Assembly (NCBI GenBank): GCA_963816755.1
Contig: CAWFLN010000008.1
Location: 325,855 to 389,854, forward strand
DNA length: 64,000 nucleotides
From: an uncultured Solirubrobacterales bacterium
GTDB taxonomy: Bacteria > Actinomycetota > Thermoleophilia > Solirubrobacterales > 70-9
Direction of reading: 5' to 3'
Part shown: piece after piece, positions 1-64,000 of the stretch
Numbering within the stretch: position 1 is the first letter of the stretch
Layout of the letters: every line of letters begins with the position of its first letter
Program-made: the position numbers and the translations under genes
The notes under the pieces: generated by a model
The model's input: the letters and a program-made list of their open reading frames with translations, nothing else
The model's database searches: none
Told to the model about the DNA's origin: nothing

Positions 1-502
1 TGGGGACCGCAAGCAGCGCGACATCTCGAAGGGCAAGCAGGATGGTCGCGGGGTGGAGATTCAGCGCCTGATCGGTCGCTCGCTGCGAGTCGTCGTCGAT
101 TTCAAGGCGATGGGCGAACGCAGCGTCTACGTCGACTGCGACGTGCTGGAAGCCGACGGCGGCACCCGCTGCGCGGCGATCACCGGGGGTTACGTGGCGC
201 TGCGCCAAGCCTTCCAGAGGCTCGTCGACAAGAAAGCGCTGGAGGCGATGCCGCTGAACGGCTCGGTGGCCGCGGTCAGCGTCGGCATGGTCGGCGGCCG
301 GGCGCTGTGCGACCTCGACTACTCCGAGGACTCCACCGCCGAGGTCGATGCCAACGTCGTCATGACCGGCGACGGCGGTCTGGTCGAGGTGCAGGCGACG
401 GCCGAGCGCACGCCGCTCTCGCGGGCCTCGCTCGACGAGCTGCTGGCGCTCGCGGAGGGCGGCATCGCCCGCCTGCGGGAGGTGCAGGAGCGGGTCGCGT
501 GA
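1..502 (+). CDS. rph: Ribonuclease PH, C-terminal part (5' end outside window)
   Basis: ORF 53..502 is open to the window start. It translates to ...VDCDVLEADGGTRCAAITGGYVALRQA...VSVGMV...DLDYSEDS..., typical of the RNase PH C-terminal half. Confidence 0.9.
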   Translation, partial: GDRKQRDISKGKQDGRGVEIQRLIGRSLRVVVDFKAMGERSVYVDCDVLEADGGTRCAAITGGYVALRQAFQRLVDKKALEAMPLNGSVAAVSVGMVGGRALCDLDYSEDSTAEVDANVVMTGDGGLVEVQATAERTPLSRASLDELLALAEGGIARLREVQERVA

Positions 503-1108
503 CGAAACATGTACTTACCCTCGCCACCCGCAACCGGCACAAGTTGAAGGAGGTGGCCGAACTGCTGCCGTCGGTCGATCTACTGTCCCTGCCGCCCGAG
601 GTGGAGCTGCCCGCCGAGGACGGCGACAGCTTCGAGGCCAATGCGCTGATCAAGGCGCGGGCGGCCCGCCGGGCCACCGGGGGGCGTCGTGATCGCCGAC
701 GACTCCGGCATCGCCGCCGAGGATCTCGGCGGCGCTCCCGGCATCTACTCGGCCCGTTACGCCGGCGTCGGCGCAAGCGACGAGGTCAACCTCGACAAGC
801 TGCTGCGCGAGGTCGGCGCGGCTGGCGGCGAGCGCCGCGCCGCCTACGTCTGCGCGATCGCCCTGATCGACGAGCACGGGTCCGAGCAGGTCTTCGAAGC
901 GCGCTGCGAGGGTCGCCTGCTCGACGAGCGCCGCGGCCAGGGCGGCTTCGGCTACGACCCCGCCTTCGTCCCCGACGACACCGGCCCGGACGACGAGCGC
1001 ACCTACGCCGAGCTGAGCGCGGCGGAGAAGAACGCGATCAGCCACCGGGGCCGGGCGATGCGGCTGCTCGCCGCCCACCTCGGCCTGGCGAGCGCCGGGG
1101 CGCCGTGA
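499..1108 (+). CDS. rdgB: dITP/XTP pyrophosphatase RdgB/HAM1 (one frameshift in this assembly)
   Basis: GTG 499 overlaps the rph stop (GTGA). The N-terminal part VTKHVLTLATRNRHKLKEV...FEANALIKA lies in the frame of ORF 307..2145. The C-terminal part IADDSGI...GGFGYDP...KNAISHRG is ORF 689..1108. The frames join at the G6 run 679-684, which has one extra G. Confidence 0.85.
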
Positions 1109-2017
1109 TCCGCACCAAAAGCCGCGCGGCGGCGCTCTCGATCGCCTCCAACGCGCTGCTGATCGGACTCAAGCTCGCCGCCGGGGCGATCACCGGCTCG
1201 ATCGCGATCATCACCGAGGCGGTCCACTCGCTGATCGACCTGGTCGCCTCGGTGGTCGCCTTCGTCTCGGTCCGCAAAGCCGACGAGCCCGCCGACGCCG
1301 AGCACCCCTACGGGCACGAGAAGGTCGAGAGCCTGGCGGCGACGATCGAGGGGATGCTGATCCTGGTCGGCGCCGCGATCATCGTCTACGAGGCGACGCA
1401 CCGGCTGGTGGTCGGCGTCGACCGTCGAAGCCCTCGGTGTCGGCATCGCCGTGATGGGGATCTCGACGATCGCCAACCTCGGCGTTTCGACGGTCCTCTC
1501 CCGTCAGGCGAAGGCACTCGAATCGCCGGCCCTGGAGGGGGACGCGGCGCACCTGCGGACCGATGCCTTCACCTCGGCGGGGGTGCTGGTCGGGTTGCTG
1601 CTGGTCAAGGTCACCGGCAACTCCGCCTTCGACTCGATCACCGCCCTGGCGGTCGCGGTGGCGATCGTCGTCGCCGGGATCAGGATCATCAGGCGCTCCT
1701 CCGGGGTGCTGATCGACGAAGCACTGCCGGACGCGGAGATGGAGCGGATCGAGCTGGCGATCGCGACCGCCCGCACGCCCGAGGTCGCCGGCTACCACAA
1801 GCTGCGCGGCCGCCGCGCCGGCAGCCGCCGCCACATCGACCTCCACGTGCAGTACCGCTCCGGCACCAGCCTCGAGCTGGCGCACGAGCTGGCGCACCGG
1901 ATGCGCGACTCGATCGAGGCCGAGGTTCCCAACTGCGAGGTGCTGATCCACGTCGAGCCGGAGACCTCCTACCGCGAGCCCGACGACAGCCGTTCCGGGC
2001 CTTTTCGCTCCGGTTAG
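1105..2017 (+). CDS. Cation diffusion facilitator (CDF) family metal efflux transporter (one frameshift)
   Basis: GTG 1105 overlaps the rdgB stop. SNALLIGLKLAAGAITGSIAIITEAVHSLIDL...EHPYGHEKVE lies in the frame of ORF 307..2145. It continues in ORF 1451..2017 (HLRTDAFTS..., C-terminal cytoplasmic domain ...HKLRGRRAGSRRHIDLHV). The frame change is near 1420-1450. Confidence 0.8.
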
Positions 2018-2163
2018 GGCGGGGGCAAGAGGTTCACGGCGGCGGCCAGGCCGACTGCGATCAGGGTGATCGTGTAACCGGTGTAGCCGCTGAGGGCGAA
2101 GAGGACCGCGGCGATCGCACAGATCGCGACGACGATGGTCCATGAGGCTCGGGCGAGGGACAC
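2014..2163 (-). CDS. Candidate small hydrophobic protein (49 aa), unannotated
   Basis: Not in the ORF track (<60 aa). The reverse strand from GTG 2163 to TAA 2014 reads MSLARASWTIVVAICAIAAVLFALSGYTGYTITLIAVGLAAAVNLLPPP, with two hydrophobic stretches. No homology recognised. It may be a chance ORF. Confidence 0.2.
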   Translation of the reverse strand: MSLARASWTIVVAICAIAAVLFALSGYTGYTITLIAVGLAAAVNLLPPP

Positions 2164-2182
2164 GGTCGGTATTTTCACTCAC

Positions 2183-2608
2183 ATGGCCGACGCTGCCGCA
2201 ACCGAGGTCGCTCCGGGCGACGCCGCGGCGGCGGCGCTGGCTTTCCTGGCCGAGATGTCACCCGACCTGCGCGGGGCGGCGATCTTCGACGGACGCGGCG
2301 CCGTACTGGCCGCCGCCGGCGAGCCCGACCGCTGGAGCGAGGGTGCGGCGGCGCTTTTCGAGATCGCCGGCCGGGCCGGCGGGGAGCCGGTGGAGCAGGT
2401 CCACATCGCCACCGAGCAGGGCGAGATCTTCGCCCTGCGCCACGCCGGCTTGGCGGCGGTCGCGGTGACCGAGCGCTTCGCCCTGGCCTCGCTGATGTTC
2501 TTCGACATGCGGGCGACCCTGCGCGACCTCGCCGATGGCGGCCGGCGTGTCGAAAACCCACCTATCACGGGGGAGATCGGCCCATCGACCCTGGAGGGCG
2601 GGAGCTGA
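2183..2608 (+). CDS. Roadblock/LC7 (MglB-like) domain protein, putative
   Basis: ORF 2135..2608, with ATG 2183 chosen as start. The pattern ...FLAEMSPDLRGAAIFDGRGAVLAAAG...AAALFEIA...VHIATEQGEIFALRHAGLAAVAVTE...LMFFDMRATL resembles the Roadblock/LC7 fold. The stop overlaps the next start (TGATG). Confidence 0.5.
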   Translation: MADAAATEVAPGDAAAAALAFLAEMSPDLRGAAIFDGRGAVLAAAGEPDRWSEGAAALFEIAGRAGGEPVEQVHIATEQGEIFALRHAGLAAVAVTERFALASLMFFDMRATLRDLADGGRRVENPPITGEIGPSTLEGGS

Positions 2609-2832
2609 TGTCTCCGAAGCCGCACCGTGTTCTGCTCGACAGGGTCTCGGGCTACGCCGACGAGGCCGCCGCCTACATGCGCCGCCGCCGCGTCTCCCGC
2701 CAGCCCTTCGCCCGCCTCTATTACTCCAACGGGCGCAGCTCCGACCACGCCGGCGACTCGACCGCGGGGGCGGAGCTGTTCGCCGTCGCCGGCCGCTTGA
2801 TCGAGGTCGCCGGAAAGCGGCCGAAGGCATGA
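2608..2832 (+). CDS. Hypothetical small protein (74 aa)
   Basis: ORF 2608..2832 is translationally coupled on both sides: TGATG at 2605-2610 and ATGA at 2829-2832. No family recognised. Confidence 0.4.
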   Translation: MSPKPHRVLLDRVSGYADEAAAYMRRRRVSRQPFARLYYSNGRSSDHAGDSTAGAELFAVAGRLIEVAGKRPKA

Positions 2833-4214
2833 CCGAGCTGATCGATCCCGCGGTCGCCGAGCGCGTTCTCACCCGGGCGCTGGCCAACGGCGGTCGCTTC
2901 GCCGAGGTCTTCGCCGAACGCCGCCACGGCCTCTCGATGTCGATCGACGAGTCGCGGATCGAGGCCGTCCAGTCGGGGGCAGAGGAGGGGGCCGGCGTGC
3001 GGGTCGTCGACGGCGCCACCACCTACTTCGCCCATGTCGACGGCCTCGACCCCGCCGACCTCGAGCGCGCTGCCGAGCAGGCCGCATCGGCGCTGCGGGG
3101 CGAGCGCCGCGAGCCGCACCCACTGCGGGCGGTGGCGAGCGTGCCGCTGCCGATCGAGCGCCGGCCCGAAGGGGTGGCGGCGGAGCGCAAGGCTGCCCTG
3201 CTGCGCGATCTGGACGAGCGGGCCCGCGGCCAGGGCGGTGAGATCGCCCAGTTCACCTCCTCCTATGCCGAGGCGCGGCGCGAGGTTGCGATCGCCAACT
3301 CCGATGGCCTGCTGAGCGGCGACGACCGCACCCGAGTGCGGATCGGCGCCCAGGCGGTCGCCCGCCGCGAGGGCACGGTCGAGACCGGCGCCGAGACCCT
3401 CGGCGCCCACCGCGGCTTCGAGCTGCTCGAAGGCGACCCCGGCCGGATCGCCGAGCAGGCGGCGCGCAAGGCACTGACCCTGCTCGACGCGGGCCCGGCT
3501 CCGTCGGGCTCGATGCCGGTGGTGGTCGGCGGTGGCTTCGGTGGCGTCCTCTTCCACGAGATGACCGGGCACGGCCTCGAGGCCGACCACATCCACAAGG
3601 GGGCCAGCGTCTACGCCGGCAAGCTCGGCGAGCAGGTTGCCCAGCCGCTGCTCAGCGCCTACGACGACGGTCGCCTGCCGGGCGAGTGGGGGTCGGACTC
3701 GATCGACGACGAGGGAGCGCCGACGCAGAAGACCAAGGTGATCGCGGAGGGCTGCCTCACCTCCTTCCTCTACGACCGCCTCACCGCCGAGCGCGATGGC
3801 GTCCCCTCGACCGGCAATGGCCGTCGCGAGAGTTTCCGCCACCTGCCGATCCCGCGCATGACCAACACCTACATCGCCCCCGGCGACGCCACTTCGGAGG
3901 AGATGATCGCCGAGGTCGAGAAGGGCTTCTACGCGGTTTCCTTCGCTGGCGGTCAGGTCGATCCGGCGACCGGCGACTTCGTCTTCGGCGTCTCCGAGGG
4001 CTACCTGATCGAGGGCGGCAGGGTGACCAGGCCCTGCCGCGGCGCGACTTTGATCGGCAACTGCCTGGAGGCGCTGAGCGCGATCGACGCGGTCGGCGAC
4101 GACTTCTTGATGAAGACCGGGATCTGCGGCAAGGGCGGCCAGAAAGTCCCCGTCGGCACCGGCCAGGGGCACGTCCGGGTGCAGGCGATGACCGTCGGGG
4201 GGACCGAGCTTTGA
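2829..4214 (+). CDS. tldD: Metalloprotease TldD
   Basis: ATG 2829 lies inside ORF 2535..4214. The sequence MTELIDPAVAERVLTRAL...FAEVFAERRH...GAGVRVV...HEMTGHGLEAD...TGNGRRESFRHLPIPRMTNTY...GKGGQ is typical of the TldD/PmbA family with the HExxxH-like motif. Confidence 0.9.
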   Translation: MTELIDPAVAERVLTRALANGGRFAEVFAERRHGLSMSIDESRIEAVQSGAEEGAGVRVVDGATTYFAHVDGLDPADLERAAEQAASALRGERREPHPLRAVASVPLPIERRPEGVAAERKAALLRDLDERARGQGGEIAQFTSSYAEARREVAIANSDGLLSGDDRTRVRIGAQAVARREGTVETGAETLGAHRGFELLEGDPGRIAEQAARKALTLLDAGPAPSGSMPVVVGGGFGGVLFHEMTGHGLEADHIHKGASVYAGKLGEQVAQPLLSAYDDGRLPGEWGSDSIDDEGAPTQKTKVIAEGCLTSFLYDRLTAERDGVPSTGNGRRESFRHLPIPRMTNTYIAPGDATSEEMIAEVEKGFYAVSFAGGQVDPATGDFVFGVSEGYLIEGGRVTRPCRGATLIGNCLEALSAIDAVGDDFLMKTGICGKGGQKVPVGTGQGHVRVQAMTVGGTEL

Positions 4215-5563
4215 GTGAGCTGAGCGCGACCGCGGGCCGAGCGGTCGAGGCGGCGCTGGAGGCCGGTGCCGCTGACGCGGAGGCCTACGCCTCACGCGAC
4301 CGCGGTCGCGAGGTGAGGGTCCACGGCGGCGAGGTGGAGAGCCTGACGGCAGCCACCCAGAGTGGTATCGGCGTCCGTGCCTGGATCGGTGGCCGGGTCG
4401 GCTACGCATTCGGAACCGACCTCTCCGAGCGGGGCTTGGCGGCGATCGCCACCCGCGCGGCCGAGGCGGCGCGGGTGGCCGACGAGGACGAGTTCGCCGC
4501 GCCGCCGCAGCCGGCGGAGATTGAGGCGCTGCCGGGCCTGAGCGACCCCTCGGTTGCCGCCTGGTCGCCGGCCCGGGCGGCCGAGCTGGCGCTGACCGTG
4601 GAGCGGACCGCGCTGGTAGCCGACGCCCGGATCGCCGGCGTCGAGCAGGCCGTCTACGCCGACTCGGCCGAGCGCGTGGCAATCGCCTCTTCGACCGGGG
4701 TGGCCGGGGAGTATGAGTCCTCCAGCTGCTTCGCCTACCTGCAGGCTCTGGCCGAGGGCGATTCGGGCCGGGAGACCGGTCTGGGCTTCGGCCTGGCACG
4801 CGGCCCCGACGGCCTCGACCCGGAGGCGATCGGAGCCGAGGGGGCCGCTCGGGCCACCGCGATGATCGGCGCCTCCAAGCCCGCCTCGCGCTCCTGCCCA
4901 GTCCTGCTCGACCCCACCGTCGCCGCCAGCTTCGCCGGCTTGATCGCCGGCGCCCTCAGCGCCGCGGCCGTGCAGCGCGGGCGCTCCCCGTTTGCCGGCC
5001 GCCTCGGCGAGGAGCTGGCAAGCGAGGCGCTGGCGCTGCACGACGACGGTCGCGATCCCGGTGGCCCGGCCTCGGCACCCTTCGACGGCGAGGGCGTGCC
5101 GCGCCGGCGCCTGCCGCTGATCGAGGGCGGCCAGCTGCGCTCTTACCTCTACAACACCTACACGGCCAACCGCGAGGGCGTTGGCTCGACCGGCAGCGCC
5201 GCCCGCCACGGCTACCGCTCGCAGCCGTCGGTCTCGGCGTCGAACCTGGTCCTCGCTCCGGGCTCGCTCTCCTTCGCGGAGCTCCTCGGGGAGGTGGGGG
5301 ACGGTGTCTTCGTCACCGATGTCGCCGGGCTGCACTCGGGCGTAAACCCGGTCACCGGCGTCTTCTCGGTCGGCGCTTCGGGCCGGGCGATCCGGGGTGG
5401 CGAGCTGGCCGAGCCGCTGCGGGAGTTCACGATCGCCGGCGATCTCGTCGCGATGCTGGGTGCGGTTCGGGCGGTCGGAGCGGAGGCTCGCTGGGTCCCG
5501 TTCGGGGGCTCCGTCAGGACCCCGCCGCTGCTCGTCGGCGCGATGTCTGTCAGCGGTTCGTGA
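4211..5563 (+). CDS. pmbA: TldE/PmbA family metalloprotease partner
   Basis: TTG 4211 overlaps the tldD stop, in the frame of ORF 3686..5563. The sequence ...DAEAYASRDRGREVRVHGGEVESL...GIGVRAWIGGRVGYAF...FDGEGVPRRRLPLIEGG...GNASR-like C-terminus ...VTGVFSVGASG is PmbA-like. Confidence 0.85.
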   Translation: MSELSATAGRAVEAALEAGAADAEAYASRDRGREVRVHGGEVESLTAATQSGIGVRAWIGGRVGYAFGTDLSERGLAAIATRAAEAARVADEDEFAAPPQPAEIEALPGLSDPSVAAWSPARAAELALTVERTALVADARIAGVEQAVYADSAERVAIASSTGVAGEYESSSCFAYLQALAEGDSGRETGLGFGLARGPDGLDPEAIGAEGAARATAMIGASKPASRSCPVLLDPTVAASFAGLIAGALSAAAVQRGRSPFAGRLGEELASEALALHDDGRDPGGPASAPFDGEGVPRRRLPLIEGGQLRSYLYNTYTANREGVGSTGSAARHGYRSQPSVSASNLVLAPGSLSFAELLGEVGDGVFVTDVAGLHSGVNPVTGVFSVGASGRAIRGGELAEPLREFTIAGDLVAMLGAVRAVGAEARWVPFGGSVRTPPLLVGAMSVSGS

Positions 5564-5626
5564 CGGTTACGCCGTGCCCGCTGTTAGATTGGCGCCCGTC
5601 TTCAACCCCCGAGGAGGATTTCCGAC

Positions 5627-5908
5627 GTGACCAAGGCTGAGTTTCTGGATCAATTGGCCGGCGACGACCGGCTTGGCAGCAAGAAAGCTGCCGGCGACGC
5701 CGTCGACGCTGTGCTCGACGCGATCACCGACACGCTGAGCGGCGGTGGCGAAGTCAGCTTCACCGGCTTCGGCAAATTCCACGTCGCCGAGCGTGGGCCC
5801 CGCCAGGGCGTCAACCCGCGCACTGGCGAGCGGATCACGATTCCGGGCGGCAAGGTACCGCGCTTCTCCGCCGGTTCGGCGCTGAAGACCAAGGTCAAGG
5901 GCGGCTGA
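5627..5908 (+). CDS. hup: Nucleoid-associated DNA-binding protein HU
   Basis: ORF 5627..5908 (GTG start, GAGGAGGA RBS upstream) reads MTKAEFLDQLA...GFGKFHVAERGPRQGVNPRTGERITIPGGKVPRFSAGSALK. Confidence 0.95.
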   Translation: MTKAEFLDQLAGDDRLGSKKAAGDAVDAVLDAITDTLSGGGEVSFTGFGKFHVAERGPRQGVNPRTGERITIPGGKVPRFSAGSALKTKVKGG

Positions 5909-5912
5909 TTTC

Positions 5913-6797
5913 CTGACCCAGTTCGCCGATCGGCTCGCGGCGCTTGTAGACGAGCGCCGCAGCCAGATCTGCCTAGGCCTCGACCCCGACCCGGCCAAGC
6001 TGGCCGGGGAGGGGGAGCCGGCCGCCTCGCAAGCCCCGGCCGCCGAGCTGGCCGCCGCCGCGGTGGTGACGCACTGCCGCACCCTGATCGATCGCGCCGG
6101 TCCCGCCTGCGTCGCGGTCAAGCCCCAAGTCGCCTGCTTCGAGCGCCTCGGCGCTCCCGGCTGGGTGGCTCTGGCCGAGGTCTGCCACGCCGCTCATGAA
6201 GCAGGCCTGCTGACGATCGCCGATGGCAAGCGCGGCGACGTGCCGGTCAGCGCCGCCGCCTACGCGCAAGCGCTGGTCGGCGAGACGCCGACCCCGTGGG
6301 GGATCGTGCCGGGACTCGGCGCCGACGCCTTCACCGCCAACCCACTGCTGGGGCTCGACGCGCTGGAGCCGCTGGTCGCGGCGGCGGCAAGCGCCGGTGC
6401 CGGTGTCTTCGTCCTCGTTCGCACCAGCAACCCGGGCGCCGCCGACGTCCAGGACCTGCCGGCCCCCTCCCAGCCCCTGCATGAGCGCCTTGCCGAGCTT
6501 GTCGACGGCCTCTCTGGGCGCCTGCTCGGAGAGAGCGGCCTGAGCGGCATGGGAGCGGTGGTCGGAGCCACCGAGCCCGAGCACATCGCCCGCCTGCGGG
6601 AGCTGATGCCGCGCTCGATCTTCCTCATCCCCGGCGTCGGCGCCCAGGGTGGCAGGCCGGAGATGCTCGGCCCCGCCTTCGCCGCCGGGCGGGGGTCCGC
6701 CTTGGTCGCGGTCTCGCGCGGGATCGCCGCCGACCCCGATCCGGCCGCGGCCGCGGAGCGGCTGCGAGCCGCCGTCTGGGACGTCTCCACCGCCTGA
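5913..6797 (+). CDS. pyrF: Orotidine-5'-phosphate decarboxylase, type 2
   Basis: ORF 6063..6797 reads ...VKPQVACFERLG...TIADGKRGDV...VLVRTSNPG...IPGVGAQGG. The conserved N-terminal segment LTQFADRLAALVDERRSQICLGLDPDP lies upstream in the same frame. That stretch has no ATG, GTG or TTG, so the start is uncertain (CTG 5913 taken). Confidence 0.8.
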   Translation: MTQFADRLAALVDERRSQICLGLDPDPAKLAGEGEPAASQAPAAELAAAAVVTHCRTLIDRAGPACVAVKPQVACFERLGAPGWVALAEVCHAAHEAGLLTIADGKRGDVPVSAAAYAQALVGETPTPWGIVPGLGADAFTANPLLGLDALEPLVAAAASAGAGVFVLVRTSNPGAADVQDLPAPSQPLHERLAELVDGLSGRLLGESGLSGMGAVVGATEPEHIARLRELMPRSIFLIPGVGAQGGRPEMLGPAFAAGRGSALVAVSRGIAADPDPAAAAERLRAAVWDVSTA

Positions 6798-6852
6798 AGA
6801 CGCCCGCGGCCGGTTATACGATCATCCGCTCTCGAACCGATTTCACCAGTCA

Positions 6853-7170
6853 ATGGAAAAACGTACCAGCGCCCTCGCCCGCCTCTTCGCAGCAATCGCC
6901 CTGGTCGGGGCGGTGATCGTCGTCGTGGTCGTCATCTCGAGCTCGGTCGGCGGCGACTCCGGCTCGTCGGGCAAGGGACACGGATCCGGCCACGCGACGA
7001 AGAAGCACGGTGCGCCTCAGACCAAGGCGGCCAGCTACACCGTCAAGACCGGGGACACGCTGACCTCGATCGCCCACGAAACGGGCGTCCCGGTCGCCAC
7101 GCTCCTCAAGCTGAACCCCGAAGTCGACCCGCAGATCCTGATCGCCGGAGAGAAGCTGAAGCTGCGATGA
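6853..7170 (+). CDS. Membrane-anchored LysM domain protein
   Basis: ATG 6853 lies inside ORF 6649..7170. There is an N-terminal TM helix (LFAAIALVGAVIVVVVVI). The C-terminal LysM reads YTVKTGDTLTSIAHETGVPVATLLKLNPEVDPQILIAGEKLKL. Confidence 0.8.
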   Translation: MEKRTSALARLFAAIALVGAVIVVVVVISSSVGGDSGSSGKGHGSGHATKKHGAPQTKAASYTVKTGDTLTSIAHETGVPVATLLKLNPEVDPQILIAGEKLKLR

Positions 7171-8369
7171 GACGATGCCGGCTCGGCGCCGCCCTGCTGG
7201 CGGCCCTGCTGGCGGCGACTCTCTGCTTCGCCGCCGCCGCCGCGGCGGCAAGGCTGCCCCGGGTCGAGGCCAAGGCCTGGATCCTGATCGACGCCCGCAG
7301 CGGCGCCGTGATCACCTCCCATGCTGCCGCCCGGCACCTGCCGATCGCCAGCACGACGAAGCTGATGACCGCCTACGTGGCGCTGCACGAGCTGCCGCTG
7401 GACCGGATCGTGAGGGCGGCCCCGTACCACCCGATCTACGGCGAGTCCCTGCTCGGCCTGCCCAGCGGGGAGCGGATCAGCGTGCGTGACCTTCTCTACG
7501 GGCTGATCCTGCGCAGCGGCAACGACGCTGCCCACGATCTCGCGATTGCCGCCGCCGGTTCGACGGCCCGCTTCGTCGGCCAGATGAACCGCCGCGCCGC
7601 CGCGCTTGGCCTCGCCGACACCCACTACGCGAACCCGGTCGGCCTCGACCAGCGCGGCAACTACTCCAGCGCCGCCGACCTGGCGACGCTGACCCAGCGG
7701 CTGCTGCGCATCCCCGCCTTCGCCAAGATCGCCGACTCGCGCAGCGCGATCCTGCGCAGCCTCCGGCCGCCGCGGCGAATCTCGACCATCAACGAGCTGC
7801 TGCTGGACGCGCCCTGGGTCACCGGCGTCAAGACCGGGCACACCTTCGACGCCGGCTACGTCCTGGTCGGCTCCGGACGGCGCCAGGGCGTGGGGTTGAT
7901 CTCGGTCGCGATCGGCGCGCCGACCGACGAAGACCGCTTCAGCGACAACCTCGAACTGCTCGAGTACGGCTTTCGCCAGTACCGGCGCCGGCGGCCGGTG
8001 CGCGCCGGTCAGGATCTCGCCGATCCGTCGATCCGCTACTCGGGCGGGGAGCTGCCGTTGCGGGCCGCCCACGGCGTCGCCATCGGCGTCCGCAGCGGCC
8101 AGCGGCTGAGCCTCGAGGTCAACGCTCCAAGCGAGGTCGAGGGGCCGATCGATCGCGGCGCCCCGCTGGGTCGGGCGACGGTATTCGTCGACGGCCGCCG
8201 CGCCGCCACGGTGCCGTTGCGCGCCGCTCGCTCGATTCCCAAGGCGAGCGGCCTCGATCGTGCTCGCGACTTCGTCGATAACCACCCGATCCCTATCGCG
8301 CTGGCGATCTTCGTGATACTGATGGGCGGGGCACTGCTTTACCGCCGCTCAGTGCCACGGAAACGATGA
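7167..8369 (+). CDS. D-alanyl-D-alanine carboxypeptidase (peptidase S11, PBP5/6-like)
   Basis: ORF 7167..8369 overlaps the LysM gene stop (ATGA). It has a signal peptide, SxxK (IASTTKLMT), SGN (LRSGNDAA) and KTG (GVKTGHT) motifs. Confidence 0.85.
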   Translation: MRRCRLGAALLAALLAATLCFAAAAAAARLPRVEAKAWILIDARSGAVITSHAAARHLPIASTTKLMTAYVALHELPLDRIVRAAPYHPIYGESLLGLPSGERISVRDLLYGLILRSGNDAAHDLAIAAAGSTARFVGQMNRRAAALGLADTHYANPVGLDQRGNYSSAADLATLTQRLLRIPAFAKIADSRSAILRSLRPPRRISTINELLLDAPWVTGVKTGHTFDAGYVLVGSGRRQGVGLISVAIGAPTDEDRFSDNLELLEYGFRQYRRRRPVRAGQDLADPSIRYSGGELPLRAAHGVAIGVRSGQRLSLEVNAPSEVEGPIDRGAPLGRATVFVDGRRAATVPLRAARSIPKASGLDRARDFVDNHPIPIALAIFVILMGGALLYRRSVPRKR

Positions 8370-8396
8370 ACGGGAGCCGAACCGGGTGAACGTCGA

Positions 8397-9353
8397 GTGA
8401 TCCTCACCGTGACGCTGAACGCGGCCATCGACCGCACCGTCGCCGTGCCGAACTTCCGCCTCGGGCGCCGCCACCGTGCGGTCGAGAGCCGCACCGTCGC
8501 CGGTGGAAAGGGGATCAACGTCGCCCGGGCGCTGAGCCTGCTCGGGCGCCCGGTGATCGCCGCCGGCTTCGTCGGCGGCCCGACCGGCGCTCGGGTGCTC
8601 GAACAGCTGCGCGAGGAGTCGGTGCTGACCGACTTCACCCGGATCGCGGCGGAGACGCGCATCAACCTCGCCGTGATCGACCCCACCTCCGGCGAGCAGA
8701 CCGAGATCAACGAGCGCGGGCCCGCGGTCAGCGCCGAGGAGACGAAGAGGCTCTTCGAGCGGATCGGCTACCTGGCCAGCGGCGCCAAGATCTGCGTTCT
8801 GGCGGGGTCGCTCCCCCCCGGGGCGGGCGACGACCTCTACGCCCGATTGATCGCCGACCTCGGCCGCCGCGGCGTCCCGGTCGTGCTCGACGCCGAGGGC
8901 GAGGCGATGCTGGCCGGAGTCCGGGCGGGCGCTTCGATGGTGACCCCGAACGAGCGGGAGGCTGAGGAGCTGGTCGGCCAGGAGTTCGCCGACGCCGGCG
9001 ACATCGCCCAGGGGCTCGAAGAGCTGGTCCGCCTCGGCGCCTCGGAGGCTGCGATCACGCGGCCCGAAGGATGTGTGGCGACGGTCGGGGAGGGTTCCGC
9101 CCGGCGCCTGCTGGAGATCCACACCGAGCCCCTGGAGCCGGTCTCCACGGTCGGCTCCGGGGACGCCTTCCTGGCCGGCTACGTCGCCGCCCGCTACGAG
9201 GCCCGCTCGCCTGAGGAATGCCTCGCCTACGGCGTCGCCTGCGGAGCCGAGTCGACCCAGCACTTCGGAGCCGGAACCGTCGATCGCAACCAGGTCGAGC
9301 GCCTGCTCGGCGAGGTCGCGGTCCATGATCTGGAGGTCCCCGCGGAAGTGTAG
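8397..9353 (+). CDS. pfkB: PfkB-family 1-phosphofructokinase / hexose kinase
   Basis: ORF 8397..9353 reads ILTVTLNAAIDRT...GGKGINVARAL...TPNEREAEEL...VSTVGSGDAFLAGY. Confidence 0.8.
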   Translation: MILTVTLNAAIDRTVAVPNFRLGRRHRAVESRTVAGGKGINVARALSLLGRPVIAAGFVGGPTGARVLEQLREESVLTDFTRIAAETRINLAVIDPTSGEQTEINERGPAVSAEETKRLFERIGYLASGAKICVLAGSLPPGAGDDLYARLIADLGRRGVPVVLDAEGEAMLAGVRAGASMVTPNEREAEELVGQEFADAGDIAQGLEELVRLGASEAAITRPEGCVATVGEGSARRLLEIHTEPLEPVSTVGSGDAFLAGYVAARYEARSPEECLAYGVACGAESTQHFGAGTVDRNQVERLLGEVAVHDLEVPAEV

Positions 9354-9387
9354 GCTGGCTGTTCAACGCCAGCCCTGGAGGACTCAC

Positions 9388-10593
9388 TTGGAAATTGAAA
9401 TCGGCCGCGGCAAGAAAGGGCGGCGCGCATACGGATTCGACGACATCGCGATCGTCCCGTCGCGCCGCACCCGGGACCCCGACGACATCGACATCAGCTG
9501 GACCCTCGGCCCCTACCGTTTCGACCTGCCGCTGGTCGCCTCGGCGATGGACGGGGTCGTCAGCCCTGACACCGCGGTGCTGGTCAACGAGCTCGGCGGC
9601 CTTGGAGTTCTCAACTTAGAGGGGATCTGGGCCCGCTTCGAGGACGCCGAGGAGCGGCTGGAGCAGATCGCCTCCGCCCCCAAGCACGTCGCCACCCGGC
9701 TGATGCAGGAGATTTACGCCGAGCCCGTCAAGGCGGAGCTGATCGGCAGGCGGGTCGCCGAAATCAAGGCCCGCGGCGCCGTCGCCTGCGGCTCGCTGAC
9801 CCCGCAGAAAGTCCGCGAGCACTATGAGGTGGCGGTCGAGGCGGGGTTGGACATCCTGGTCATCCAGGGCACGGTGATCTCGGCCGAACACGTCTCGACC
9901 ACGGTCGAGCCGCTGAACCTGAAGGAGTTCATCGCCGAGGTGCCGGTGCCGACCGTGGTCGGCGGCTGCGCCTCCTACTCGACCGGCCTGCACCTGATGC
10001 GGACCGGCGCCGTCGGCGTCCTCGTCGGGGTCGGCCCCGGCGCCGCCTGCACCACCCGCGGCGTGCTCGGGATCGGCGTTCCCCAGGCGACCGCGATCGC
10101 CGACGTGGCCGCCGCCCGCGCCCAGCACATGCTGGAGACCGGCGAATACGTCAACGTCATCGCCGACGGCGGCATGCGCACCGGCGGCGACGTCTCCAAG
10201 GCGATTGCCTGCGGTGCCGACTCGGTGATGGTCGGCTCGCCCCTGGCCCGCGCCAAGGAGGCGCCCGGCCGCGGCTTCCACTGGGGGATGGCGACCTTCC
10301 ACCCCTCACTGCCCCGCGGCACCCGCGTCTCGACCAAGCAGGACGGCACGATGGAGGAGATCCTGCTCGGGCCGGCCAAGGAGAACGACGGCACCTTCAA
10401 CCTGATGGGGGCGCTGAAAACCTCGATGGCAACCTGCGGCTACGAGGACATCCGCTCCTTCCAGCGCGCCGAGGTGATGGTCGCACCGGCGCTGATGAGC
10501 GAGGGCAAGAAGCTCCAGAACGACCAGGCGGTCGGGATGGGCTCCAACGGGCGGGCGGCTGTCTCGGCGGGGGTGGCCGTCTCGGATGACTGA
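9388..10593 (+). CDS. guaB3: GuaB3-type IMP dehydrogenase family protein (no CBS insert)
   Basis: TTG 9388 follows a GGAGGA RBS, inside ORF 9073..10593. The sequence [31 protein letters not shown]...[10 protein letters not shown]...GGCASY...[26 protein letters not shown] is typical of the actinobacterial GuaB3 family. Confidence 0.85.
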
Positions 10594-12172
10594 GCAGGTC
10601 GCCGGCGTCCGCGAGCTCTCGGCGGACGAGGTGCCTGCCGTCGAGGAGGTGCTGGTCCTCGACTTCGGCGGCCAGTACTCGCAGCTGATCGCCCGGCGGA
10701 TCCGCGAATGCGGGGTCTTCGCCGAGCTGCTGCCGTCGACGACCTCGGTCGAGAAGATCCGCGAGCGAGCCCCAAAAGCGCTTGTCCTTTCCGGTGGCCC
10801 CGCCTCGGTCTCCGAGCCGGGGGCGCCGCCGTTCCCGACCCAGCTGCTCGATCTCGAGATCCCGATGCTGGGGATCTGTTACGGGATGCAGGCGATGGTG
10901 CTGGCTCTCGGCGGTCGGGTCGAGTCGGCCGAGGCGGGCGAGTTCGGCCGCACCGACCTGGTCCTCCGCGAAGGCGGCGGCCGCCTGCTGGGCGGCCTGC
11001 CGGAGCAGCAGAGCTGCTGGATGAGCCATCGCGACGCCGTCTTCGAGGCGCCGCAGGGCTTCGCCGCGCTCGCCTCCAGCCCCAGCTCGCCGGTCGCCGC
11101 CTGTGAGTTTCCCGACCGCGGCCTCTACGGCATCCAGTTCCACCCCGAGGTCGTCCACACGCCCTACGGGACCGAGATCCTGACCCGCTTCCTGCGCGAC
11201 GTCGCCGCTTGCGAGCAGCAGTGGTCGCCGCAGTCGGTGATCGCCGAGCAGGTGGCGAAGATCCGCGACCAGGTCGGCGAGGGACGGGTCATCTGCGGCC
11301 TCTCCGGCGGCGTCGATTCCTCGGTCGCGGCGCTGCTCGTCCACAAGGCGGTGGGAGAGAGGCTGACCTGCGTCTTCGTCGACCATGGCCTGATGCGGCT
11401 GAACGAGGCCGAGCAGGTGGTCGAGGCCTTTCGCCAGTTCGGCATCCCGCTGATCCACGTCGATGCCGAAGCGCGCTTCCTCGCCAAGCTGGCTGGCGTC
11501 GAGGACCCGGAGCGCAAGCGCAAGATCATCGGCGAGGAGTTCATCCGCGTCTTCGAGGAGGAGGCGGAGAAGCTCGAGGACGTCGGCTTCCTGGTCCAGG
11601 GCACGCTCTACTCGGACGTGATCGAGTCCGGCGGCTCAGACCACGCGGCGACGATCAAGTCCCACCACAACGTCGGTGGCCTGCCGGAGGAGTTCGACTT
11701 CGACCTGGTCGAGCCGCTGCGGATGCTGTTCAAGGACGAGGTCCGCGCCGTCGGCGCCGAGCTCGGTATGCCGGAGCGGATGGTCTGGCGCCAGCCCTTC
11801 CCGGGTCCCGGCCTGGGGATCCGGATCGTCGGCGGCGAGGTCAATCGCGAGCGCCTCGACATCCTCCGCGCCGCCGACGCGATCCTCCAGGAGGAGATCC
11901 GCGCGGCGGAGCTGTACCGCCAGCTCTGGCAGTCCTTCTGCGTGCTGCCGGTCGTCCGCTCGGTCGGCGTCCAGGGCGACGGTCGCACCTACGCCTACCC
12001 GATCGTGATCCGCGCCGTCACCTCCGACGACGCGATGACCGCCGACTGGGCGCGGCTGCCGTACGACCTCCTGGAGCGGGTCTCCAACCGGATCATCAAC
12101 GAGATTCGCGACGTCAACCGGGTCGCCCTCGACATCTCCTCGAAGCCGCCGGCGACTATCGAGTGGGAGTAA
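10586..12172 (+). CDS. guaA: GMP synthase (glutamine-hydrolysing)
   Basis: Intact ORF 10586..12172 reads [18 protein letters not shown]...ICYGMQ...[10 protein letters not shown]...[10 protein letters not shown]...[10 protein letters not shown]. Confidence 0.95.
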
Positions 12173-12196
12173 GGGGGCGGACGAGGGTTTGCCGAT

Positions 12197-12303
12197 GGAA
12201 GCTCGGGTTCCCCTCGCTCAGAAGCCGTCGCGCAGCTGGGGCGCCCTGTCAGGGTTCGGAGCGCCTGCGCATGAGCTTCTGAGCGAGGGGAACCCGAGCC
12301 TCC
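12197..12303 (+). repeat. Family A hairpin repeat, copy A1 (sense to guaA)
   Basis: A perfect 25-nt inverted repeat (12201-12225, gctcgggttcccctcgctcagaagc, and 12275-12299) closes a 49-nt loop: cgtcgcgcagctggggcgccctgtcagggttcggagcgcctgcgcatga. The loop is conserved in copies A2-A4. Confidence 0.8.
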
Positions 12304-12326
12304 GACGCAAAGCTCTCCTCCTTTTG

Positions 12327-12385
12327 GAGCTTCCGGCTCACGGAAGCTGCCGTCCCTTAAAAGCTTCCGGCTCACGGAAGCTGCC
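12327..12385. repeat. Direct duplication of a small hairpin (agcttccggctcacggaagct) in the spacer between A1 and A2
   Basis: The 24-nt core agcttccggctcacggaagctgcc occurs at 12328-12351 and again at 12362-12385. The base preceding it differs (g at 12327, a at 12361). Each copy is itself an 8-bp stem with a 5-nt loop. Confidence 0.7.
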
Positions 12386-12413
12386 CACCCGGAGCGGGGG
12401 GGGCGGTTCGGGA

Positions 12414-12521
12414 GGAGGGGGTCGGGAGCCTCTGCCCAGAAGCTCACGCGCCAGCACTCCGCACCCCGGCAAGCGCCCCAGCTGCGCGACGGCTTCTGGG
12501 CAGAGGCTCCCGACCCCCTCC
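12414..12521 (-). repeat. Family A hairpin repeat, copy A2 (inverted relative to A1; sense to the minus-strand ArsR gene)
   Basis: Perfect 30-nt arms at 12414-12443 and 12492-12521. The reverse complement of the loop is cgtcgcgcagctggggcgcttgccggggtgcggagtgctggcgcgtga, the same core as A1. Confidence 0.8.
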
Positions 12522-12548
12522 CCGCCAACCTCCCGTCCCAAGCACCGT

Positions 12549-13136
12549 CTACGCAGTCATCGACCCGGCCGTCTCGAAGCTGGCCAGCCCGATCACCGTG
12601 GAGATCGAATCCTCTGCGCCGGAGCTGGCGAGGCGATCCTGACTTCGCCGGTGTGCGGCCAGGACGAGGTTGGTCGCCTCTTCCATGATTGCCGCCACCT
12701 CCCCCCAGCCGGTCTGGTCGAGGAGCAGGGGCATCCAGCGGAAGGTGGTGTTCTCGCGGCCGTCGAGCGTGCCCGCTTCCAGCGCTGCGATGGCCTTGTC
12801 GAGAAAGGTCTGCAGGGTGGCGGCGGAAACCCCGCCGAGAACCGAACGGGGCACCTTGCGCCAGGCGCGGTCGCCGACGAAGGAGCCCGGGGACGCCTTG
12901 TAGAAGTGCTCGGTGGCGCCGCGTTTCTGTGCGGTGTCGACCAGATCCAGGCAGCCGCACTTATCGAGCGCCCTGGTGTGGTAGGCGACGTGGCTGAGCC
13001 CGGCATCCAGTCGCTCCGAGAGCCAGATCGGGCTGGCGACCCGTTCGGTCAGGATTTCGAGGATCTGCACGCGCAACGGGTGGGCGAGGGCTCTAACCAG
13101 GCGCTGGTCGATCGATTCTGGTCTTTCTTGCTTCAT
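12549..13136 (-). CDS. ArsR-type winged-helix transcriptional regulator with a C-terminal extension
   Basis: ORF 12549..13136 reads ALAHPLRVQILEILTERVASPIWLSERLDAGLSHVAYHTRALDKCGCLDLV, followed by about 100 aa of unassigned sequence. Confidence 0.7.
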   Translation of the reverse strand: MKQERPESIDQRLVRALAHPLRVQILEILTERVASPIWLSERLDAGLSHVAYHTRALDKCGCLDLVDTAQKRGATEHFYKASPGSFVGDRAWRKVPRSVLGGVSAATLQTFLDKAIAALEAGTLDGRENTTFRWMPLLLDQTGWGEVAAIMEEATNLVLAAHRRSQDRLASSGAEDSISTVIGLASFETAGSMTA

Positions 13137-13172
13137 GGTGGCTCCTTCGGTGGGATTGGCCCATCTAGGTTC

Positions 13173-13200
13173 ATTGCTTACTCAATGCGCTGTGAGCAAT
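13173..13200. promoter_or_regulatory. Candidate operator palindrome in the divergent ArsR / metal-ABC intergenic region
   Basis: attgcttac-N10-gtgagcaat has 9-nt arms with one mismatch. It sits in a comparatively AT-rich 210-bp divergent promoter region. Confidence 0.25.
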
Positions 13201-13347
13201 TATCCGGATCAATCAGAAGAACCCCAACCCCATTTTTCAAGCAATTTCCTCGCACCGTTGGCTGGGAATCGAGGCGCTCACGGCGACACGCCGGGCGTGG
13301 GGGACATAAAAGAGAACAAGTCTCAATATCGTGTAGGCTGCGCGCCG

Positions 13348-14271
13348 ATGCGTTCCCGGATCCCCGCCTTCCTCCTTGTTGCGCTCGCCACCCTGTGCCT
13401 CTTCCAGCTCGCCGGTTGTGGCGGCTCCGGCTCCGGCTCGACCTCGGGCAAGCTGCAGGTGGTTGCGGCGGAGGACTTCTGGGGCAGCATCGCCGCCCAG
13501 CTCGGGGGCGACCGGGTGCAGGTGACGGAGCATCATCGCCAACCCCGCCGCCGACCCGCACGACTACGAACCGACCAGCGAAGACGCACGCACGATGGCC
13601 GGCGCCCAGATGGCGATCGTCAACGGGATCGGCTACGACGAATGGGCGACGAAGCTGCTCGCCGCCGACCCGGAATCCGATCGGGTCGAGCTCGACGGTC
13701 GGGGAGCCTGCTCGGCCTCGGGGACGGCGACAACCCGCACCAGTGGTACTCGCCGAGCTCGGTGCAGAAGGTGATCGACCGGATAACCGCCGACTACAAG
13801 CGGGCCGATCCCGGCAACGACTCCTACTTCGACCGGCGGCGCACCGCCTTCGAGACAGAAGGGCCTCGCCGAATACCACAGCCTGATCTCGCAGATCGAG
13901 GCCACCTACTCGGGGACCCCGGTCGGCGCCTCGGAGAGCATCTTCGAACCGCTGGCGCCGGCCCTGGGCCTGAAGCTGATCACCCCGAGGGGCTTCATGG
14001 ACGCGATCGCCGAGGGGACCGAACCGACCCCCGCCGACAAGGCGACGGCCGACCGGCAGATCGCCGCCAACCGGATCGCGATCTGGGTCTACAACAGCCA
14101 GAACGCGACCCCGGACGTTCAGCGCCTCGGACGACGCCGCCGGGGCGGCGGGGATCCCGATCGCGACGCGTGACCGAGACGCTGACCCCCGAAGGTGCCA
14201 GCTTCCAGGCCTGGATGTCGCGGCAGCTGAAGGGGCTGCGGGCGGCACTCGCCAGGGCCGGCGGGACGTGA
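13348..14271 (+). CDS. Metal (Zn/Mn) ABC transporter substrate-binding lipoprotein, ZnuA/TroA family (multiple frameshifts)
   Basis: ATG 13348 is followed by a lipobox (LFQLAGCGG). Joining fragments across frames gives ...ANPAADPHDYEPTSEDAR...IVNGIGYDEW...GDNPHQWYSP...ATVTETLTPEGASFQAWM. At least three frame changes are needed. Confidence 0.75.
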   Translation: MRSRIPAFLLVALATLCLFQLAGCGGSGSGSTSGKLQVVAAEDFWGSIAAQLGGDRVQVTEHHRQPRRRPARLRTDQRRRTHDGRRPDGDRQRDRLRRMGDEAARRRPGIRSGRARRSGSLLGLGDGDNPHQWYSPSSVQKVIDRITADYKRADPGNDSYFDRRRTAFETEGPRRIPQPDLADRGHLLGDPGRRLGEHLRTAGAGPGPEADHPEGLHGRDRRGDRTDPRRQGDGRPADRRQPDRDLGLQQPERDPGRSAPRTTPPGRRGSRSRRVTETLTPEGASFQAWMSRQLKGLRAALARAGGT

Positions 14272-15100
14272 GCGGCGGCGACGCGATCCGGCTCGAGGGG
14301 GCTACCGCCAGCCGCGGCGGCGCGTCCCGTCTGGTCCGGCGTCGACCTGACGATCGGCGCCGGCGAGTTCGTCGCCGTGCTCGGGCCCAACGGCGCCGGC
14401 AAGTCGACGCTGCTCGACGTCGTCCTCGGCCTGCTGCCGCTGAGCGCCGGGCGGGGCAGCGTGCTCGGCGCAGCGCCGGGCTCGGCCAGGCGCCGGATCG
14501 GCTACCTGCCGCAGCGCCGCAGCTTCGACGCCGGCACCCGGATCCGCGGCATCGACGTCGTCCGCCTCGGCCTCGACGGCGGTCGCTGGGGCCTGCCGCT
14601 GCCCGCCGCGCTCAGCTCGTCGGGCAGGCGGGCCGCCGCCAGGGTCGAGGAGACGATCGAGCTGGTCGGCGCCGGCGCCTACGCGTCGCGCCCGATCGGC
14701 GAGCTCTCGGGCGGCGAGCAGCAGCGGCTGCTGATCGCCCAGGCGCTGGTGCGACGCCCGCAGATGCTGCTGCTCGACGAGCCGCTCGACAGCCTCGACC
14801 TCCGCAACCAGAGCGCCGTGGCCGGCGCTGGTGCAGCGGATCTGCGAGAGCGAGGGGGTGACGGTCCTGCTGGTCGCCCACGACGTCAACCCGATCCTCG
14901 GCTACCTCGACCGCGTCGTCTACTTCGCCGGCGGCCGGGGGGTGGAGGGAGCGCCGCGCGAGGTGATCACGGCGCCGACGCTGAGCCGCCTCTACGGCGT
15001 CCCGATCGAGGTGCTCGAAACCTCCGACGGCCGCCTGGTCGTCGTCGGCACCCCCGAGCCGCCGGCCCACCACCACTCCCGCCACGGTCATGAGCACTGA
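14268..15100 (+). CDS. Metal ABC transporter ATP-binding protein (two frameshifts)
   Basis: GTG 14268 overlaps the upstream stop. Walker A is LGPNGAGKSTLL, the signature is LSGGEQQRL, and Walker B is LLLDEP (ORF 14377..15093). The C-terminus with a His-rich tail ...PPAHHHSRHGHEH is in ORF 14831..15100. Confidence 0.8.
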
Positions 15101-15975
15101 GATCGCCGCCCTCTCCTGGAACCCGGTCGGCGACTTCGAACAGCTGACGACCTTCCCCTTCATGGTCCAGGCGCTGCAGGCGGGCACGATCGTCGCGGTG
15201 ATGGCCGGGGCGATCGGCTGGTTCATGGTGCTGCGCCGCCAGACCTTCGCCGGCCACACGCTCTCGGTGATCGCCTTCCCCGGCGCTGCCGGCGCGACGC
15301 TGGCAGGGCTGCCGATCGCGCTCGGCTACTTCGGCGCCTGCGGGCTCGGGGCGCTGGCGCTCGCCGCTGGTGGGCCGGTCCGGACGGAGCGGCCTCAGCA
15401 GCGAGTCGGCGGCGATCGGCACCGTCCAGGCCTTCGGCCTCGGCCTCGGCTTCCTCTTCGTCAGCCTCTACGGCGGCCAGCTCACCGGCCTCGAGACGCT
15501 GCTCTTCGGCACCTTCCTCGGCATCACCGCGGGCCAGGTGCAGACGCTGCTCTGGGTCGCCCTCGCCGCCCTCGCCGTTCTCGCCGCTGATCGGCACGGC
15601 CGCTGCTGTTCGCCTCGGTCGACGCAGCCGTCGCTCGCGCCGCGGGCGTGCCGACCCGCCTCCTCGGCCTCGCCTTCCTGCTGCTGCTCGGGATGGCGGT
15701 GGCGGCGACCGCCGAGATCACCGGCGCCCTGCTCGTCTTCGCCCTGCTGGTGACCCCGGCGGCGACCGCCCAGCAGATCACCGCCCGGCCCGGTCCGGGC
15801 CTCGCCCTCTCGGTCGCCGTTCGCCCTCGCGGTCACCTGGGTCGGGCTCGGGATCGCCTACTTCTCGCCCTATCCGGTCGGCTTCTGGGTGACGACGCTC
15901 TCCTTCGGCCTGTACGTCGCGGTGCGGGCCGTCGGGCATCTGCTTTCAGGCCGTGCCGCCGGGGTACCGGCCTGA
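15090..15975 (+). CDS. Metal ABC transporter permease 1 (ZnuB/TroC-like; several frameshifts)
   Basis: Fragments come from ORFs 15090.., 15370.. and 15648.. They read FMVQALQAGTIVAVMAGAIGWFMVLRRQTFAGHTLS..., LLFGTFLGIT..., LLVFALLVTPAATAQQ. Confidence 0.75.
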
Positions 15976-16850
15976 TGTTCGCCCACGAGTTCATGCGCAA
16001 CGCCTTCCTCGCCGGCACCTTCGTCGCCCTGGCCTGCGGCTTGGTCGGCTACTTCGTCGTGCTGCGCAGCCAGGTCTTCGCCGGCGACGCGCTCAGCCAC
16101 GTCGCCTTCACCGGCGCGCTCGCCGCCGCCGCGGCCGGGATCGACGTCCGGGTCGGTCTCTTCGCCGCGACGCTCGTCGTCGCCGCGGGGATGGGCGCGC
16201 TGGGCGACCGGGCCCGCTCCGACGACGTCGTGATCGGCACCGTCTTCGCCTGGGTCCTCGGCCTCGGCGCGCTCTTCCTCTCGATCTTCGTCAGCGGCTC
16301 GAGCGGATCCGACGGCACCGCGGCCGTCCGCGTCCTCTTCGGCTCGATCCTCGGCCTCTCCGCCGGCGACGCCCGCCTCGCGGCCGCTGGTCGCGATCGT
16401 CGCCTCGCTGGCGCTCGCTGGCGATCGCGCGCCCGCTGCTGTTCGGCTCGATCGACCCGGAGGTGGCGCGCGGCCTCGGCCTGCCGGTACGGGCGCTGGG
16501 CATCGGCTTCTTCCTGATCCTCGCCGCTGCTCGCCGCCGAGGCGACGCAGGCGGTCGGCGCGCTGCTGCTGCTCGGGCTGCTGGCGGCGCCCGGCGGCGC
16601 GGCGCGGCTGCTGACGGACCGTCCCTGGCACGGCCTGGCGCTCTCGGCGGCGATCGCGGTCGCGGCGATGTGGATCGGCCTCGTCCTCAGCTACGAGATC
16701 CCCTCGTTGCCGACCGGCACCGCGGTGATCGGCGTCGCCACCGCGAGCTTCGCCGGGGCCGCGCTCCTCGCTCGCCTGCGCCGCCGGATCGCAGCGCCGG
16801 TGTCTGGCGGCGGCAGCTTGGACGAGCCGAGATTCGTGGAGGCGTCGTGA
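15975..16850 (+). CDS. Metal ABC transporter permease 2 (ZnuB/TroD-like; frameshifts)
   Basis: ATG 15975 overlaps the upstream TGA. The sequence MFAHEFMRNAFLAGTFVALACGLVGYFVVLRSQVFAGDALSHVAF... has its C-terminal part in ORF 16668..16850. Confidence 0.75.
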
Positions 16851-16873
16851 AGGCAGTCTCTAGGATCGAAGGG

Positions 16874-17319
16874 GTGAGGACGGAGACCCGCGCGAGCTGG
16901 GCGGAGCACGCCCTGGCGACCCTCGCGAGGCCGGCTATCGCCGCGGCGGCGCCCGCACGGCGGTGGTCGAGGCGCTCGCCCGCCACGACTGCGCGGTCAC
17001 CGCCCTCGACCTCGACGACGAGCTGCGCCGTCGCCAGCCGCCGGTCGGCCGGGCCAGCGTCTACCGGGCGCTCGAGCAGCTCGAGCAGCTCGGCCTGGTC
17101 CAGCGCATCGAGGTCTGCCGCGGCACCGCCGGCTACGAGCGGATCGAGCCCGACGGCCATCACCACCACCACGCGATCTGCCGCGACTGCGGTCGCATGG
17201 TCCCCTTCGAGGACTCCTCCCTGGAGCAGGCGATCGGCAGGCTCTCGGAGAGCATCAGCTTCGACGTCACCGAGCACGACGTCGTCCTGCGCGGCACCTG
17301 CGACCGCTGCGCAACCTGA
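16874..17319 (+). CDS. Fur family metalloregulator (Zur-like by context; one frameshift)
   Basis: ORF 16963..17319 reads VYRALEQLEQLGLVQRIE...HHHHAICRDCGRMVPF...CDRC. The N-terminal 20 aa are in another frame from GTG 16874, with one G missing near 16927. Confidence 0.8.
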
Positions 17320-17327
17320 TCTCCGAG

Positions 17328-17444
17328 GAGGCGGCTCAGGCGAAGGACTGGCGCGGACGCAGGGAGGCTGACGCCGGGAGCGCACTCTGTGCGCGACCAA
17401 GTCAGCCGACTGAGGACAAAGCCAGGCCGAGCCTGTGCCGCCTC
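17328..17444 (-). repeat. Family C intergenic repeat, copy C1 (sense to the minus-strand M23 gene)
   Basis: The core ggacgcagggag...gggagcgcactc...gtgcgcgacc...cgactgaggac is the reverse complement of the cores at 42285-42365 and 61440-61500. Flanking arms are gaggcggctcaggc and gcctgtgccgcctc (one mismatch). Confidence 0.65.
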
Positions 17445-18346
17445 AGCTGTAGCTGTCCCACTTTTCGAGGTAGGGAAGCGGGTCGAAGGGGCTGCCGCCC
17501 TCGTACCAGCCGGGCGGCGCCCCAGATCTCGAAGTGGAGGTGGCAGGCGGTGGCGTCGCCGGTGTCGCCGACGATGCCGATCGGCTGGCCGGTGCGGACG
17601 CTGTCGCCGGTGTGCAGCGGCGAGGGTTCGGCCAGGTGCGCGTACATGAAGTCGTAGGCGGTGCCGTTGCCGTCGATGACGATGTAGTTGCCGGCGTCGC
17701 CCTCGTAAGCCCGCGTACTGGACGATGCCGCCGCGGGCGGCGACCAGCGGGGTACCGCAGGCGGCCATCGCGTCCTGGCCCTGGTGGGTGTGGCCGGAGC
17801 GGGGGGCGCCGAAGCGGCCGCCGCCGAGGCCGAATTCGTGCGGGCCGAGGATCGGGAAGGCGTAGCCGTAGAAGGCGAAGCTGAGGCCGAGTGCGGTCGA
17901 CGGGGTGGCCTGGCGGGCGCGGGGCGGCCGCGGTCTGCGGGCTGATCCGGAAGCTGTAGCGGCCGTTGCGGGCCGGCCGGCCTTCGGCGGTGGTGCCGTC
18001 CCAGCGGATGCTCGTTGGGCACGCCGGGCGCGACGTCTTCGCGGTAGAAGGTCTTGACGACTTCGCCGGCGGCGTTGACGACGTCGATCCGCAGGTCGTT
18101 CTGCGGCTGGCTGCTGCCGATCGTGTAGCTGAGGCGCGGGAAGCGGTAGCCGAAGTAGAAGGACTTGCGCGGGGTCGTTTCGGCCGAGACGAGGGTCAGG
18201 GTGCCGGCGCTGGGCGCGCTCGAGGGAGCCCCGGCCGGGCTGCCCGGCGGCGGCGGGGCGCCGATCGGGGTCGGGGCGCCGCCGGTCGTCGCCGAGGCGG
18301 TGCCGGCGAAGGCGGTCAGCAGCGCCGTCGCTGCGACTGTGCACAT
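17443..18346 (-). CDS. Secreted M23 family peptidoglycan metalloendopeptidase (several frameshifts)
   Basis: Signal peptide MCTVAATALLTAFAGTASA. Motifs are HTHQGQD (ORF 17160..18344 frame), NYIVIDGNGTAYDFMYAHL and DTGDATACHLHFEIW (ORF 17402..18388 frame). The C-terminus GSPFDPLPYLEKWDSYS is in a third frame. Confidence 0.75.
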
Positions 18347-18404
18347 CTTTCCGGCCAAGCCCGGCCGGGCATATCCGTTGTCGCGCACCGCTAGCCCTCT
18401 CTTT

Positions 18405-18550
18405 CGATCGCCTACGGAGTTAGCTGTCGGGCTCGCGCTGAAAGAGATGCGCTACGGACCGTTTCGTCCGATTCGCCCCTGAGACCTGCAACGGTCTCTT
18501 CGGTTCCTCCGCTCCCGTTCGGACGCCCGGACGGGATTCGGCACTGCTGG
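18405..18550 (-). promoter_or_regulatory. Cyclic-di-AMP riboswitch (ydaO/yuaA class) in the 5' leader of the M23 peptidase gene
   Basis: The minus strand reads GUGCCGAAUC-hairpin-AGCGGAGGAACCGA-hairpin-AGGGGCGAAUCGGAC...GAGCCCGACAGCUAACUCCGUAGGCG. This matches the pseudo-twofold ydaO consensus (two GAAUC blocks, a GGGGA(A)CC block, and the 3' ACAGCUAAC-UCGUA-GCG block). A CCGGCC/GGCCGG hairpin lies just before the ATG. Confidence 0.7.
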
Positions 18551-18622
18551 CGCGGCAGTATAGACAGCGGGATGGCTATGATCCCCCGGCCGCGTGGGGT
18601 TCGACCGCGCGGCTTTTCCACG

Positions 18623-19055
18623 ATGAAGACCTTTGTCGCCACCCCCGCCAACCGCCAGCGAGACTGGTACGTCGTCGACGCCGAGGGCAAGACCCTGGGC
18701 CGCCTGGCGACCCAGATCGCCGACGCGCTGCGCGGCAAGCGCAAGCCCGAGTACACGCCGCACATCGACACCGGCGACTTCATCGTCGTCGTCAACGCGG
18801 AGAAGATCCGGGTCACCGGCGACAAGCTGGCGCAGAAGACCTACTGGCGCCACAGCGGCTATCCCGGCGGGATCAAGTCGCGGACGCTGGCCGAGATGCT
18901 CGATCGCCGGCCGGAGGAAGTGATCCGCAAGGCCGTCAAGGGCATGCTGCCGCGCAACCGCCTCGCCCGCCAGCAGCTGACCAAGCTGAAGGTCTACGCC
19001 GGCCCCGAGCATCCCGCACGCGGCCCAGCAGCCGAAACCGATGGAGACGACTTGA
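18623..19055 (+). CDS. rplM: 50S ribosomal protein L13 (one frameshift near the 3' end)
   Basis: [33 protein letters not shown]...[11 protein letters not shown]. Removing one C from the run at 19013-19015 restores ...[12 protein letters not shown] and a stop at 19053-19055. Confidence 0.9.
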
Positions 19056-19987
19056 TGGCAGACGACAAAGCAGCCGACGAGACGACCGAGGGTTCGGAGG
19101 CCGTCGACGAGACGACCGAGGGCACGGACGCCGTCGACGAGGCGGCTGAGGGTTCGGAGGCCACGAACGCGGGCCCTGTCGCGGCAGAGGACTCCTCGTC
19201 CTCGCAAGCTGCGGGCGAGGAGCCCACCGCCGCGCCACCCGCGGACGAGGCGTCTGAGGAGCCCGCCGCCGCTGCCGAGCGAGGCCGCTGAGCAGGGTGA
19301 GAGCTCCGACGTTCTGCCGAGGAGTCCGTTGCCGAGGAGGCTCCCGCTGAGGAGTCGAGGTCGTCGAGGAGGCGGCGGTCGAGGCCGAGGAGCCGAAGGC
19401 CGAGGAGAAGAAGAAAGACGTGATTCCGGGGGCCGACCTGGAGCCGATCGCGGTCGAGCCGGAGGCTCAGCTGAGCGCCGAGGAGAAGGCTCGGCTCGAA
19501 GCCGAGGAAGAGGAGAAAGCACGCCGCGAGGCCGCGCTGGCCGGAGCCGACGAGCCCGATAGCCGAGGCCGCGAGCCGCGCCCCGGCGAAGATGGAGAGC
19601 GGCGCCCGCTTCCTCGCCACCGGCAAACGCAAGCGCTCGATCGCCCGCGTCACCCTGCTCCCCGGCGACGGCAAGATCGAAGTCAACAAGCGCAGCCTCG
19701 AGGAGTTCTTCCCGCGCCCCCTGCACCAGACGATCGCCCGCCAGCCGCTCACCGTCTCCGGCTACGAGGGCAACGTCGACGTCCGCGTCCGCGTCCACGG
19801 CGGCGGCATCAGCGGCCAGGCCGGCGCGGTCCGCCACGGGATCGCCCGGGCGCTGACCGAGATCGACCCCGAGCTGCGCGGCGATCTCAAGCGGCGCGGC
19901 TTCCTGACCCGCGACGCCCGCGTCAAGGAGCGTCGCAAGGCCGGGTTCAAGAAGGCCCGCAAGAAGCCGCAGTTCAGCAAGCGCTGA
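19055..19987 (+). CDS. rpsI: 30S ribosomal protein S9 with a long acidic N-terminal extension (frameshifts in the extension)
   Basis: The conserved core is ORF 19592..19987 ([22 protein letters not shown]...[19 protein letters not shown]...[12 protein letters not shown]). ATG 19055 overlaps the L13 stop (TGATG) and opens an Asp/Glu/Ala-rich sequence. That sequence can be followed to the core only by changing frame at least twice. Confidence 0.75.
19076..19165 (+). repeat. 3 x 30-nt in-frame tandem repeat ([10 protein letters not shown]-type) in the acidic region upstream of the S9 core
   Basis: The units at 19076-19105, 19106-19135 and 19136-19165 are gacgagacgaccgagggttcggaggccgtc, gacgagacgaccgagggcacggacgccgtc and gacgaggcggctgagggttcggaggccacg. 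Confidence 0.85.
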
Positions 19988-19996
19988 CGGGGCCTG

Positions 19997-21314
19997 GTGA
20001 TGACGGAGCGCAAGCTCTTCGGAACCGACGGGGTCCGAGGCGAGGCCGGGACGTTCCTCACCGCCGAGCTGGCGACCGCGCTCGGCCGGGCGACCACCGC
20101 CTCGCTGGAGGCCGAGCGGCCGCAGGTCCTGATCGTCCGCGACACCCGCGAGTCGGGGCCGATGCTGGAGGCGGCGCTGGCCGCCGGAGTCGCCGCGGCC
20201 GGCGGCGACGCGCTGCTCGGCGGCGTGCTGCCGACTCCGGCGGCGGCGATCCTCGTCAAGCGGCTCGGGCTCGACCTCGCCGCGGTCGTCTCCGCCTCCC
20301 ACAACCCCTACCGCGACAACGGCATCAAGTTCTTCTCCGCGCAGGGGACGAAGCTCGGCGACGAGCTCGAGGCGCGGATCGAGTCGCTGATGGACGGCGC
20401 GCCGGCGGTCGCCGAGGTCGGCCGGGTGCGCGAGCTGAACGGCGGCCTCGACGACTACCTGCGGGAGCTGGAGGCGCGCCTTCCCGCTCGACCTCTCCGG
20501 CCGCCGGGTCGTGCTCGACTGCGCCAACGGCGCCACCCACCGCGCCGCCCCGGCGATCTTCGAGCGGCTCGGCGCCGAGGTCGAGACGATCGGCGTCGAG
20601 CCCGACGGCCGCAACATCAACGCCGGCTGCGGCTCCACCCACATCGAGGCGCTGGCCGAGCGGGTCGCCGCCTCGGAGGCCGAGATCGGCTTCGCCTTCG
20701 ACGGCGACGGCGACCGGGTGCTCGCCGTCGACGGCGCCGGCCGCGTCCACGACGGCGACGAGCTGATCGCGCTCGCGGCCCGCGGGCATGGCGGCGCGCG
20801 GCGAGCTGAGCGGCGGCGTCGTCGTCACCGTGATGAGCAACTTCGGCTTCCACCGGGCGATGGAGGAGGCGGGGATCGAGGTCGCCGTCACCCAGGTCGG
20901 CGACCGCTACGTGATCGACGAGATGCGCCGCCGCGACTGGCCGCTCGGCGGCGAGCAGTCCGGCCACATCATCGCCTCCGACTTCGTCGCCACCGGCGAC
21001 GGGATCGCCGCGGCGCTGATGACGATGCGCGAGCTGGCCGGCGTCGCCGCTGGCCGACGCGGCGCCGATGGAAAGCTGCCGCAGACGCTGGTCAACGTCG
21101 AGGTCGCCGACCGCGAGGCGATCGCCGGCGCCGACCGCGGTCTGGGAGGCGGTCGAGCGCGAGGAGCGAGGCCTCGAGGGCCGCGGCCGCGTCCTCCTGC
21201 GCCCCTCCGGCACCGAGCCGCTGGTCCGGGTGATGGTCGAGGCGCCGAGCGCCGAGGAGGCCGACGCGGTCTGCGAGCGGCTGGTCGCGCTCGTCCGCGC
21301 AAGAGCTGGCCTGA
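19997..21314 (+). CDS. glmM: Phosphoglucosamine mutase (several frameshifts; 3' end approximate)
   Basis: [12 protein letters not shown]...[15 protein letters not shown] is in ORF 19997... [15 protein letters not shown] is in ORF 20511... GGEQSGHII is in ORF 20788... [15 protein letters not shown] is in ORF 21068... Confidence 0.85.
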
Positions 21315-21345
21315 AGCCGCCTGCCCTCTACCCTTACTCGCCTTC

Positions 21346-23198
21346 ATGTGCGGAATCGTCGGATACGTGGGCGGCCGCCCCTGCGAGGAGCTGCTTGCTC
21401 TCCGGGCTGGAAAAGCTCGAATACCGCGGCTATGACTCGGCCGGCCTCTCGGTGCTCGAGGACGGCGAGGTCGAGAGCGTCCACGCGGTCGGCAACCTCG
21501 CCAACCTGCGCGCCGCGGTCGACGAGCGCGCGCCAACGGCGCCGGCGCCCTGCCGCCGGCCAACACCGGCATCGCCCACACCCGCTGGGCCACCCACGGC
21601 CGCGTCACCGAGGAGAACGCCCACCCGCACGACGACAGCTCCGGCCAGGTCCACATCGTCCTCAACGGGATCGTCGAGAACCACGCCGGCCTGCGCAAGC
21701 GCCTGCAGGCCGACGGCGAGGAGTTCACCTCCGAGACCGACGCCGAGGTCGTCGCCCACCTGATCGCCGACCACTACGACGGCGACCTCGCCGCCGCGGT
21801 CCGCGCCGCCTACGCCGAGCTGCGCGGCCACTACGCCTTCGTCGCCATGCACGCCGACGAGCCGCAGCGCCTGGTCGGCGCCCGCAAGGAGTGCCCGCTG
21901 GTCGCCGGCGTCGGCGACGGGGGAGACCTTCCTCGCCTCGGCGATCCCCGCCTTCCTCGCCGACACCCGCACCGCGGTGCCGATCGAAAACGGCGAGATC
22001 GTCGAAATCGAAGCCGGCGGGGTGCGGATCACCGACACCGACGGCAACCCGATCGAGCGCGAGCCCGAAGAGGTGACCTGGGACGCCGACGCCGCCGAGA
22101 AGGGCGGCTACGAGACCTTCATGCTGAAGGAGATCCACGAACAGGCCGACGCGGTCGCCGAGACGATCGCCGACCGCCTGCCCGGCGACGACGGCGTCGA
22201 CCTCTCCGACGTCGAGCTCGACGACGACTTCCTGCGCGACGTGCGGCGGATCGTGATCGTCGCCTGCGGCACCTCCTACCACGCCGGCCTGATCGGCCGC
22301 TACGCGATCGAGGAGTGGGCGCGGGTGCCGGTCGAGATGGACATCGCCTCCGAGTACCGCTACCGCAACCCGGTGGTCGGGCCGGGCGACCTGGTGATCG
22401 GGATCACCCAGTCCGGCGAGACCGCCGACACCCTGGCGGCGATGCGGCTGGCCCGCGAGGCCGGCGCCACGGTGCTGGCGGTCACCAACATCATGGGCAG
22501 CCAGGCGACCCGCGACGCCGACGCCGTCCTCTACACCCGCGCCGGCCTGGAGATCGGCGTCGCCGCGACCAAGACCTTCGTCGCCCAGGTGGCGGCGATG
22601 TACCTGCTGGGGCTGCGGATCGCCGAGCTGCGCGGGACGCTGCCGCCGGAGCGGATCGCCGAGCTGGTCGCCGAGCTGAAGGCGCTGCCGTCGAAGATCG
22701 AGGAGACGCTGGCCGCGGTCGAGGAGCCGGTCCGCGCCGTCGCCGCCGCCCACAGCGAGCAGAACTTCTTCCTCTACCTCGGCCGCCACATCGGCCTGCC
22801 GGTCTGCCTCGAGGGGGCGCTGAAGCTGAAGGAGATCTCCTACATCCCGACCGACGCCTACGCGGCGGGGGAGATGAAGCACGGCCCGATCGCCCTGCTC
22901 GACGAGTCGACCCCGGTCGTCTGCGTCGCCACCGACAGCCCGGTGCTGGAGAAGGTCCTCTCCAACGTCGAGGAGGTCCGCGCCCGCGGCGCCCAGACGA
23001 TCGCGATCGCCACCGCCGGCGACGAGCGCGCCGCCGAAGTCGCCGACGAGACGATCGAGGTCGCCGCGCACCGACTGGATCCTGCAGCCGATCGTGGCGA
23101 TCCTGCCGCTGCAGCTGCTCGCCTACGACATCGCCCGCGCCCGCGGCCTCAACGTCGACCAGCCGCGCAACCTGGCGAAGACCGTCACGGTCGAGTGA
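21346..23198 (+). CDS. glmS: Glutamine--fructose-6-phosphate aminotransferase (several frameshifts)
   Basis: The N-terminal nucleophile [10 protein letters not shown] starts at ATG 21346. [13 protein letters not shown] follows. The SIS domains are in ORF 21977.. (ACGTSYHAG...QSGETADT...). The C-terminus ...[26 protein letters not shown] ends at 23198 in another frame. Confidence 0.9.
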
Positions 23199-23209
23199 GG
23201 GCCGCTAGG

Positions 23210-24775
23210 ATGCGCGCTCGCGTGAAGGCCCGTCTCGTCCTCTCGTCCTCCGCGGCACTCGCCGCCCTCGCCGTCGCCGGCTGCGGCGGCGGCAGCAGCT
23301 CGGGCTCGGACCCGGCCACCCTCGCCCCGCCGAGGTCGCCGCTCTTCATCGAAGCGACGGTGCAGCCGCAAGGCGAGCTGAAGTCGAACATCGAGTCGCT
23401 GGCCAAGAACATCGCCGGCATCGACGACCTCGGCGGGCTGATCGTCTCCGAGCTCGAAGACTCGGCCAGCTCCTCCGGCGAAGAACTCGACTTCGAAAAG
23501 GAAATCGAGCCCTGGCTCGGCGAAAAGGGCGGGATCTTCTTCCAGGAATACGACGGCGACGACTTCAACGGCTACGGCGTCGCGATCCAGACCACCGACC
23601 CCGGCGCCACCCAGGACTTCATCGACAAGCAGAGTCAAGTCAAGCGACGAACCGGTCAAGGACGGCTCCTACGAAGGCGTCGACTACAAGGTCCAGGCCG
23701 AAGACGGGACCACGATCGGCGTCGTCGGCGACTTCCTCGCCATCGCCGAAGACGAAGCGACCTTCAAGGACATGGTCGACGCCTCCGAGCGGCGAATCGC
23801 TGGCCGACGAAGACGGCTTCGCGAGCGCGATCGCCGCCGCGCCGAGCGGCAGCGTCGCCGACGTCTTCGTCGACATCGGCGGCCTGATCGAACAGTCCGG
23901 CGGCTCGGTCGACCCGGAAGCGCAGCAGTTCCTCGACAGCGCCGGGATCGACCCCAGCGAAGCGACCGCGGTGGCCAGCCTGATTCCCGGCTCCGACCAG
24001 GTCGAGATCGACTTCAGCAGCGACCTGACCGGGAAGAACCCGCCCTCCGGCGACGCCTCGGAGCTGCTCGGCTCGCTGCCCGGCGACTCGGTCGCCGCCT
24101 TCGCCTCCGCCGATTTCGGCAAGCGCTTCGAGGAAGCGATCGACAGCCTCGACGCCAAGGGCATCCCCGGCCAGGTTCCGCCCCACAAGTTGAAGAGCAC
24201 CCTGGAGGAAGCCGGCATCGACCTCGACACGATCACCTCCTCGCTCGGCGACCTCGGCGTCTTCGTCGAAGGCAACAGCCGAAGGAGCCTCGCCGGCGCC
24301 GTGGTGCTGACCACCAAGGGCGCCAGGGAAGCGACCAACACCGTCGCCAACATCGGCCTGCTGCTGCGCGCGACCGGGACCCCGGGGTCACCGCGATCGG
24401 CGGCAAGGCCAGCGGCTTCTCGATCCGCGACCGGAACTCGGCCCCCAGCCGATCGTCGTCGCCGCCGAAGGCGAGCGGATCGCGATCGCCTACGGCCTGC
24501 CCGCGGCGACGCAGGCCTTGGCCACGGGTTCCAGCGACACCCTCGCCGACAGCCCGGCTTACAAGGAAGCGGTCGCCGCTCTCGGCAGCACGCCGATCAG
24601 CGGCTTCGTCGACGGGCCGGCGGCGCTGCACCTGGCCTCGGCGCTGGTGCCGCCCGGCGAAGAGGGTTTTCAGATGGCCAAGCCCTATCTGACCAAGATC
24701 GACTACGTCGCGATCGGGGCGGGTACGTCGGGCGATCTGGCGACGGCGAAGCTGATCGCGGGCATCGGCAGGTAG
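23210..24775 (+). CDS. Secreted lipoprotein of unknown function (DUF3352-like by recollection; frameshifts)
   Basis: ATG 23210 is followed by the lipobox LAVAGCGG. Fragments across three frames end in ORF 24518..24775. Confidence 0.55.
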
Positions 24776-24822
24776 CTCGGCTGCCGTGGCGGCGGCGACG
24801 GCTCGGGCTAGGCTGCGAGGGG

Positions 24823-26346
24823 ATGGAGACCTGGCTGAAGCCGCTGTACGACGCCGAGGGGATGCGGGCGGTCGATCGCTGGGCGATCGAGGAGATCGGG
24901 GTGCCTTCGCTGGAGCTGATGGAGGCGGCGGGACGGGCGTGGCCGAGGCGGTGGCGGAGCTGGCTCCGGAGGGGCCGGTGCGGGTCGTCTGCGGCAAGGG
25001 GAACAACGGCGGCGACGGGCTGGTCGCGGCTCGGCTGCTCGACGGGATGGGCTTCGAGGTCGAGGCGCTGCTGCTCTGGCCGGCCGAGGAGCTGAGCGGG
25101 GACGCGGCGCTCAACCTGGCGCGCGTCGAGGGCGACCATGCGAGGACGGACCTGGACGGGCGGCTGGCCGGCTCGGGCGCGGTCGTCGACGCGATCTTCG
25201 GCACCGGGTTCGCGGGGGCGCCGCGGCGAGCCGGCCGCGGCGGCGATCGAGGCGATCAACCGCTGCGGGGCGCCGGTCGTCGCCTGCGACATCGCCTCCG
25301 GGGTCGACGCCTCCAGCGGCGAGGTCGAGGGCGTCGCGGTCGAGGCCGACCTCACGGTCAGCTTCCACGCCGCCAAGCTCGGCCAGCGGGTCGCGCCCGG
25401 CAAGTGGCACAGCGGCGAGCTGCGGGTGGCGCCGATCGGGATTCCCCGCCGGTGCGCCGGGCGAGCCGGCGGCGGGGACGATCGAGCCCGCCGTCCTCGA
25501 CCTGGCGCCGCGGCGCGGGCCCCGCTCGACCAAGTTCAGCTCCGGCCAGGTGACGATCGCCGGCGGCTCGCGCGGGCTGACCGGGGCGGTGCGGATGTCC
25601 TCGCTGGCGGCGATCCGGGCCGGCGCCGGCTACGCGACCGTCGCCGTGCCCGCCGACCTCGAGCCGGTCTTCGAGGCGGCGCAGCCCGAGGTGATGTCGG
25701 TCGGCTGCCCCGGCGGCGACGGCTGCCTGGCTCCGGCCTCGGCGAAGGCGGTGCTGCGCGCCTTCGAGCGGGCCGCGGCCGGGGTGCTCGGGCCCGGCCT
25801 CGGCCGCGATCCCGGCTCGGTCGAGCTGGCCCGCGAGGTGGTCGGCGCGATCGAGGCGCCGCTGGTGATCGACGCCGACGGCCTCAACGCCTTCGCCGGG
25901 CGGCTGGGGCGGATCGCCGCTCGCGAAGCGCCGACCGTCCTGACCCCGCACGCCGGCGAGCTCGGGCGGCTGCTCGAGCGCGACTCCGAGGAGATCGCCG
26001 CCCACCGGCTCGCCTGCGGCCCGCGAGGCCGCCGAGGTCGGCCGGGGCGGTCGTCGTCCTCAAGGGCGACGACACGATCGTCACCGACGGCGAGCGGGTC
26101 GCGGTCAACGCGATCTCGGCTCCGGCGCTGGCCACGGCCGGCAGCGGCGACGTCCTCTCCGGGATCACCGCGGCGCTGCTCGCCCGCGGCCTGGAGCCGT
26201 TCGCGGCCGCCTGCGCGGCGGTCCTCGCCCACGCCCGCGCCGGCCGCGACGCGGCGGCTCGGGTCGGCGCCGCCGAGTCGGTGATCGCCACCGACGTGAT
26301 CGACTCGATCCCCGTGGGTCTGCTTCCCGGTCGGCCGGTCGAATAA
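24823..26346 (+). CDS. nnr: Bifunctional NAD(P)H-hydrate repair enzyme Nnr (epimerase + ADP-dependent dehydratase; frameshifts)
   Basis: The N-terminal YjeF_N part reads MRAVDRWAIEEIGVPSLELMEAAG...CGKGNNGGDGLVAAR. The C-terminal kinase-like part reads GGSRGLTGAVRMSSLAA...VIDADGLN...LTPHAGE...LKGDDTIV...LATAGSGDVLSG. Confidence 0.8.
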
Positions 26347-26357
26347 TCTCGCCGGCG

Positions 26358-26829
26358 ATGAAGACCGCCGCCGAGATCATGGACGCCGACGTGCCCAGCG
26401 TCGACTCCCGGCGACGACGCCCGCACGGCGATCGACCTGCTGGCGAAGACCGACCTGGGCGCGATCCCGGTCGTCGACGAGCGAGCGCAAGGTGGTCGGC
26501 ATCGTCAGCGAGTCGGACCTGATCCTCAGCGACGAGGAGTCCGACCTGCACCTGCCGCACTACCTCAACATCATGGGCGGGATCGTCTTCGTCGGCTCGA
26601 TGAAGGGCTTCGAGGAGCGCCTCGAACAAAGCCTTCGCCACCAAGGTCGCCGAGCTGATGACCGCCGATCCGATCGTCGTCCACGTCGACGACGACGGCC
26701 GGCCGGGTCGCGAAGACGATCGCCGACAAGCACCACAACCACCTGCCCGTGGTCGACGCCGACGGGCGCCTGGCGGGCATGGTCACCCGGGCCGACGCGC
26801 TCGCCGCCCTCGTCGACGACGTAGACGCG
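26358..26829 (+). CDS. CBS domain pair protein (frameshifts; 3' end not defined)
   Basis: MKTAAEIMDADVPSV..., VVGIVSESDLIL (ORF 26492..) and LPVVDADGRLAGMVTRADAL (ORF 26749..). No in-frame stop occurs before the alr start codon in the current sequence. Confidence 0.6.
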
Positions 26830-27938
26830 ATGGAGCGGGCGGTCGCCCGGATCGACTTCGACGCGATCCGGGCCAACTGCGCCCGGCTGAAGGCGGAGCT
26901 CGGCGACGGCGCCGAGCTCTGCGCGGTGGTCAAGGCCGACGGCTACGGCCACGGCGCCGACGGCTGCGCCAACGCGGCGCTGGCCGGCGGCGCGACCCGG
27001 CTGGCCGTCGCGACCGCGGGCGAGGCCGAACAGGTCGGCCGCCGCCTCCAGCACATCCCCCTGCTGACGATGGGTGCCCTGACCGCGGAGGAGGTCGACG
27101 TCGTCCTCTCCGCCGGCTCGGAGGTGGCGGTCTGGCGCGAGGGCTTCCGCGGCCTGCTCGCCGACCGCGCCCGCGCGCAGGGCCGGCCCGCCCGGGTCCA
27201 CGTCAAGCACGACAGCGGCATGGGCCGGCTCGGCAACCCCGATCCGGAGGAGGTGCTGGCCCTGGCCCGCGCCTGCGCCGCCGACCCCAACCTCGAGCTG
27301 GCCGGCGTCTGGACCCACTTCGCGACCGCCGACGAACCCGACTCGGACTTCTTCGACGAGCAGCTCGTCGCTTCGAGGCGGTCGCCGCCGCGGTCAAGGC
27401 CGAGTTCCCCGCCGCGATCGCCCACGCCGCCAACAGCGCCGCCGTCTTCCGCGACCGGCGCTCCCACTTCGACATGGCCCGCTGCGGCGTCGCCGTCTAC
27501 GGGCTCGACCCCTTCCAGGGCGACCCGGCCGAGCACGGCCTGGCGCCGGCGCTCTCGCTGCGCTCCTACGTCGCCGACGTCAAGCGCTTCGCGCCGGCGC
27601 CAGCGCCGGCTACGGGCAGCGCTGGACCGCGGCGGAGGAGACCTGGGTCGGCGTCGTCCCGCTCGGCTACGGCGACGGGGTCCGGCGCGGCCTCTCCAAC
27701 AACGCCGAGGTGCTGGTCCGCGGCCGCCGCCGACCCCTGGTCGGCACCGTCTCGATGGACAACGTGACGATCGACCTCGGCCCCGAGACCGACGTCGAGC
27801 CCGGCGACGAGGCGGTGCTGATCGGCCCCCAGGGCGAGGACGCGATCCTCGCCGAGGAGGTCGCCGCCCGGCTCGACACGATCAACTACGAGGTCACCTG
27901 CGGGATCTCGGCCCGGGTGCCGCGCCGCGCCGGCATGA
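26830..27938 (+). CDS. alr: Alanine racemase (frameshifts; 3' end approximate)
   Basis: ATG 26830 opens ARIDFDAIRANCARLKAEL...AVVKADGYGHGA (PLP lysine motif) ...VHVKHDSGMGRLG...THFATAD. Later segments are ...AGYGQRW...PLGYGDG...GTVSMDNVTIDL...INYEVTCGISARVPR. Confidence 0.8.
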
Positions 27939-29400
27939 CGCTTGGCCGACGCGCCTTGCAGCGCCTTCGCCGCCTGCGTGCGGCGCCGCACGGCGAGCGC
28001 TGGCGGACGGCGAGGGAGCCTGGATCGTCGGCGGCGCCGTGCGCGACGCCGCTCTCGGGCGCGAGGTCACCGACCTCGACCTCGCCGTCGCCGGCGACCC
28101 CGGCGCGGCGGCGCGGGCGATCGCCGCCGAGCTGGGCGAGCACGCCTTCGAGCTCTCGGCCGAGTTCGGGACCTGGCGGGTGGCCGGCGCCGGGCCTGGC
28201 CTGGCAGGTCGACGCGACGGCCCTGCGCGGAGCCGGCATCGAGGCCGACCTGGCCGAGCGCGACTTCACCGTCGGCGCCGTCGCCGTGCCGCTCGCCGGG
28301 CGGCGAGCCGATCGACCCCTTCGGCGGCCTCGCCGACCTCGAGCGCCGGCTTCTGCGCGCGGTCGGCGAGCAGCAGCTTCGCCGGCGATCCGCTGCGCCT
28401 GCTGCGGGCGGCCCGGCTCGCCGCCGAGCTCGAGCTGGAGATCGACCGGGACACGATGAGCTCTGGCCCGCGCGGCCGCGTCCCGGGCCGCCGAGCCGGC
28501 CGGCGAGCGCCAGCTGGCCGAGCTGCGGCAGCTGCTCGGCGGCCCCGATCCGCTGCGCGGCCTCGCCCTGCTCGACGAGCTGGAGCTGACCGCCGTCGTC
28601 CTGCCCGAGCTGGAGGCCCTGCGCGGGGTCGAGCAGGGGCCCAACCACCACCTCGACGTCCACGACCACACGCTGGCGGTGCTCGAGCACACGCTCGAGG
28701 TCGAGGACGACCTCGGCCGCTTCGCCGGCGAGCGCGCCGACGAGGTCGCGGAGCTGCTGGCCGAGCCGCTGGCCGACGAGATGAGCCGCGGCACGGCGCT
28801 GCGCTTCGGCGCCCTCTTCCACGACATCGGCAAGCCCGCGACCCGGGCCGAGCGCGACGGCTTCGTCGGCTTTCGCGGCCACGACCGGGTGGGGGCGGAG
28901 ATCGTCGGCGGGATCTGCGGCCGCCTGCGCGCCAGCCGCCGCCTCACCCAGCACCTGCGGGGACTGACGCTGCACCACCTGCGGCTCGGCTTCCTGGTCC
29001 CGGAGGCGCCGCTGCCGCCGCGCCGCGTCCACGAGTACCTGCGCGCGACCGAACCGGTCGCCGTCGACGTCACCCTGCTGACCGTCGCCGACCGCCTCTC
29101 GGCCCGCGGGGCGGGCCGTTCGCCACCCCGGAGATGGTCGAGGCGCACCTCGCCCTCGCCCGCCAGATGCTCGCCGCCGCGCTCGACTGGCGCCGCGACG
29201 GCCCGCCGGCGCCGCTGCTGCGCGGCGACGAGCTCGCGGCGGAGCTGGGGATCGGCGAGGGGCCGGAGCTCGGCGAGCTGCTGGCCGAGCTGGAGGCCGC
29301 CCAGTACGCGGGCGAGGTGACGACCGGCCGAGCCGTCGAGCACGCCGAGTCCTGGCTGAGCCAGACGCGACTGCGCCTGGTCAGGTACGCTCGTCGCCGC
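27935..29400 (+). CDS. cca: CCA tRNA nucleotidyltransferase / poly(A) polymerase family with HD domain (many frameshifts; both ends approximate)
   Basis: [61 protein letters not shown] and LFHDIGKP are spread over several frames (ORFs 26749.., 27710.., 28679..). Confidence 0.7.
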
Positions 29401-29422
29401 ATGGCCAGAGGAAAAGATCGAA

Positions 29423-29617
29423 ATGGAGGGGGAGATCACCGAGGCCCTCCCCAACACGATGTTCCGGGTCAAACTCGACAACGGCCATGACGTGCTCGGC
29501 CACATCTCGGGCAAGATGCGCCGCCACTACATCCGCATCCTCCCCGGCGACCGCGTCAAGATCGAGCTTTCGCCTTACGACCTCGACCGCGGCCGCATCA
29601 CCTACCGCTACAAATAG
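29423..29617 (+). CDS. infA: Translation initiation factor IF-1
   Basis: ORF 29423..29617 reads [64 protein letters not shown]. Removing one G at 29410-29411 would extend it to ATG 29401 ([11 protein letters not shown]...). Confidence 0.9.
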
Positions 29618-29626
29618 CGGCCGTCT

Positions 29627-30843
29627 TCACGGCCGTTCGTAGTCCGGATCGGCCAGCTCGGCGATCAGCGCCGACCAGGCGAAGTCCTTGGCGCCGAGGC
29701 CCTTGCCGGTGCGCGGGTCGTAGTACTCGCGCAGGCCTTCGCGCTCGACCGCGCGCGATCAGGCCGTCGGCGAGGCGCTGCGCCTCCTCCTCGTAGCCGA
29801 GGCGGCGCATGCCCAGCCAGACCATCCAGGCCGAGTTGACCCAGGTCGGGCCGCGCCAGTAGCGGCGGATCGGGCCGCGGCCGCCGCCGGGCTCGTAGCT
29901 CGGCTCCGAGGCGGCGACCGAGGGCGGCGCGACCGGGGTCAGGAACTCGCTCGCGGTTCAGCAGGTGCTCCTCGACCAGCCGCCGGCCGATCTGCCTCCG
30001 GCAGGTCGGGCAGGGCGAGCGGGGCCAGCGCCGCCCAGGTGACGGACGGCGGGCCGGGCGCCGCCCGGCTGCGACCTCGTCGAGGAAGAGGCCGCGCCGC
30101 TCGTCCCAGAGCCGCTCGACCAGGGCCGGCGTCGCCGACGGCCGGCCCAGCGCCTGCAGCGAGAGCGACCACATCGTGTTGACCAGCGTCTCGCAGAGGA
30201 CCGGGCCGCCGCGCTCGCGGATCCGCCGCGCGTCGAAGCCGAGCCGGCGGTTGCGGCGGACCAGCAGCGGGAAGCCGATCCGGCCGTTCGCCCGCCGGCC
30301 CCAGACCGGGTCGAACTTGGGCGAGGCGTCGAGGCCCGACTCGTCGGGCTGGACGATCCAGAGCAGCCCGTCGCCCTCGAGGTCGCGGTTGGCGGCGAGC
30401 CAGTCCAGCTGGGCGGCGATCCGCGGCTCCTCGGCCGGGTCGCCGACGGCGATCCGCCAGGCCCAGGCCAGCAGCGGCGGCTGGATCGTCTCGGTCTGGA
30501 AGGCGCTGCGCGAGGCGACGTTGTAGAAGGCGAGCCGGGTCAGCGAGACCGGGCGGTCCCAGAAGATCGTGTGGCCGATGAAGCCGTCGGGGCGCTGGGC
30601 GGCGAGCAGGCTCTCCAGCTCGGCCCGGGCCCGGGCCGGGTCGAAGCGGCGCCAGACGATCGCCGCGAAGCAGGAGTCCCAGTACCACTGCCACGGGTAG
30701 CGCCCGGGGCTGGGCTCGGTGTAGGCGTAGCGCGACGCCCGTCGCGCTCGCCCTCGCAGCCAGTTCTGGCGCAGGACCCGCTCGGCGAGCTCCACGCGCC
30801 GATGGGCCGAGTCGGCTCTGGCTCGCATCGGCGCGTCGCGCAT
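29627..30843 (-). CDS. GH63-like glycoside hydrolase (glucosylglycerate/mannosylglycerate hydrolase-like, (alpha/alpha)6 barrel; frameshifts)
   Basis: The N-terminal part is in ORF 29665..31173 (SPGRYPWQWYWDSCFAAIVW...GFIGHTIFW...QPPLLAWA...WIVQPDESGLDASPKFD). The C-terminal part ...YWRGPTWVNSAWMVWLGMRRLGY...EYYDPRTGKGLGAKDFAWSA... is in other frames. ATG 30843 overlaps the upstream stop (TGATG). Confidence 0.6.
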
Positions 30844-31637
30844 CACAGCGCCGTGCGGCGCATCTCGCGCAGGGCGAGGGCGCCCAGCACCGCCAGCATC
30901 CCGGCCAGCGCCAGCAGTCCCGGCCAGGTTTCGGCCCAGGTGACGCCGCCGACGAAGCCCTGCCGCGCCGCTTCGACGCACCTGGGTCACCGGGTTGACG
31001 CGGGCGATGTCCTGCAGCCAGCCCTGCAGCAGCGCCAGCGGCGCGTAGGCGGTGGTGGTGAGGATCAGCGCCATCATCCCCGCCTGCATCAGCGGCGCCG
31101 CCGACTGGCTCTTGAAGCGCAGCGCCAGCATCGACCCCCAGCAGGCGGCGACGGCGGCCATCGCCGCGACCATCAGGTAGGTGATCAGCGAGGCCGTCGA
31201 TGCCGGGCCAGCCGGCGCCGAGCAGCCAGCGCGATCGCGAGCACGAAGGTGGCCGGGATCAGCGCGCGGGCGCTGGCCGCGAGCACGGTGCCGGCGAGCA
31301 GCACCCAGCGCGGGGCGGGGGAGACGAGCAGCCGGTCGAGCCAGCCCTGCTCGATGTCGCGGGCGAGGTTGACCCCGGCCGCGGCGCCGGTGAAGCCGGC
31401 GCCCTGCAGCATGCTGATCGGGACGATGAAGCTCTCGTAGCTGCCGGTGCTGAAGCCGCGCAGCTGGGTCAGGGCGCCGAAGACGCCGTTGAGGCCGAGG
31501 AAGAAGATCGTCGGCGCCAGCACCCCGGGGATCGCCGCCCCGGGCACCCGCAGCAGCTCGTTCTTGGCCCGCGCCATCAGGGCGCCGATCGTCGCCAGGT
31601 TGGCGCGCCAGGCCGGGATCGCCAGCGCCGCCTCCAT
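30843..31637 (-). CDS. ABC-2 type exporter permease (second copy; frameshifts)
   Basis: MEAALAIPAWRANLATIGALMARAKNELLRVPGAAIPGVLAPTIFFLGLNG... is at the end of ORF 31185..33713. It continues as ...MVAAMAAVAACWGSMLALRFKS...NPVTQV in ORF 29665..31173. Confidence 0.7.
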
Positions 31638-32422
31638 CAGCCCACCCTCAGCCGGTGGCGCAGGGCCCGGGCGCTGAGGACCAGGCCGAGGACGACGATG
31701 CCGAGGATCGCCAGCACCGCGTCGAGCGTGTCGGAGGCGTCGATGCCGGAGATGATCGGCTCGCGGATGCCTTCGACGATGAAGCTGAGCGGGTTGTACT
31801 CGGCGATCGTCTTCGCCGGCTCGATCATCAGTTCCTGGGGGAAGAAGGCGGAGGAGAGGAAGAGGACGACGAGGACCAGCGGGAAGAGGCCCTGGACGAC
31901 GCTGGCGCTGCCGGTGCGCAGCGCGATCGCGGCGCCGATCCCGCCGACCGCCATCGCCGCCGCGGTGACCAGGACGATCGCCAGCAGCGCCCCGGCGACG
32001 CCGCTCTCGATCTCGGCGCCGAAGATCAGCCCGATCGCCAGGAACCAGAGCGAGGCGAAGAGGCCCAGCGCCGCGGTCCCCGCCAGCCGCCCGAGGACGA
32101 TCGCGAAGCGGGGGATCGGCGCCGAGAAGAGGCGGTCGGTGAAGCCCATCTCGATGTCGACCGCGAGGGCGATGCCGCCGCTGTTGCCGGCCAGCATCAG
32201 CGACTGCATCATCGCCCCGGCGAGCATGAACTGGAGGAAGCTCTGCACCGGCGGGAAGCCGGGCAGGTCGACCGCGGCGCCGGCGCCGCCGGTCTGGATC
32301 GCCAGCAGCAGGGTCGGGAAGACGATGATCGGCGCCATCAGCTGCGGGCGGCGGAAGGTCTGGCGGACCGAGCGCATGCCCAGCGCCCGCACCACCCGCA
32401 GGTTGGTCGCCAGGGCGCTCAC
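31637..32422 (-). CDS. ABC-2 type exporter permease (first copy, intact)
   Basis: GTG 32422 follows a GGAGG RBS, in the frame of ORF 31637..33121. The sequence is VSALATNLRVVRALGMRSVRQTFRRPQLMAPIIVFPTLLL...EYNPLSFIVEGIREPI... The start overlaps the ATPase stop (GTGA). Confidence 0.8.
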   Translation of the reverse strand: MSALATNLRVVRALGMRSVRQTFRRPQLMAPIIVFPTLLLAIQTGGAGAAVDLPGFPPVQSFLQFMLAGAMMQSLMLAGNSGGIALAVDIEMGFTDRLFSAPIPRFAIVLGRLAGTAALGLFASLWFLAIGLIFGAEIESGVAGALLAIVLVTAAAMAVGGIGAAIALRTGSASVVQGLFPLVLVVLFLSSAFFPQELMIEPAKTIAEYNPLSFIVEGIREPIISGIDASDTLDAVLAILGIVVLGLVLSARALRHRLRVG

Positions 32423-33393
32423 GCCTCCACCGGCTCCTGCTCGGCGTTCTCCTCGCTCTCCTCCTCGAGGTGGTAGCCGGTCTTCTCGACGAAGACGTCG
32501 TCGAGGGTCGGCCGGACCAGCTCCAGCGAGTCGACCGCGATCCCGGCCTCGTCGAGCGCCCGCACGACGCGCGGGATGTCGGCGGCGCCGTTCTCGACCT
32601 CGACCAGGACCGTCTTGCCGTCCTTCGGCGGCAGCAGCTTGCCGATCTCGGCGCAGGATCTCCTCCGCCTCGGCGACCGAGCCCTCCGCCAGCTGCAGCT
32701 GGATGTGGGGGTTGCCGATCTCGGCCTTCAGCGACTCCGGCGTGCCCTCGGCGACGATCCTGCCGCTGTCGATGATGCCGACGTTGTCGGCGAGCTGGTC
32801 GGCCTCCTCCAGGTACTGGGTGGTGAGGAAGACGGTGGTGCCCTCGTCGTTCAGCGCCCGCACCTCCTCCCAGATCGTCTTGCGGCTGACCGGGTCGAGG
32901 CCGGTGGTCGGCTCGTCGAGGAAGAGGACGCGCGGCTCGTGGACCAGGGCCGCGGCGAGGTCGAGCCGGCGCTGCATCCCGCCCGAGTAGGTGCCGACCC
33001 GGCGGTCGGCGGCGGCGGCGAGGTCGACCCGCTCGAGCAGGTCGTCGGCGCGGCGCCTGCCCTCGGCGGTCGGGATGCCCTGCAGCGTCGCCTGCAGGCG
33101 GATCAGCTCGCGGCCGGTCATCAGCGGGTCGAGCGCCGCTTCCTGCAGGGCGACGCCGATCGAGCGCCCGCACCGCCCGCGCCTCCTTGACCACGTCGTG
33201 GCCGGCGACGGTGGCGCGGCCGCCGGTCGGCAGCAGCAGCGTCGTCAGCATCCGCACCGTCGTCGTCTTGCCGGCCCCGTTGGGGCCGAGGAAGCCGTAG
33301 ATCTCGCCCTCCTCGACCTCGAGGTCGATGCCCTGCACGGCGAGCACCTCGTCGAAGGCGCGCTCCAGCCCCTCGACCGACGATCGCCGGCAT
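32419..33393 (-). CDS. ABC transporter ATP-binding protein, DrrA/ABC-2 exporter type (frameshifts)
   Basis: Walker A is FLGPNGAGKTTTVRML. The signature YSGGMQRRLDLA and Walker B VLFLDEPTTGLDP are in ORF 31637..33121. The C-terminal regulatory domain is in another frame. Confidence 0.85.
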
Positions 33394-33396
33394 CGT

Positions 33397-34774
33397 CTAG
33401 GCCTCCGTCGTCTCGGCGCTGCCGCGCCAGCGGCGGCAGCGCCTCGACCCAGCGGCGCTCGTTGGCGCGCTCCAGCGCCTCGGCGGCGTCGAGCAGCAGC
33501 TCGTCGCGGCCCCAGGCGGCCTGCAGCTGCAGGGCGATCGGCAGGCCCTCGGAGAGCCCGACCGGGACGCTGATCGAGGGGATCCCGGTCAGGTTGGCGA
33601 GGCCGCGCGCCGCGCACGTTCGCCTGGTCGGCGGTGAGGGTGCCGGAGGGCAGCTCGACCAGCGGCGCCTCCAGCGGCGGCGCCACCGCCGGCACGGTCG
33701 GCCAGGCGATCACGTCGACGTCCTCGAAGAGCGGCCGCGAGCCGGTGGCGCATCAGCGTCCGCACCCGCTGCGCCTTGACGCTCGCCGCGGCCGGCAGCA
33801 GCATCCGGTACTTGACCAGGCCGCGGGCGATCGGGCTGAGCTCGGGGTCGAGGCGGTTGAGCCGCTCGGGGTCGAGGCCGCCGAGGCCCTCGGTGTTGGC
33901 GATCAGGACCGTCGCCAGCGCCGCCGGCTCGAGGTCGGCCAGCTCGATCTCCCGCACCTCGCCGCCGGTCTCGGCCCGCAGCGCCTCGATCGCCGCCTCG
34001 CAGGCCTCGCGCACCGCCGGCGCGACGTCCTCGGAGACGCTGTCGCGGACGACGCCGATCCGCAGGCCTCCGGCGTCGCCCGCCGCCAGGCTCTTCGCCG
34101 AACAGGACCGAGCCGAGCAGGCGGCAGTCGGCGGCGTCGGCGCAGAGCGGGCCGGAGACGATCGTGGTCGAGATCGCCGGCCATGTGGTGGCCGTCCATC
34201 GCCGAGCGGCCGAAGGTCGGCTTCAGGCCGGTCAGGCCGCAGTAGGCGGCCGGGAAGCGGATCGAGCCGATCCCGTCGGCGCCGACCGCGCCGGCGACGA
34301 GGCGCGCGGCGACCGCGGCGGCAGGGCCGCTCGAGGAGCCGCCGGGGCAGCGCTCGGTGTTCCAGGGGTTGCGGGCGGGCCCGTAGACGGAGACGTTGCC
34401 GGTGCTGCTGGCGCCCAGCTCGTGCATGTTGCCGACCCCGACGATCGTCGCGCCGGCGTCGCGCAGGGCGCGGTAGGGGCCGGACTCGCCGGGCGCGGTG
34501 GGGGCGAACATCTCGGCGGCGCCGAAGCGCTGCGCCCGCCAGGGCAGCGGCCACTCGTCCTTGATCACGATCGGGACGCCGCGCAGCGGCCCTGCCGGGG
34601 CCGCCGTCGAGCATCTCCCGCGAGCGCTCCGGGAAGGTCTCGACGACCGCGTTGATCGCCGGGTTGCGCCGCTCGATCCGCTGCCAGCGCCGCCTCCAGC
34701 AGCTCGACCGGGTCGGCGTCGCCGGCGGCGATCGCCGCGGCCTGGCCTCGCAGCGAGAGGTCGAGGACGCTCAT
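33397..34774 (-). CDS. Amidase signature (AS) family amidohydrolase (GatA/AtzE-like; frameshifts)
   Basis: MSVLDLSLRGQAAAIAAGDADPVELLEAAL is in ORF 34565..34774. GVPIVIKDEW...NPWNTERCPGGSSSGPAAAVAA...GADGIGSIRFPAAYCGLTGLKPTFGR is in ORF 33903..34568. The C-terminal part is in ORFs 33589.. and 31185... Confidence 0.8.
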
Positions 34775-34817
34775 TGCGGCGCCGGCGGGCGGGAGAGGTC
34801 GGGACAGCGCTCCGGAG

Positions 34818-34973
34818 CTACGCCGTCGTGTCGAGCTCGAGGAGCTCGAGGATCGCCGGCCAGAACATCGCCTGGGCGGCGCCCATCACCGCCAGCTCGA
34901 TCTCGTCGGCCTCGATTCCGAGGGAGGCGAGACCGGCTGGGATGAAATCGTCTGCGCGGTTTGAGGCCTCCAT
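34818..34973 (-). CDS. Mini-ORF (51 aa) immediately upstream of the amidase; possible AtzG/GatC-like small partner
   Basis: Not in the ORF track (<60 aa). ATG 34973 to TAG 34818 reads MEASNRADDFIPAGLASLGIEADEIELAVMGAAQAMFWPAILELLELDTTA. It ends 43 nt before the amidase ATG on the same strand. Confidence 0.4.
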   Translation of the reverse strand: MEASNRADDFIPAGLASLGIEADEIELAVMGAAQAMFWPAILELLELDTTA

Positions 34974-35102
34974 CTGGCGCTCGCAACCCTACAGCGCGGT
35001 TATGGCCGGGATCGTGCAAGCGGACAGCCGCGGCAGCATTCCCCCGGCGCGGAAGGCAGAATCCGGCGCAACCGGGGTCCCGGCCCGTGTTTGCCTAAAT
35101 CC

Positions 35103-35869
35103 ATGCCTTACCCGCAGAAGACAAGCCGCGACGCTCGCGCCTGGGCGCTGATTGCGGCTGCCGCCTGCCTGCTCGCGGCGCTGGTCGCTGTCGCCGCCCC
35201 CGGCGACGCCGACTCGGCGCCGCTGCGGGTCGTCGTGCTCGGCCAGACCTCGGAAACCCCGCCGGCCTCCTGCCCCGGCAAGATCGTCAACAACGTCGAG
35301 ATCACGCCCTGCCGGGTCGAGGGCCACGTGACCGGCTTCCAGGCGATCGCCGGCGGCGTCGCCCGGCCCTACGAGGCGCCCTTCGAAGGCAAGATCGTCG
35401 CCTGGTCGATCACCCTGGCCAAGCCCTCGACCGTGGAAACTGACACCACCACCGACGAGGTCGGCTTCTTCGACGAATTCCTCGGCACTCCCTCCGAGGC
35501 GCGGATCGGCATCCTGCGCGCCGGTCGAAGGCTCCAAGCCACCCCAGTACACGCTGGTGCGCCAGAGCCCGCTCGAGGTCCTCAACCCCTACTTCGGCAG
35601 CACCCCCATCTTCGCCCTCGACCACCCCCTGACCGTGCTCCAGGGCCAGATCGTCGCCCTGACGATCCCGACCTGGGCGCCGATGTTCGCCTTCAACGTC
35701 GAAGCCGACAACACCTGGCGCGGCAGCCGCCTGCCCGAACACTGCGCCTCCAAGGAAGACATCCAGGGCGGCCACCCGCAGCAGGGCGTCGGCAAGACGA
35801 AGACCTACGGCTGCTACTACTGCGAACGCGCGGCTGCTCTACACGGCGACGCTGGTCAAGAAACCGTAG
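35103..35869 (+). CDS. Secreted hypothetical protein (frameshifts)
   Basis: ATG 35103 is followed by the signal peptide AWALIAAAACLLAALVAVAAPGDA. Fragments are in ORFs 35091.. and 35557... The C-terminus ...YGCYY..LLYTATLVKKP ends at TAG 35867-35869. Confidence 0.55.
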
Positions 35870-35882
35870 GCGAGGCTGGCGG

Positions 35883-35999
35883 GGTCGGGGGTCAGGTACC
35901 CCTCCTCTCTCGCCTACCTGGCTGAGTCGCCACTGGCCGTCCGAGAGGGCTTTCGGGCCAGCGGCGCAAAACGTTCGGAGGGGTACCTGACCCCCGACC
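35883..35999 (+). repeat. Family B hairpin repeat, copy B1 (sense to the upstream plus-strand gene)
   Basis: Perfect 23-nt arms (ggtcgggggtcaggtacccctcc at 35883-35905 and 35977-35999) close a 71-nt loop. That loop recurs inverted in B2. Confidence 0.8.
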
Positions 36000-36133
36000 T
36001 CACGAATCTCTCTGTTGCTTCGTGGCACGGGAAGCTCGGCGAGGGAACGTCCCTGAAAGCTCAAGCGGGAGACGGCGGTGGCTGCCCTCCATCCGCGCTG
36101 GGGGGGAGCCGCTTTTTGGAGCTGAGGTTTCGT

Positions 36134-36254
36134 GCGGGAGGGGTCGGTAGGGCCTGCGAACGTTTTGTGCCGCTGGCCGGGGAAGCTTTTCTCGGACGGC
36201 GAGTGGCGATACAGCCAGGCAGGCAAGTGAGGAGGCCCTACCGACCCCTCCCGC
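36134..36254 (-). repeat. Family B hairpin repeat, copy B2 (inverted; sense to the minus-strand zinc-ribbon gene)
   Basis: Perfect 22-nt arms at 36134-36155 (gcgggaggggtcggtagggcct) and 36233-36254. The reverse complement of the loop matches the B1 loop (…gcctggct…tcgccact.gccgtccgaga…ggccagcggc.caaaacgttc). Confidence 0.8.
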
Positions 36255-36266
36255 CCAAAGCAGCCC

Positions 36267-36530
36267 CTAAAGAGCCGACTGACGCAACCCGCAGTAAGGG
36301 CAGTCGCTGACGTCCAGCCCGATCAGCTGGTCGCAGCGGCGGCAGGCCCGCAGGTTCGCCGGGGTGCGCGGCAGCGAGGAGGCCGAGGGTGCCAGGGGCA
36401 GCACCATCGCCACCGGCTCCATCTCCTCGCCGGTCTCGCGGTCGACGTAGATCTGGCCGGGCTCGGCGTGGGCCAGGGCCTCGCGGCCGGAGGCCGGGGC
36501 GCGCATCCGGTAGAGCTGACGCTCGTTCAT
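36267..36530 (-). CDS. Small zinc-ribbon protein (CxxC-x10-CxxC), hypothetical
   Basis: ORF 36267..36530 has the C-terminal motif CRRCDQLIGLDVSDCPYCG. It is divergent from the glycosyltransferase gene across a 32-nt gap. Confidence 0.5.
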   Translation of the reverse strand: MNERQLYRMRAPASGREALAHAEPGQIYVDRETGEEMEPVAMVLPLAPSASSLPRTPANLRACRRCDQLIGLDVSDCPYCGLRQSAL

Positions 36531-36562
36531 CGCCGCGAAGACTAATAGCTTGGGCGGCAGCG

Positions 36563-37957
36563 ATGCGCGTTCTCCTCTTTCACGGCTACATGCTGCGCGG
36601 TACCGGCAGCAACATCTACAACGCCAACCTGGCTCGAGCGCTGGCCCGGCTCGGCCACGAGGTCCATCTCCTCTGCCAGGACCGCGAGACGACGATCGAG
36701 GGGGTCGAGATCCACAACCCGGACATCGGCGGCCTGCTCCCGGTCTACGTCAGAGACCCCTATGAGGGCTTCGAGGTCAAGACCTTCCCGGAGCTCACCG
36801 AGGCCGAGCTCGATCGCTACATCGATGCCAACGTCGCCGCCGTCCGCGCGGTCGCCGAGGCGGCGGGCGGAATCGACGCCGCGCTCGCCAACCACCTGGT
36901 GATGGGCCCGGCGATCCTCGCCCGCGCCGGCGTCGCCCCTTTCGCCGCCAAGATCCACGGCTCCGCCCTCGAGTACACGGTCAAACCCCACCCGCGCTTT
37001 CTTCCCTATGCGGAAGAGGGCATGCGAGCGGCTGCGGGTGTCCTCGTCGGCTCTGGCCACACCGCCGAGTCCCTCTGGGCCGCGCTCCCCCGGTTCCCGG
37101 GCCTGCGAGCGAAGACGCGCCTTGGACCACCCGGCGTGGACGTCGACGAGTTCCGCCCTCTCCATCCCCGTCACGCCAGCCGCCCTCGCCCGCAGGACCC
37201 TCTCCCTCTGCTTCCCGACGCGCCGCCCTCGTGGTCTTCGTCGGCAAGCTGATCGTCTCGAAGGGCGTCGATCTGCTGATCGCCGCCTGGCCACTGGTGA
37301 GCGCAGCTCACCCCGAGGCGCGCTTGCAGATCGCCGGCTACGGCGAGTACGAGCAAGGACTGCGCAGGCTGCTGGCTGCTCTGGACACGGGTGATCTCGA
37401 CGACGCGAGGGAGGTGGCGCGACTCGGGCTGGGCGCTCGAGGGTGGGGAGGAGAAATCGCTGCCGATCCTCTCTGCGTTCCTCGCGGCTCCGCCGGCTGG
37501 ATACGTCGAGGCCGCGAAGGGCATCGCCGGCTCGGTCGAGCTGATCGGGCGCCTGGAGCACGACGAGGTGGCGGATCTGCTGCCGCGCGCCGAGGCGCTG
37601 GTGATGCCGAGCACCTTCCCGGAGGCGTTCGGAATGGTCGCGGTCGAGGCCGCGGCCTGCGGAGCGTTGCCGGTCTCGGCGGGGCACTCGGGGATGCTCG
37701 AGGTATCGCGGCAGTTGGCCGCCGACCTTCCCGCGGCGATCGGCGATCTCGACTTCCTTCCCGGTCGAACCGGGTGCCGTCGAGGCAGATCGCCGACCGG
37801 CTCGACCGCTGGCTGACGCTGCCGGAGCGGCAGCGGGAGGGTGCGCGCGCAGGTCCTGGTTGAGACGGTCGGACGGCTGTGGAGCTGGGAGGGCGTGGCC
37901 CGCGGCGTCCTCGCGGCCTCCGCCGGAGAGCTGGAGGACCTGCCCCGCGCCGTCTAG
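36563..37957 (+). CDS. GT-B fold glycosyltransferase, family 4-like (frameshifts)
   Basis: MRVLLFHGYMLRGTGSNIYNANLARALARLGHEVHLLCQD is in ORF 36389... FVGKLIVSKGVDLL is in ORF 37231... PSTFPEAFGMVAVEAAACGALPV (EX7E-like) is in ORF 37391... The terminal fragment ends at TAG 37955-37957. Confidence 0.75.
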
Positions 37958-38047
37958 CTGACCCGCCCACGGACATCTAGCTAGTGCCAAGCGTCACCTG
38001 GGCCGGAAAACCTCCCGCCGCCGCTTCAATAGAATGCCCGCCGCCTC

Positions 38048-38843
38048 ATGTACGGCCGCCTCCCGATAGTGAAGATGCTCGCCGCCACGGTCGCGATAGC
38101 CACGGCGATTTCGGCGGTGATGCTGTCGATCAACTGGGACGGCCAGGAGGCCTCGACCGCGGCTCCGAAGATCGACGACCTGCTCAACGTGATGATCGTC
38201 CTCTCGGCCTTCGTCTTCTCGCTGGTCATGGTGATGCTCTTCTACGCGTTGTGGAAATTCAAAGCCAAGCCCGGCGACGAATCCGACGGCGAGCCGATCC
38301 ACGGCAACACCCGGCTCGAGGTTGCCTGGACGCTGATCCCGACGATCATCGTCCTCTTCGGCGGCGGCTACAGCTGGAAGGTCCTGAACGAAATCGAAAA
38401 GCCCGCCAAGGACGCGATGACGGTCGACGTCTTCTCCCAGCAGTACGCCTGGAGCTTCGGCTACCCGGGCAGAGGCAACGCCTACGTCGCAGGGCGAATT
38501 CCACGTCCCGGTCAACCGTCAGATCCAGTTCAAGATGCACGCTCAGGACGTGATCCACTCCTTCTGGGTCCCCGAGTGGCGGATCAAGAAAGACAACGTG
38601 CCCGGCATCACCACGACCGCGATCGTCACCCCCGACAGGGTCGGCACCTACCAGCTGATCTGCACCGAGCTCTGCGGCTTCGGCCACGCCTCGATGCGGG
38701 CCAAGGTCGTCGTCGAGCCCCCCGGCCAGTTCCAGAAGTGGGTCGCCGGGCTGAAAGAAAAAGTCCCCCAACCCCTGATGGACTCGATCGTCCAGGACAC
38801 GCAGACCAACCCCGTCGAATCCCTTGGGGCTGGCGGGGCATAA
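38048..38843 (+). CDS. ctaC: Cytochrome c oxidase subunit II with an intact CuA site (one frameshift near 38490)
   Basis: Two TM helices are in ORF 38048... The cupredoxin domain in ORF 38535..38843 reads DVIHSFWVPEWRIKKD...ICTELCGFGHASM. Confidence 0.85.
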
Positions 38844-38856
38844 TGGAGGAGATCTG

Positions 38857-40761
38857 ATGGCGGCTGCGATCAAGCGACCGGGATGGCTTCGAGGCGCACT
38901 CGGCGCCCTCGCCTTTGCGGCATTCGGCTTCGGTCTGGTCATCGCCCTGCGGGCGATCTCCGGCCTGCCGCTCTACCAGACCGAACAGACCGGCTACCCG
39001 CACGTCGTCGTGCCGCTGATCCTGGCCCCGCTCGGCTTCCTCGCCGGCTTCGGCTGCTTCGACTACTGGCTGCGCTGGGCCGCCGGCATGCCGACGATCC
39101 CCGACGACCACTCCCAGCACGGGGCGAAGAGCTGGAAGGACTACTTCCGCTTCAACACCGACCACAAGGTGATCGGCATCCAGTACATCTGCACCACCTT
39201 CTTCTTCTTCTTCGTGGGCGGCCTGATGGCGATGCTGATCCGGGCCGAGCTGGCGCAGCCCGGCACGCAGATCGTCGATGCGGCCACCTACAACAGCCTC
39301 TTCTCCACCCACGCGGTGCTGATGATCTTCGTCTTCGTGATCCCGGTCTTCGCCGGCATCGCCAACTACGTCCTGCCGCTGATGATCGGCGCCCCGGACA
39401 TGGCCTTCCCGCGCCTCAACGCGCTCAGCTTCTGGATGCTGCCGCTCGCCGGCATCCTCTTCATCGGCAGCTTCCTGGCCCCGGGTGGCGCCTTCGACGC
39501 CGGCTGGACCGGTTACGCGCCGCTCTCCACCGGGGCGCCGCTCGGGCAGTCGTTCTTCAACCTCGGCGTTCAGTTCGCCGGTGCCTCCTCGATCGCCACG
39601 GCACTCAACTTCCTGGTCACGATCATCACCATGCGCGCCCCGGGAATGACCTTCTGGCGGATGCCGCTGCTGGTCTGGGCCAACCTCTCGACCTCGCTGC
39701 TGGTCGTCGCCGCGACGCCGTTCATCGCCGGCGCCCAGTTCATGGTCCTCTTCGACCGCATCCTCCACACCAACTTCTTCGACTTCGCCGCCGGGGGCGA
39801 CGTGATCAGTTATCAGCACATCTTCTGGTTCTACTCGCACCCAGCCGTCTACATCATGATGCTGCCCGGCTTCGGGATCATCAGCGAGGTCATCTCGACC
39901 CATGCTCGAAAGCCGATCTTCGGCTACCGGCTGATGGCCCTGGCGCTGATCGGGATCGTCGTCCTCAGCTACTCGGTCTGGGCCCACCACATGTTCGTCG
40001 CCGGCATGTTCAGCTGGCTGCGGGTGCCGATGATGCTGACCACCCTGCTGATCGCGGTGCCGACCGGGATCAAGATCTTCTCCTGGCTGGGCACGCTCTA
40101 CTTCGGCAAGATCCACACGAAATCGACGTCGATGCTGTTTGCGCTGGCCTTCATCGTCACCTTCACGATCGGCGGCATCAGCGGCGTCATGCTGGGCATG
40201 GTGCCGATCGACATCCACGTCTCCGACACCTACTTCATCGTCGCCCACATCCACTTCGTCCTCTTCGGTGGCTCCGTCTTCACGATCTTCGCCGGGATCT
40301 ACCACTGGTTCCCGAAGATCACCGGCCGCATGTACGACGAGAAACTCGGCCGGGTTCACTTCTGGGGCACGCTGATTGGGACCTGGGGCACCTTCATCCC
40401 GATGCACTGGATCGGGATGGACGGGATGCCACGGCGGGTCGCCGACTACGCCTCGCAGTTCGGCGACTGGAACCTGTTGATCAGCTGCTTCGCCTTCATG
40501 CTCGGCGCGATCCAGCTGGTCTTCCTCTACAACATGATCGTCAGCTGGCGCTTCGGCCCCCGCGCCGAGGCCAACCCGTGGCGTGCCAACTCGATCGAGT
40601 GGCTGGTCTCCTCGCCACCGCCGATCTTCAACTTCGACGAGATCCCCCGTGTCGTCGGTGGCCCCTACGAGTACGGAGTCCCCGGCGCCCGGCACGCGAT
40701 CATGGCCGGCGAAGGGGCGGAGGTGCCGGCCGGTGAGCCGAGCGTGGTGGGCTCGACGTGA
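38857..40761 (+). CDS. ctaD: Cytochrome c oxidase subunit I, A2-type (YS motif), with an N-terminal extension of about 90 aa containing two TM helices
   Basis: ATG 38857 follows GGAGGA, inside intact ORF 38824..40761. All six His ligands are present: STHAVLMIF, FWFYSHPAVY, WAHHMF and AHIHFVLFGG. YSHPAVY replaces GHPEVY, which indicates the A2 subfamily. Confidence 0.95.
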   Translation: MAAAIKRPGWLRGALGALAFAAFGFGLVIALRAISGLPLYQTEQTGYPHVVVPLILAPLGFLAGFGCFDYWLRWAAGMPTIPDDHSQHGAKSWKDYFRFNTDHKVIGIQYICTTFFFFFVGGLMAMLIRAELAQPGTQIVDAATYNSLFSTHAVLMIFVFVIPVFAGIANYVLPLMIGAPDMAFPRLNALSFWMLPLAGILFIGSFLAPGGAFDAGWTGYAPLSTGAPLGQSFFNLGVQFAGASSIATALNFLVTIITMRAPGMTFWRMPLLVWANLSTSLLVVAATPFIAGAQFMVLFDRILHTNFFDFAAGGDVISYQHIFWFYSHPAVYIMMLPGFGIISEVISTHARKPIFGYRLMALALIGIVVLSYSVWAHHMFVAGMFSWLRVPMMLTTLLIAVPTGIKIFSWLGTLYFGKIHTKSTSMLFALAFIVTFTIGGISGVMLGMVPIDIHVSDTYFIVAHIHFVLFGGSVFTIFAGIYHWFPKITGRMYDEKLGRVHFWGTLIGTWGTFIPMHWIGMDGMPRRVADYASQFGDWNLLISCFAFMLGAIQLVFLYNMIVSWRFGPRAEANPWRANSIEWLVSSPPPIFNFDEIPRVVGGPYEYGVPGARHAIMAGEGAEVPAGEPSVVGST

Positions 40762-41633
40762 GCGCCACCGACGAGGGCCGGCCGCTGCTGGTCTTTCTCA
40801 ACGAGGTCGCCGGTGGGCGCAAGTTGCTGCAGGCGGTCCGCGAGCGCCAGGACAAGGTTTCCGGCGTTGTCGTCGCGGCGCCGCAGAATCAGCCGTCGGT
40901 TGGCCAGTTGATCGACTCCGGCGAGCTGCGCAAGGCCGCCCGTGCCAGGGTCGAGGTGACGATGTCGGTGCTGAGCGAGTTCGGCATCGACTCGGTCGGC
41001 GAGGTGATGGACCCCGAGCCCTCGCTGGCGGTTTCCGACGCCGTCCGCGCTCATGAACCGGGTGAGGTCCTGCTGTCCTGCCTCCATGACACGCGCTTTG
41101 GCTTGACTCGCAAAGACCTGGTCGAGTGGGTGCGCGACCGGATCGAACCGGAGACGAAGCTGACCCATATCCCGGTTCGGATCGAAGACGATGCGATCCG
41201 CTGGGACCTGATCCACACCCTCGTCGTCGCCACCAAGACCGTGGCGGCCCCCGACCTGGTCAACCGCCTCAAGGAGCGCGCCGCCGACCGGGCCCACCGT
41301 TACACGATCGTCTGCCCGCAGACCGTCGACGTCAGTGAGGCCGAGATCGTCGCTGACCTCGCTTCGACGCTCGCCGAGCTCTACCGGGCCGACGTCGACG
41401 CGACCGGGCAGCCGATCAGCCCCGATCCCTTCCAGGCGGTCAAGAACGCGATCGAGCACTACCGGATCGACGAGGTACTGATCTCGACCTTCGCGGGCGA
41501 GGACTCGCGCTGGCTCGAGGAGGACCTGATCGGGCGGGTGCGCGAGATCACCGAGAAGCAGGTCGAGCACATCGAGGTGGGTCGTCCGGCGGCTGCCGTC
41601 GCCGCCGCCGTGGCCGACGGAGGGGAGGCCTGA
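40758..41633 (+). CDS. Tandem-duplicated USP-like alpha/beta domain protein inserted between ctaD and ctaE
   Basis: Intact ORF 40758..41633 overlaps the ctaD stop (GTGA) and the ctaE start (TGATG). Its two halves align to each other: LLVFLNEVAGGRKLLQAVRER with TLVVATKTVAAPDLVNRLKER, and GEVMDPEPSLAVSDAVRAHEPGEVLLSC with GQPISPDPFQAVKNAIEHYRIDEVLIST. Confidence 0.6.
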   Translation: MSATDEGRPLLVFLNEVAGGRKLLQAVRERQDKVSGVVVAAPQNQPSVGQLIDSGELRKAARARVEVTMSVLSEFGIDSVGEVMDPEPSLAVSDAVRAHEPGEVLLSCLHDTRFGLTRKDLVEWVRDRIEPETKLTHIPVRIEDDAIRWDLIHTLVVATKTVAAPDLVNRLKERAADRAHRYTIVCPQTVDVSEAEIVADLASTLAELYRADVDATGQPISPDPFQAVKNAIEHYRIDEVLISTFAGEDSRWLEEDLIGRVREITEKQVEHIEVGRPAAAVAAAVADGGEA

Positions 41634-42259
41634 TGGAGAGCGCAACGGTAGCCCTCGGACACGATCACCCCGAGGAGCATCACGGCCCGCCGGAGGCCAA
41701 CCAGAGCTCGCGCATCGACAAACAGACGCTCGGGATCCTGCTTTTCATCGTCTCCGAGGTGATGCTGTTCGGTGCCTTCTTCGCCTCCTATTTCTTCCTC
41801 CGCATCGTCGTCAACCCGTCCGCCTGGCCGCCGCACCCGTACGAACTGCCGGTCGCCGTCGCCGGCGTCAACACGGCGATCCTGGTTTCCTCGAGCTTCA
41901 CGGTCCACTACGCCCTGGAGGCCATCCGGCGTGGGAATCGCCAGGGGATGAAACTCGGCCTGATGCTCACCTGGATGCTGGGGGCGACCTTCCTCTTCAT
42001 CCAGATCAACGAGTACGTCCACCTTGGCTTCAGCGCCCGCGATCTCTCCTTCGGCTCGATCTTCTACGGCCTCACCGGCCTCCACGGCGCCCACGTGTTC
42101 GTCGGCCTGATGCTGCTCAGCTTTGCGACGATCCGCGCCTTCCGCGGCCACTTCGGCCCCGAGGCGAAGGACCATCTCGGCGTCGAGGTGCCGGGGATCT
42201 ACTGGCATTTTGTCGACGTCATGTGGCTGATCGTCTACGTAAGCGTCTATATCCTTTAG
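41633..42259 (+). CDS. ctaE: Cytochrome c oxidase subunit III
   Basis: Intact ORF 41633..42259 reads LGILLFIVSEVMLFGAFFASYF...FYGLTGLHGAHVFVGL...YWHFVDVMWLIVY. Confidence 0.9.
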   Translation: MESATVALGHDHPEEHHGPPEANQSSRIDKQTLGILLFIVSEVMLFGAFFASYFFLRIVVNPSAWPPHPYELPVAVAGVNTAILVSSSFTVHYALEAIRRGNRQGMKLGLMLTWMLGATFLFIQINEYVHLGFSARDLSFGSIFYGLTGLHGAHVFVGLMLLSFATIRAFRGHFGPEAKDHLGVEVPGIYWHFVDVMWLIVYVSVYIL

Positions 42260-42284
42260 CGCGGCCGCTGCAAACCGGCGCATC

Positions 42285-42365
42285 TCGGCGTCCTCGGTCG
42301 CTCGGATCGGGTCACGCACGGGAGTGCGCTCCCCTCACCTCGCTCCCTGCGTCCACCGACCTGCT
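42285..42365 (+). repeat. Family C intergenic repeat, copy C2 (sense to ctaE)
   Basis: ggcgtcctcggtcgctcgg...cacgggagtgcgctccc...cgctccctgcgtcc shares blocks with 61440-61500 and, as reverse complement, with 17345-17420. Confidence 0.6.
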
Positions 42366-42377
42366 TGGTTTCGCGGC

Positions 42378-42411
42378 CGTCCGTGAAGCGAAAACGTCCG
42401 TGAAGCGAAAG
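42378..42411 (+). repeat. 2 x 17-nt tandem direct repeat just upstream of a small ORF
   Basis: cgtccgtgaagcgaaaa at 42378-42394 and cgtccgtgaagcgaaag at 42395-42411, 8 nt before ATG 42420. Confidence 0.8.
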
Positions 42412-42419
42412 ATGGGTAG

Positions 42420-42602
42420 ATGAGGATCTCTGAGGAGGCGGTGTTTCGGTGGGTCGTGATCGTGGGGATTGCGGCGGCTTCGATCATCGCCCTGACCTTG
42501 CTGACGCGGCCGTTGGTGGGGGCGCTCTGGGGGTTGGCGCTCGTCTGCTGGGCGGCCTGGCACTGCTACCGCTGGCTTGCGCGGAAGCGGCGCGAGAGCT
42601 GA
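42420..42602 (+). CDS. Small two-TM membrane protein (60 aa), possibly an oxidase accessory subunit
   Basis: ORF 42420..42602 reads VVIVGIAAASIIALTLL...ALWGLALVCWAAWHCY. It lies downstream of ctaE on the same strand. No family recognised. Confidence 0.4.
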   Translation: MRISEEAVFRWVVIVGIAAASIIALTLLTRPLVGALWGLALVCWAAWHCYRWLARKRRES

Positions 42603-42660
42603 GACAAAGTTCTTGCACAGCGCAGACAACTCGTTACATCTCACTGGCTAGTCTGCCAAC

Positions 42661-42939
42661 ATGGCGGTCATGAGAGAGATGTGGAGCGACGACCGGCTCG
42701 ATGGGCTGAACAGGCGGGTCGACGATGGATTTGCACTTGTGGACGAGCGCTTTGAGCAGATGGACAAGCGCTTTGAGCAGATGGGCGACCGCCTCGACCG
42801 GTTCGAAGATCAGCTGGGCCAGGTGAACGTCCGTCTCGACGGCATACAGCAGACGTTGGTCCAGGCCGTCGTCGCGTTCTACGCCACCGCGGTCGCCTGC
42901 TTCGTCGCGATCATCGGCTTGATCCTCGCGCAGGCCTGA
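42661..42939 (+). CDS. Coiled-coil, tail-anchored membrane protein (92 aa), hypothetical
   Basis: ORF 42661..42939 contains the repetitive segment ERFEQMDKRFEQMGDRLDRFEDQLGQV, then a C-terminal TM helix AVVAFYATAVACFVAIIGLILA. Confidence 0.45.
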   Translation: MAVMREMWSDDRLDGLNRRVDDGFALVDERFEQMDKRFEQMGDRLDRFEDQLGQVNVRLDGIQQTLVQAVVAFYATAVACFVAIIGLILAQA

Positions 42940-43696
42940 CCGCACCTCGGGTGGATAGGTCGAGGATCGCCAGCGTCAGTGCGATCGGGACGGTCGCGGG
43001 CAGCTCCTCGACGGCGAAGAAGAGCAGGTCGAAGCCGAGGCAGAGGGCGACCGCCAGCACGGTTCCGCGCAGCTGCAGGCGCCGGTCGCCGGCGAGCAGG
43101 GCACCGAGGGTGGCGGCGATGAAGAGGTCGCCGAAGCCCATCACGGCGGAGCCGAAGGAGACGAGCTGGAGGCGGGGCAGGCCGCCGGGCGAGACGGTGT
43201 TGAGGACGGCGTTCGGGCCCTGAAGCAGGTCGGAGGCGACCAGCCAGGTGTCGATCGCTGCCATCGCGTAGATCCCCAGCTTCAACCAGCGGCCGGGGAC
43301 GACGCAGACCAGCAGCCAGCCGAGGCTGACGCAGGCCAAGGCAGACAGCGCCAACGCTGCCGTCTGACCCGCCACCGAGCCCCTGGCGGCCCAGGCAAGG
43401 GCGAAGAGCGGGATGACCAGCAGGGCCAGTAGTGGGCGGCCTCCGCGGGCGACGGCGGCCAGCGCCAGCGCCGCCAGCGGCGGGACCGCGACCAGGGCGA
43501 GGTAGGTGAGGAAGTGGGCGCTTGCCGAGTCGAGGGCGATCGCCGCGACCACCACCGCGATCGAGAGTGGCGGCACCAGCGCCCACCAGTTGCTGCGGAT
43601 GCCGTTCAGGAGCGGGTTCGCGGCGGGCCTGGGCACCGCCACGAGGGCCGCCTGCACGAGGCTGAGGATGCTGATCGAGAGGGCGAACGGGAGCAT
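42911..43696 (-). CDS. Polytopic membrane protein with a GxGD motif (putative presenilin/SPP-like intramembrane aspartyl protease)
   Basis: Intact ORF 42911..43696 has about 8 hydrophobic segments. It carries ...AMAAIDTWLV..., ...AVMGFGDLFIAATLG... and ...ELPATVPIAL..., in the order expected for the Asp / GxGD / PAL-like motifs. Confidence 0.45.
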   Translation of the reverse strand: MLPFALSISILSLVQAALVAVPRPAANPLLNGIRSNWWALVPPLSIAVVVAAIALDSASAHFLTYLALVAVPPLAALALAAVARGGRPLLALLVIPLFALAWAARGSVAGQTAALALSALACVSLGWLLVCVVPGRWLKLGIYAMAAIDTWLVASDLLQGPNAVLNTVSPGGLPRLQLVSFGSAVMGFGDLFIAATLGALLAGDRRLQLRGTVLAVALCLGFDLLFFAVEELPATVPIALTLAILDLSTRGAVRPARGSSR

Positions 43697-43760
43697 CGGA
43701 GCGGGGCCGGCGCCACGAGTCTAGGGCGGGCCGCCGGCCCGGCTCGGATCGGCGATGAGC

Positions 43761-44741
43761 TCAGCTGGCGGCCGCCGGCTCGGCCTTCGAGGGCTCCGCG
43801 GGCTCGCCGCCTGCCGGAGCGGCTCCCGGACGAGGCTCGAGCCGTCCGGCGGCGGCCACCGTCCAGAGCATCGCCAGCCAATTGCAGGTGGCGAGCGCGA
43901 CGTGGACCCAGACGATCTCGGTCGGCAGTTCCAGCCACCACTGGAGCCCTCCTACGGCTCCCTGCAGCGCCAGTAGGCCCAGGACCACCGTCAACGGCCT
44001 CTCGGCCCTCCTGTCGCCTCCTGGACGGCGGAGGAGGAACCAGACGCCGATCGCCGCGAGGCCGTAGACGGTGGCGATCGCCGCATGGCGCTCGACGACC
44101 CATTCCAGCGTCCTGGCGCCCTCGAAGGTGAAGCGGTGGACGAGCTGGCCGGCGTGGGCGCCGGCGTGCGGGCCGGAGGCGGTTGCGATCGTCCCCGCCA
44201 GGATCGTCAGCTGGCCGAGTGGGATCAGGGCCCGCACCGACCAGACGCCGAGCCGGTCGCTGGAGTGCCGCCGCTCCCACGGTTCATAACGCGAGCACCA
44301 GGCCAGCGCGAAGGACGCGTCGAGCAGCATCATCGAGAGGATGAAGTGGGACATCACCAGCCCCGGCGCCAGGTGGTACTTGACGACCAGGGCGCCGAGG
44401 ATCGCCTGGCCGATCACCCCCAGCGGCAGCAGGGCGCCGAACAGCGCCAGGTGCCAGCGGTAGGGCCGCCGGAAGAAGGCGAGGACGCTGGCGGCGATCA
44501 CGACGAAGCCGACGAAGCCGGTCAGCAGGCGGTTGCCGTACTCGATGACGGCGTGGGATTCGAGCGGCGGCGCCGTGCCGCCGTAGCACTTGGGCCAGTC
44601 CGGGCAGCCCAGCCCGGAGCCGGTGAGGCGGACGCCGGCGCCGGTGAGGACGATCAGCGCCAGCGCGCCAAGGGCAACTGCCGCCACCTGTGCGTAGCGC
44701 TCCCGGGAGATCTCGAAGCGGTCTTTGAGGCGTTCCCGCAT
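43761..44741 (-). CDS. ctaA: Heme A synthase (COX15/CtaA)
   Basis: Intact ORF 43761..44741 reads TGAGVRLTGSGLGCPDWPKCYG...IEYGNRLLTG...HAGAHAG.. and contains conserved His residues in TM helices. Confidence 0.85.
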   Translation of the reverse strand: MRERLKDRFEISRERYAQVAAVALGALALIVLTGAGVRLTGSGLGCPDWPKCYGGTAPPLESHAVIEYGNRLLTGFVGFVVIAASVLAFFRRPYRWHLALFGALLPLGVIGQAILGALVVKYHLAPGLVMSHFILSMMLLDASFALAWCSRYEPWERRHSSDRLGVWSVRALIPLGQLTILAGTIATASGPHAGAHAGQLVHRFTFEGARTLEWVVERHAAIATVYGLAAIGVWFLLRRPGGDRRAERPLTVVLGLLALQGAVGGLQWWLELPTEIVWVHVALATCNWLAMLWTVAAAGRLEPRPGAAPAGGEPAEPSKAEPAAAS

Positions 44742-44779
44742 CGTTGGGAATCATCGCAGCGGCCGTCTGGCCGCTGGAC

Positions 44780-45541
44780 TCAGCCGCCGGAGGACTTCGC
44801 CGGCAAGGCGGGTTCCGACGCAGAGTGCTCTGGCCTGGAACCGGTGCCTGCCGAGGAGCCCTTGCCGCCCGCGGTGCTTTCGACCAGGTATTCGACCAGC
44901 TGGTCGATTTCCTTGGCCGAGATCGTCTGTTCGAAGTTCTGCGGCATCACGTTGGGCGGATAGCCCTTGGCGATTTCCTTGTTCGGGTCGACGATCGACT
45001 CGTGCACCATCGCCGCGCTCTGGCCGGGCAGGACTTCGTTCAGGTTCGGTCCGGTGACCCCACCGGATTTCGCCGCGGCAAGGGTATGGCAGCCGCCGCA
45101 GCCGTTGTTGGCGAAGACCTGGGCGCCGGGCCCACCGGGGACGCTGGGGGGCGCCGCGCCCGGCACCCCGGCGTAGGTCCCGACGTAGGCGGCGACGTCG
45201 TCGAGATCCCGGCCGGTGACGACGTCGCGCGGCATCGAGACGGCGGGGTTGCCATTGTTCGGTCGCGGATACTCGACTTGAGCCTTGACGATCCCTTCGA
45301 TCGTCTTACCGCCCTCACCGGCGCTGCGCGCGGAGGCGAAGGCATCGTCGAGGTTGGGCCCGATCTGGGCGGTCGTCCCCGCCTGGGCGAGCGTGTGGCA
45401 GACGCCGCATTTCTGCACGAAGAGGATCCGGCCCCGGCTGGTGTCGGCGGTCGTAGTCCCACAGCCGGAAGCGGCCAGCGCGACCGCCGCCAGGGCGGCG
45501 AGGGCGAGCAGCGGGCGGATGAGTTGCGAAGGGCTGTGCAT
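44780..45541 (-). CDS. Di-heme class I cytochrome c lipoprotein
   Basis: Intact ORF 44780..45541 has the lipobox LAASGCG, two CxxCH motifs (CGVCH, CGGCH) and Met-containing distal segments (SMPRD, NVMPQN). Confidence 0.85.
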   Translation of the reverse strand: MHSPSQLIRPLLALAALAAVALAASGCGTTTADTSRGRILFVQKCGVCHTLAQAGTTAQIGPNLDDAFASARSAGEGGKTIEGIVKAQVEYPRPNNGNPAVSMPRDVVTGRDLDDVAAYVGTYAGVPGAAPPSVPGGPGAQVFANNGCGGCHTLAAAKSGGVTGPNLNEVLPGQSAAMVHESIVDPNKEIAKGYPPNVMPQNFEQTISAKEIDQLVEYLVESTAGGKGSSAGTGSRPEHSASEPALPAKSSGG

Positions 45542-45666
45542 ACGGCTGGCGGCGGCCGGAGTCTATATGGCGAGGCCCCGCGAAAGCGTGTTGTCGGGCG
45601 TCCCGATTCGGGTAGTCTTGAGTCGATCCGCACTATGTCCAGAACGCCGGCGAGAGGAGGCCGCAG

Positions 45667-46068
45667 ATGCAGGTGAGGGACGGGATGTCGGAGGTGTCGC
45701 TGACCGTGGGGCCGTCGCACACCCTGCGCGAGGCCGCCGCGATGATGGTCGAGAAGGGGACGGGCGCCGCGTTGGTCAGCGACACCGAGTCGCCGACGCC
45801 GGGAATCGTCACCGAGCGCGATCTGCTGACCTCGGTCGGCGGTGGCGAGGACCCCGATGTCGAGCTGGTCGCCGATCACATGAGCGAGAGCGTGATCGCC
45901 GCCGCGCCGGATTGGAGCTTGGAGCGTGCCGCCGCGGAGATGTCCCGTCGCGGTGTCCGCCACCTGGTCGTCTTCGAGCAGGCCGAGCTGGTCGGCGTGC
46001 TCTCGATGCGCGACATCGTCAGGGTTTGGACGAGCGATGGCGCCACCTCGGGGATGACGCCGGGCTGA
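45667..46068 (+). CDS. CBS domain pair protein
   Basis: ORF 45667..46068 reads ...GTGAALVSD...GIVTERDLL...HMSESVIAA...RGVRHLVVFEQAELVGVLSMRDIV. Confidence 0.8.
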   Translation: MQVRDGMSEVSLTVGPSHTLREAAAMMVEKGTGAALVSDTESPTPGIVTERDLLTSVGGGEDPDVELVADHMSESVIAAAPDWSLERAAAEMSRRGVRHLVVFEQAELVGVLSMRDIVRVWTSDGATSGMTPG

Positions 46069-46254
46069 GGAGGCGTGGAGCCGGTGGTGCTGTCCGGCTG
46101 CCAGCGGGCTGCCGCGCTCGATGTCCTCGCGAGTTGAGCTGCATCGCCTCGTCGGGCGACGCGGCGTGACGAGCGTAGTGGCATGGGATGTGCACCATGC
46201 CAATCTCTTGCCGACTGACCCACGTTTGCCGAGCACTACCGGACGATCGCCCGC

Positions 46255-46656
46255 CTAGTCTGCCCACCAGTCGCGCTGGCCGGCGACGTCTTCGCGCGGA
46301 GTCTCACCGAGATTGGGCGCGCCGATGACGAGGATCTCGAGGCCCTCCGGCCCGGCCTCGTAGCCTCGCCACGTGCCGGGCGGGACGCGCACCGCGTCCC
46401 ACTCCTTGAGCTCGACGATCTCGTCGTCGAGCTTCATCCGCCCGCTCCCGCGCAGGACCACGTACACCTCCTCCTGCGTCTTGTGCGTGTGGCCGTACGG
46501 AAAGCGATAGCCAGGCGGGACGCGCTGCCAGCTCAGGCCGGATTTCTCGAGTTCGAGCGCCTCGGTCGCCGCGCGGAACTCCAGGCCCGGCGCGCCGTCG
46601 AACCTAGAGCCGAGGTCCTCCAGATCCCCCTTGAGGTTCCTGAGCGTGAACGGCAC
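46255..46656 (-). CDS. Cupin domain protein
   Basis: ORF 46255..46656 reads ...PYGHTHKTQEEVYVVLRGSGRMKLDDEIVELKEWDAVRVPPGTWRGYEAG... Confidence 0.75.
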   Translation of the reverse strand: MPFTLRNLKGDLEDLGSRFDGAPGLEFRAATEALELEKSGLSWQRVPPGYRFPYGHTHKTQEEVYVVLRGSGRMKLDDEIVELKEWDAVRVPPGTWRGYEAGPEGLEILVIGAPNLGETPREDVAGQRDWWAD

Positions 46657-46767
46657 CGCGCAATCCTATGGTGCCGCGCAGGACGTGCCAATCGCGCTAT
46701 GTAACTTCGCCACCGGCCGCGCGGGCTCCTTCAACCCGGTTTCTGATCGTACTTGCGGACAGCTCTG

Positions 46768-47055
46768 CTAGTCGTTCAGGGTGATCTGTTCGACTGGCAG
46801 GGCGGCGCTCCGCACCTGCTGTCGGCGCGGCAGGCGGAAGTAATCGCGGATCGCACCGCGGACGAGGCCGCGGAAGGCCGCGATGACGAGGATCGCGCCG
46901 ACGACGGCGTAGACGATCGGCGGGAAGATGAAGCCGGCCGCGTAGATCCCGCCGACCAGGCCGAGCAGGCCGAGGGCGAGGAAGGCCGGCGCCCAGGAGG
47001 GCTTTGGCGTGTAGACCATCTCGCCGGGCTCGGGGACGTGTCGGTGCTCGCTCAT
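46768..47055 (-). CDS. Small two-TM membrane protein (95 aa), hypothetical
   Basis: ORF 46768..47055 reads APAFLALGLLGLVGGIYAAGFIFPPIVYAVVGAILVIAAF. It starts 4 nt after the stop of the 37-aa ORF. Confidence 0.5.
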   Translation of the reverse strand: MSEHRHVPEPGEMVYTPKPSWAPAFLALGLLGLVGGIYAAGFIFPPIVYAVVGAILVIAAFRGLVRGAIRDYFRLPRRQQVRSAALPVEQITLND

Positions 47056-47058
47056 CGT

Positions 47059-47172
47059 CTACTGGGCGATGTAGAGGAAGGCGACGACGAAGGAAAGGGC
47101 GAAGATCGCCGCGGCGAAGCCGCCGGCGACCAGCCCGGCCCGCATGTTCTTCCTTGCGATCTCGCGGTCCAT
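47059..47172 (-). CDS. Candidate single-TM micro-protein (37 aa)
   Basis: ATG 47172, within the frame of ORF 47059..47403, reads MDREIARKNMRAGLVAGGFAAAIFALSFVVAFLYIAQ. Confidence 0.3.
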   Translation of the reverse strand: MDREIARKNMRAGLVAGGFAAAIFALSFVVAFLYIAQ

Positions 47173-47221
47173 GGCCTGGATTTCTATCAAGCGGGGGGGA
47201 AGTCGGGGTGGCCTGCCTCGG

Positions 47222-47328
47222 GGGGGAGCCGGGTGCCACTCCCACGAAGGCCGTCGCGCAGCTGGGTCGCGTGTCAGGGTTCGGATGCCTGTCCATGAGC
47301 CTTCGTGGGAGTGGCACCCGGCTCCCCC
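47222..47328 (+). repeat. Family A hairpin repeat, copy A3
   Basis: Perfect 30-nt arms at 47222-47251 (gggggagccgggtgccactcccacgaaggc) and 47299-47328. The loop cgtcgcgcagctgggtcgcgtgtcagggttcggatgcctgtccatga is very similar to the A1 loop. Confidence 0.8.
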
Positions 47329-47427
47329 GGCGAAGCCGACACTCCGATTCCCCGAAAGCTCCCGTCTCACATCAGCTTCCGCCCACAAAGCCGCCGATCT
47401 CACCGAAGCTCGTCAGGGATTCGTGAG

Positions 47428-47530
47428 GTCGGCCGGGTGTCCCTCCCCCGCAGGCTCCCGGACAGACGTCCGAACCCTGGCAAGCGACCCAGCTGCGCGA
47501 CGGCCTGCGGGGGAGGGACACCCGGCCGAC
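47428..47530 (-). repeat. Family A hairpin repeat, copy A4 (inverted; sense to ctaB transcript)
   Basis: Perfect 28-nt arms at 47428-47455 (gtcggccgggtgtccctcccccgcaggc) and 47503-47530. The reverse complement of the loop is cgtcgcgcagctgggtcgcttgccagggttcggacgtctgtccggga. Confidence 0.8.
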
Positions 47531-47570
47531 CCGCGCCAACCCCTCACGAGCCCCCGCCAGATCGCCCCGG

Positions 47571-48494
47571 CTACACGTGGGCGTCGATTGCCATCGCCAG
47601 GAAGAGCAGGGCCAGATAGGCAAGCGAGAAGAGGTAGGTGCGCAGGGCCCAGCTGCGGTCGGCCGTGCGCAGCAGCTTCGTCGAGCAGTAGATGAAGCCG
47701 GCGCCGAGCGCCATCGAGGGCACCAGGTAGGCGACGCCGAGGCCGCCGGCACAGAAGGGCAGCTGGGTGACCGCGTAGAGGAGGACCGTGTAGAGGAGGA
47801 TCTGGCGCCGGGTCTCGTCCTCGCCCCGCACCACCGGGAGCATCGGGATGCCGGCCTTGGCGTACTCGTCCTTCATCAGCAGCGAGAGCGCCCAGAAGTG
47901 GGGCGGCGTCCAGAAGAAGACGATCGCGAAGAGGAAGAAGGCCATGCCGCTGAGCCCGCCCGTCACCGCCGCCCAGGCGACCAGCGGCGGCACCGCGCCG
48001 GCGGCGCCGCCGATGACGATGTTCTGGGGGGTGCTGCGCTTGAGCCAGAGCGTGTAGACGAAGACGTAGCCGAGCAGGCCGGAGAGCGAGAGTGCCGCCG
48101 CCAGGGGGTTGACGGTCAGCGCCAGCAGCGCGAACGAGGCGCAGCCGAGCAGCGTCCCGAAGGCGATCGCGGCGGTGGGGGAGATGCGGCCGGAGGCGAC
48201 GGGGCGATCGGCGGTGCGGGCCATCATCCGGTCGATGTCGCGGTCGATCGCGTGGTTGATCGCGCCGGCGCCGCCGGCGGAGAGGGCGCCGCCGAGGCAG
48301 GTGAGGAAGATCAGGCCGAGCGAGGGGTCGCCGGCGACGTACATCGTCGTCACCGTCGTGAACAGCAGCAGCGACTGCACCTTCGGCTTGGTCAGCGTCA
48401 GGTAGTCGCGGACCGCCGTCATCGCGGCGGAGCGCGGGGCAGGTGCGGCTGCCGTCGGGGTGGGCGCGGTCTGCGCGCCGCCGCCGGCCATCAC
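47571..48494 (-). CDS. ctaB: Protoheme IX farnesyltransferase (heme O synthase)
   Basis: Intact ORF 47571..48494 reads YLTLTKPKV...GAGAINHAIDRDIDRMMARTADRP...NIVIGGAAGAVPPL...FFWTPPHFWALS. Confidence 0.9.
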   Translation of the reverse strand: MMAGGGAQTAPTPTAAAPAPRSAAMTAVRDYLTLTKPKVQSLLLFTTVTTMYVAGDPSLGLIFLTCLGGALSAGGAGAINHAIDRDIDRMMARTADRPVASGRISPTAAIAFGTLLGCASFALLALTVNPLAAALSLSGLLGYVFVYTLWLKRSTPQNIVIGGAAGAVPPLVAWAAVTGGLSGMAFFLFAIVFFWTPPHFWALSLLMKDEYAKAGIPMLPVVRGEDETRRQILLYTVLLYAVTQLPFCAGGLGVAYLVPSMALGAGFIYCSTKLLRTADRSWALRTYLFSLAYLALLFLAMAIDAHV

Positions 48495-48564
48495 TCAGGT
48501 TCGCGCTTCTCTCGCTGCGCGAAGAACCGGATATGCACGCTTGCTCGCTCCGCGCTCACGCCGG

Positions 48565-50250
48565 TCAGGCTACCGGCTGGCGCCCGCGGGCAGGCCGCTC
48601 GCCGCGGCCGCTGCGATGGGCGATCGCCTCGCGAATGTCGCGCATCGGCCGGGCGCTGCGGACATCGGGCAGCACGTCGAAGTTGTGGGGCTCGGGCGGC
48701 GACAGCGCGAACCACTCGAGCGACTCGCCGTGCCACGGGTCGTGACCGGCCGCAGGGCCGCCCTCGCGGCTGAGGATTGCGTTGACGATGGTCATCACGA
48801 TCCCGGCGGCGAGGACGAAGGTGCCGATCGTGGCGATCAGGTTGTACGCGTCGACGCCGGTGCCGGCGAAGAACTTGTAGGCGTCGATCACCTGGCCCTG
48901 CTCGGCGCCGGCGAGGAAAAGGGGCACGAAGGCGACGAGGATTCCGATCGCCATCGTCCAGAAGGAGAGGCGGGCCAGGTTCTCGCCCATCGTCCGCCCG
49001 GTCATCTTCGGGAACCAGTAGTGCAGCGCGGCAAAGCCGCCGAAGACGGCACCGCCGATCAGCGCGAAGTGGGTGGCGGCGGTGGCGTCGGTGGTGTTCT
49101 TGAGATCCCAGGCGGCGCCGACCATCGACTGCTCGATCTCGGCTCCGAGGCCGACCGAGATCGCCGAGATCGCGCCGATCGCGAACAGCAGCGGCGCCCG
49201 CATCCGCAGCGCTCCGCCGATCATGGTCGCGATCAGGTTGAAGACGACCAGGCCGAAGGGCACGATCAGCGCCAGCGACATCAGCATCGCGAAGTACATC
49301 CAGCCGATCCCGATCGGCGCGGTCATCATGTTCTGCATCCAGGCCAGGGTGCCGAGCACGGCGATCGCGGCCAGCGACCCCATCACGACGCCGCGGTTGA
49401 AGAGCGGCTTGGCGGAGAAGGCTGTGACGATTTCGGCGATCGCGCCGAGCGCGAAGATCAGGATCAGCATGTAGGCGCCGGAGAAGAAGATCCAGCTCAG
49501 GTGCTGCCAGAGCAGCGGTGCGCCGCCGGACCCGTCGGCGAAGAAGACGCCGTCGTAATTGCGGTCGATCATCAGCATCGTCAGCGCCGCCAGCAGCACC
49601 GGCCCGATCACCAGCATCAGCCAGCAGCCGACCGTGGCCGCCCAGGCGAAGACGGGCAGCCGCCGCCAGGCCATGCCGGGAGCGCGCATGTTGCGCAGCG
49701 TCGTCAGCAGGTCGATCGCCAGGAAGACGAAGCCGAGGGTTGCCAGGCCGGTGGCGGTGGCCCAGGCATCGACCCCGTTGTTGGAGAGGAAGGCCAGCTC
49801 GCTGAGTGGCGCCAGCGGATTGACACCCGCCTCGGAGGGCGTGAACAGGAAGCCGGCGTAGAGCACCGTGGCGCCGGCCGCGAAGAGGGCCATGCCGAGC
49901 TGCCCGAGGCGCGGCAGGGCGGTGCCGCGAGCGCCGACCTGCAGCGGCGCCACGTAATAGAAGAAGCCGAGCACGAGCGGGATCGCGAAGAAGAAGATGG
50001 CGGTCGCGCCGTAGGTGGAGAGCATCCGGTTGAAGCCCACCGGGGAGAGGAAGCTGTTCTCCGGCACCGCCAGCTGCAGCCGCATCAGCAGCAGCTCGAC
50101 CGCGGCGAGGAAGAGGAAGCCGAGCGAGCCGCAGATCAGGATCCGGCCGATGTCCTTGTGGTCGGCGCTGGTTGCCAGCTCGATCCAGCGCGGGCGGGGC
50201 TTGCCCGGGAAGCCGTCGACGACGAGCTCGGGGCGTGGCGTCTCGCTCAT
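48565..50250 (-). CDS. Heme-copper oxidase subunit I paralogue lacking 5 of 6 canonical His metal ligands
   Basis: Intact 561-aa ORF, collinear with CtaD (ADHKDIG, NMRAPGM, HYWFPK, SLEW). At the ligand positions it reads STYGATAIF (His to Tyr), WIFFSGAYML (His to Ser), AWMQNMM (His-His to Gln-Asn) and AATHFALIGG (first His to Ala). Confidence 0.85.
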   Translation of the reverse strand: MSETPRPELVVDGFPGKPRPRWIELATSADHKDIGRILICGSLGFLFLAAVELLLMRLQLAVPENSFLSPVGFNRMLSTYGATAIFFFAIPLVLGFFYYVAPLQVGARGTALPRLGQLGMALFAAGATVLYAGFLFTPSEAGVNPLAPLSELAFLSNNGVDAWATATGLATLGFVFLAIDLLTTLRNMRAPGMAWRRLPVFAWAATVGCWLMLVIGPVLLAALTMLMIDRNYDGVFFADGSGGAPLLWQHLSWIFFSGAYMLILIFALGAIAEIVTAFSAKPLFNRGVVMGSLAAIAVLGTLAWMQNMMTAPIGIGWMYFAMLMSLALIVPFGLVVFNLIATMIGGALRMRAPLLFAIGAISAISVGLGAEIEQSMVGAAWDLKNTTDATAATHFALIGGAVFGGFAALHYWFPKMTGRTMGENLARLSFWTMAIGILVAFVPLFLAGAEQGQVIDAYKFFAGTGVDAYNLIATIGTFVLAAGIVMTIVNAILSREGGPAAGHDPWHGESLEWFALSPPEPHNFDVLPDVRSARPMRDIREAIAHRSGRGERPARGRQPVA

Positions 50251-50945
50251 GGCACTTCTCCGTTTTCGATCAGCCCCACGACCCGTTCCTGGGCCGCCTC
50301 GATGTCGGCTTTCTGCTGCTTGAGGAAGGCTTCGTAGGCCGGCGGCGAGACGACGTCGACTTCGGTCCGCATCGCCGAGTAGGCCTGGCCGGAGAGGGTC
50401 GCCGCCTGGCCGTCGTACCTGCCTTCTTCGTCAGCCCGGAAGACGACGTTGCTGACCTTGCCCGGCACCGCGTCGCGCTTGGCTGCGAGGTCGGGCACGT
50501 TCCAGGTATGGACGACGTCGGTGGAGAGGAGTTCGAGGTCGACGGCGGTATTGGCCGGGACGACCAGCTTGTAGTAGGAGAAGGAGCCGTTCGGGTACTG
50601 GTAGCGCCATAGCCACTGCTGACCCGTCGCTTTGATCGTCAGCGGCGCGGTCTTGGCGGCGGCGAGCCCGGCGGAGCCGGTCGCGGGCGTCTCCTGGGCC
50701 TTGTCGGTGAAGACGATGCTGAGCACGAAGATCGCCGCGGCGAAGGCGGTGAGGACGGCGCCGACCCGGAACTGGACGCGGCGACCGCCGCCGGCCTGGC
50801 TTGGCTGGGCGCCGCGCTCGGCGCGATTTCGGCGTACGGCGTAGATCAGTGCGACGTTGATCGCGACCACGACTATCGCCGCGGCGACGAAGCCGATCCA
50901 AAGCAGAGTGTCGATCTGGTCAGTGCCAGGGGAGTGCGGCGCCAA
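50247..50945 (-). CDS. Heme-copper oxidase subunit II paralogue without CuA ligands
   Basis: Intact ORF 50247..50945 overlaps the subunit I-like start (ATGA). It has two TM helices plus a cupredoxin-like domain (QQWLWRYQYPNG...DVVHTWNVPD). The CuA motif is GQAATLSGQAYSAM, versus ICTELCGFGHASM in ctaC. Confidence 0.8.
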   Translation of the reverse strand: MAPHSPGTDQIDTLLWIGFVAAAIVVVAINVALIYAVRRNRAERGAQPSQAGGGRRVQFRVGAVLTAFAAAIFVLSIVFTDKAQETPATGSAGLAAAKTAPLTIKATGQQWLWRYQYPNGSFSYYKLVVPANTAVDLELLSTDVVHTWNVPDLAAKRDAVPGKVSNVVFRADEEGRYDGQAATLSGQAYSAMRTEVDVVSPPAYEAFLKQQKADIEAAQERVVGLIENGEVP

Positions 50946-51033
50946 AGCGCGGCCATTCTAATCACGCCGGGCGGCCATCGGGCGGCGGGCCGACTCTCCC
51001 GCCCCCCGGCGCCTACCTATACTCGCCGACCCT

Positions 51034-51978
51034 ATGAAGAGGCACTCCCGGCCATCACCCGCGCTTCGACTCGCGGTGCGGACAGGTGCGGCCGGTCTTG
51101 TCGGTGCCGCAATCGCGGTCCCCTTGCTGCGTCGGCGGCTGCGGATACCGGCGCCGGCGACCGTGGCGGCTTGTGCCGGCGGGCCACTCGCCCTCGCCGT
51201 CCTCTTTCCCCGCTCCAAGAAGCGCGACGTCGCCCTCTACGCGATACAGATGTGGGCTTTCATCATGGTCCACGAGATTCCCTATGACGACCCGGAGCGA
51301 CTGCGCAGCCGTCTGCGCAGCCGCTACCCGATCGTCGCCGACCGCGCTCTGGGTGCCGGCAAGCTGCCGGGAGCCCGCCTTCAGCGCGCCCTCGCGCGGC
51401 TGCCGCGGGTCCGCCTGATCGACCGCGTCCTCACCTGGACCCACTGGCTCTGGTTCTTCGAGCCGTACCTGGCGCTGGCCTTCGTCCTGGTCCGCAACAA
51501 CGAGCGCTTCCCACGGGCCGCCCGCCGCATGGCGGCTGTCTTCGACCTCGGCTGCGTCGTCTACTTCGCGCTGCCGACGGCGCCGCCCTGGTGGGCCTCC
51601 GAGCAGGACCTGACCGGCGAGGACGTGCGCCGGATCATGGTCGAGGTCGGCGAGGACACCTGGGGCTCGGCCTGGCCGAAGATGTACGAGGCGCTTGGCG
51701 GCAACCCCTGGGCGGCGATGCCCTCGCTGCACTTCGCCACCTCGGTGGTGGCCGCGCTCTCGCTGGCTGAAGCGGGCAGGGTCGAGGGGACGATCGGCTG
51801 GAGCTACGCGCTGACGCTCGGCTTCGGGCTCGTCTACCTGGGCGAGCACTACGTCACCGATCTGGCCGCCGGAGCTCTGCTCGTGGTGGTCGTGCGGCGT
51901 GGCGAGCCGTTGGTCGAGCCCCTCGTTTCCGGGGTAAACGGAGTGCTGCAGCGCTTGGAGAGCATCGCCAGCGGGTAG
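51034..51978 (+). CDS. PAP2 superfamily membrane protein (inositol-phosphoceramide synthase/AUR1-like subgroup)
   Basis: Intact ORF 51034..51978 reads ...PPWWASE...AAMPSLHFATS...YLGEHYVTDLAAG (PAP2 C2/C3-type SxH and HxxxD motifs). Confidence 0.65.
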   Translation: MKRHSRPSPALRLAVRTGAAGLVGAAIAVPLLRRRLRIPAPATVAACAGGPLALAVLFPRSKKRDVALYAIQMWAFIMVHEIPYDDPERLRSRLRSRYPIVADRALGAGKLPGARLQRALARLPRVRLIDRVLTWTHWLWFFEPYLALAFVLVRNNERFPRAARRMAAVFDLGCVVYFALPTAPPWWASEQDLTGEDVRRIMVEVGEDTWGSAWPKMYEALGGNPWAAMPSLHFATSVVAALSLAEAGRVEGTIGWSYALTLGFGLVYLGEHYVTDLAAGALLVVVVRRGEPLVEPLVSGVNGVLQRLESIASG

Positions 51979-51988
51979 CGTCCCCGGG

Positions 51989-53149
51989 GTGTCTCTAGAG
52001 GACTCGGCGAATGGCAACGGCAACGTCGAGATGCCGCTCTTCACGACGCGGCGTTTGCTGCAGACCCTGCTCATCGTGGTGCTGCTGCTCGGCAGCATCT
52101 ACTTCCTCTTCCCGAGGCTGGTCGGCCTCGGCGACGCGCTGGGCAAGCTCGACGACGCCGACCCTGTCTGGATCGCCGTCGCGATCGGCTTCAACGTTCT
52201 TGCCTACGCCACCTACATCGCCCTCTTCAAGGCGGTGGTCGGCGGTGATGCGCTGCGACTGCGCTGGGAGGAGACCTACGAGATCAACATGGCGGGTGTC
52301 GCGGCGTCGCTGCTGTTCTCGGCCGGCGGCGCCGGTGGGATCGCACTCACCTACTGGGCGCTGCGCAAAGCCGGGATGGCGCGTCGCGACAGCGCCCGGC
52401 GGATGGTCGCCTTCATCAGCCTGCACTACGCCTTTTACCCGCTGGCGCTGATCCTCTTCGGCGTGCTGTTGCGGACCGGCGTGCTGCACGGCAAGGACTC
52501 GGTCGAGCTGACGATCATCCCGGCGGCCGTGGCTGGGCTGCTGCTGGTCTTCGGCGTCCTGATCGCGTTGATCCCGGCCGACGTCGAACGGCGCCTGGCG
52601 CCCTTCGCCCACGGTGAGCGCGCGAAAGCGTTCCTGCACGGCGCGGCGAAAATCCCGGCCACGGTGGGGGAGGGCTTCCGCTTCGCGCTCGGCCTCTTCG
52701 CCCATCCTTCGCGTGGCGGCCTTGCCGTGATCGGCGCCGCCGGTTTCTGGGCGTTCAGCATCGGCGTGCTCTGGGCCTCCTTTCACGCCTTCGGCGTCCA
52801 CGTGCCGCTGGCCGTGGTCGTCCAGGGCTTCTTCCTCGGCATGGTCGCCAACCTCTTCCCCCTGGCCCCTGCTGGAGTGGGAGCGGTCGACGCCGGCATG
52901 ATCGGCGCCTTCGTCCTCTTCGGGGTTCCCGAGACCACGGTCTTCCCGGCGATCCTGGTCTTCCGCCTGGTCGCCTTCTGGATGCCGATCCCGCCAGGGA
53001 TAGTCGCCTTCTTCCAGCTCCGCAAGACCGTCCACCGCTGGGAGACGGAGGGCTTGCCGGTCGAGCGCGGGGGGACGGCGGAATCGGACCTCGAGCTGGC
53101 CATGCAGGAGGTTGTGGGCGGGCCTGCCGAGCGGTACTATAAAAAGTAA
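51989..53149 (+). CDS. UPF0104 / lysylphosphatidylglycerol-synthase-TM-region-like (flippase-like) membrane protein
   Basis: Intact ORF 51989..53149 is polytopic and reads ...AYATYIALFKAV...EINMAGVAASLLFSAGGAGG...FPLAPAGVGAVDAGMIGAFVLFG... Confidence 0.6.
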   Translation: MSLEDSANGNGNVEMPLFTTRRLLQTLLIVVLLLGSIYFLFPRLVGLGDALGKLDDADPVWIAVAIGFNVLAYATYIALFKAVVGGDALRLRWEETYEINMAGVAASLLFSAGGAGGIALTYWALRKAGMARRDSARRMVAFISLHYAFYPLALILFGVLLRTGVLHGKDSVELTIIPAAVAGLLLVFGVLIALIPADVERRLAPFAHGERAKAFLHGAAKIPATVGEGFRFALGLFAHPSRGGLAVIGAAGFWAFSIGVLWASFHAFGVHVPLAVVVQGFFLGMVANLFPLAPAGVGAVDAGMIGAFVLFGVPETTVFPAILVFRLVAFWMPIPPGIVAFFQLRKTVHRWETEGLPVERGGTAESDLELAMQEVVGGPAERYYKK

Positions 53150-53172
53150 AGTATTAGTCTTAGAGGCGGAAT

Positions 53173-54177
53173 ATGACGGATAACAAGAAGGTCGAGAACG
53201 TAATCATCATCGGCGGCGGGCCCGCCGGCTACACGGCCGCGCTGTACACGGCGCGAGCCAATCTGGAGCCGCTCGTATTCGAGGGCTTCCAGTGGGGCGG
53301 GCAGCTGCAGAACACCACCGACGTCGAGAACTACCCGGGCTACCCCGAGGGGATCATGGGCCCGGAGATGATGAGCCAGTTCCGCGCCCAGGCCGAGCGC
53401 TTCGGGACCCGCTTCGTCAGCGACGACGTCGACCGCGTCGAGCTCTCCGACGGCGGCGTCCAGAAGGTCTTCCTCGGCGACGAGGAGCACCGCGCCAAGA
53501 CCGTGATCCTGGCGATGGGGGCGGAGCCGAAAAGGCTCGGCCTTCCCGGCGAGATGGAGCTCGGCGGCCGCGGCGTCTCCACCTGCGGCGTCTGCGACGG
53601 CGCTTTCTTCAAGGGCAATCGGGTGATCGTGATCGGCGGCGGCGACTCGGCGATGGAGGACTCGATCTTCATCTCCAAGTACGCCAGCGAGCTGACCATC
53701 GTCAACCGCCGCGACGAGTTCCGTGCCTCCAAGATCATGTTCGAGCGCGCCCGCCAGCAGGACAACATCGACCTCAAGACGCCCTTCATCCCGGAGGAGT
53801 TCGTCGCCGGCGAGGACGGCAAGCTGGCGAAGATCCGCCTCCGCCACGCCGAGACCGGCGAGCAGGAGGAGATCGAGGCCAGCGGCGCCTTCGTCGCGAT
53901 CGGCCACATCCCCAAGTCGGAGATCGTCCGCGACCAGGTCGACACCGACGAGGACGGCTACATCGTCACCGAGGCCGGCTCGACCCGCACCAACCTGGCC
54001 GGGGTCCTCGCCGTCGGCGACGTCGTCGACCACACCTACCGCCAGGCGGTCACCGCCGCCGGCACCGGCTGCATGGGCGCCCTCGACGCCGAGCGTTACC
54101 TGCGCGACAGCCCGCCCGCCGTCGAGGCGCACTGGATGCCCGGCGGCGAGCCGGTCGAGATCGCCCCGGCCCCGTAG
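53173..54177 (+). CDS. trxB: Thioredoxin-disulfide reductase
   Basis: Intact ORF 53173..54177 reads IIIGGGPAGYTAALY...VSTCGVCDGAFF...VIGGGDSAMED...AVGDVVDHTYRQAVTAAGTGCMGA. It is preceded by an unusually AT-rich stretch (53140-53172). Confidence 0.9.
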   Translation: MTDNKKVENVIIIGGGPAGYTAALYTARANLEPLVFEGFQWGGQLQNTTDVENYPGYPEGIMGPEMMSQFRAQAERFGTRFVSDDVDRVELSDGGVQKVFLGDEEHRAKTVILAMGAEPKRLGLPGEMELGGRGVSTCGVCDGAFFKGNRVIVIGGGDSAMEDSIFISKYASELTIVNRRDEFRASKIMFERARQQDNIDLKTPFIPEEFVAGEDGKLAKIRLRHAETGEQEEIEASGAFVAIGHIPKSEIVRDQVDTDEDGYIVTEAGSTRTNLAGVLAVGDVVDHTYRQAVTAAGTGCMGALDAERYLRDSPPAVEAHWMPGGEPVEIAPAP

Positions 54178-54180
54178 GCC

Positions 54181-54456
54181 ATGGCCGCCGAGTGCACCCA
54201 CCTCGACACGGTTGAGTTCCTCGAGCTCCCGGACCAGGTCGCCGGTTGCGAGGAGTGCCTGGCGCAGGGAATGCAGTGGGTCCACCTGCGGATGTGCCAG
54301 AGCTGTGGGCACATCGGCTGCTGCGATGACTCGATCGGCAAGCACGCAACGGCCCACAACAAAGAGACGGGCCACCCGATCATCCGCTCGGCCGAGCCAG
54401 GCGAAGACTGGAGCTGGTGCTTCGAGGATCAGTTGATGTTCCGGCTTCAGGCGTAG
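54181..54456 (+). CDS. UBP-type zinc-finger domain protein
   Basis: ORF 54181..54456 reads CTHLD...CEECLAQG.QWVHLRMCQSCGHIGCCDDSIGKHATAHNKETGHP. It starts 4 nt after trxB. Confidence 0.65.
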   Translation: MAAECTHLDTVEFLELPDQVAGCEECLAQGMQWVHLRMCQSCGHIGCCDDSIGKHATAHNKETGHPIIRSAEPGEDWSWCFEDQLMFRLQA

Positions 54457-54504
54457 TCAGCCGCGTCGCTGCTGCCGCTGCCTCGATTGCGGCTGCGATT
54501 GCGG

Positions 54505-55749
54505 TTACCCGGCCTCCCCTTTGGCGTCGGCCAGCTCGAGGTTCTGCGCTGCCGCCCGGCGCAGCAGCGGTGCTTGGGCGTAGGCGCCGCCTTTCTCGCG
54601 CTCCAGCCTCTCCAGCAGCTCGACCGCCTGGGAGGCGCCGATCAGCTCGGCCAGGCCGAGCGGGCCGAGCGGCCAGTTGAAGCCCAGCAGCATCGCCGTG
54701 TCCATGTCCTGCGGCGAGGCGACGTTCTCTTCCAGGGCGAAGGCGGTCTCGTTGGCGAGCTGGGCGAAGAGGCGGCTGAGGATCTCGGTCGCCAGCGGAT
54801 CGATCTTCGCCAGCTCGGCAGAATCTAAGGTCGGCGCGGCAATCTCCAGCTTGGGATCCGAGGGGCGCTCGTTGCCCTCGCCGTAGGCGTAGTAGCCCTC
54901 GCCGCTCTTGCGGCCGAGCCTGCCTTCCTCGACCAGCCGTTCCTGGATCGGGCTCGGGCGCCAGCGCTCCGGCTCGCCACCCTGGGCGAAGAAGGAACGG
55001 GCGATCGTCAGGTTGACGTCGAGCCCGATCAGGTCGAGCAGTTCGAAGGGCCCCATGCGGAAGCCGCCGCCGAGCCGGACGACGCGGTCGATCGTCGTCG
55101 CGTCCGCGGTCCTGTCGGCGAGCATCCGCAGCGACTCCAGCGAGAAGGGGCGGGCGAGGCGGTTGGCGACGAAGCCGGGCGTGTCCCTGGCCCGGATCGG
55201 CGTTCGCCGCATCCGCTCGGCGACCTCGGTGGTGGTGGCGAGCGCCTGCTCGGAGGACCGCTCCGCGGCGACCACCTCGACCAGCTTCATCAGCGCCGGC
55301 GGGTTGAAGAAGTGCATCCCGACCAGGCGCTCGGGGTTCGGCACCCCGGCGGCGATCTCGGAGACGCGCAGCGAGGAGGTGTTGCTGGCGAGGACGGTCT
55401 CCGGACCGCAGACCGCGGCCACGGCGGTGAACAGCCGCTGCTTCAGCCCCACGTCCTCGGGCGCCGCCTCGATCAGCAGCTCGCAGCCGGCCAGCTCGCC
55501 GATCTCAAGCGCCGGTTTGACCCGCCCGGCGGCGGCCTCGGCTTCCGCCTCGCTCCAGCGCCCGCGGGCGGTGCCCTTGACAAGCGCCTCGCCCAGCTTC
55601 GCTGCCGCGTCCTCCGCCGCCGCGGGGAAGGCGTCGTAGAGGCGCGTCTCGAAGCCGCCCAGCGCTGCGACCTGGGCGATGCCCCGCCCCATCGTGCCGG
55701 CGCCGAGAATGCCGACGCGCTCAACTGCCGGTGGGCCTAGAGCGTCCAT
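54505..55749 (-). CDS. 3-hydroxyacyl-CoA (3-hydroxybutyryl-CoA) dehydrogenase with an extended C-terminal domain
   Basis: Intact ORF 54505..55749 reads VGILGAGTMGRGIAQV...ASNTSSL...MHFFNPP...GFVANRL...GPFELLDLIGLDV. Confidence 0.85.
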   Translation of the reverse strand: MDALGPPAVERVGILGAGTMGRGIAQVAALGGFETRLYDAFPAAAEDAAAKLGEALVKGTARGRWSEAEAEAAAGRVKPALEIGELAGCELLIEAAPEDVGLKQRLFTAVAAVCGPETVLASNTSSLRVSEIAAGVPNPERLVGMHFFNPPALMKLVEVVAAERSSEQALATTTEVAERMRRTPIRARDTPGFVANRLARPFSLESLRMLADRTADATTIDRVVRLGGGFRMGPFELLDLIGLDVNLTIARSFFAQGGEPERWRPSPIQERLVEEGRLGRKSGEGYYAYGEGNERPSDPKLEIAAPTLDSAELAKIDPLATEILSRLFAQLANETAFALEENVASPQDMDTAMLLGFNWPLGPLGLAELIGASQAVELLERLEREKGGAYAQAPLLRRAAAQNLELADAKGEAG

Positions 55750-55777
55750 ATGGCGGACGTGGCCGGCCCGTCGGCGG

Positions 55778-56552
55778 TCATTTGCCCTTGAAGTCGGGCT
55801 CGCGCTTTTCGAGGAAGGCCCGCATGCCCTCCACGCGGTCCTCGGTCGCCATCGTCAGCTCGAAGTTGCGGCGCTCGGCTTCGAGTCCGGCGGACAGGGC
55901 CGTCTCCTCGGCGGCGAGCACCGCCTGCTTGGCGAGCCGGGCGGCGATCGGCGGGCGTTCGGCGACGGTGTGGGCCAGCGCCAGCGCCTCTTCCAGGCAG
56001 TGGCCCTGCTCGGCGACTCTGTTGACCAGGCCCCACGCGTGCGCCGTGGCGGCGTCGAAACGGCGGCCGGTGAGGACGTACTCCATCGCCCGCTGCTTGC
56101 CGATCACTCGCGCCAGGCGCTGGGTGCCGCCGCCGCCGGGGATGATCCCCAGCCGGATCTCCGGCTGGCCGAAGCTGGCGGCCGCGTCGGCGACGATCAT
56201 GTCGCAGGCCAGGGCCAGCTCGCAGCCGCCGCCGAGCGCGAAGCCGGTGACCGCGGCGACCAGCGGCGTCTTGAGTCGCCGCCAGCCGGCGCCAGAAGGA
56301 GGCCGAGGGGTGGTAGAGCGCCTGCGGCAGGGTTCGCGCCGCCATTGCCCTGATGTCTGCGCCGGCGGCGAAGACCTCCTCGGAGCCGGCGATGACGACG
56401 CAGCGCACCTCGGGGTCGGGGTCGAGCCGCTCCAGCTCGGCGGCGATCCGCTCCATCATCTCCGGCGAGAGCGCGTTGCGGGCCTCGGGCCGGTTGAGGC
56501 GGAGCAGGGCGACGTGGGAGTCGTCGACCGTGGTCTCGACGATCTCGGCCAC
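55778..56552 (-). CDS. Enoyl-CoA hydratase (crotonase family; one frameshift near 56200-56290)
   Basis: The N-terminal part is in ORF 55737..56552 (VALLRLNRPEARNAL...VIAGSEEVFAAGADI). The C-terminal part is in ORF 55778..56200 (FGQPEIRLGIIPGGGGTQRL...EGMRAFLEKREPDFKGK). Confidence 0.8.
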
Positions 56553-56558
56553 CCGGCT

Positions 56559-57728
<1,170 letters not shown>

Positions 57729-57753
57729 CTGGCACCTATCTCTCTGGTAGTCG

Positions 57754-58554
57754 TCAAAGTTCTCGCAGCTCTCGTCCGAGGGTCTCGGCGAAGGCCTGTT
57801 GTGCCTCGCGGGTGCGCGGGCCCGGTGCGGTGGCAAGCTCAGTGCCGTCGATCGCGGCGACGGCCTGGATCTCCCGCGTGGTCGAGGCGAGGAAGGCCTC
57901 GCCGGCGGTGCGCAGGTCGTCGACCTGCCAGCTGCCCTCGGCGACGTCGAGAGCCTTGATCAGGCGGTCGCGGGTGATCGACTCGAGGACGCCGTCCTCG
58001 AGGGCCGGGGTGCGCAGCCCGCCGGCGGGGGAGACCCAGAAGATCGCCGAGGTCGGCGGCTCCAGGACGATTCCGTCGGGCCGCACCAGCACCGCCTCGT
58101 CGGCGCCCCGTGCTTTCGCCAGCCGGCTTGCCTGCATGTTGGCGGCGTAGGAGAGTGACTTGACCCCATTCAAGATGAGGGTTGGGGTGTAAGTGACGGT
58201 CGCCAGCGAAAGCGTCTCGCCGTGGTTTGGGATCGGCTCGGTGGCGGCGATTCGCCGACCGCCGCGAGTGACGATCAGCCGCAGCTGCCCGTCTACCTGG
58301 CCTGCCTGCTCGAGCAGGGCCGCGATCTCGGCCTCCAGCGCGGTGCGGTCGAACTCCAGCTCGATCGCGGCGGCCGAGCGGCCCAGCCGGTCGAGGTGGT
58401 CGACGAGCGCAAAGGGCTTCCCCTCGTAGAGGCGGATCACCTCGAAGGCGCCGTCGCCCCGGTAGAGGCCGTCGTCCTTCATCGGCACCACCGCCTCGGC
58501 GGTCGGGGTCACCGTACCGTCGACGCTGGCCAGCTCTGTGAACCCCGAAGTCAC
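57754..58554 (-). CDS. Class IV (fold type IV) aminotransferase family protein (IlvE/PabC/Dat-like)
   Basis: GTG 58554 is in the frame of ORF 57754..59472. The sequence is ...DDGLYRGDGAFEVIRLYEGKPFALVDHLDRL...LRLIVTRG...VKSLSYAANMQA...EAFLASTTREI. Confidence 0.7.
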   Translation of the reverse strand: MTSGFTELASVDGTVTPTAEAVVPMKDDGLYRGDGAFEVIRLYEGKPFALVDHLDRLGRSAAAIELEFDRTALEAEIAALLEQAGQVDGQLRLIVTRGGRRIAATEPIPNHGETLSLATVTYTPTLILNGVKSLSYAANMQASRLAKARGADEAVLVRPDGIVLEPPTSAIFWVSPAGGLRTPALEDGVLESITRDRLIKALDVAEGSWQVDDLRTAGEAFLASTTREIQAVAAIDGTELATAPGPRTREAQQAFAETLGRELREL

Positions 58555-58580
58555 CGTCGGCGAGGCTACCTGAGGCCCAG

Positions 58581-58637
58581 CCCCATCGCGTGGTTCCTTT
58601 GGGACCAGATACGTCCCAAAGGAACCACGCGATGGGG
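58581..58637 (-). terminator. 24-bp perfect hairpin directly after the thiolase stop (I-shaped terminator or REP-like element)
   Basis: ccccatcgcgtggttcctttggga (58581-58604), a 9-nt loop, then tcccaaaggaaccacgcgatgggg (58614-58637). There is no U-tract on the transcribed strand. Confidence 0.4.
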
Positions 58638-58640
58638 GAC

Positions 58641-59840
58641 TTAGACGGCTTCGAAGACGGTCGCTAGGCCCTGGCCGACGCCGACGCACATGGTGGCGAT
58701 GCCGTACCTGCCGCCGCGGCGGCGCAGCTCGCGGATGAGGGTGCCGGTGAGGCGGGCGCCGGAGCAGCCGAGAGGGTGGCCGAGGGCAATCGCGCCGCCG
58801 TTGACGTTGAGGCGCTCCTCGTCGATGCCGAGCTGACGGGCGCTGGCAAGGACCTGGGAGGCAAAGGCCTCGTTGAGCTCGATCAGGTCGATCTGCTCGA
58901 TGGTGAGGCCGGCGGCGGCGAGGGCACGGGGGACCGCCGCGACCGGACCGACCCCCATGTAGGCGGGGTCGACGCCGGCGACGCCGAAGCAGACGATCCT
59001 GGCCAGCGGGTCGGCGCCGAGCGCTCGCGCGCCCTCCTCGGAGGCGATCAGCAGGCAGGCGGCGCCGTCGTTGAGGGTCGAGGCGTTGCCGGCGGTGACG
59101 GTGCCACCCTCGCGGAAGACGGGCCGGAGCTTCGCCAGCTTCTCGGCCGACGCATCTGAACGGGGCCCCTCGTCGGCGGCGACGGTCACCACCTCGCGGC
59201 CCTGTGGGGCCTCGATCGGGACGATCTCCTCGGCCAGCTTGCCGGCCTTGGCGGCGGCGACGGCGCGCCGGTGGCTGCGCAGCGCGAAGGCGTCCTGGTC
59301 CTCGCGGCTGATCGCGTAGCGCTCGGCGACGTTCTCGCCGGTCTCGCCCATCGACTCGGTGCAGACGCCGAGCTCGGCCATGCGCGGGTTGATCATCCGC
59401 CAGCCCAGGGTCGTGTCGTGCATCGTCTGCGGCCCGCGGGGGAGGGCGCGCTCGGGCTTCTCGACCACCCACGGCGCCCGGCTCATCGACTCGACCCCGC
59501 CGGCCAGGTAGAAGTCGCCCTCGCCGAGCTTCACGGCCCGGGCGGCGGCGTTGATCGCCTCCAGGCCCGAGGCGCAGAGCCGGTTGACGGTCGCGCCGGG
59601 GACGCTCGACGGCAGCCCGGCCAGCAACGCCGCCATCCGCGCCACGTCGCGGTTGTCCTCGCCGGACTGGTTGGCGGCACCGAGGTAGACGTCGACGATC
59701 CGCTCGGGGTCGACGCCGGTGCGATCGACCACGGCGCGGATCGTGTGTGCCGCGAGGTCGTCGGGGCGGACGCCGGAAAGGGCGCCCCGGTAGGACCCCA
59801 TCGGGGTCCGGATCGCGTCGACTACGTAGGCCTCGAACAT
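58641..59840 (-). CDS. Acetyl-CoA C-acetyltransferase (thiolase)
   Basis: ATG 59840 is in the frame of ORF 58641..60794. The sequence is [15 protein letters not shown]...[12 protein letters not shown]...[20 protein letters not shown]...CVGVGQG. Confidence 0.9.
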
Positions 59841-59864
59841 TGGGAGGAACCGTATCCTTGTCTG

Positions 59865-60158
59865 GTGCTCTACATCCTGGGGACGGTCGGGGTACTGGTG
59901 TTCATGATCGGCGTGCTGCTGCTCGTCGGGCACTTCTATCCCGGTTCCTCGGCCGACCTGGTCGACTGGAAGCCGACCCGCTCGCCCGAAGTCGAGGCGC
60001 AGAACGAAATCGACGACATCCGCCAGATGATGGAAGCGCAGAACGAGATGCGCCGCCGCCGCGGCGCCCCGGAGATGACCGAAGCCGAGCTGCAGGCCAA
60101 GGTCGCCGAAGACGAGGCGCTGCGGCTGCGCGGCGGTGGCCCGTTCGAGTCCGCCTAG
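59865..60158 (+). CDS. Small N-terminally anchored membrane protein, hypothetical
   Basis: GTG 59865 is in the frame of ORF 59271..60158. The sequence is VLYILGTVGVLVFMIGVLLLVGHFY..., followed by a charged helical tail (EVEAQNEIDDIRQMMEAQNEMRRRRG). Confidence 0.4.
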   Translation: MLYILGTVGVLVFMIGVLLLVGHFYPGSSADLVDWKPTRSPEVEAQNEIDDIRQMMEAQNEMRRRRGAPEMTEAELQAKVAEDEALRLRGGGPFESA

Positions 60159-60166
60159 CCACTCCC

Positions 60167-60709
60167 TTGGCGCGGGCGCTGATAGTCGGTTGTGGCTGCC
60201 GTGGCCGGATGCTGGGGGAGAGTCTCCTGGCCGAGGGCTGGGCGGTGCGCGGGACGAGCCGCAGCGAGGAGGGCCTGGCGCCGATCGAGGCGGCCGGGAT
60301 CGAGGCGGCGCTCGCCGACCCCGACCGGCCCGGCACGTTGCTGGAGCTGGTCGGCGACGTCGCCGTCGTCTTCCTCCTGCTTGGTTCCGCCGAGGGGGAT
60401 CCGGAGACGCTCGCGGCGATCCACGGGCCGCGCCTGGAGCGGCTGTTGGAACATCTGGTCGACACCCCGGTGCGGGGGGTCGCCTACGAGGCGCGCGGCA
60501 GCGTCGATCCCGCCCTGCTCGAGGCCGGCGCGGAGATCGTTCGGACCGCTTCGCGCACCTGGCGGATCCCGGTGGAGATCCTCGGCGATGAAGGCCTGCC
60601 AGCTCCGCGAGGCGGGCGCAGTGGGACCCCGAACGACGCCGATGAGTGGTCTCAGAGGATGGTCGATGTGGCTCTGGGCCTGCTCTCGCCGGGCGGGCAA
60701 AGCAAATAG
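60167..60709 (+). CDS. Short NAD(P)-binding Rossmann-like protein, hypothetical
   Basis: TTG 60167 is in the frame of ORF 59747..60709. The sequence is ALIVGCGCRGRMLGESLLAEGWAVRGTSR..., a GxGxxG-type beginning. Confidence 0.45.
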   Translation: MARALIVGCGCRGRMLGESLLAEGWAVRGTSRSEEGLAPIEAAGIEAALADPDRPGTLLELVGDVAVVFLLLGSAEGDPETLAAIHGPRLERLLEHLVDTPVRGVAYEARGSVDPALLEAGAEIVRTASRTWRIPVEILGDEGLPAPRGGRSGTPNDADEWSQRMVDVALGLLSPGGQSK

Positions 60710-60766
60710 TTAAACTCCGATGGGAATTCAGGTAATAGCCAGAGCGATACACAAAGGAGCGGTTCG

Positions 60767-61435
60767 ATGGCGTTGCAACTTGGTGACATAGCACCAGATT
60801 TCGAGGCCGACACGACCGAGGGCCGGATCAAGTTCCACGACTGGATCGGCGATTCGTGGGCGGTCCTGTTCTCCCACCCGAAGGACTTCACCCCGGTCTG
60901 CACGACCGAGCTTGGCTACATGGCGAAGATCGAGCCCGACTTCGCGAGCCGCAACGTCAAGATCATCGGGCTCTCGGTCGACCCGCTCGACAAACACGAG
61001 GAGTGGGCGAGCGACATCGAGGCGACTCAGGGTACGGCGCCGAATTATCCGATCATCAGCGATGTCGACTTCGAGGTCGCAAAGCTCTATGGGATGCTGC
61101 CGGCCGATGTCTCCGGCGACGCCGCGGACCGCACCCCGGCCGACAACCAGACCGTGCGCAACGTCTTCGTCATCGGTCCCGACAAGAAAATCAAACTCAT
61201 CCTCATCTATCCGATGACGACCGGGCGCAACTTCGACGAGGTCCTGCGCGTGATCGACTCGCTGCAGCTCACCGCCCAGCACAAAGTCGCGACTCCGGCC
61301 CAGTGGCAGCAGGGCGACGACGTGATCATCGCCGGCTCTGTCTCCAACGACCAGGCGAAAGAGATCTACCCGGATGGCTGGGAGGAGCCGCGGCCCTACA
61401 TCCGCATCGTTCCCCAGCCGTCTGAGACGCCGTAA
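60767..61435 (+). CDS. 1-Cys peroxiredoxin (Prx6 subfamily)
   Basis: Intact ORF 60767..61435 reads LGDIAPDFEADTTEGRIKFHDWIGDSWAVLFSHPKDFTPVCTTELG...RNFDEVLRVIDSLQLT. Confidence 0.9.
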   Translation: MALQLGDIAPDFEADTTEGRIKFHDWIGDSWAVLFSHPKDFTPVCTTELGYMAKIEPDFASRNVKIIGLSVDPLDKHEEWASDIEATQGTAPNYPIISDVDFEVAKLYGMLPADVSGDAADRTPADNQTVRNVFVIGPDKKIKLILIYPMTTGRNFDEVLRVIDSLQLTAQHKVATPAQWQQGDDVIIAGSVSNDQAKEIYPDGWEEPRPYIRIVPQPSETP

Positions 61436-61524
61436 CCGGCGTCCGGCGGTGTCCTCGGTCGCTCGCGTGCGGAGCACGCCACGCTCCCTGTGTCCTTGCC
61501 GGACTTGGTTACGCCGTCTCAGAC
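61420..61524 (+). repeat. Family C intergenic repeat, copy C3 (sense to the peroxiredoxin gene)
   Basis: The arms gtctgagacgccgtaacc (61420-61437) and ggttacgccgtctcagac (61507-61524), with one mismatch, overlap the stop codons of both convergent genes. The core gtcctcggtcgctcg...cgctccctgtgtcc is shared with C2 and, inverted, with C1. Confidence 0.65.
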
Positions 61525-62070
61525 CCGATCTAGCAAATGGCTGAGGATCCGTGCGGTGGCTCCCCAGATCAGCTGTCCCTCGACCTCGTAGGTGGGGGTG
61601 TGGATGGGGACGCCGCGGCGGACCAGACGGCGCATCTCGTAGCTCTCCCACAGCAGCTCCAGCGAGAAGGTGAGCACCGTCTCCACCTCGGTCGGGTTGG
61701 GCTCCAGGTTCAACTCGGCCGGAGCGGCGACGAGGCCGACGAAGGGGTGGACCCGGTAGCCGGTGACGAAGGTCGAAACCGGCGGCAGCGCCCCGACCAG
61801 CTCGACCGCTGCCGGATCGAGCCTGATCTCCTCCTGGGCCTCGCGCAGCGCCGTCGCGCTCAGGTCGGCGTCGGCCTCGTCCTGGCGCCCGCCTGGGAAC
61901 GAGATCTCGCCGGCGTGCCGGCGCAGGTCCGCGCGCCGCTCGGTGAAGATCAGCCCCGGCTCGCCGGGCCAGCCGTAGAGGGCGAGCAGCACCGCGGCAT
62001 CGGTGCCACCGCGAGTCTCCATCGCCGCCGCGGCGTTGGCGGTGAGCAGGCGCCGAGCAAGATCTTCCAC
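61519..62070 (-). CDS. NUDIX hydrolase, CoA pyrophosphatase-like
   Basis: Intact ORF 61519..62070 has the Nudix box GEISFPGGRQDEADADLSATALREAQEEIRL. Confidence 0.75.
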   Translation of the reverse strand: MEDLARRLLTANAAAAMETRGGTDAAVLLALYGWPGEPGLIFTERRADLRRHAGEISFPGGRQDEADADLSATALREAQEEIRLDPAAVELVGALPPVSTFVTGYRVHPFVGLVAAPAELNLEPNPTEVETVLTFSLELLWESYEMRRLVRRGVPIHTPTYEVEGQLIWGATARILSHLLDRV

Positions 62071-62144
62071 GGCAGAATCATCCAGGACCGCTGCTCCTCT
62101 TGCCCTTGGTCGCCGTGTGGGCGACTAAAGGCAAGAGGAGAGGG

Positions 62145-62957
62145 CTAGATGATCACCTGGACGGTGCCTCCGTCCACGGACCAGGCGGCGCCCGATACGT
62201 AGGAGGCGCGGTCGGAGCAGAGGAAGACGATCGCGGCGGCGATCTCGGCCGGGTCGGCGAGGCGGCCGATCGGGCGCTTGGCGCCGGCGGCCTCGAGGGC
62301 CTCCTCGCGGCTGGCCGCGCCCGAGATCGCCTGCGACTGGTCGAGCAGGCCACCCGGATCCATCCACATCTCCGATTCGGCCGGGCCGGGGCAGATCGCG
62401 TTGACGAGGACGCCCTGCTTGGCGTAGCGGTCGGCGAAGAGGCGGGAGAGCGAGAGCTCGGCGGCCTTGGCGACCGAGTACTCCGGCATCGAGGCGGAGG
62501 GGCGCTTACCGGCGGTCGAGCAGACGTTGACGACGCGGCCCCAGCCGCGCTCGGCCATCGCCGGGGCGGCGGCGCGCATCGCCCGCAGCGGCGCCATCAC
62601 GTTGAGCTCGTACTGGGCGCGCCAGTCCTCGTCGGGGACGTCGTCGAGGTCGCGCCAGCTGGCGGCGCCGGCGTTGTTGACGAGGACGTCGAGGGCGCCG
62701 AAATACTCGGTGGCGGTTGCCAGCAGGCGTTCGCCGGCGTCGACGGCGGTGACGTCGATGGCCAGCACCGCGGCCCGGCCACCGACCTTCGCCCCGGCTC
62801 CGTCGGCCTCCTCCTGAACCTCGCGCAGCCGCTCCTCGCCGCGGGCGACGAGCAGCACGCTGGCGCCCTCGGCGCAGAGCCCGATCGCGGTCTCGCGGCC
62901 GATGCCGCGGCTGGCACCGGTGACGGCGCAGGCGCGCCCGGCCAGGCCGAGGTCCAT
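62145..62957 (-). CDS. Short-chain dehydrogenase/reductase (SDR)
   Basis: Intact ORF 62145..62957 reads VTGASRGIGRE...NNAG...YSVAKAA... Confidence 0.85.
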   Translation of the reverse strand: MDLGLAGRACAVTGASRGIGRETAIGLCAEGASVLLVARGEERLREVQEEADGAGAKVGGRAAVLAIDVTAVDAGERLLATATEYFGALDVLVNNAGAASWRDLDDVPDEDWRAQYELNVMAPLRAMRAAAPAMAERGWGRVVNVCSTAGKRPSASMPEYSVAKAAELSLSRLFADRYAKQGVLVNAICPGPAESEMWMDPGGLLDQSQAISGAASREEALEAAGAKRPIGRLADPAEIAAAIVFLCSDRASYVSGAAWSVDGGTVQVII

Positions 62958-63356
62958 CTAGAGCGTCTCGACCCGATCGGAGATCGCGATCGAGGTCTCG
63001 CTGGCCAGCACCTTGTGCACCGGGCACTTGGCGGCGATCTTCAGCAGCTGCTGGCGTTGGCCCTCCTCGAGGCTGTTCGGCAGCCGCAGGACCACCTCGA
63101 AGGCGGCCGGCGCCAGGCCCTCGGAGGCGAAGTCGACCTCGACCTCGAGCGGGCCGAGGTCCCAGCCCTTGCGCTCCGCGTAGAGCTCCAGGGTGATCGC
63201 CGTGCAGCCGGCGAGGCTGGCGGCGAGCAGCTGGGTCGGGCTGGGGCCGCTGTCGGTGCCGCCGGCCGCGGCCGGCTCGTCGACGACGATCTCGTGCCCG
63301 CCCTCGATCTCGACGTCGTGGGCGAGCCCCGCGTCGCGGCGGGCGACGACCTTCAT
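62958..63356 (-). CDS. OsmC/Ohr family peroxiredoxin-like protein
   Basis: Intact ORF 62958..63356 reads ...GPSPTQLLAASLAGCTAITL...IAAKCPVHKVL... Confidence 0.8.
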   Translation of the reverse strand: MKVVARRDAGLAHDVEIEGGHEIVVDEPAAAGGTDSGPSPTQLLAASLAGCTAITLELYAERKGWDLGPLEVEVDFASEGLAPAAFEVVLRLPNSLEEGQRQQLLKIAAKCPVHKVLASETSIAISDRVETL

Positions 63357-63925
63357 GGCTGATCCTTGCCGCGGCCCTGGAAGAGGGCTGGGTCGTCGAC
63401 GTCTGCGAAGCGGGCCATCGCGTAAGCGAGGTCGGAGGCGCGGTTGACGAAGTGGATCACGGTCTCGCCGTTCAGCTCACCGGCCTCGGCGAGGGCGGAG
63501 ATGTGGCGCTCGGCGCGGCGGATCACGGTGCGGGCGACGTCGAGCTGGGCCGAGAGCCGGTTGCCGCCGGGGATGACGAACTTGGGGGGCAGGTCGACCT
63601 CGGCCATGTAGCGGTCGATCAGGCGCTCCAGCTCGGCGACCATCGCCTCGGTGGTGCGGCTGACTCCGTCTTCGAGGCGCTCGGCCGCCTCCGGCGCGGT
63701 CGCCAGCTCGGCGCCGGCGACGAAGAGGTCGTCCTGGAGGCGAAGGACGTCGGCTGCGAGCTCCGCCTGCTCGGCACCGCAGAGGGCGCGGGCGACGCCG
63801 AGCTCCGAGCAGGCCTCGTCGAGCGAGCCGTAGGCCTCGGTGCGGCCGTGGTGCTTGGGGACGCGGCCGCCGTACCAGAGCGAGGTGGTCCCGTCGTCGC
63901 CCTTCTTGGTGTAGATCTTGACCAC
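63353..63925 (-). CDS. ATP:cob(I)alamin adenosyltransferase, PduO type
   Basis: Intact ORF 63353..63925 reads IYTKKGDDGTTSL...DDLFVAGAELA...FVIPGG...LDVARTVIRRAER... It overlaps the OsmC gene start (ATGA). Confidence 0.85.
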   Translation of the reverse strand: MVKIYTKKGDDGTTSLWYGGRVPKHHGRTEAYGSLDEACSELGVARALCGAEQAELAADVLRLQDDLFVAGAELATAPEAAERLEDGVSRTTEAMVAELERLIDRYMAEVDLPPKFVIPGGNRLSAQLDVARTVIRRAERHISALAEAGELNGETVIHFVNRASDLAYAMARFADVDDPALFQGRGKDQP

Positions 63926-64000
63926 TGGACGGTCATCCTACGCGGGGGCGGCGGCCGTTCGTGATTCGAGCTACCGGACCGGGTTGAAGGCGATGCCGGT

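Follow-up and report, generated by a model that had tools for sequence, protein, structure and literature searches.

Behind guaA in an uncultured Solirubrobacterales bacterium, two long hairpins face each other in inverted orientation, and this raises the question of what kind of element they are and how their arms remain complementary. The window analyzed here is a stretch of 64,000 nt (G000:C8:325855-389854) from a 2.18-Mb MAG of this organism (G000; 9 contigs, 69% G+C, 68% complete). A first-pass annotation had described four such hairpins in the window (A1 to A4), and the window sequence confirms them as real structures: perfect stems of 25-30 bp close loops of 47-49 nt. All four loops open with CGTCGCGCAGCTGGG, and this exact 15-mer is found at four sites of the window, exclusively these. 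Folded as RNA, the four copies have predicted energies of -87 to -106 kcal/mol, with z = -7.7 to -9.2 compared with shuffled sequences.

Table 1. Coordinates of the family A hairpins and related features in the window.
Feature	Position	Strand	Description
A1	12201-12299	+	25-bp perfect stem (arms 12201-12225 and 12275-12299); 98.5 bits
A1 loop	12226-12274	+	49 nt, CGTCGCGCAGCTGGGGCGCC...GCGCATGA
A1-A2 spacer	12328-12382		Small hairpin AGCTTCCGGCTCACGGAAGCT, two direct copies
A2	12414-12521	-	30-bp perfect stem, 48-nt core; 96 bits
A3	47222-47328	+	30-bp perfect stem, 47-nt core; 114 bits; left partner of the second pair
A4	47427-47531	-	29-bp perfect stem, 47-nt core; 105.5 bits

A1 starts 29 nt past the guaA stop codon (12170-12172) and lies in sense to guaA; its outer pairing is weaker and extends out to 12197-12303. 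A2, in which imperfect pairing continues ~12 bp further outward, is in sense to a minus-strand gene of 195 aa ending at 12549. In the second pair, A3 runs antisense to the minus-strand genes on either side of it, and A4, located ~40 nt past the stop codon of the minus-strand gene ctaB (UbiA family; 47571-48494), is in sense to that gene. Pfam confirmed guaA on the plus strand as well as ctaB, whereas the minus-strand neighbor of guaA, annotated as an ArsR-type gene, gave no Pfam match at E≤0.001.

When the window was scanned with Rfam at the gathering thresholds, no family matched the hairpins. The sole match was a c-di-AMP (ydaO-type) riboswitch (18394-18553, minus strand; 81.9 bits vs a gathering score of 38). 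A permissive scan yielded only matches similar to miRNA precursors (≤45 bits vs thresholds of 47-168), that is, a generic likeness of long hairpins. Assignment to any Rfam family was thus rejected, as the first-pass annotation had anticipated.

A covariance model built from 25 copies detects 30 sense copies of this family (family A) in G000, corresponding to ten pairs and ten singles. Their scores are bimodal, and decayed copies are almost absent. The same model finds family A in 22 of 24 genomes belonging to the genus, whereas 16 genomes that represent five other families of Solirubrobacterales gave no copy. Within the genus, three genomes (G001, G021, G015) have at most one copy each, compared with 10-15 copies in the others. 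A pattern scan of one genome per species (185,579 species) returned 118 stretches; ~75 of the 80 stretches listed belong to Solirubrobacterales/Thermoleophilia soil MAGs, and the others are chance matches in coding DNA. Five pattern matches were obtained in viral contigs, none of them a family A member. Every one of the closest guaA loci likewise belongs to a soil MAG of uncultured Solirubrobacterales (Thermoleophilia). As a full-text literature search found no account of such repeats for Thermoleophilia, family A apparently represents undescribed palindromic repeats (~105 bases) of uncultured soil actinobacteria.

The architecture of the family was derived from 123 copies, in which the stem comprises 28-30 bp and the element ~105 nt in all. 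The stem follows the consensus GGGAGGGnnnGGTgCCCCTC, which is also used by other core families of G000, and the 5' arm can be written as GGGAGGG-nnn-GG-T-nn-CCCCTC-(T/C)CC-nnAGnC. Counted from the loop, stem positions 11-15, 19-20 and 24-26 are nearly fixed, and at positions 16-18 and 21-23 all four pair types occur. The hairpin consists of an outer chassis of ~18-20 bp per arm (consensus GGGAGGG-nnn-GGT-nn-CCCCTC) and a family-specific core formed by ~10 bp of inner stem and the loop of ~47 nt. The core of family A is asymmetric (46-51 nt); its loop begins with the almost invariant 5' block CGTCGCGCAGCTG, continues with a variable middle and ends in (T/G)GA. The stems, regarded initially as different sequences, are in fact homologous, as they share one consensus and differ at a few hypervariable paired positions.

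RNAalifold revealed no conserved internal secondary structure of the loop (106 cores). Two candidate features of the family were discarded, namely the 6-bp GCGCAG/CTGCGC helix in the A1 loop, which is copy-specific, and a T-loop likeness (GGTTCGA), which is not conserved. Outside the stem, the flank logos do not exceed 0.25 bits per position. The motif ACGAAGC in the 3' flank was rejected as a possible target, being weak and, at one site at least, part of pre-existing intergenic DNA. Note also that GGGAGGG of each 5' arm could pair with CC(T)CTCCC of the same arm. The resulting hairpin of 7 bp would have the hypervariable positions in its loop, and the long stem might thus be replaced by an arrangement of three hairpins.

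The perfection of the stems is a feature of the lineage of G000, as most other genomes carry conserved mismatches. Among 96 copies from other genomes, 53 have A·C at stem position 2 and 55 have C·T at stem positions 7/8. In G000 both mismatches have been resolved to perfect pairs, in either direction and mostly to G:C; one copy retains A·C.

The position of family A relative to genes was assessed with a codon-usage gene caller trained on G000. A co-oriented gene ends ≤80 nt upstream of 58 of the 79 single copies, only a convergent gene end is present for four copies, and 17 copies are ambiguous. In most cases the stem starts 0-30 nt past the stop codon (median, ~15 nt). The polarity of the element tracks the upstream gene, and the proposal that each gene first meets a copy in its own sense is borne out. 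An inverted partner copy is often found 50-140 nt further on; all 22 pairs (10 of them in G000) have the plus copy first and the minus copy second, and the inverted arrangement reported for the window is therefore valid for the family. Nevertheless, the pairs are not confined to convergent genes: half of them are located between tandem genes, and there the second copy, like A3, runs antisense to either gene. Pairing of copies is therefore a matter of DNA structure and not a response to convergent transcription.

Such an arrangement brings to mind a DNA-structural element, i.e., a cruciform or a protein-binding site (for gyrase or a nucleoid protein, as in BIME/REP) that would manage supercoiling at gene ends. 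The inverted dimers, their location at gene 3' ends and between convergent genes, and the strict Watson-Crick complementarity of the arms agree with this explanation. However, a symmetric role leaves the sense bias of the asymmetric core unexplained, loops of 47 nt make cruciform extrusion costly, and no binding protein or motif is known; we consider a role of this kind very improbable.

Nor are the hairpins canonical intrinsic terminators. They lack a U tract, their downstream flanks are C-rich and not T-rich, and the region 12000-12700 contains no terminator-like site, in line with the initial view that they are not simple terminators. Repeated conserved hairpins directly behind stop codons and without a U tract in high-GC actinobacteria are exemplified by the TRIT-type motifs of Mycobacterium and by the "I-shaped" terminators of actinobacteria. 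Compared to these, family A has a much longer stem, a large conserved loop, inverted dimers and a modular composition, and its function in termination is only putative.

The surroundings of family A contain further small repeats. The sequence GGAAGCT/AGCTTCC is ~40-fold enriched within 110 nt downstream of family A (6.7 per kb vs 0.14 per kb in the whole genome). In many cases it forms small hairpins, which are also present in other pair spacers (G000:C8:35239-35276 and 80944-80975). At one comparison of a filled and an empty site, GGAAGCT was pre-existing intergenic DNA.

One family A pair outside the window (G000:C2:348160-356476) is split by ~7.9 kb. The intervening segment codes for proteins with LamG repeats and for a fragment of an IS256-like transposase. 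On both sides it is bordered by a direct duplication of ~150 bp (~98% identical), which starts within the left core, behind CAG of CAGCTG, includes the spacer and stops 2 nt short of the right core. The split pair could be due to an insertion into the pair or to an assembly join in a strain mixture; a staggered-cut insertion site at 348160/356372 was rejected in view of the asymmetry of the two breakpoints.

How the two arms change was studied by their pairing. In positions 1-26 of the 96 copies from other genomes, there are 2331 Watson-Crick pairs, seven G·T pairs and 158 mismatches, 127 of which fall on positions 2, 7 and 8. Without these three positions (~2200 pairs), seven G·T pairs are opposed to 31 other mismatches, and thus wobble is no commoner than chance among the non-pairs. 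Furthermore, 59 syntenic comparisons were made, in which both 600-nt flanks are homologous and in the same orientation (flank identity 77-94%). In the arms, 243 substitutions and 34 indel columns are mirrored, and 75 changes affect one arm only; with positions 2, 7 and 8 left out, 368 mirrored changes are found vs 31 one-arm changes (~12:1). The comparisons share copies, and these counts are not numbers of independent events, although they clearly all point the same way. This ratio is equal at low and at high divergence. The mirrored changes comprise 178 transitions and 155 transversions, the changes in the unpaired loop 182 and 277, respectively. In a formal covariation analysis of 103 distinct copies, 651 double-change cells were counted vs 10 one-side changes of the wobble type, and none of 500 shuffles reached the observed value. 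Together with the 30 copies detected by the covariance model, this supports the initial description of a conserved core closed by compensated stems.

The same covariation had been taken, together with other features, as a sign of an RNA-level or DNA-cruciform function; it is, however, no evidence of selection at the RNA level. Selection for RNA folding via G·U pairs predicts wobble, a transition bias and intermediates at low divergence, and none of these was observed. Copying of one arm onto the other at the DNA level, by contrast, would yield precisely the pattern found. Indeed, with no preference for G·T, near-equal transversions and mirrored indels, the complementarity of the arms looks DNA-templated, brought about by template switching during replication, a one-step compensatory mechanism within quasi-palindromes (PMC8794818); this interpretation is drawn from the substitution pattern. 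As an unselective correction would erase the conserved mismatches at positions 2 and 7/8, selection must act there too.

These data have to be weighed against the possibility that family A is purely an RNA-level element of the 3' UTR (a processing, stability or protein-binding signal), with the stem held by selection on RNA folding and with its spread and its pairing being secondary. This explanation accounts for the sense bias (58 vs 4) and the tight spacing behind stop codons, and it is compatible with the conservation of position across species at 77-94% flank identity, with the core motif conserved in situ and with the very stable predicted fold. However, G·U pairs are not favored (7 vs 31 other mismatches; 10 wobble-type vs 651 double changes), transversion-type swaps are nearly as frequent as transitions, and indels are mirrored. 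In addition, half of the pairs are flanked by tandem genes, so that one copy is antisense to either of them, whole elements are present or absent, one chassis is common to unrelated cores, and no Rfam family matches. We therefore regard a purely RNA-level element as unlikely.

Comparison of syntenic sites shows that the hairpin is present or absent as a whole. Behind guaA, the two genes are separated by just ~15 nt in one relative (L017), a single A copy is accompanied by other hairpins in a second (L172), and A1, two small hairpins and A2 are present in G000; the A copy behind guaA in L172 rules out that the occupation of this site is unique to G000. Conversely, three sites filled in relatives are empty in G000, with the entire hairpin missing, including the outer stem; note that gains of whole hairpins and precise losses are inseparable without a phylogeny. 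No target duplication is visible in the comparisons of L150, L133 and L169 with G000, in which the flanks are 80-90% identical and a duplication of 2-3 bp could be hidden.

The chassis is not restricted to family A. In G000, 34 hairpins with the chassis ...CCCT(C/G)-core-(G/C)AGGG... carry cores of 51-116 nt belonging to at least five families, and none of them is empty. The stems thus act like terminal inverted repeats common to several core families, and the gain or loss of entire hairpins among relatives likewise resembles MITEs and REPs. At G000:C2:56190-56312, three relatives (L127, L102, L096) have an A core and G000 has a TTTTTCGCC-type core within near-identical outer stems; as these outer stems are near the consensus, this single case is no proof of a core swap. 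A search for flipped cores at syntenic sites was dropped, because the screen was confounded by inverted partners.

Pair partners provide further information on the history of the two modules. They resemble each other more than random copies do in the inner stem (0.80 vs 0.69), the mid-loop (0.70 vs 0.56) and the loop end (0.87 vs 0.66), and there is no excess likeness in the outer stem (0.67 vs 0.69). Orthologues, by comparison, retain signal in the outer stem and the mid-loop alike. The cores of partners are thus homogenised and their outer stems are not, i.e., core and chassis have partly separate histories. The 5' core motif has an identity of 0.93 in syntenic copies at every divergence (a value partly inflated, as foreign copies were found via that motif), compared with 0.59-0.64 for the mid-loop. 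The copies are old and divergent (~70% identity); the closest non-partners are ~84% alike, and only some partner cores are near-identical. Apart from these cores, near-identical copies that would indicate recent transposition or bursts are absent.

At least four more hairpin families of G000 have the same outer stem (...GGTGCCCCTC-core-GAGGGGCACC...). Their cores include one of ~72 nt (TTCGCTTAACTTTTTCG...CGAAAAAGTACAAGACGC; ~25 copies in G000), one of ~98-116 nt (TTGTCGCTCCGCGCCC.ATGGGCGCG..., also found in inverted pairs), one of ~79-85 nt (...TTTTTCGCC...GGCGAAAAA...) and one of ~73 nt (CTCTCTCGCC...CAAAACGTTCG), of which the window contains a pair (35883-35999 and 36134-36254). Some cores of these shared-stem families have common sub-blocks, e.g., GGGTCGCCTGCC and GTCGCGCAG.

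The precise presence or absence of hairpins could also be the result of a selfish ssDNA element that is recognized in its folded form and cut at the conserved motif of the stem-loop junction by a HUH-type (RAYT or IS200-IS605-like) or another structure-specific nuclease and brings no gain to the host. Structure-recognizing recombinases use junction motifs and strand-specific mismatches, and family A has both a motif at the stem-loop junction and strand-specific mismatches at positions 2 and 7/8. The three filled/empty comparisons without a visible target-site duplication point in the same direction, as do the use of one chassis by several core families, similar to the shared ends of MITEs, and the inverted dimers known from REP/BIME/REPIN (PMC3733652). 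Against this, a motif search revealed no RAYT-like ORF: a regular-expression search of six-frame ORFs with RAYT motifs gave no convincing match in the 68%-complete genome. An autonomous element was not found either, as G000 (68% complete) contains no inverted repeat of ≥17 bp with chassis sequence at a distance of 0.4-6 kb; both of these searches are weak tests. Moreover, near-identical copies are lacking and viral contigs carry none, the orientation follows the gene rather than the direction of replication, with both orientations at one locus, and the core motif and the pairing are kept in old syntenic copies, which is not expected from selfish decay. A purely selfish element thus appears to be a rather improbable explanation.

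G000 contains several other repeats. Two units of 1.65 kb (G000:C9:92911-94560 and C2:147810-149454) are bounded by the same inverted repeat of 23-26 bp (CTTAGCCTCAATCCACCGATTCACCA); they probably represent an insertion sequence that has no relation to the hairpin families. A large, near-perfect nested inverted duplication (C9:~770-6960; arms perfect up to ~200 bp) makes up the first 7 kb of contig 9 and is probably a fold-back assembly artefact at the contig end. A short hairpin family, consisting of GCCGATGGGCCGATAAGT, a 13-nt loop and the complement, occupies at least 12 sites in G000 (e.g., C7:87240-87310, C8:61138-61182), and CGAACGCAnTTGTCCCCG-GTATG defines another small family, with three members.

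Among the known systems, REP/BIME/REPIN elements are similar in many respects: they are extragenic, GC-rich hairpins with tens of copies per genome at gene 3' ends, occur mostly as inverted dimers, are patchily distributed among relatives and have a CGTC tetranucleotide beside a stem (PMC3733652). Family A shares the extragenic multi-copy occurrence in inverted dimers (30 copies; 22 of 22 pairs in one configuration). However, REPs are sequences of 20-40 bp with stems of 5-13 bp and loops of 2-20 nt (PMC3733652), whereas family A, with a stem of 28-30 bp, a core of 46-51 nt and ~105 nt in total, is not a small palindrome. In REPs the GTAG/CGTC tag stands outside the stem, whereas CGTC forms the first four loop bases of family A; with the tag inside the loop and near information-free flanks, membership in the CGTC-tagged REPs (PMC3733652) was rejected. 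REPs with the CGTC tag, too, have no known transposase of their own (PMC3733652). In comparison with REPINs the pattern is reversed, as the stem of family A is variable and its loop conserved.

Bacterial MITEs (Correia/NEMIS, ERIC/IRU, RUP, bcr1) resemble family A as non-coding elements of ~100-150 bp with terminal inverted repeats forming long hairpins, with several internal families sharing the same ends, with insertion polymorphism and, putatively in family A, with co-transcription with their neighbors. Family A is likewise small (~105 nt) and non-coding, with inverted ends of 28-30 bp. In contrast to MITEs, it has no visible target-site duplication, and a parent IS that shares its ends was not found in G000; its copies are old (~70% identity) with stems still perfect and hypervariable end positions changing in mirror fashion, and they are strictly placed and polar behind stop codons. 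In integron attC sites, conserved R and L boxes lie at the base of the stem and the terminal structure is variable. Family A is organized the other way round (apex and core conserved, stem base variable, flanks without information), and an attC identity was rejected. By the features that define them, family A is therefore neither a REP/REPIN, nor a canonical terminator, nor an attC site, nor a member of any Rfam family.

The closest parallel for the evolution of the arms is provided by hairpins formed by template switching, which show one-step compensation of several bases and perfect stems with no need for G·U intermediates (PMC8794818; PMC5453318). There, the mechanism was deduced from infrequent events affecting rRNA and other genes (PMC8794818; PMC5453318). 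Family A differs in offering hundreds of paralogous and orthologous hairpins, with ~12 mirrored changes per single-arm change, and here, too, the mechanism is inferred.

On balance, family A is probably a REP/MITE-like modular palindromic repeat, one family of a genus-restricted, non-coding superfamily, with DNA-templated co-evolution of its arms and a putative role as a 3'-end hairpin. The whole hairpin is the unit that is present or absent, sitting ~15 nt behind a stop codon with its core in mRNA sense. Complementarity would be maintained by switching of the template within one strand at the replication fork, or by a comparable correction between the arms, so that a change in one arm would be copied onto the other in a single step. 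With such single-step copying, the sequence of the arms could diverge without any loss of pairing. The 3'-end role is suggested by the strict sense orientation and by the conservation of the core in situ over long divergence: the transcribed element would act as a terminator or as a block to exonucleases. Note that a perfect duplex of 28 bp would be a substrate for RNase III and could destabilize the mRNA instead of protecting it. The conserved core may be the site of a putative protein, either a mobilizing nuclease or an RNA/DNA-binding factor.

Family A may also be envisaged as a new kind of mobile hairpin, whose chassis, kept perfect by template switching, serves as a docking frame for exchangeable cores (A, B, C, D and others). 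The whole unit would be placed strand-specifically ~15 nt behind stops, coupled to termination of transcription or translation, by enzymes of a class with no known connection to repeats. This scenario is decidedly unlikely in our estimation.

For the preferred reading, a modular repeat with DNA-templated arms, several implications follow. Stems that stay paired while their sequence drifts are an old problem, which usually has to be approached with few compensatory changes and amid debate over G·U intermediates. With hundreds of hairpins, a ~12:1 ratio of mirrored to one-arm changes, mirrored indels and conserved mismatches, family A makes the template-switch model testable on natural data. It further illustrates that "covariation" in hairpins derived from repeats is not a proof of RNA function. 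In genome annotation, family A should be masked or treated as a likely transcript-end signal. For the organisms themselves, family A constitutes an abundant, lineage-specific class of gene-end elements in poorly known, very common soil bacteria.

Follow-up and report, generated by a model that had tools for sequence, protein, structure and literature searches.

The X2-X1 gene pair, located upstream of the heme O synthase gene ctaB in the analysed stretch of 64,000 nucleotides from an uncultured Solirubrobacterales bacterium (the window), is the remnant of a second A1-type aa3 cytochrome c oxidase in a soil actinobacterial lineage. The pair has lost its cofactor sites and retained its fold, is under purifying selection, is orthologous to a working oxidase and shows a lasting operon linkage to ctaB. 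Tentatively, it is regarded as a cofactor-free pseudo-oxidase that would act as a structural partner of heme O synthase and of oxidase biogenesis. Both open reading frames of the original prediction were confirmed in the sequence (Table 1). The family seems to be undescribed, as had been supposed: neither a curated family in NCBIfam or Pfam nor a paper on the pseudo-oxidase was found in the searchable literature.

Table 1. Coordinates of the features described in the text, counted from the first nucleotide of the window
Feature	Position	Strand	Description
X2, subunit II homologue	50247..50945	-	232 aa; two transmembrane helices and cupredoxin domain, CuA site destroyed
X1, subunit I homologue	48565..50250	-	561 aa, full 12-helix fold
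ctaB, heme O synthase	47571..48494	-	70 nt downstream of X1, same strand
Palindromic hairpin element copy 2	47417..47535		29-nt perfect inverted arms; ctaB/micro-ORF spacer
Palindromic hairpin element copy 1	47219..47337		30-nt perfect inverted arms; ctaB/micro-ORF spacer
Micro-ORF, single transmembrane helix	47059..47172	-	37 aa (MDREIARKNMRAGLVAGGFAAAIFALSFVVAFLYIAQ); follows ctaB on the coding strand
95-aa protein, two transmembrane helices	46768..47055	-	last conserved gene of the cluster
ctaA, heme A synthase	43761..44741	-	Pfam COX15-CtaA 1.5e-24
ctaE, subunit III, 5-helix form	41633..42259	+	without helices I-II
ctaD, genuine oxidase	38857..40761	+	six His, Tyr, K319, D91 and R438/R439 all present
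ctaC, genuine A2-type oxidase	38048..38843	+	CuA motif ICTELCGFGHASM

Loss of cofactor sites and retention of the fold

X1 was assigned to the COX1 family (Pfam PF00115, E-value 2e-82, profile positions 2-436 of 436) and reaches 363 bits on the CtaD profile TIGR02891 versus a cutoff of 670 bits. The subunit I fold is kept in the AlphaFold2 model (pLDDT 88, pTM 0.90), which consists of 12 long helices and was matched by Foldseek to solved A-type subunits I with TM-scores of 0.85-0.91 and an rmsd of 1.5-2.5 Å. No NOR-type match was obtained with NCBIfam and Pfam, and profile and Foldseek searches returned no family or structure outside the oxidases. By its 12 transmembrane helices and its PF00115 match X1 belongs to the subunit I fold, but of the six histidines of a catalytic subunit only H394 is left.

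That X1 is a full-length subunit I homologue with histidine at one of the six ligand positions was confirmed by a MAFFT alignment with bovine COX1 and the CtaD of the window, and HMMER alignments to solved actinobacterial CtaD proteins agree with this ligand map. Among the low-spin heme ligands, H61 is replaced by Y80 and H378 is kept as H394, and the remaining ligands are all substituted (H240 by S257, H290/H291 by Q306/N307 and H376 by A392). The K-channel lysine, also predicted to be lost, is changed from K319 to V335 and is V, I or L across the orthologues. Beyond the original prediction, the D-channel is altered (D91 to G109, N80 to Y and N98 to G), W126 is replaced by V, and the heme-propionate arginine pair R438/R439 is missing in either possible loop alignment. 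Furthermore, E242 is changed to A and the YS motif is absent.

The predicted loss of the cross-link tyrosine holds for the ungapped alignment, in which M261 takes the place of Tyr244 next to an invariant tyrosine at -1 (Y260), but a gapped alignment is able to match Y260 with Y244. This pairing is immaterial, because His240 is gone. The only invariant transmembrane histidines of X1 are H31, H250 and H394, at three positions where canonical oxidases have histidine, and no invariant cysteine was found in the orthologue alignment, so that no shifted ligand set is able to rebuild the sites.

Of the 48 positions with a conservation of at least 90% in canonical subunit I, X1 retains 27, which are structural (Pro, Gly, Trp and loop Arg), and the positions that have changed are contacts to the cofactors. 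The features of A-family O2 reductases (A1/A2), namely the cross-linked His-Tyr, the K- and D-channel residues and Glu242 or the YS motif, are absent. An assignment as nitric oxide reductase (cNOR, qNOR or one of the newer NORs) was rejected as well, since the required ligand set, consisting of both heme ligand sets, three histidines (one of which may be Asp) and a glutamate for FeB (PMC11214002), is missing.

X2 was assigned to the COX2 family by Pfam (8e-20) and scores 135 bits on TIGR02866, under the cutoff of 147.7 bits. The CuA motif H...C-x-E-x-C-x3-H-x2-M is lost as predicted: H146 and Met192 are kept, the first Cys is replaced by A or S, Glu by T, the second Cys by S185 and the second His by Y189. 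The same holds for 80 X2 orthologues, with H146, the methionine and the exchange of His204 for Y in 80/80, Cys200 replaced by S in 79/80, and S or A at Cys196. A quinol oxidase subunit II, which combines a CuA-less cupredoxin domain with a fully liganded subunit I, was considered and rejected, as X2 scores 61 bits on CyoA (TIGR01433, cutoff 266) and 53 bits on QoxA (TIGR01432, cutoff 241) and, besides these scores, its partner X1 is without heme ligands.

Judged from these residues, binding of heme a, heme a3-CuB and CuA in the canonical way is predicted to be impossible. Since the metal and heme sites and both proton channels are lost, X2-X1 should be unable to reduce O2 or to pump protons, which agrees with the original view that the pair is not an O2 reductase. 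The further suggestion of a repurposed ion-conducting module was not upheld, because X1 has lost the key residues of both proton channels (D and K) and the different degenerate lineages have no polar replacement pattern in common.

Conservation, gene neighbourhood and origin of the cluster

Intact X1 orthologues with 78-88% identity were found in 80 species-level Solirubrobacterales genomes (80/80 species with an intact locus, three of which run off the contig end). The predicted pattern of replacements recurs in the 81 orthologous X1 sequences, with Y80, Q306, N307 and H394 each in 81/81, S or T at position 257 in 81/81 and A392 in 78/81, and the loss of the ligands is therefore due neither to chance nor to sequencing error. 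In X1, 177 of 561 residues are invariant, and its length is 560-562 aa in more than 120 clusters. The dN/dS values (NG86) are 0.32 for X1, 0.35 for X2 and 0.27 for ctaB, and the median identities are 82% for X1, 87% for ctaB, 85% for ctaA and 75% for cytochrome c. Frameshifts or stop codons, a dN/dS near 1 and patchy retention, by which a pseudogene would be recognised, were not found for X1. The pair is maintained by purifying selection and is not a decaying pseudogene, as had been claimed. Across deep divergences, X1 and X2 show 35-50% identity versus 53-70% for ctaB; they evolve faster than ctaB over deep time, and the constraint is therefore relaxed in comparison with a working oxidase.

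The stop codon of X2 overlaps the start codon of X1 (ATGA), with a GGAG upstream. The downstream ctaB was assigned to heme O synthase by NCBIfam (NF003349, 360 bits, equivalog cutoff 246; TIGR01473, 336 bits). It adjoins X1 in all 77 close orthologous loci that reach far enough and is adjacent in nine of the ten more distant degenerate lineages whose contigs were read (P0122, P0125, P0127, P0142, P0156, P0158, P0175, P0131 and P0132; the exception is P0184). The adjacent UbiA genes of six other degenerate lineages score 319-392 bits, all above the heme O synthase cutoff. Two of the layouts are rearranged, with ctaA between X1 and ctaB in P0127 and with ctaB upstream and ctaA divergent in P0156. 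Inside the cluster, no terminator-like site above the shuffled-sequence expectation was found.

The micro-ORF is present between ctaB and the gene for the protein of about 95 aa in 65 of the 93 loci examined (62 distinct sequences). It nearly always has 37 aa (36-38) and starts with ATG or GTG. Other tblastn matches, which lie inside X2 in loci ending after ctaB, were discarded as spurious. The peptide of the window matches Coa3_cc (PF09813) with 17.4 bits (E-value 0.0034; gathering score 27 bits), and weak matches were found in 11 of 31 orthologues, the best with an E-value of 9e-4 and all under the Pfam cutoff. The 95-aa protein is kept in 62 loci with a median identity of 70% and has homologues in the P0122, P0125 and P0127 lineages and in the sister operons. 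Its profile gave sub-threshold PDB matches to the actinobacterial oxidase polypeptide 4 (E-value 0.094) and to COX3 residues 8-65 (E-values 0.4-0.8), and Pfam Cyt_c_ox_IV (PF12270) weakly matches 6 of 24 members of the family (best E-value 0.0027). It is possibly the equivalent of subunit IV (CtaF) or of the subunit III helices I-II.

The folding energies of the two hairpin elements in the ctaB/micro-ORF spacer are -91 kcal/mol (copy 2, minus-strand RNA) and -85.5 kcal/mol (copy 1). Two further copies are located near 12204-12522, and related elements occupy this spacer in 11 orthologous loci.

As predicted, a genuine A2-type oxidase is encoded elsewhere in the window. Its ctaD (Pfam COX1 3e-150; TIGR02891 657 bits) carries the complete ligand set, its ctaC is broken by a 1-nt frameshift near 38490-38497, and its ctaE covers only positions 77-255 of the 258 of the Pfam COX3 profile. 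The ctaA gene is syntenic in 60 loci. A working oxidase is located near X2-X1 in the window, as well as in the loci L084 and L085 and in the 51 close loci long enough to include ctaE. In P0158 and P0175, X2-X1-ctaB is retained and no oxidase lies within 6 kb.

The sister group of the degenerate clade is formed by canonical COX2-COX1-ctaB loci. In these sister lineages, the same chromosomal slot holds ctaC-ctaD-ctaB followed by a 36-aa peptide and a two-helix protein of about 80 aa, both of which are common to the sister operons and the X2-X1 cluster. The flanking genes are shared as well, with TrxR, an LPG-synthase-like gene and PAP2 to one side of the slot and a CBS-domain gene and a second oxidase to the other. 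The sister oxidases keep E242, K319, D91, R438/R439 and the full CuA motif, and two of the loci (L098 and L101) additionally encode an orthologue of the window CtaD. By its position, the cluster X2-X1-ctaB-37 aa-95 aa is orthologous to this working A1-type oxidase operon. The term paralogue used in the original prediction applies within the genome, but in evolutionary terms the pair is orthologous by position to a second oxidase that was functional in the past.

Since the ancestral gene order is common to the fully liganded sister operons, the adjacency of X2-X1 and ctaB is inherited, which weakens the earlier suggestion that this position hints at a role in heme o/a handling. However, the linkage survives two local rearrangements, which argues for a functional coupling. 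The other degenerate lineages (33-51% identity) differ in the extent of the ligand loss and have no common replacement motif; the former low-spin positions are F/F in P0122 and L/W in P0125, and both His are kept in P0156. The conserved element is therefore the scaffold and not a new active site.

Possible functions of the X2-X1 pair

The explanation to which we give not quite an even chance is that of a cofactor-free scaffold. The subunits II and I no longer have CuA, heme a, heme a3, CuB, the cross-link tyrosine, the proton channels and the propionate arginines, but they have kept the cupredoxin and 12-helix architecture, the translational coupling and the place ahead of heme O synthase. Made together with CtaB and two small subunits, X2-X1 would present to CtaB (and CtaA) a lasting surface similar to that of apo-subunit I, which may stabilise or activate heme O/A synthesis and may aid the heme hand-off to the remaining A2-type oxidase CtaCDE. 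A precedent for such a role is known from yeast, in which the oligomerisation of the heme O synthase Cox10 needs newly synthesised Cox1 (PMC7140478); the route of heme A to subunit I is still unknown (PMC9145763). Against the scaffold reading, the ancestral adjacency to ctaB could last by inertia, X2-X1 could carry the promoter and the translational coupling for ctaB with no physical partnership, the constraint on X1 and X2 is relaxed over deep divergences, and the 81/81 conservation of Y80 and H394 is compatible with one heme in the subclade.

It is less likely that X2-X1 serves the respiratory chain as a structural subunit without catalysis and without relation to CtaB. The dead oxidase would then be kept for the architecture of the active A2 oxidase or of a bc-aa3 type supercomplex, much like the inactive peptidase homologues (core proteins) of complex III. 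In favour of this, the losses are confined to cofactor contacts and the fold is retained together with the conserved segments of loops and interfaces, the degenerate lineages without a common new motif point to selection on a scaffold, a working oxidase is often nearby, and ancestry alone accounts for the ctaB adjacency. However, nothing ties X1 or X2 physically to the active oxidase, the linkage which survives the rearrangements is that to ctaB and not to ctaCDE, and P0158 and P0175 have no neighbouring oxidase at all within the range given above.

Rather doubtful is a single heme bound by the X1 of the subclade at the former low-spin site via His394 and Tyr80, by which X1 would store or carry heme O/A or would work as a redox protein with one heme. 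Proteins that transfer heme typically ligate it by His and Tyr. Both residues lie exactly at the H61 and H378 positions, R57, the counterpart of the bovine R38 that binds the formyl group of heme a, is also invariant, the pocket residues are mostly smaller now (M65 to A, W126 to V and H376 to A), so that the cavities are not obviously filled, and the P0156 lineage retains both low-spin histidines. But the arginine pair anchoring the propionates and W126 are lost, and with F/F and L/W in sister degenerate lineages with the same operon, heme ligation is no property of the wider clade.

A neofunctionalised X1, whose former binuclear-centre pocket would bind a new ligand or ion in a transporter, receptor or new enzyme, appears improbable. 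The polar pocket residues S/T257, Y260, Q306, N307, E371, T390 and T393 are invariant or nearly so in the 81-sequence subclade, and an invariant buried glutamate (E371) is unusual. However, none of them is common to the other degenerate lineages that keep this operon, the two canonical proton paths are lost, and the searches gave no match outside the oxidases. Finally, functionless relic ORFs, kept only because the expression of ctaB would depend on their promoter and translation, or an assembly artefact, would fit the inherited gene order, the faster evolution of X1 and X2 over deep time and the at least one frameshift in the window (ctaC), but are very unlikely given 561 and 232 unbroken codons in 80 independent species-level genomes, intact pairs in lineages down to 33-45% identity, and the dN/dS, invariant positions and fixed length described above.

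Comparison with known systems

Closest to X1 and X2 are CtaD and CtaC of the actinomycetota A1-type aa3 oxidases (E-value 1e-82, TM-score of about 0.9), with solved references from M. tuberculosis (8hcr), M. smegmatis (6adq/6hwh) and C. glutamicum (7q21). Common to both are the 12-helix subunit I, the subunit II with two helices and a cupredoxin domain, and the structural Pro, Gly, Trp and Arg. In contrast, five of six His, the cross-link Tyr, K319, D91, R438/R439 and both CuA Cys are absent from X1 and X2, which are therefore without redox centres or proton channels. The orthologous locus with the same operon belongs to uncharacterised canonical oxidases from metagenomes.

In the cyoABCDE operon of E. 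coli (cytochrome bo3 quinol oxidase), the oxidase genes are co-transcribed with heme O synthase. CyoA and CyoB are recognisable homologues and subunit II is also CuA-less, but CyoB, unlike X1, is an active proton pump with all six His and both hemes in place, and X2 scores higher on CoxB (135 bits) than on CyoA (61 bits).

Like X1, the eNOR, bNOR, sNOR, gNOR and nNOR are superfamily members with altered active sites that do not reduce O2. These families keep a metal-ligating active site without the cross-link Tyr, and in gNOR an Asp replaces one metal-ligating His (Murali et al., 2024; PMC11214002), whereas in X1, compared by the published family descriptions, the heme ligands themselves are gone. 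A functional precedent is the Cox1-dependent activation of Cox10 in mitochondria, a coupling known from yeast only, where the oligomerisation of this heme O synthase depends on apo-Cox1 intermediates (PMC7140478). X1 shares no homology with the assembly factors Surf1/Shy1 or Coa3, and the match of the 37-aa peptide to Coa3 is weak and below the threshold. The core 1 and 2 proteins of mitochondrial complex III are inactive MPP-type peptidases kept as structural subunits. X1 and X2, of a different protein family and thus comparable by analogy only, resemble them in that a fold of the respiratory machinery was kept after the loss of the catalytic residues.

Family assignment and residue losses of X1 and X2

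X1, the degenerate subunit I homologue, matches Pfam COX1 along the full profile (2e-82), and its degenerate subunit II partner X2 matches COX2 at 8e-20. X1 reaches only 363 bits with the CtaD equivalog model, which has a cutoff of 670, and X2 stays slightly under the CoxB cutoff. The UbiA-family ORF behind X1, at 360 bits (cutoff 246), is a genuine heme O synthase (ctaB). NCBIfam and Pfam contain no model for the X1/X2 clade, and the database names for members of the X1 clade are 'cytochrome c oxidase subunit I' or 'cbb3-type ...'. Such automated labels inflate terminal oxidase counts in Thermoleophilia and in soil Actinomycetota related to them, which affects MAG-based metabolic inference.

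Features of the X2-X1-ctaB cluster and of the genuine oxidase region in the window
Feature	Position	Strand	Description
X2	50247..50945	(-)	232 aa, ORF listing; Pfam COX2
X1	48565..50250	(-)	561 aa, ORF listing; Pfam COX1
ctaB, UbiA-family ORF	47571..48494	(-)	heme O synthase profile
Palindromic elements	47219-47337 and 47417-47535		two copies in the ctaB/micro-ORF spacer
Palindromic elements	about 12204-12296 and 12417-12522		two further copies elsewhere in the window
Micro-ORF	47059..47172	(-)	37 aa, single TM; conserved after ctaB (36-38 aa)
Cupin-domain gene	46255-46656	(-)	Pfam Cupin_2, 1e-10
Promoter-like site of cupin gene	46691..46663
ctaC/ctaD/ctaE	38048-42259	(+)	genuine oxidase; window also has ctaA and a dihaem cytochrome c
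ctaC split	38470-38545		1-nt frameshift near 38490-38497
ORF between ctaD and ctaE	40758-41633	(+)	291 aa
ORF adjoining ctaA	42911-43696	(-)	261 aa, polytopic membrane protein

Six histidines are the defining feature of heme-copper oxidases. The ligand positions were taken from HMMER alignments to solved actinobacterial oxidases and from a MAFFT alignment that included bovine COX1 together with the CtaD of the window. Both maps agree, and the loss of ligands claimed in the original prediction holds for X1 as well as for X2. Across the low-spin and binuclear sites (bovine numbering first), H61 is replaced by Y80, H240 by S257, H290/H291 by Q306/N307 and H376 by A392, H378 is retained as H394, and the position of K319 is V335. 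Aligned without gaps, X1 has Met at the position of the cross-link Tyr, directly preceded by an invariant Tyr. Further losses, which had not been listed, are D91 to G, N80 to Y, N98 to G and W126 to V, and the R438/R439 pair is missing whichever way that loop is aligned. In the CuA site of X2, the first His (H146) and the Met are retained, the two Cys are replaced by Ala/Ser and Ser, and the second His by Tyr. Of the 48 positions with 90% or more conservation in canonical subunit I, X1 keeps 27; those kept are structural Pro, Gly and Trp and loop Arg residues, and those lost are cofactor contacts.

Shifted ligands at neighboring residues were ruled out by a census of His, Cys and Met. Only three transmembrane His are invariant in X1, all at positions also used by canonical oxidases, and no Cys is invariant, which leaves no shifted ligand set to take over. 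Conduction of protons or ions along the canonical D- and K-paths was rejected, as the key residues are gone, and so was a NOR-type enzyme, as all heme and FeB ligands are gone. Finally, a CuA-less quinol oxidase was rejected because X1 is devoid of heme ligands and the scores with CyoA/QoxA fall far short of the cutoff.

Conservation of the pair and layout of its cluster

Among 5.8 billion proteins searched, more than 120 clusters show 84-91% identity to X1, nearly all of them 560-562 aa long, with one partial of 554 aa. With one genome scanned per species, 525 genomes contained a relative, the best 80 of which are all Solirubrobacterales or Thermoleophilia MAGs (78-88% identity). The 81 X1 sequences compared have 177 invariant positions out of 561, Y80, Y260, Q306, N307 and H394 among them; only Ser or Thr occurs at 257, and 78 of the sequences have Ala at 392. 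The NG86 dN/dS values against the window are 0.32 for X1, 0.35 for X2 and 0.27 for ctaB, and the median identities over 80 loci are 82% for X1, 87% for ctaB, 85% for ctaA, 88% for ctaE, 75% for cytochrome c and 77% for PAP2. The AlphaFold2 model of X1 has 12 helices (pLDDT 88, pTM 0.90) and superimposes on A-type subunit I with a TM of 0.85-0.91 and, for most of the solved enzymes, an rmsd of roughly 1.5-2.5 A.

Conservation, dN/dS and fold together exclude an artefact and a pseudogene, in line with the original prediction. A sequencing or indel artefact is ruled out by the agreement of 80 independent genomes, and a pseudogene by the dN/dS of X1, its fixed length and its invariant residues. 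The pair has an intact fold, lacks canonical metal sites and proton paths and is unable to bind its metals; purifying selection on it is demonstrable in at least 80 species.

The gene order is invariant in 80 loci: TrxR(-), LPG-synthase-like(-) and PAP2(-), then X2, X1, ctaB, the 37-aa peptide and a protein of about 95 aa, followed by CBS(-), cytochrome c and ctaA ... ctaE. X2 and X1 overlap by ATGA with GGAG upstream, and the gap between X1 and ctaB is 70 nt. Neither a terminator-like site nor a promoter exceeding the shuffled-sequence expectation was found within the X2-X1-ctaB cluster. The pair is placed co-directionally and with translational coupling before the heme O synthase gene.

The micro-ORF peptide is present in 65 loci, which are those reaching far enough past ctaB. 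It shows recurrent matches to Coa3_cc (mitochondrial oxidase assembly factor Coa3), all sub-threshold and only a lead, and may be an unrecognized bacterial oxidase subunit or assembly peptide. The two-helix protein of about 95 aa gave sub-threshold matches, likewise only a lead, to actinobacterial subunit IV and to helices I-II of subunit III, the two helices which are absent from the ctaE of the window. Between this gene and the CBS gene lies a cupin-domain gene with its own promoter-like site; none of the 80 orthologous loci has it at the corresponding position, which makes it an insertion particular to the window genome.

The palindromic elements are about 110 nt long, with perfect inverted arms of 29-30 nt and hairpins of -85 to -91 kcal/mol. 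Related copies occur in the same spacer of 11 orthologous loci and explain the variable distance from ctaB to the small genes (136-654 nt). They resemble REP or MITE elements and may influence expression inside the operon. The sole match of an Rfam scan of 46000-51300, to a miRNA, was spurious and sub-threshold and lay on a hairpin element.

In the genuine oxidase region, ctaC is split by a frameshift. The N-terminal part lies in one frame ('...FGYPGRGNAYVAG') and the CuA-bearing C-terminal part in another ('...QGEFHVPVNRQIQFKMHAQDVIHSFWVPEW...ICTELCGFGHASM'). This is probably an assembly indel in 71% GC sequence; if real, the active oxidase of the organism would be broken. In addition, the 291-aa and 261-aa ORFs, which have no Pfam match, may encode lineage-specific oxidase subunits or assembly factors.

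Origin of the pair and related degenerate lineages

A metagenome scan with P0127, a more distant COX1 homologue, gave 80 COX1 loci with 31-39% identity to the query, which were used as an unbiased sample. No close relatives of the P0127 lineage were found in it, and 12 fully liganded loci were arranged as COX2-COX1-ctaB. In a neighbor-joining tree, these form the sister group to the entire degenerate clade. X1 shares 39-41% identity with the liganded sisters and only 29% with the CtaD of its own genome. The sister operons carry the micro-ORF peptide (35-37 aa) and a 77-90-aa two-helix protein behind ctaB and share the PAP2, TrxR and CBS flanks with the window locus; in two of them (L098 and L101) a second oxidase follows, which is 66-68% identical to the window CtaD. 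Their subunit I is of the classical A1 type, with E242, K319, D91, R438/R439 and W126 present, and the CuA motif in their subunit II is complete. Based on the tree, the shared small genes, the flanks and these residues, X2-X1 is the positional orthologue of an additional A1-type oxidase, functional in the past; of the two oxidases present in the ancestor, one turned metal-free.

When 1.84 billion representatives were searched exhaustively with HMMER and the ligand residues tabulated, many further COX1 homologues with incomplete ligand sets emerged.

Degenerate COX1 homologues, with residues in the order H61, H240, Y244, H290, H291, H376, H378
Representative	Identity to X1	Residues	Genes on contig	Locus
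P0122	51%	FSVQSTF	COX2-like, COX1-like, ctaB
P0125	45%	LTFLNSW	COX2-like, COX1-like, ctaB
P0127	37%	HHLLRYG	COX2-like, COX1-like, ctaA, ctaB	L084 3378-8406
P0142	36%	SHLTTHQ	COX2-like, COX1-like, ctaB
P0158	34%	NQGRHQG	COX2-like, COX1-like, ctaB
P0175	35%	HQVQHWN	COX2-like, COX1-like, ctaB
P0156	34%	HTWNEAH	ctaA(-) then ctaB, COX1-like, COX3-like	L085 6001-9904

ctaB also lies directly behind COX1 in P0131, which keeps all six His, and in P0132. All adjacent UbiA genes tested (six lineages) exceed the heme O synthase cutoff. P0184, an unrelated degenerate protein, adjoins a caa3 operon without ctaB. A new active site common to the degenerate lineages was rejected, as no replacement residues are shared; it is the scaffold, not a new site, which they conserve.

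In the P0156 lineage, both low-spin heme His are kept and the CuB and heme a3 ligands are absent. Its COX1-like gene is followed by the COX3-like gene, a 330-aa unknown and a thioredoxin-like protein, with an intact caa3 operon adjoining. Subunit I of the P0127 lineage is down to two of its six His, while the CuA motif of subunit II is intact. Such architectures resemble stages of decay, either intermediate or reached independently.

Possible role and relation to known oxidases

The adjacency to ctaB had been taken as a sign of a role in heme handling. This argument is weaker than it appeared, because the linkage is inherited. However, it persisted through two independent rearrangements (P0127, P0156) and moves into unrelated contexts (P0158, P0175). 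At deep divergence, X1/X2 evolve faster (35-50% identity) than ctaB (53-70%), which fits a relaxed but persistent constraint.

In yeast, oligomerization of heme O synthase depends on newly made Cox1 (PMC7140478), and the route by which heme A enters subunit I is unsolved (PMC9145763). Motivated by these findings, we tentatively propose that X2-X1 is a cofactor-free pseudo-oxidase scaffold, which would partner CtaB/CtaA for heme O/A synthesis and its hand-off. The further-reaching reading, that a widespread cofactor-free clade is kept long-term as an obligate platform of heme O (and heme A) synthase, a permanent apo-Cox1 mimic licensing and channeling heme O/A for another oxidase, is rather doubtful. 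If it were true, the pair would be the first cofactor-less superfamily member with a defined role, and a natural, genetically separable handle on heme A delivery to subunit I.

Alternatively, X2-X1 could be structural in the respiratory chain and independent of CtaB, which we consider unlikely. Single-heme binding through His394/Tyr80, retained by X1 of the window's subclade, is improbable. Neofunctionalization of the now polar pocket, where Gln306 and Asn307 do not vary and no replacement is common to the other lineages, is decidedly improbable. A relic retained only for ctaB expression is hardly credible beside the selection seen on X1 and X2 themselves.

Searches of open-access full-text papers found no description of a ligand-less heme-copper oxidase. 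A survey of their diversity covers altered active sites and does not mention members without heme ligands (PMC11214002), nor are ligand-less members mentioned in a review of oxidase assembly factors (PMC9145763). X2-X1 is a pseudoenzyme derivative of an A-family oxidase, and the related lineages form a graded series from six His to none, all still tied to heme O synthase. This series is a clean natural experiment on the non-catalytic work of the oxidase scaffold, and the link to CtaB, if physical, would make the mechanism by which heme O/A is handed over during oxidase biogenesis accessible to experiment.
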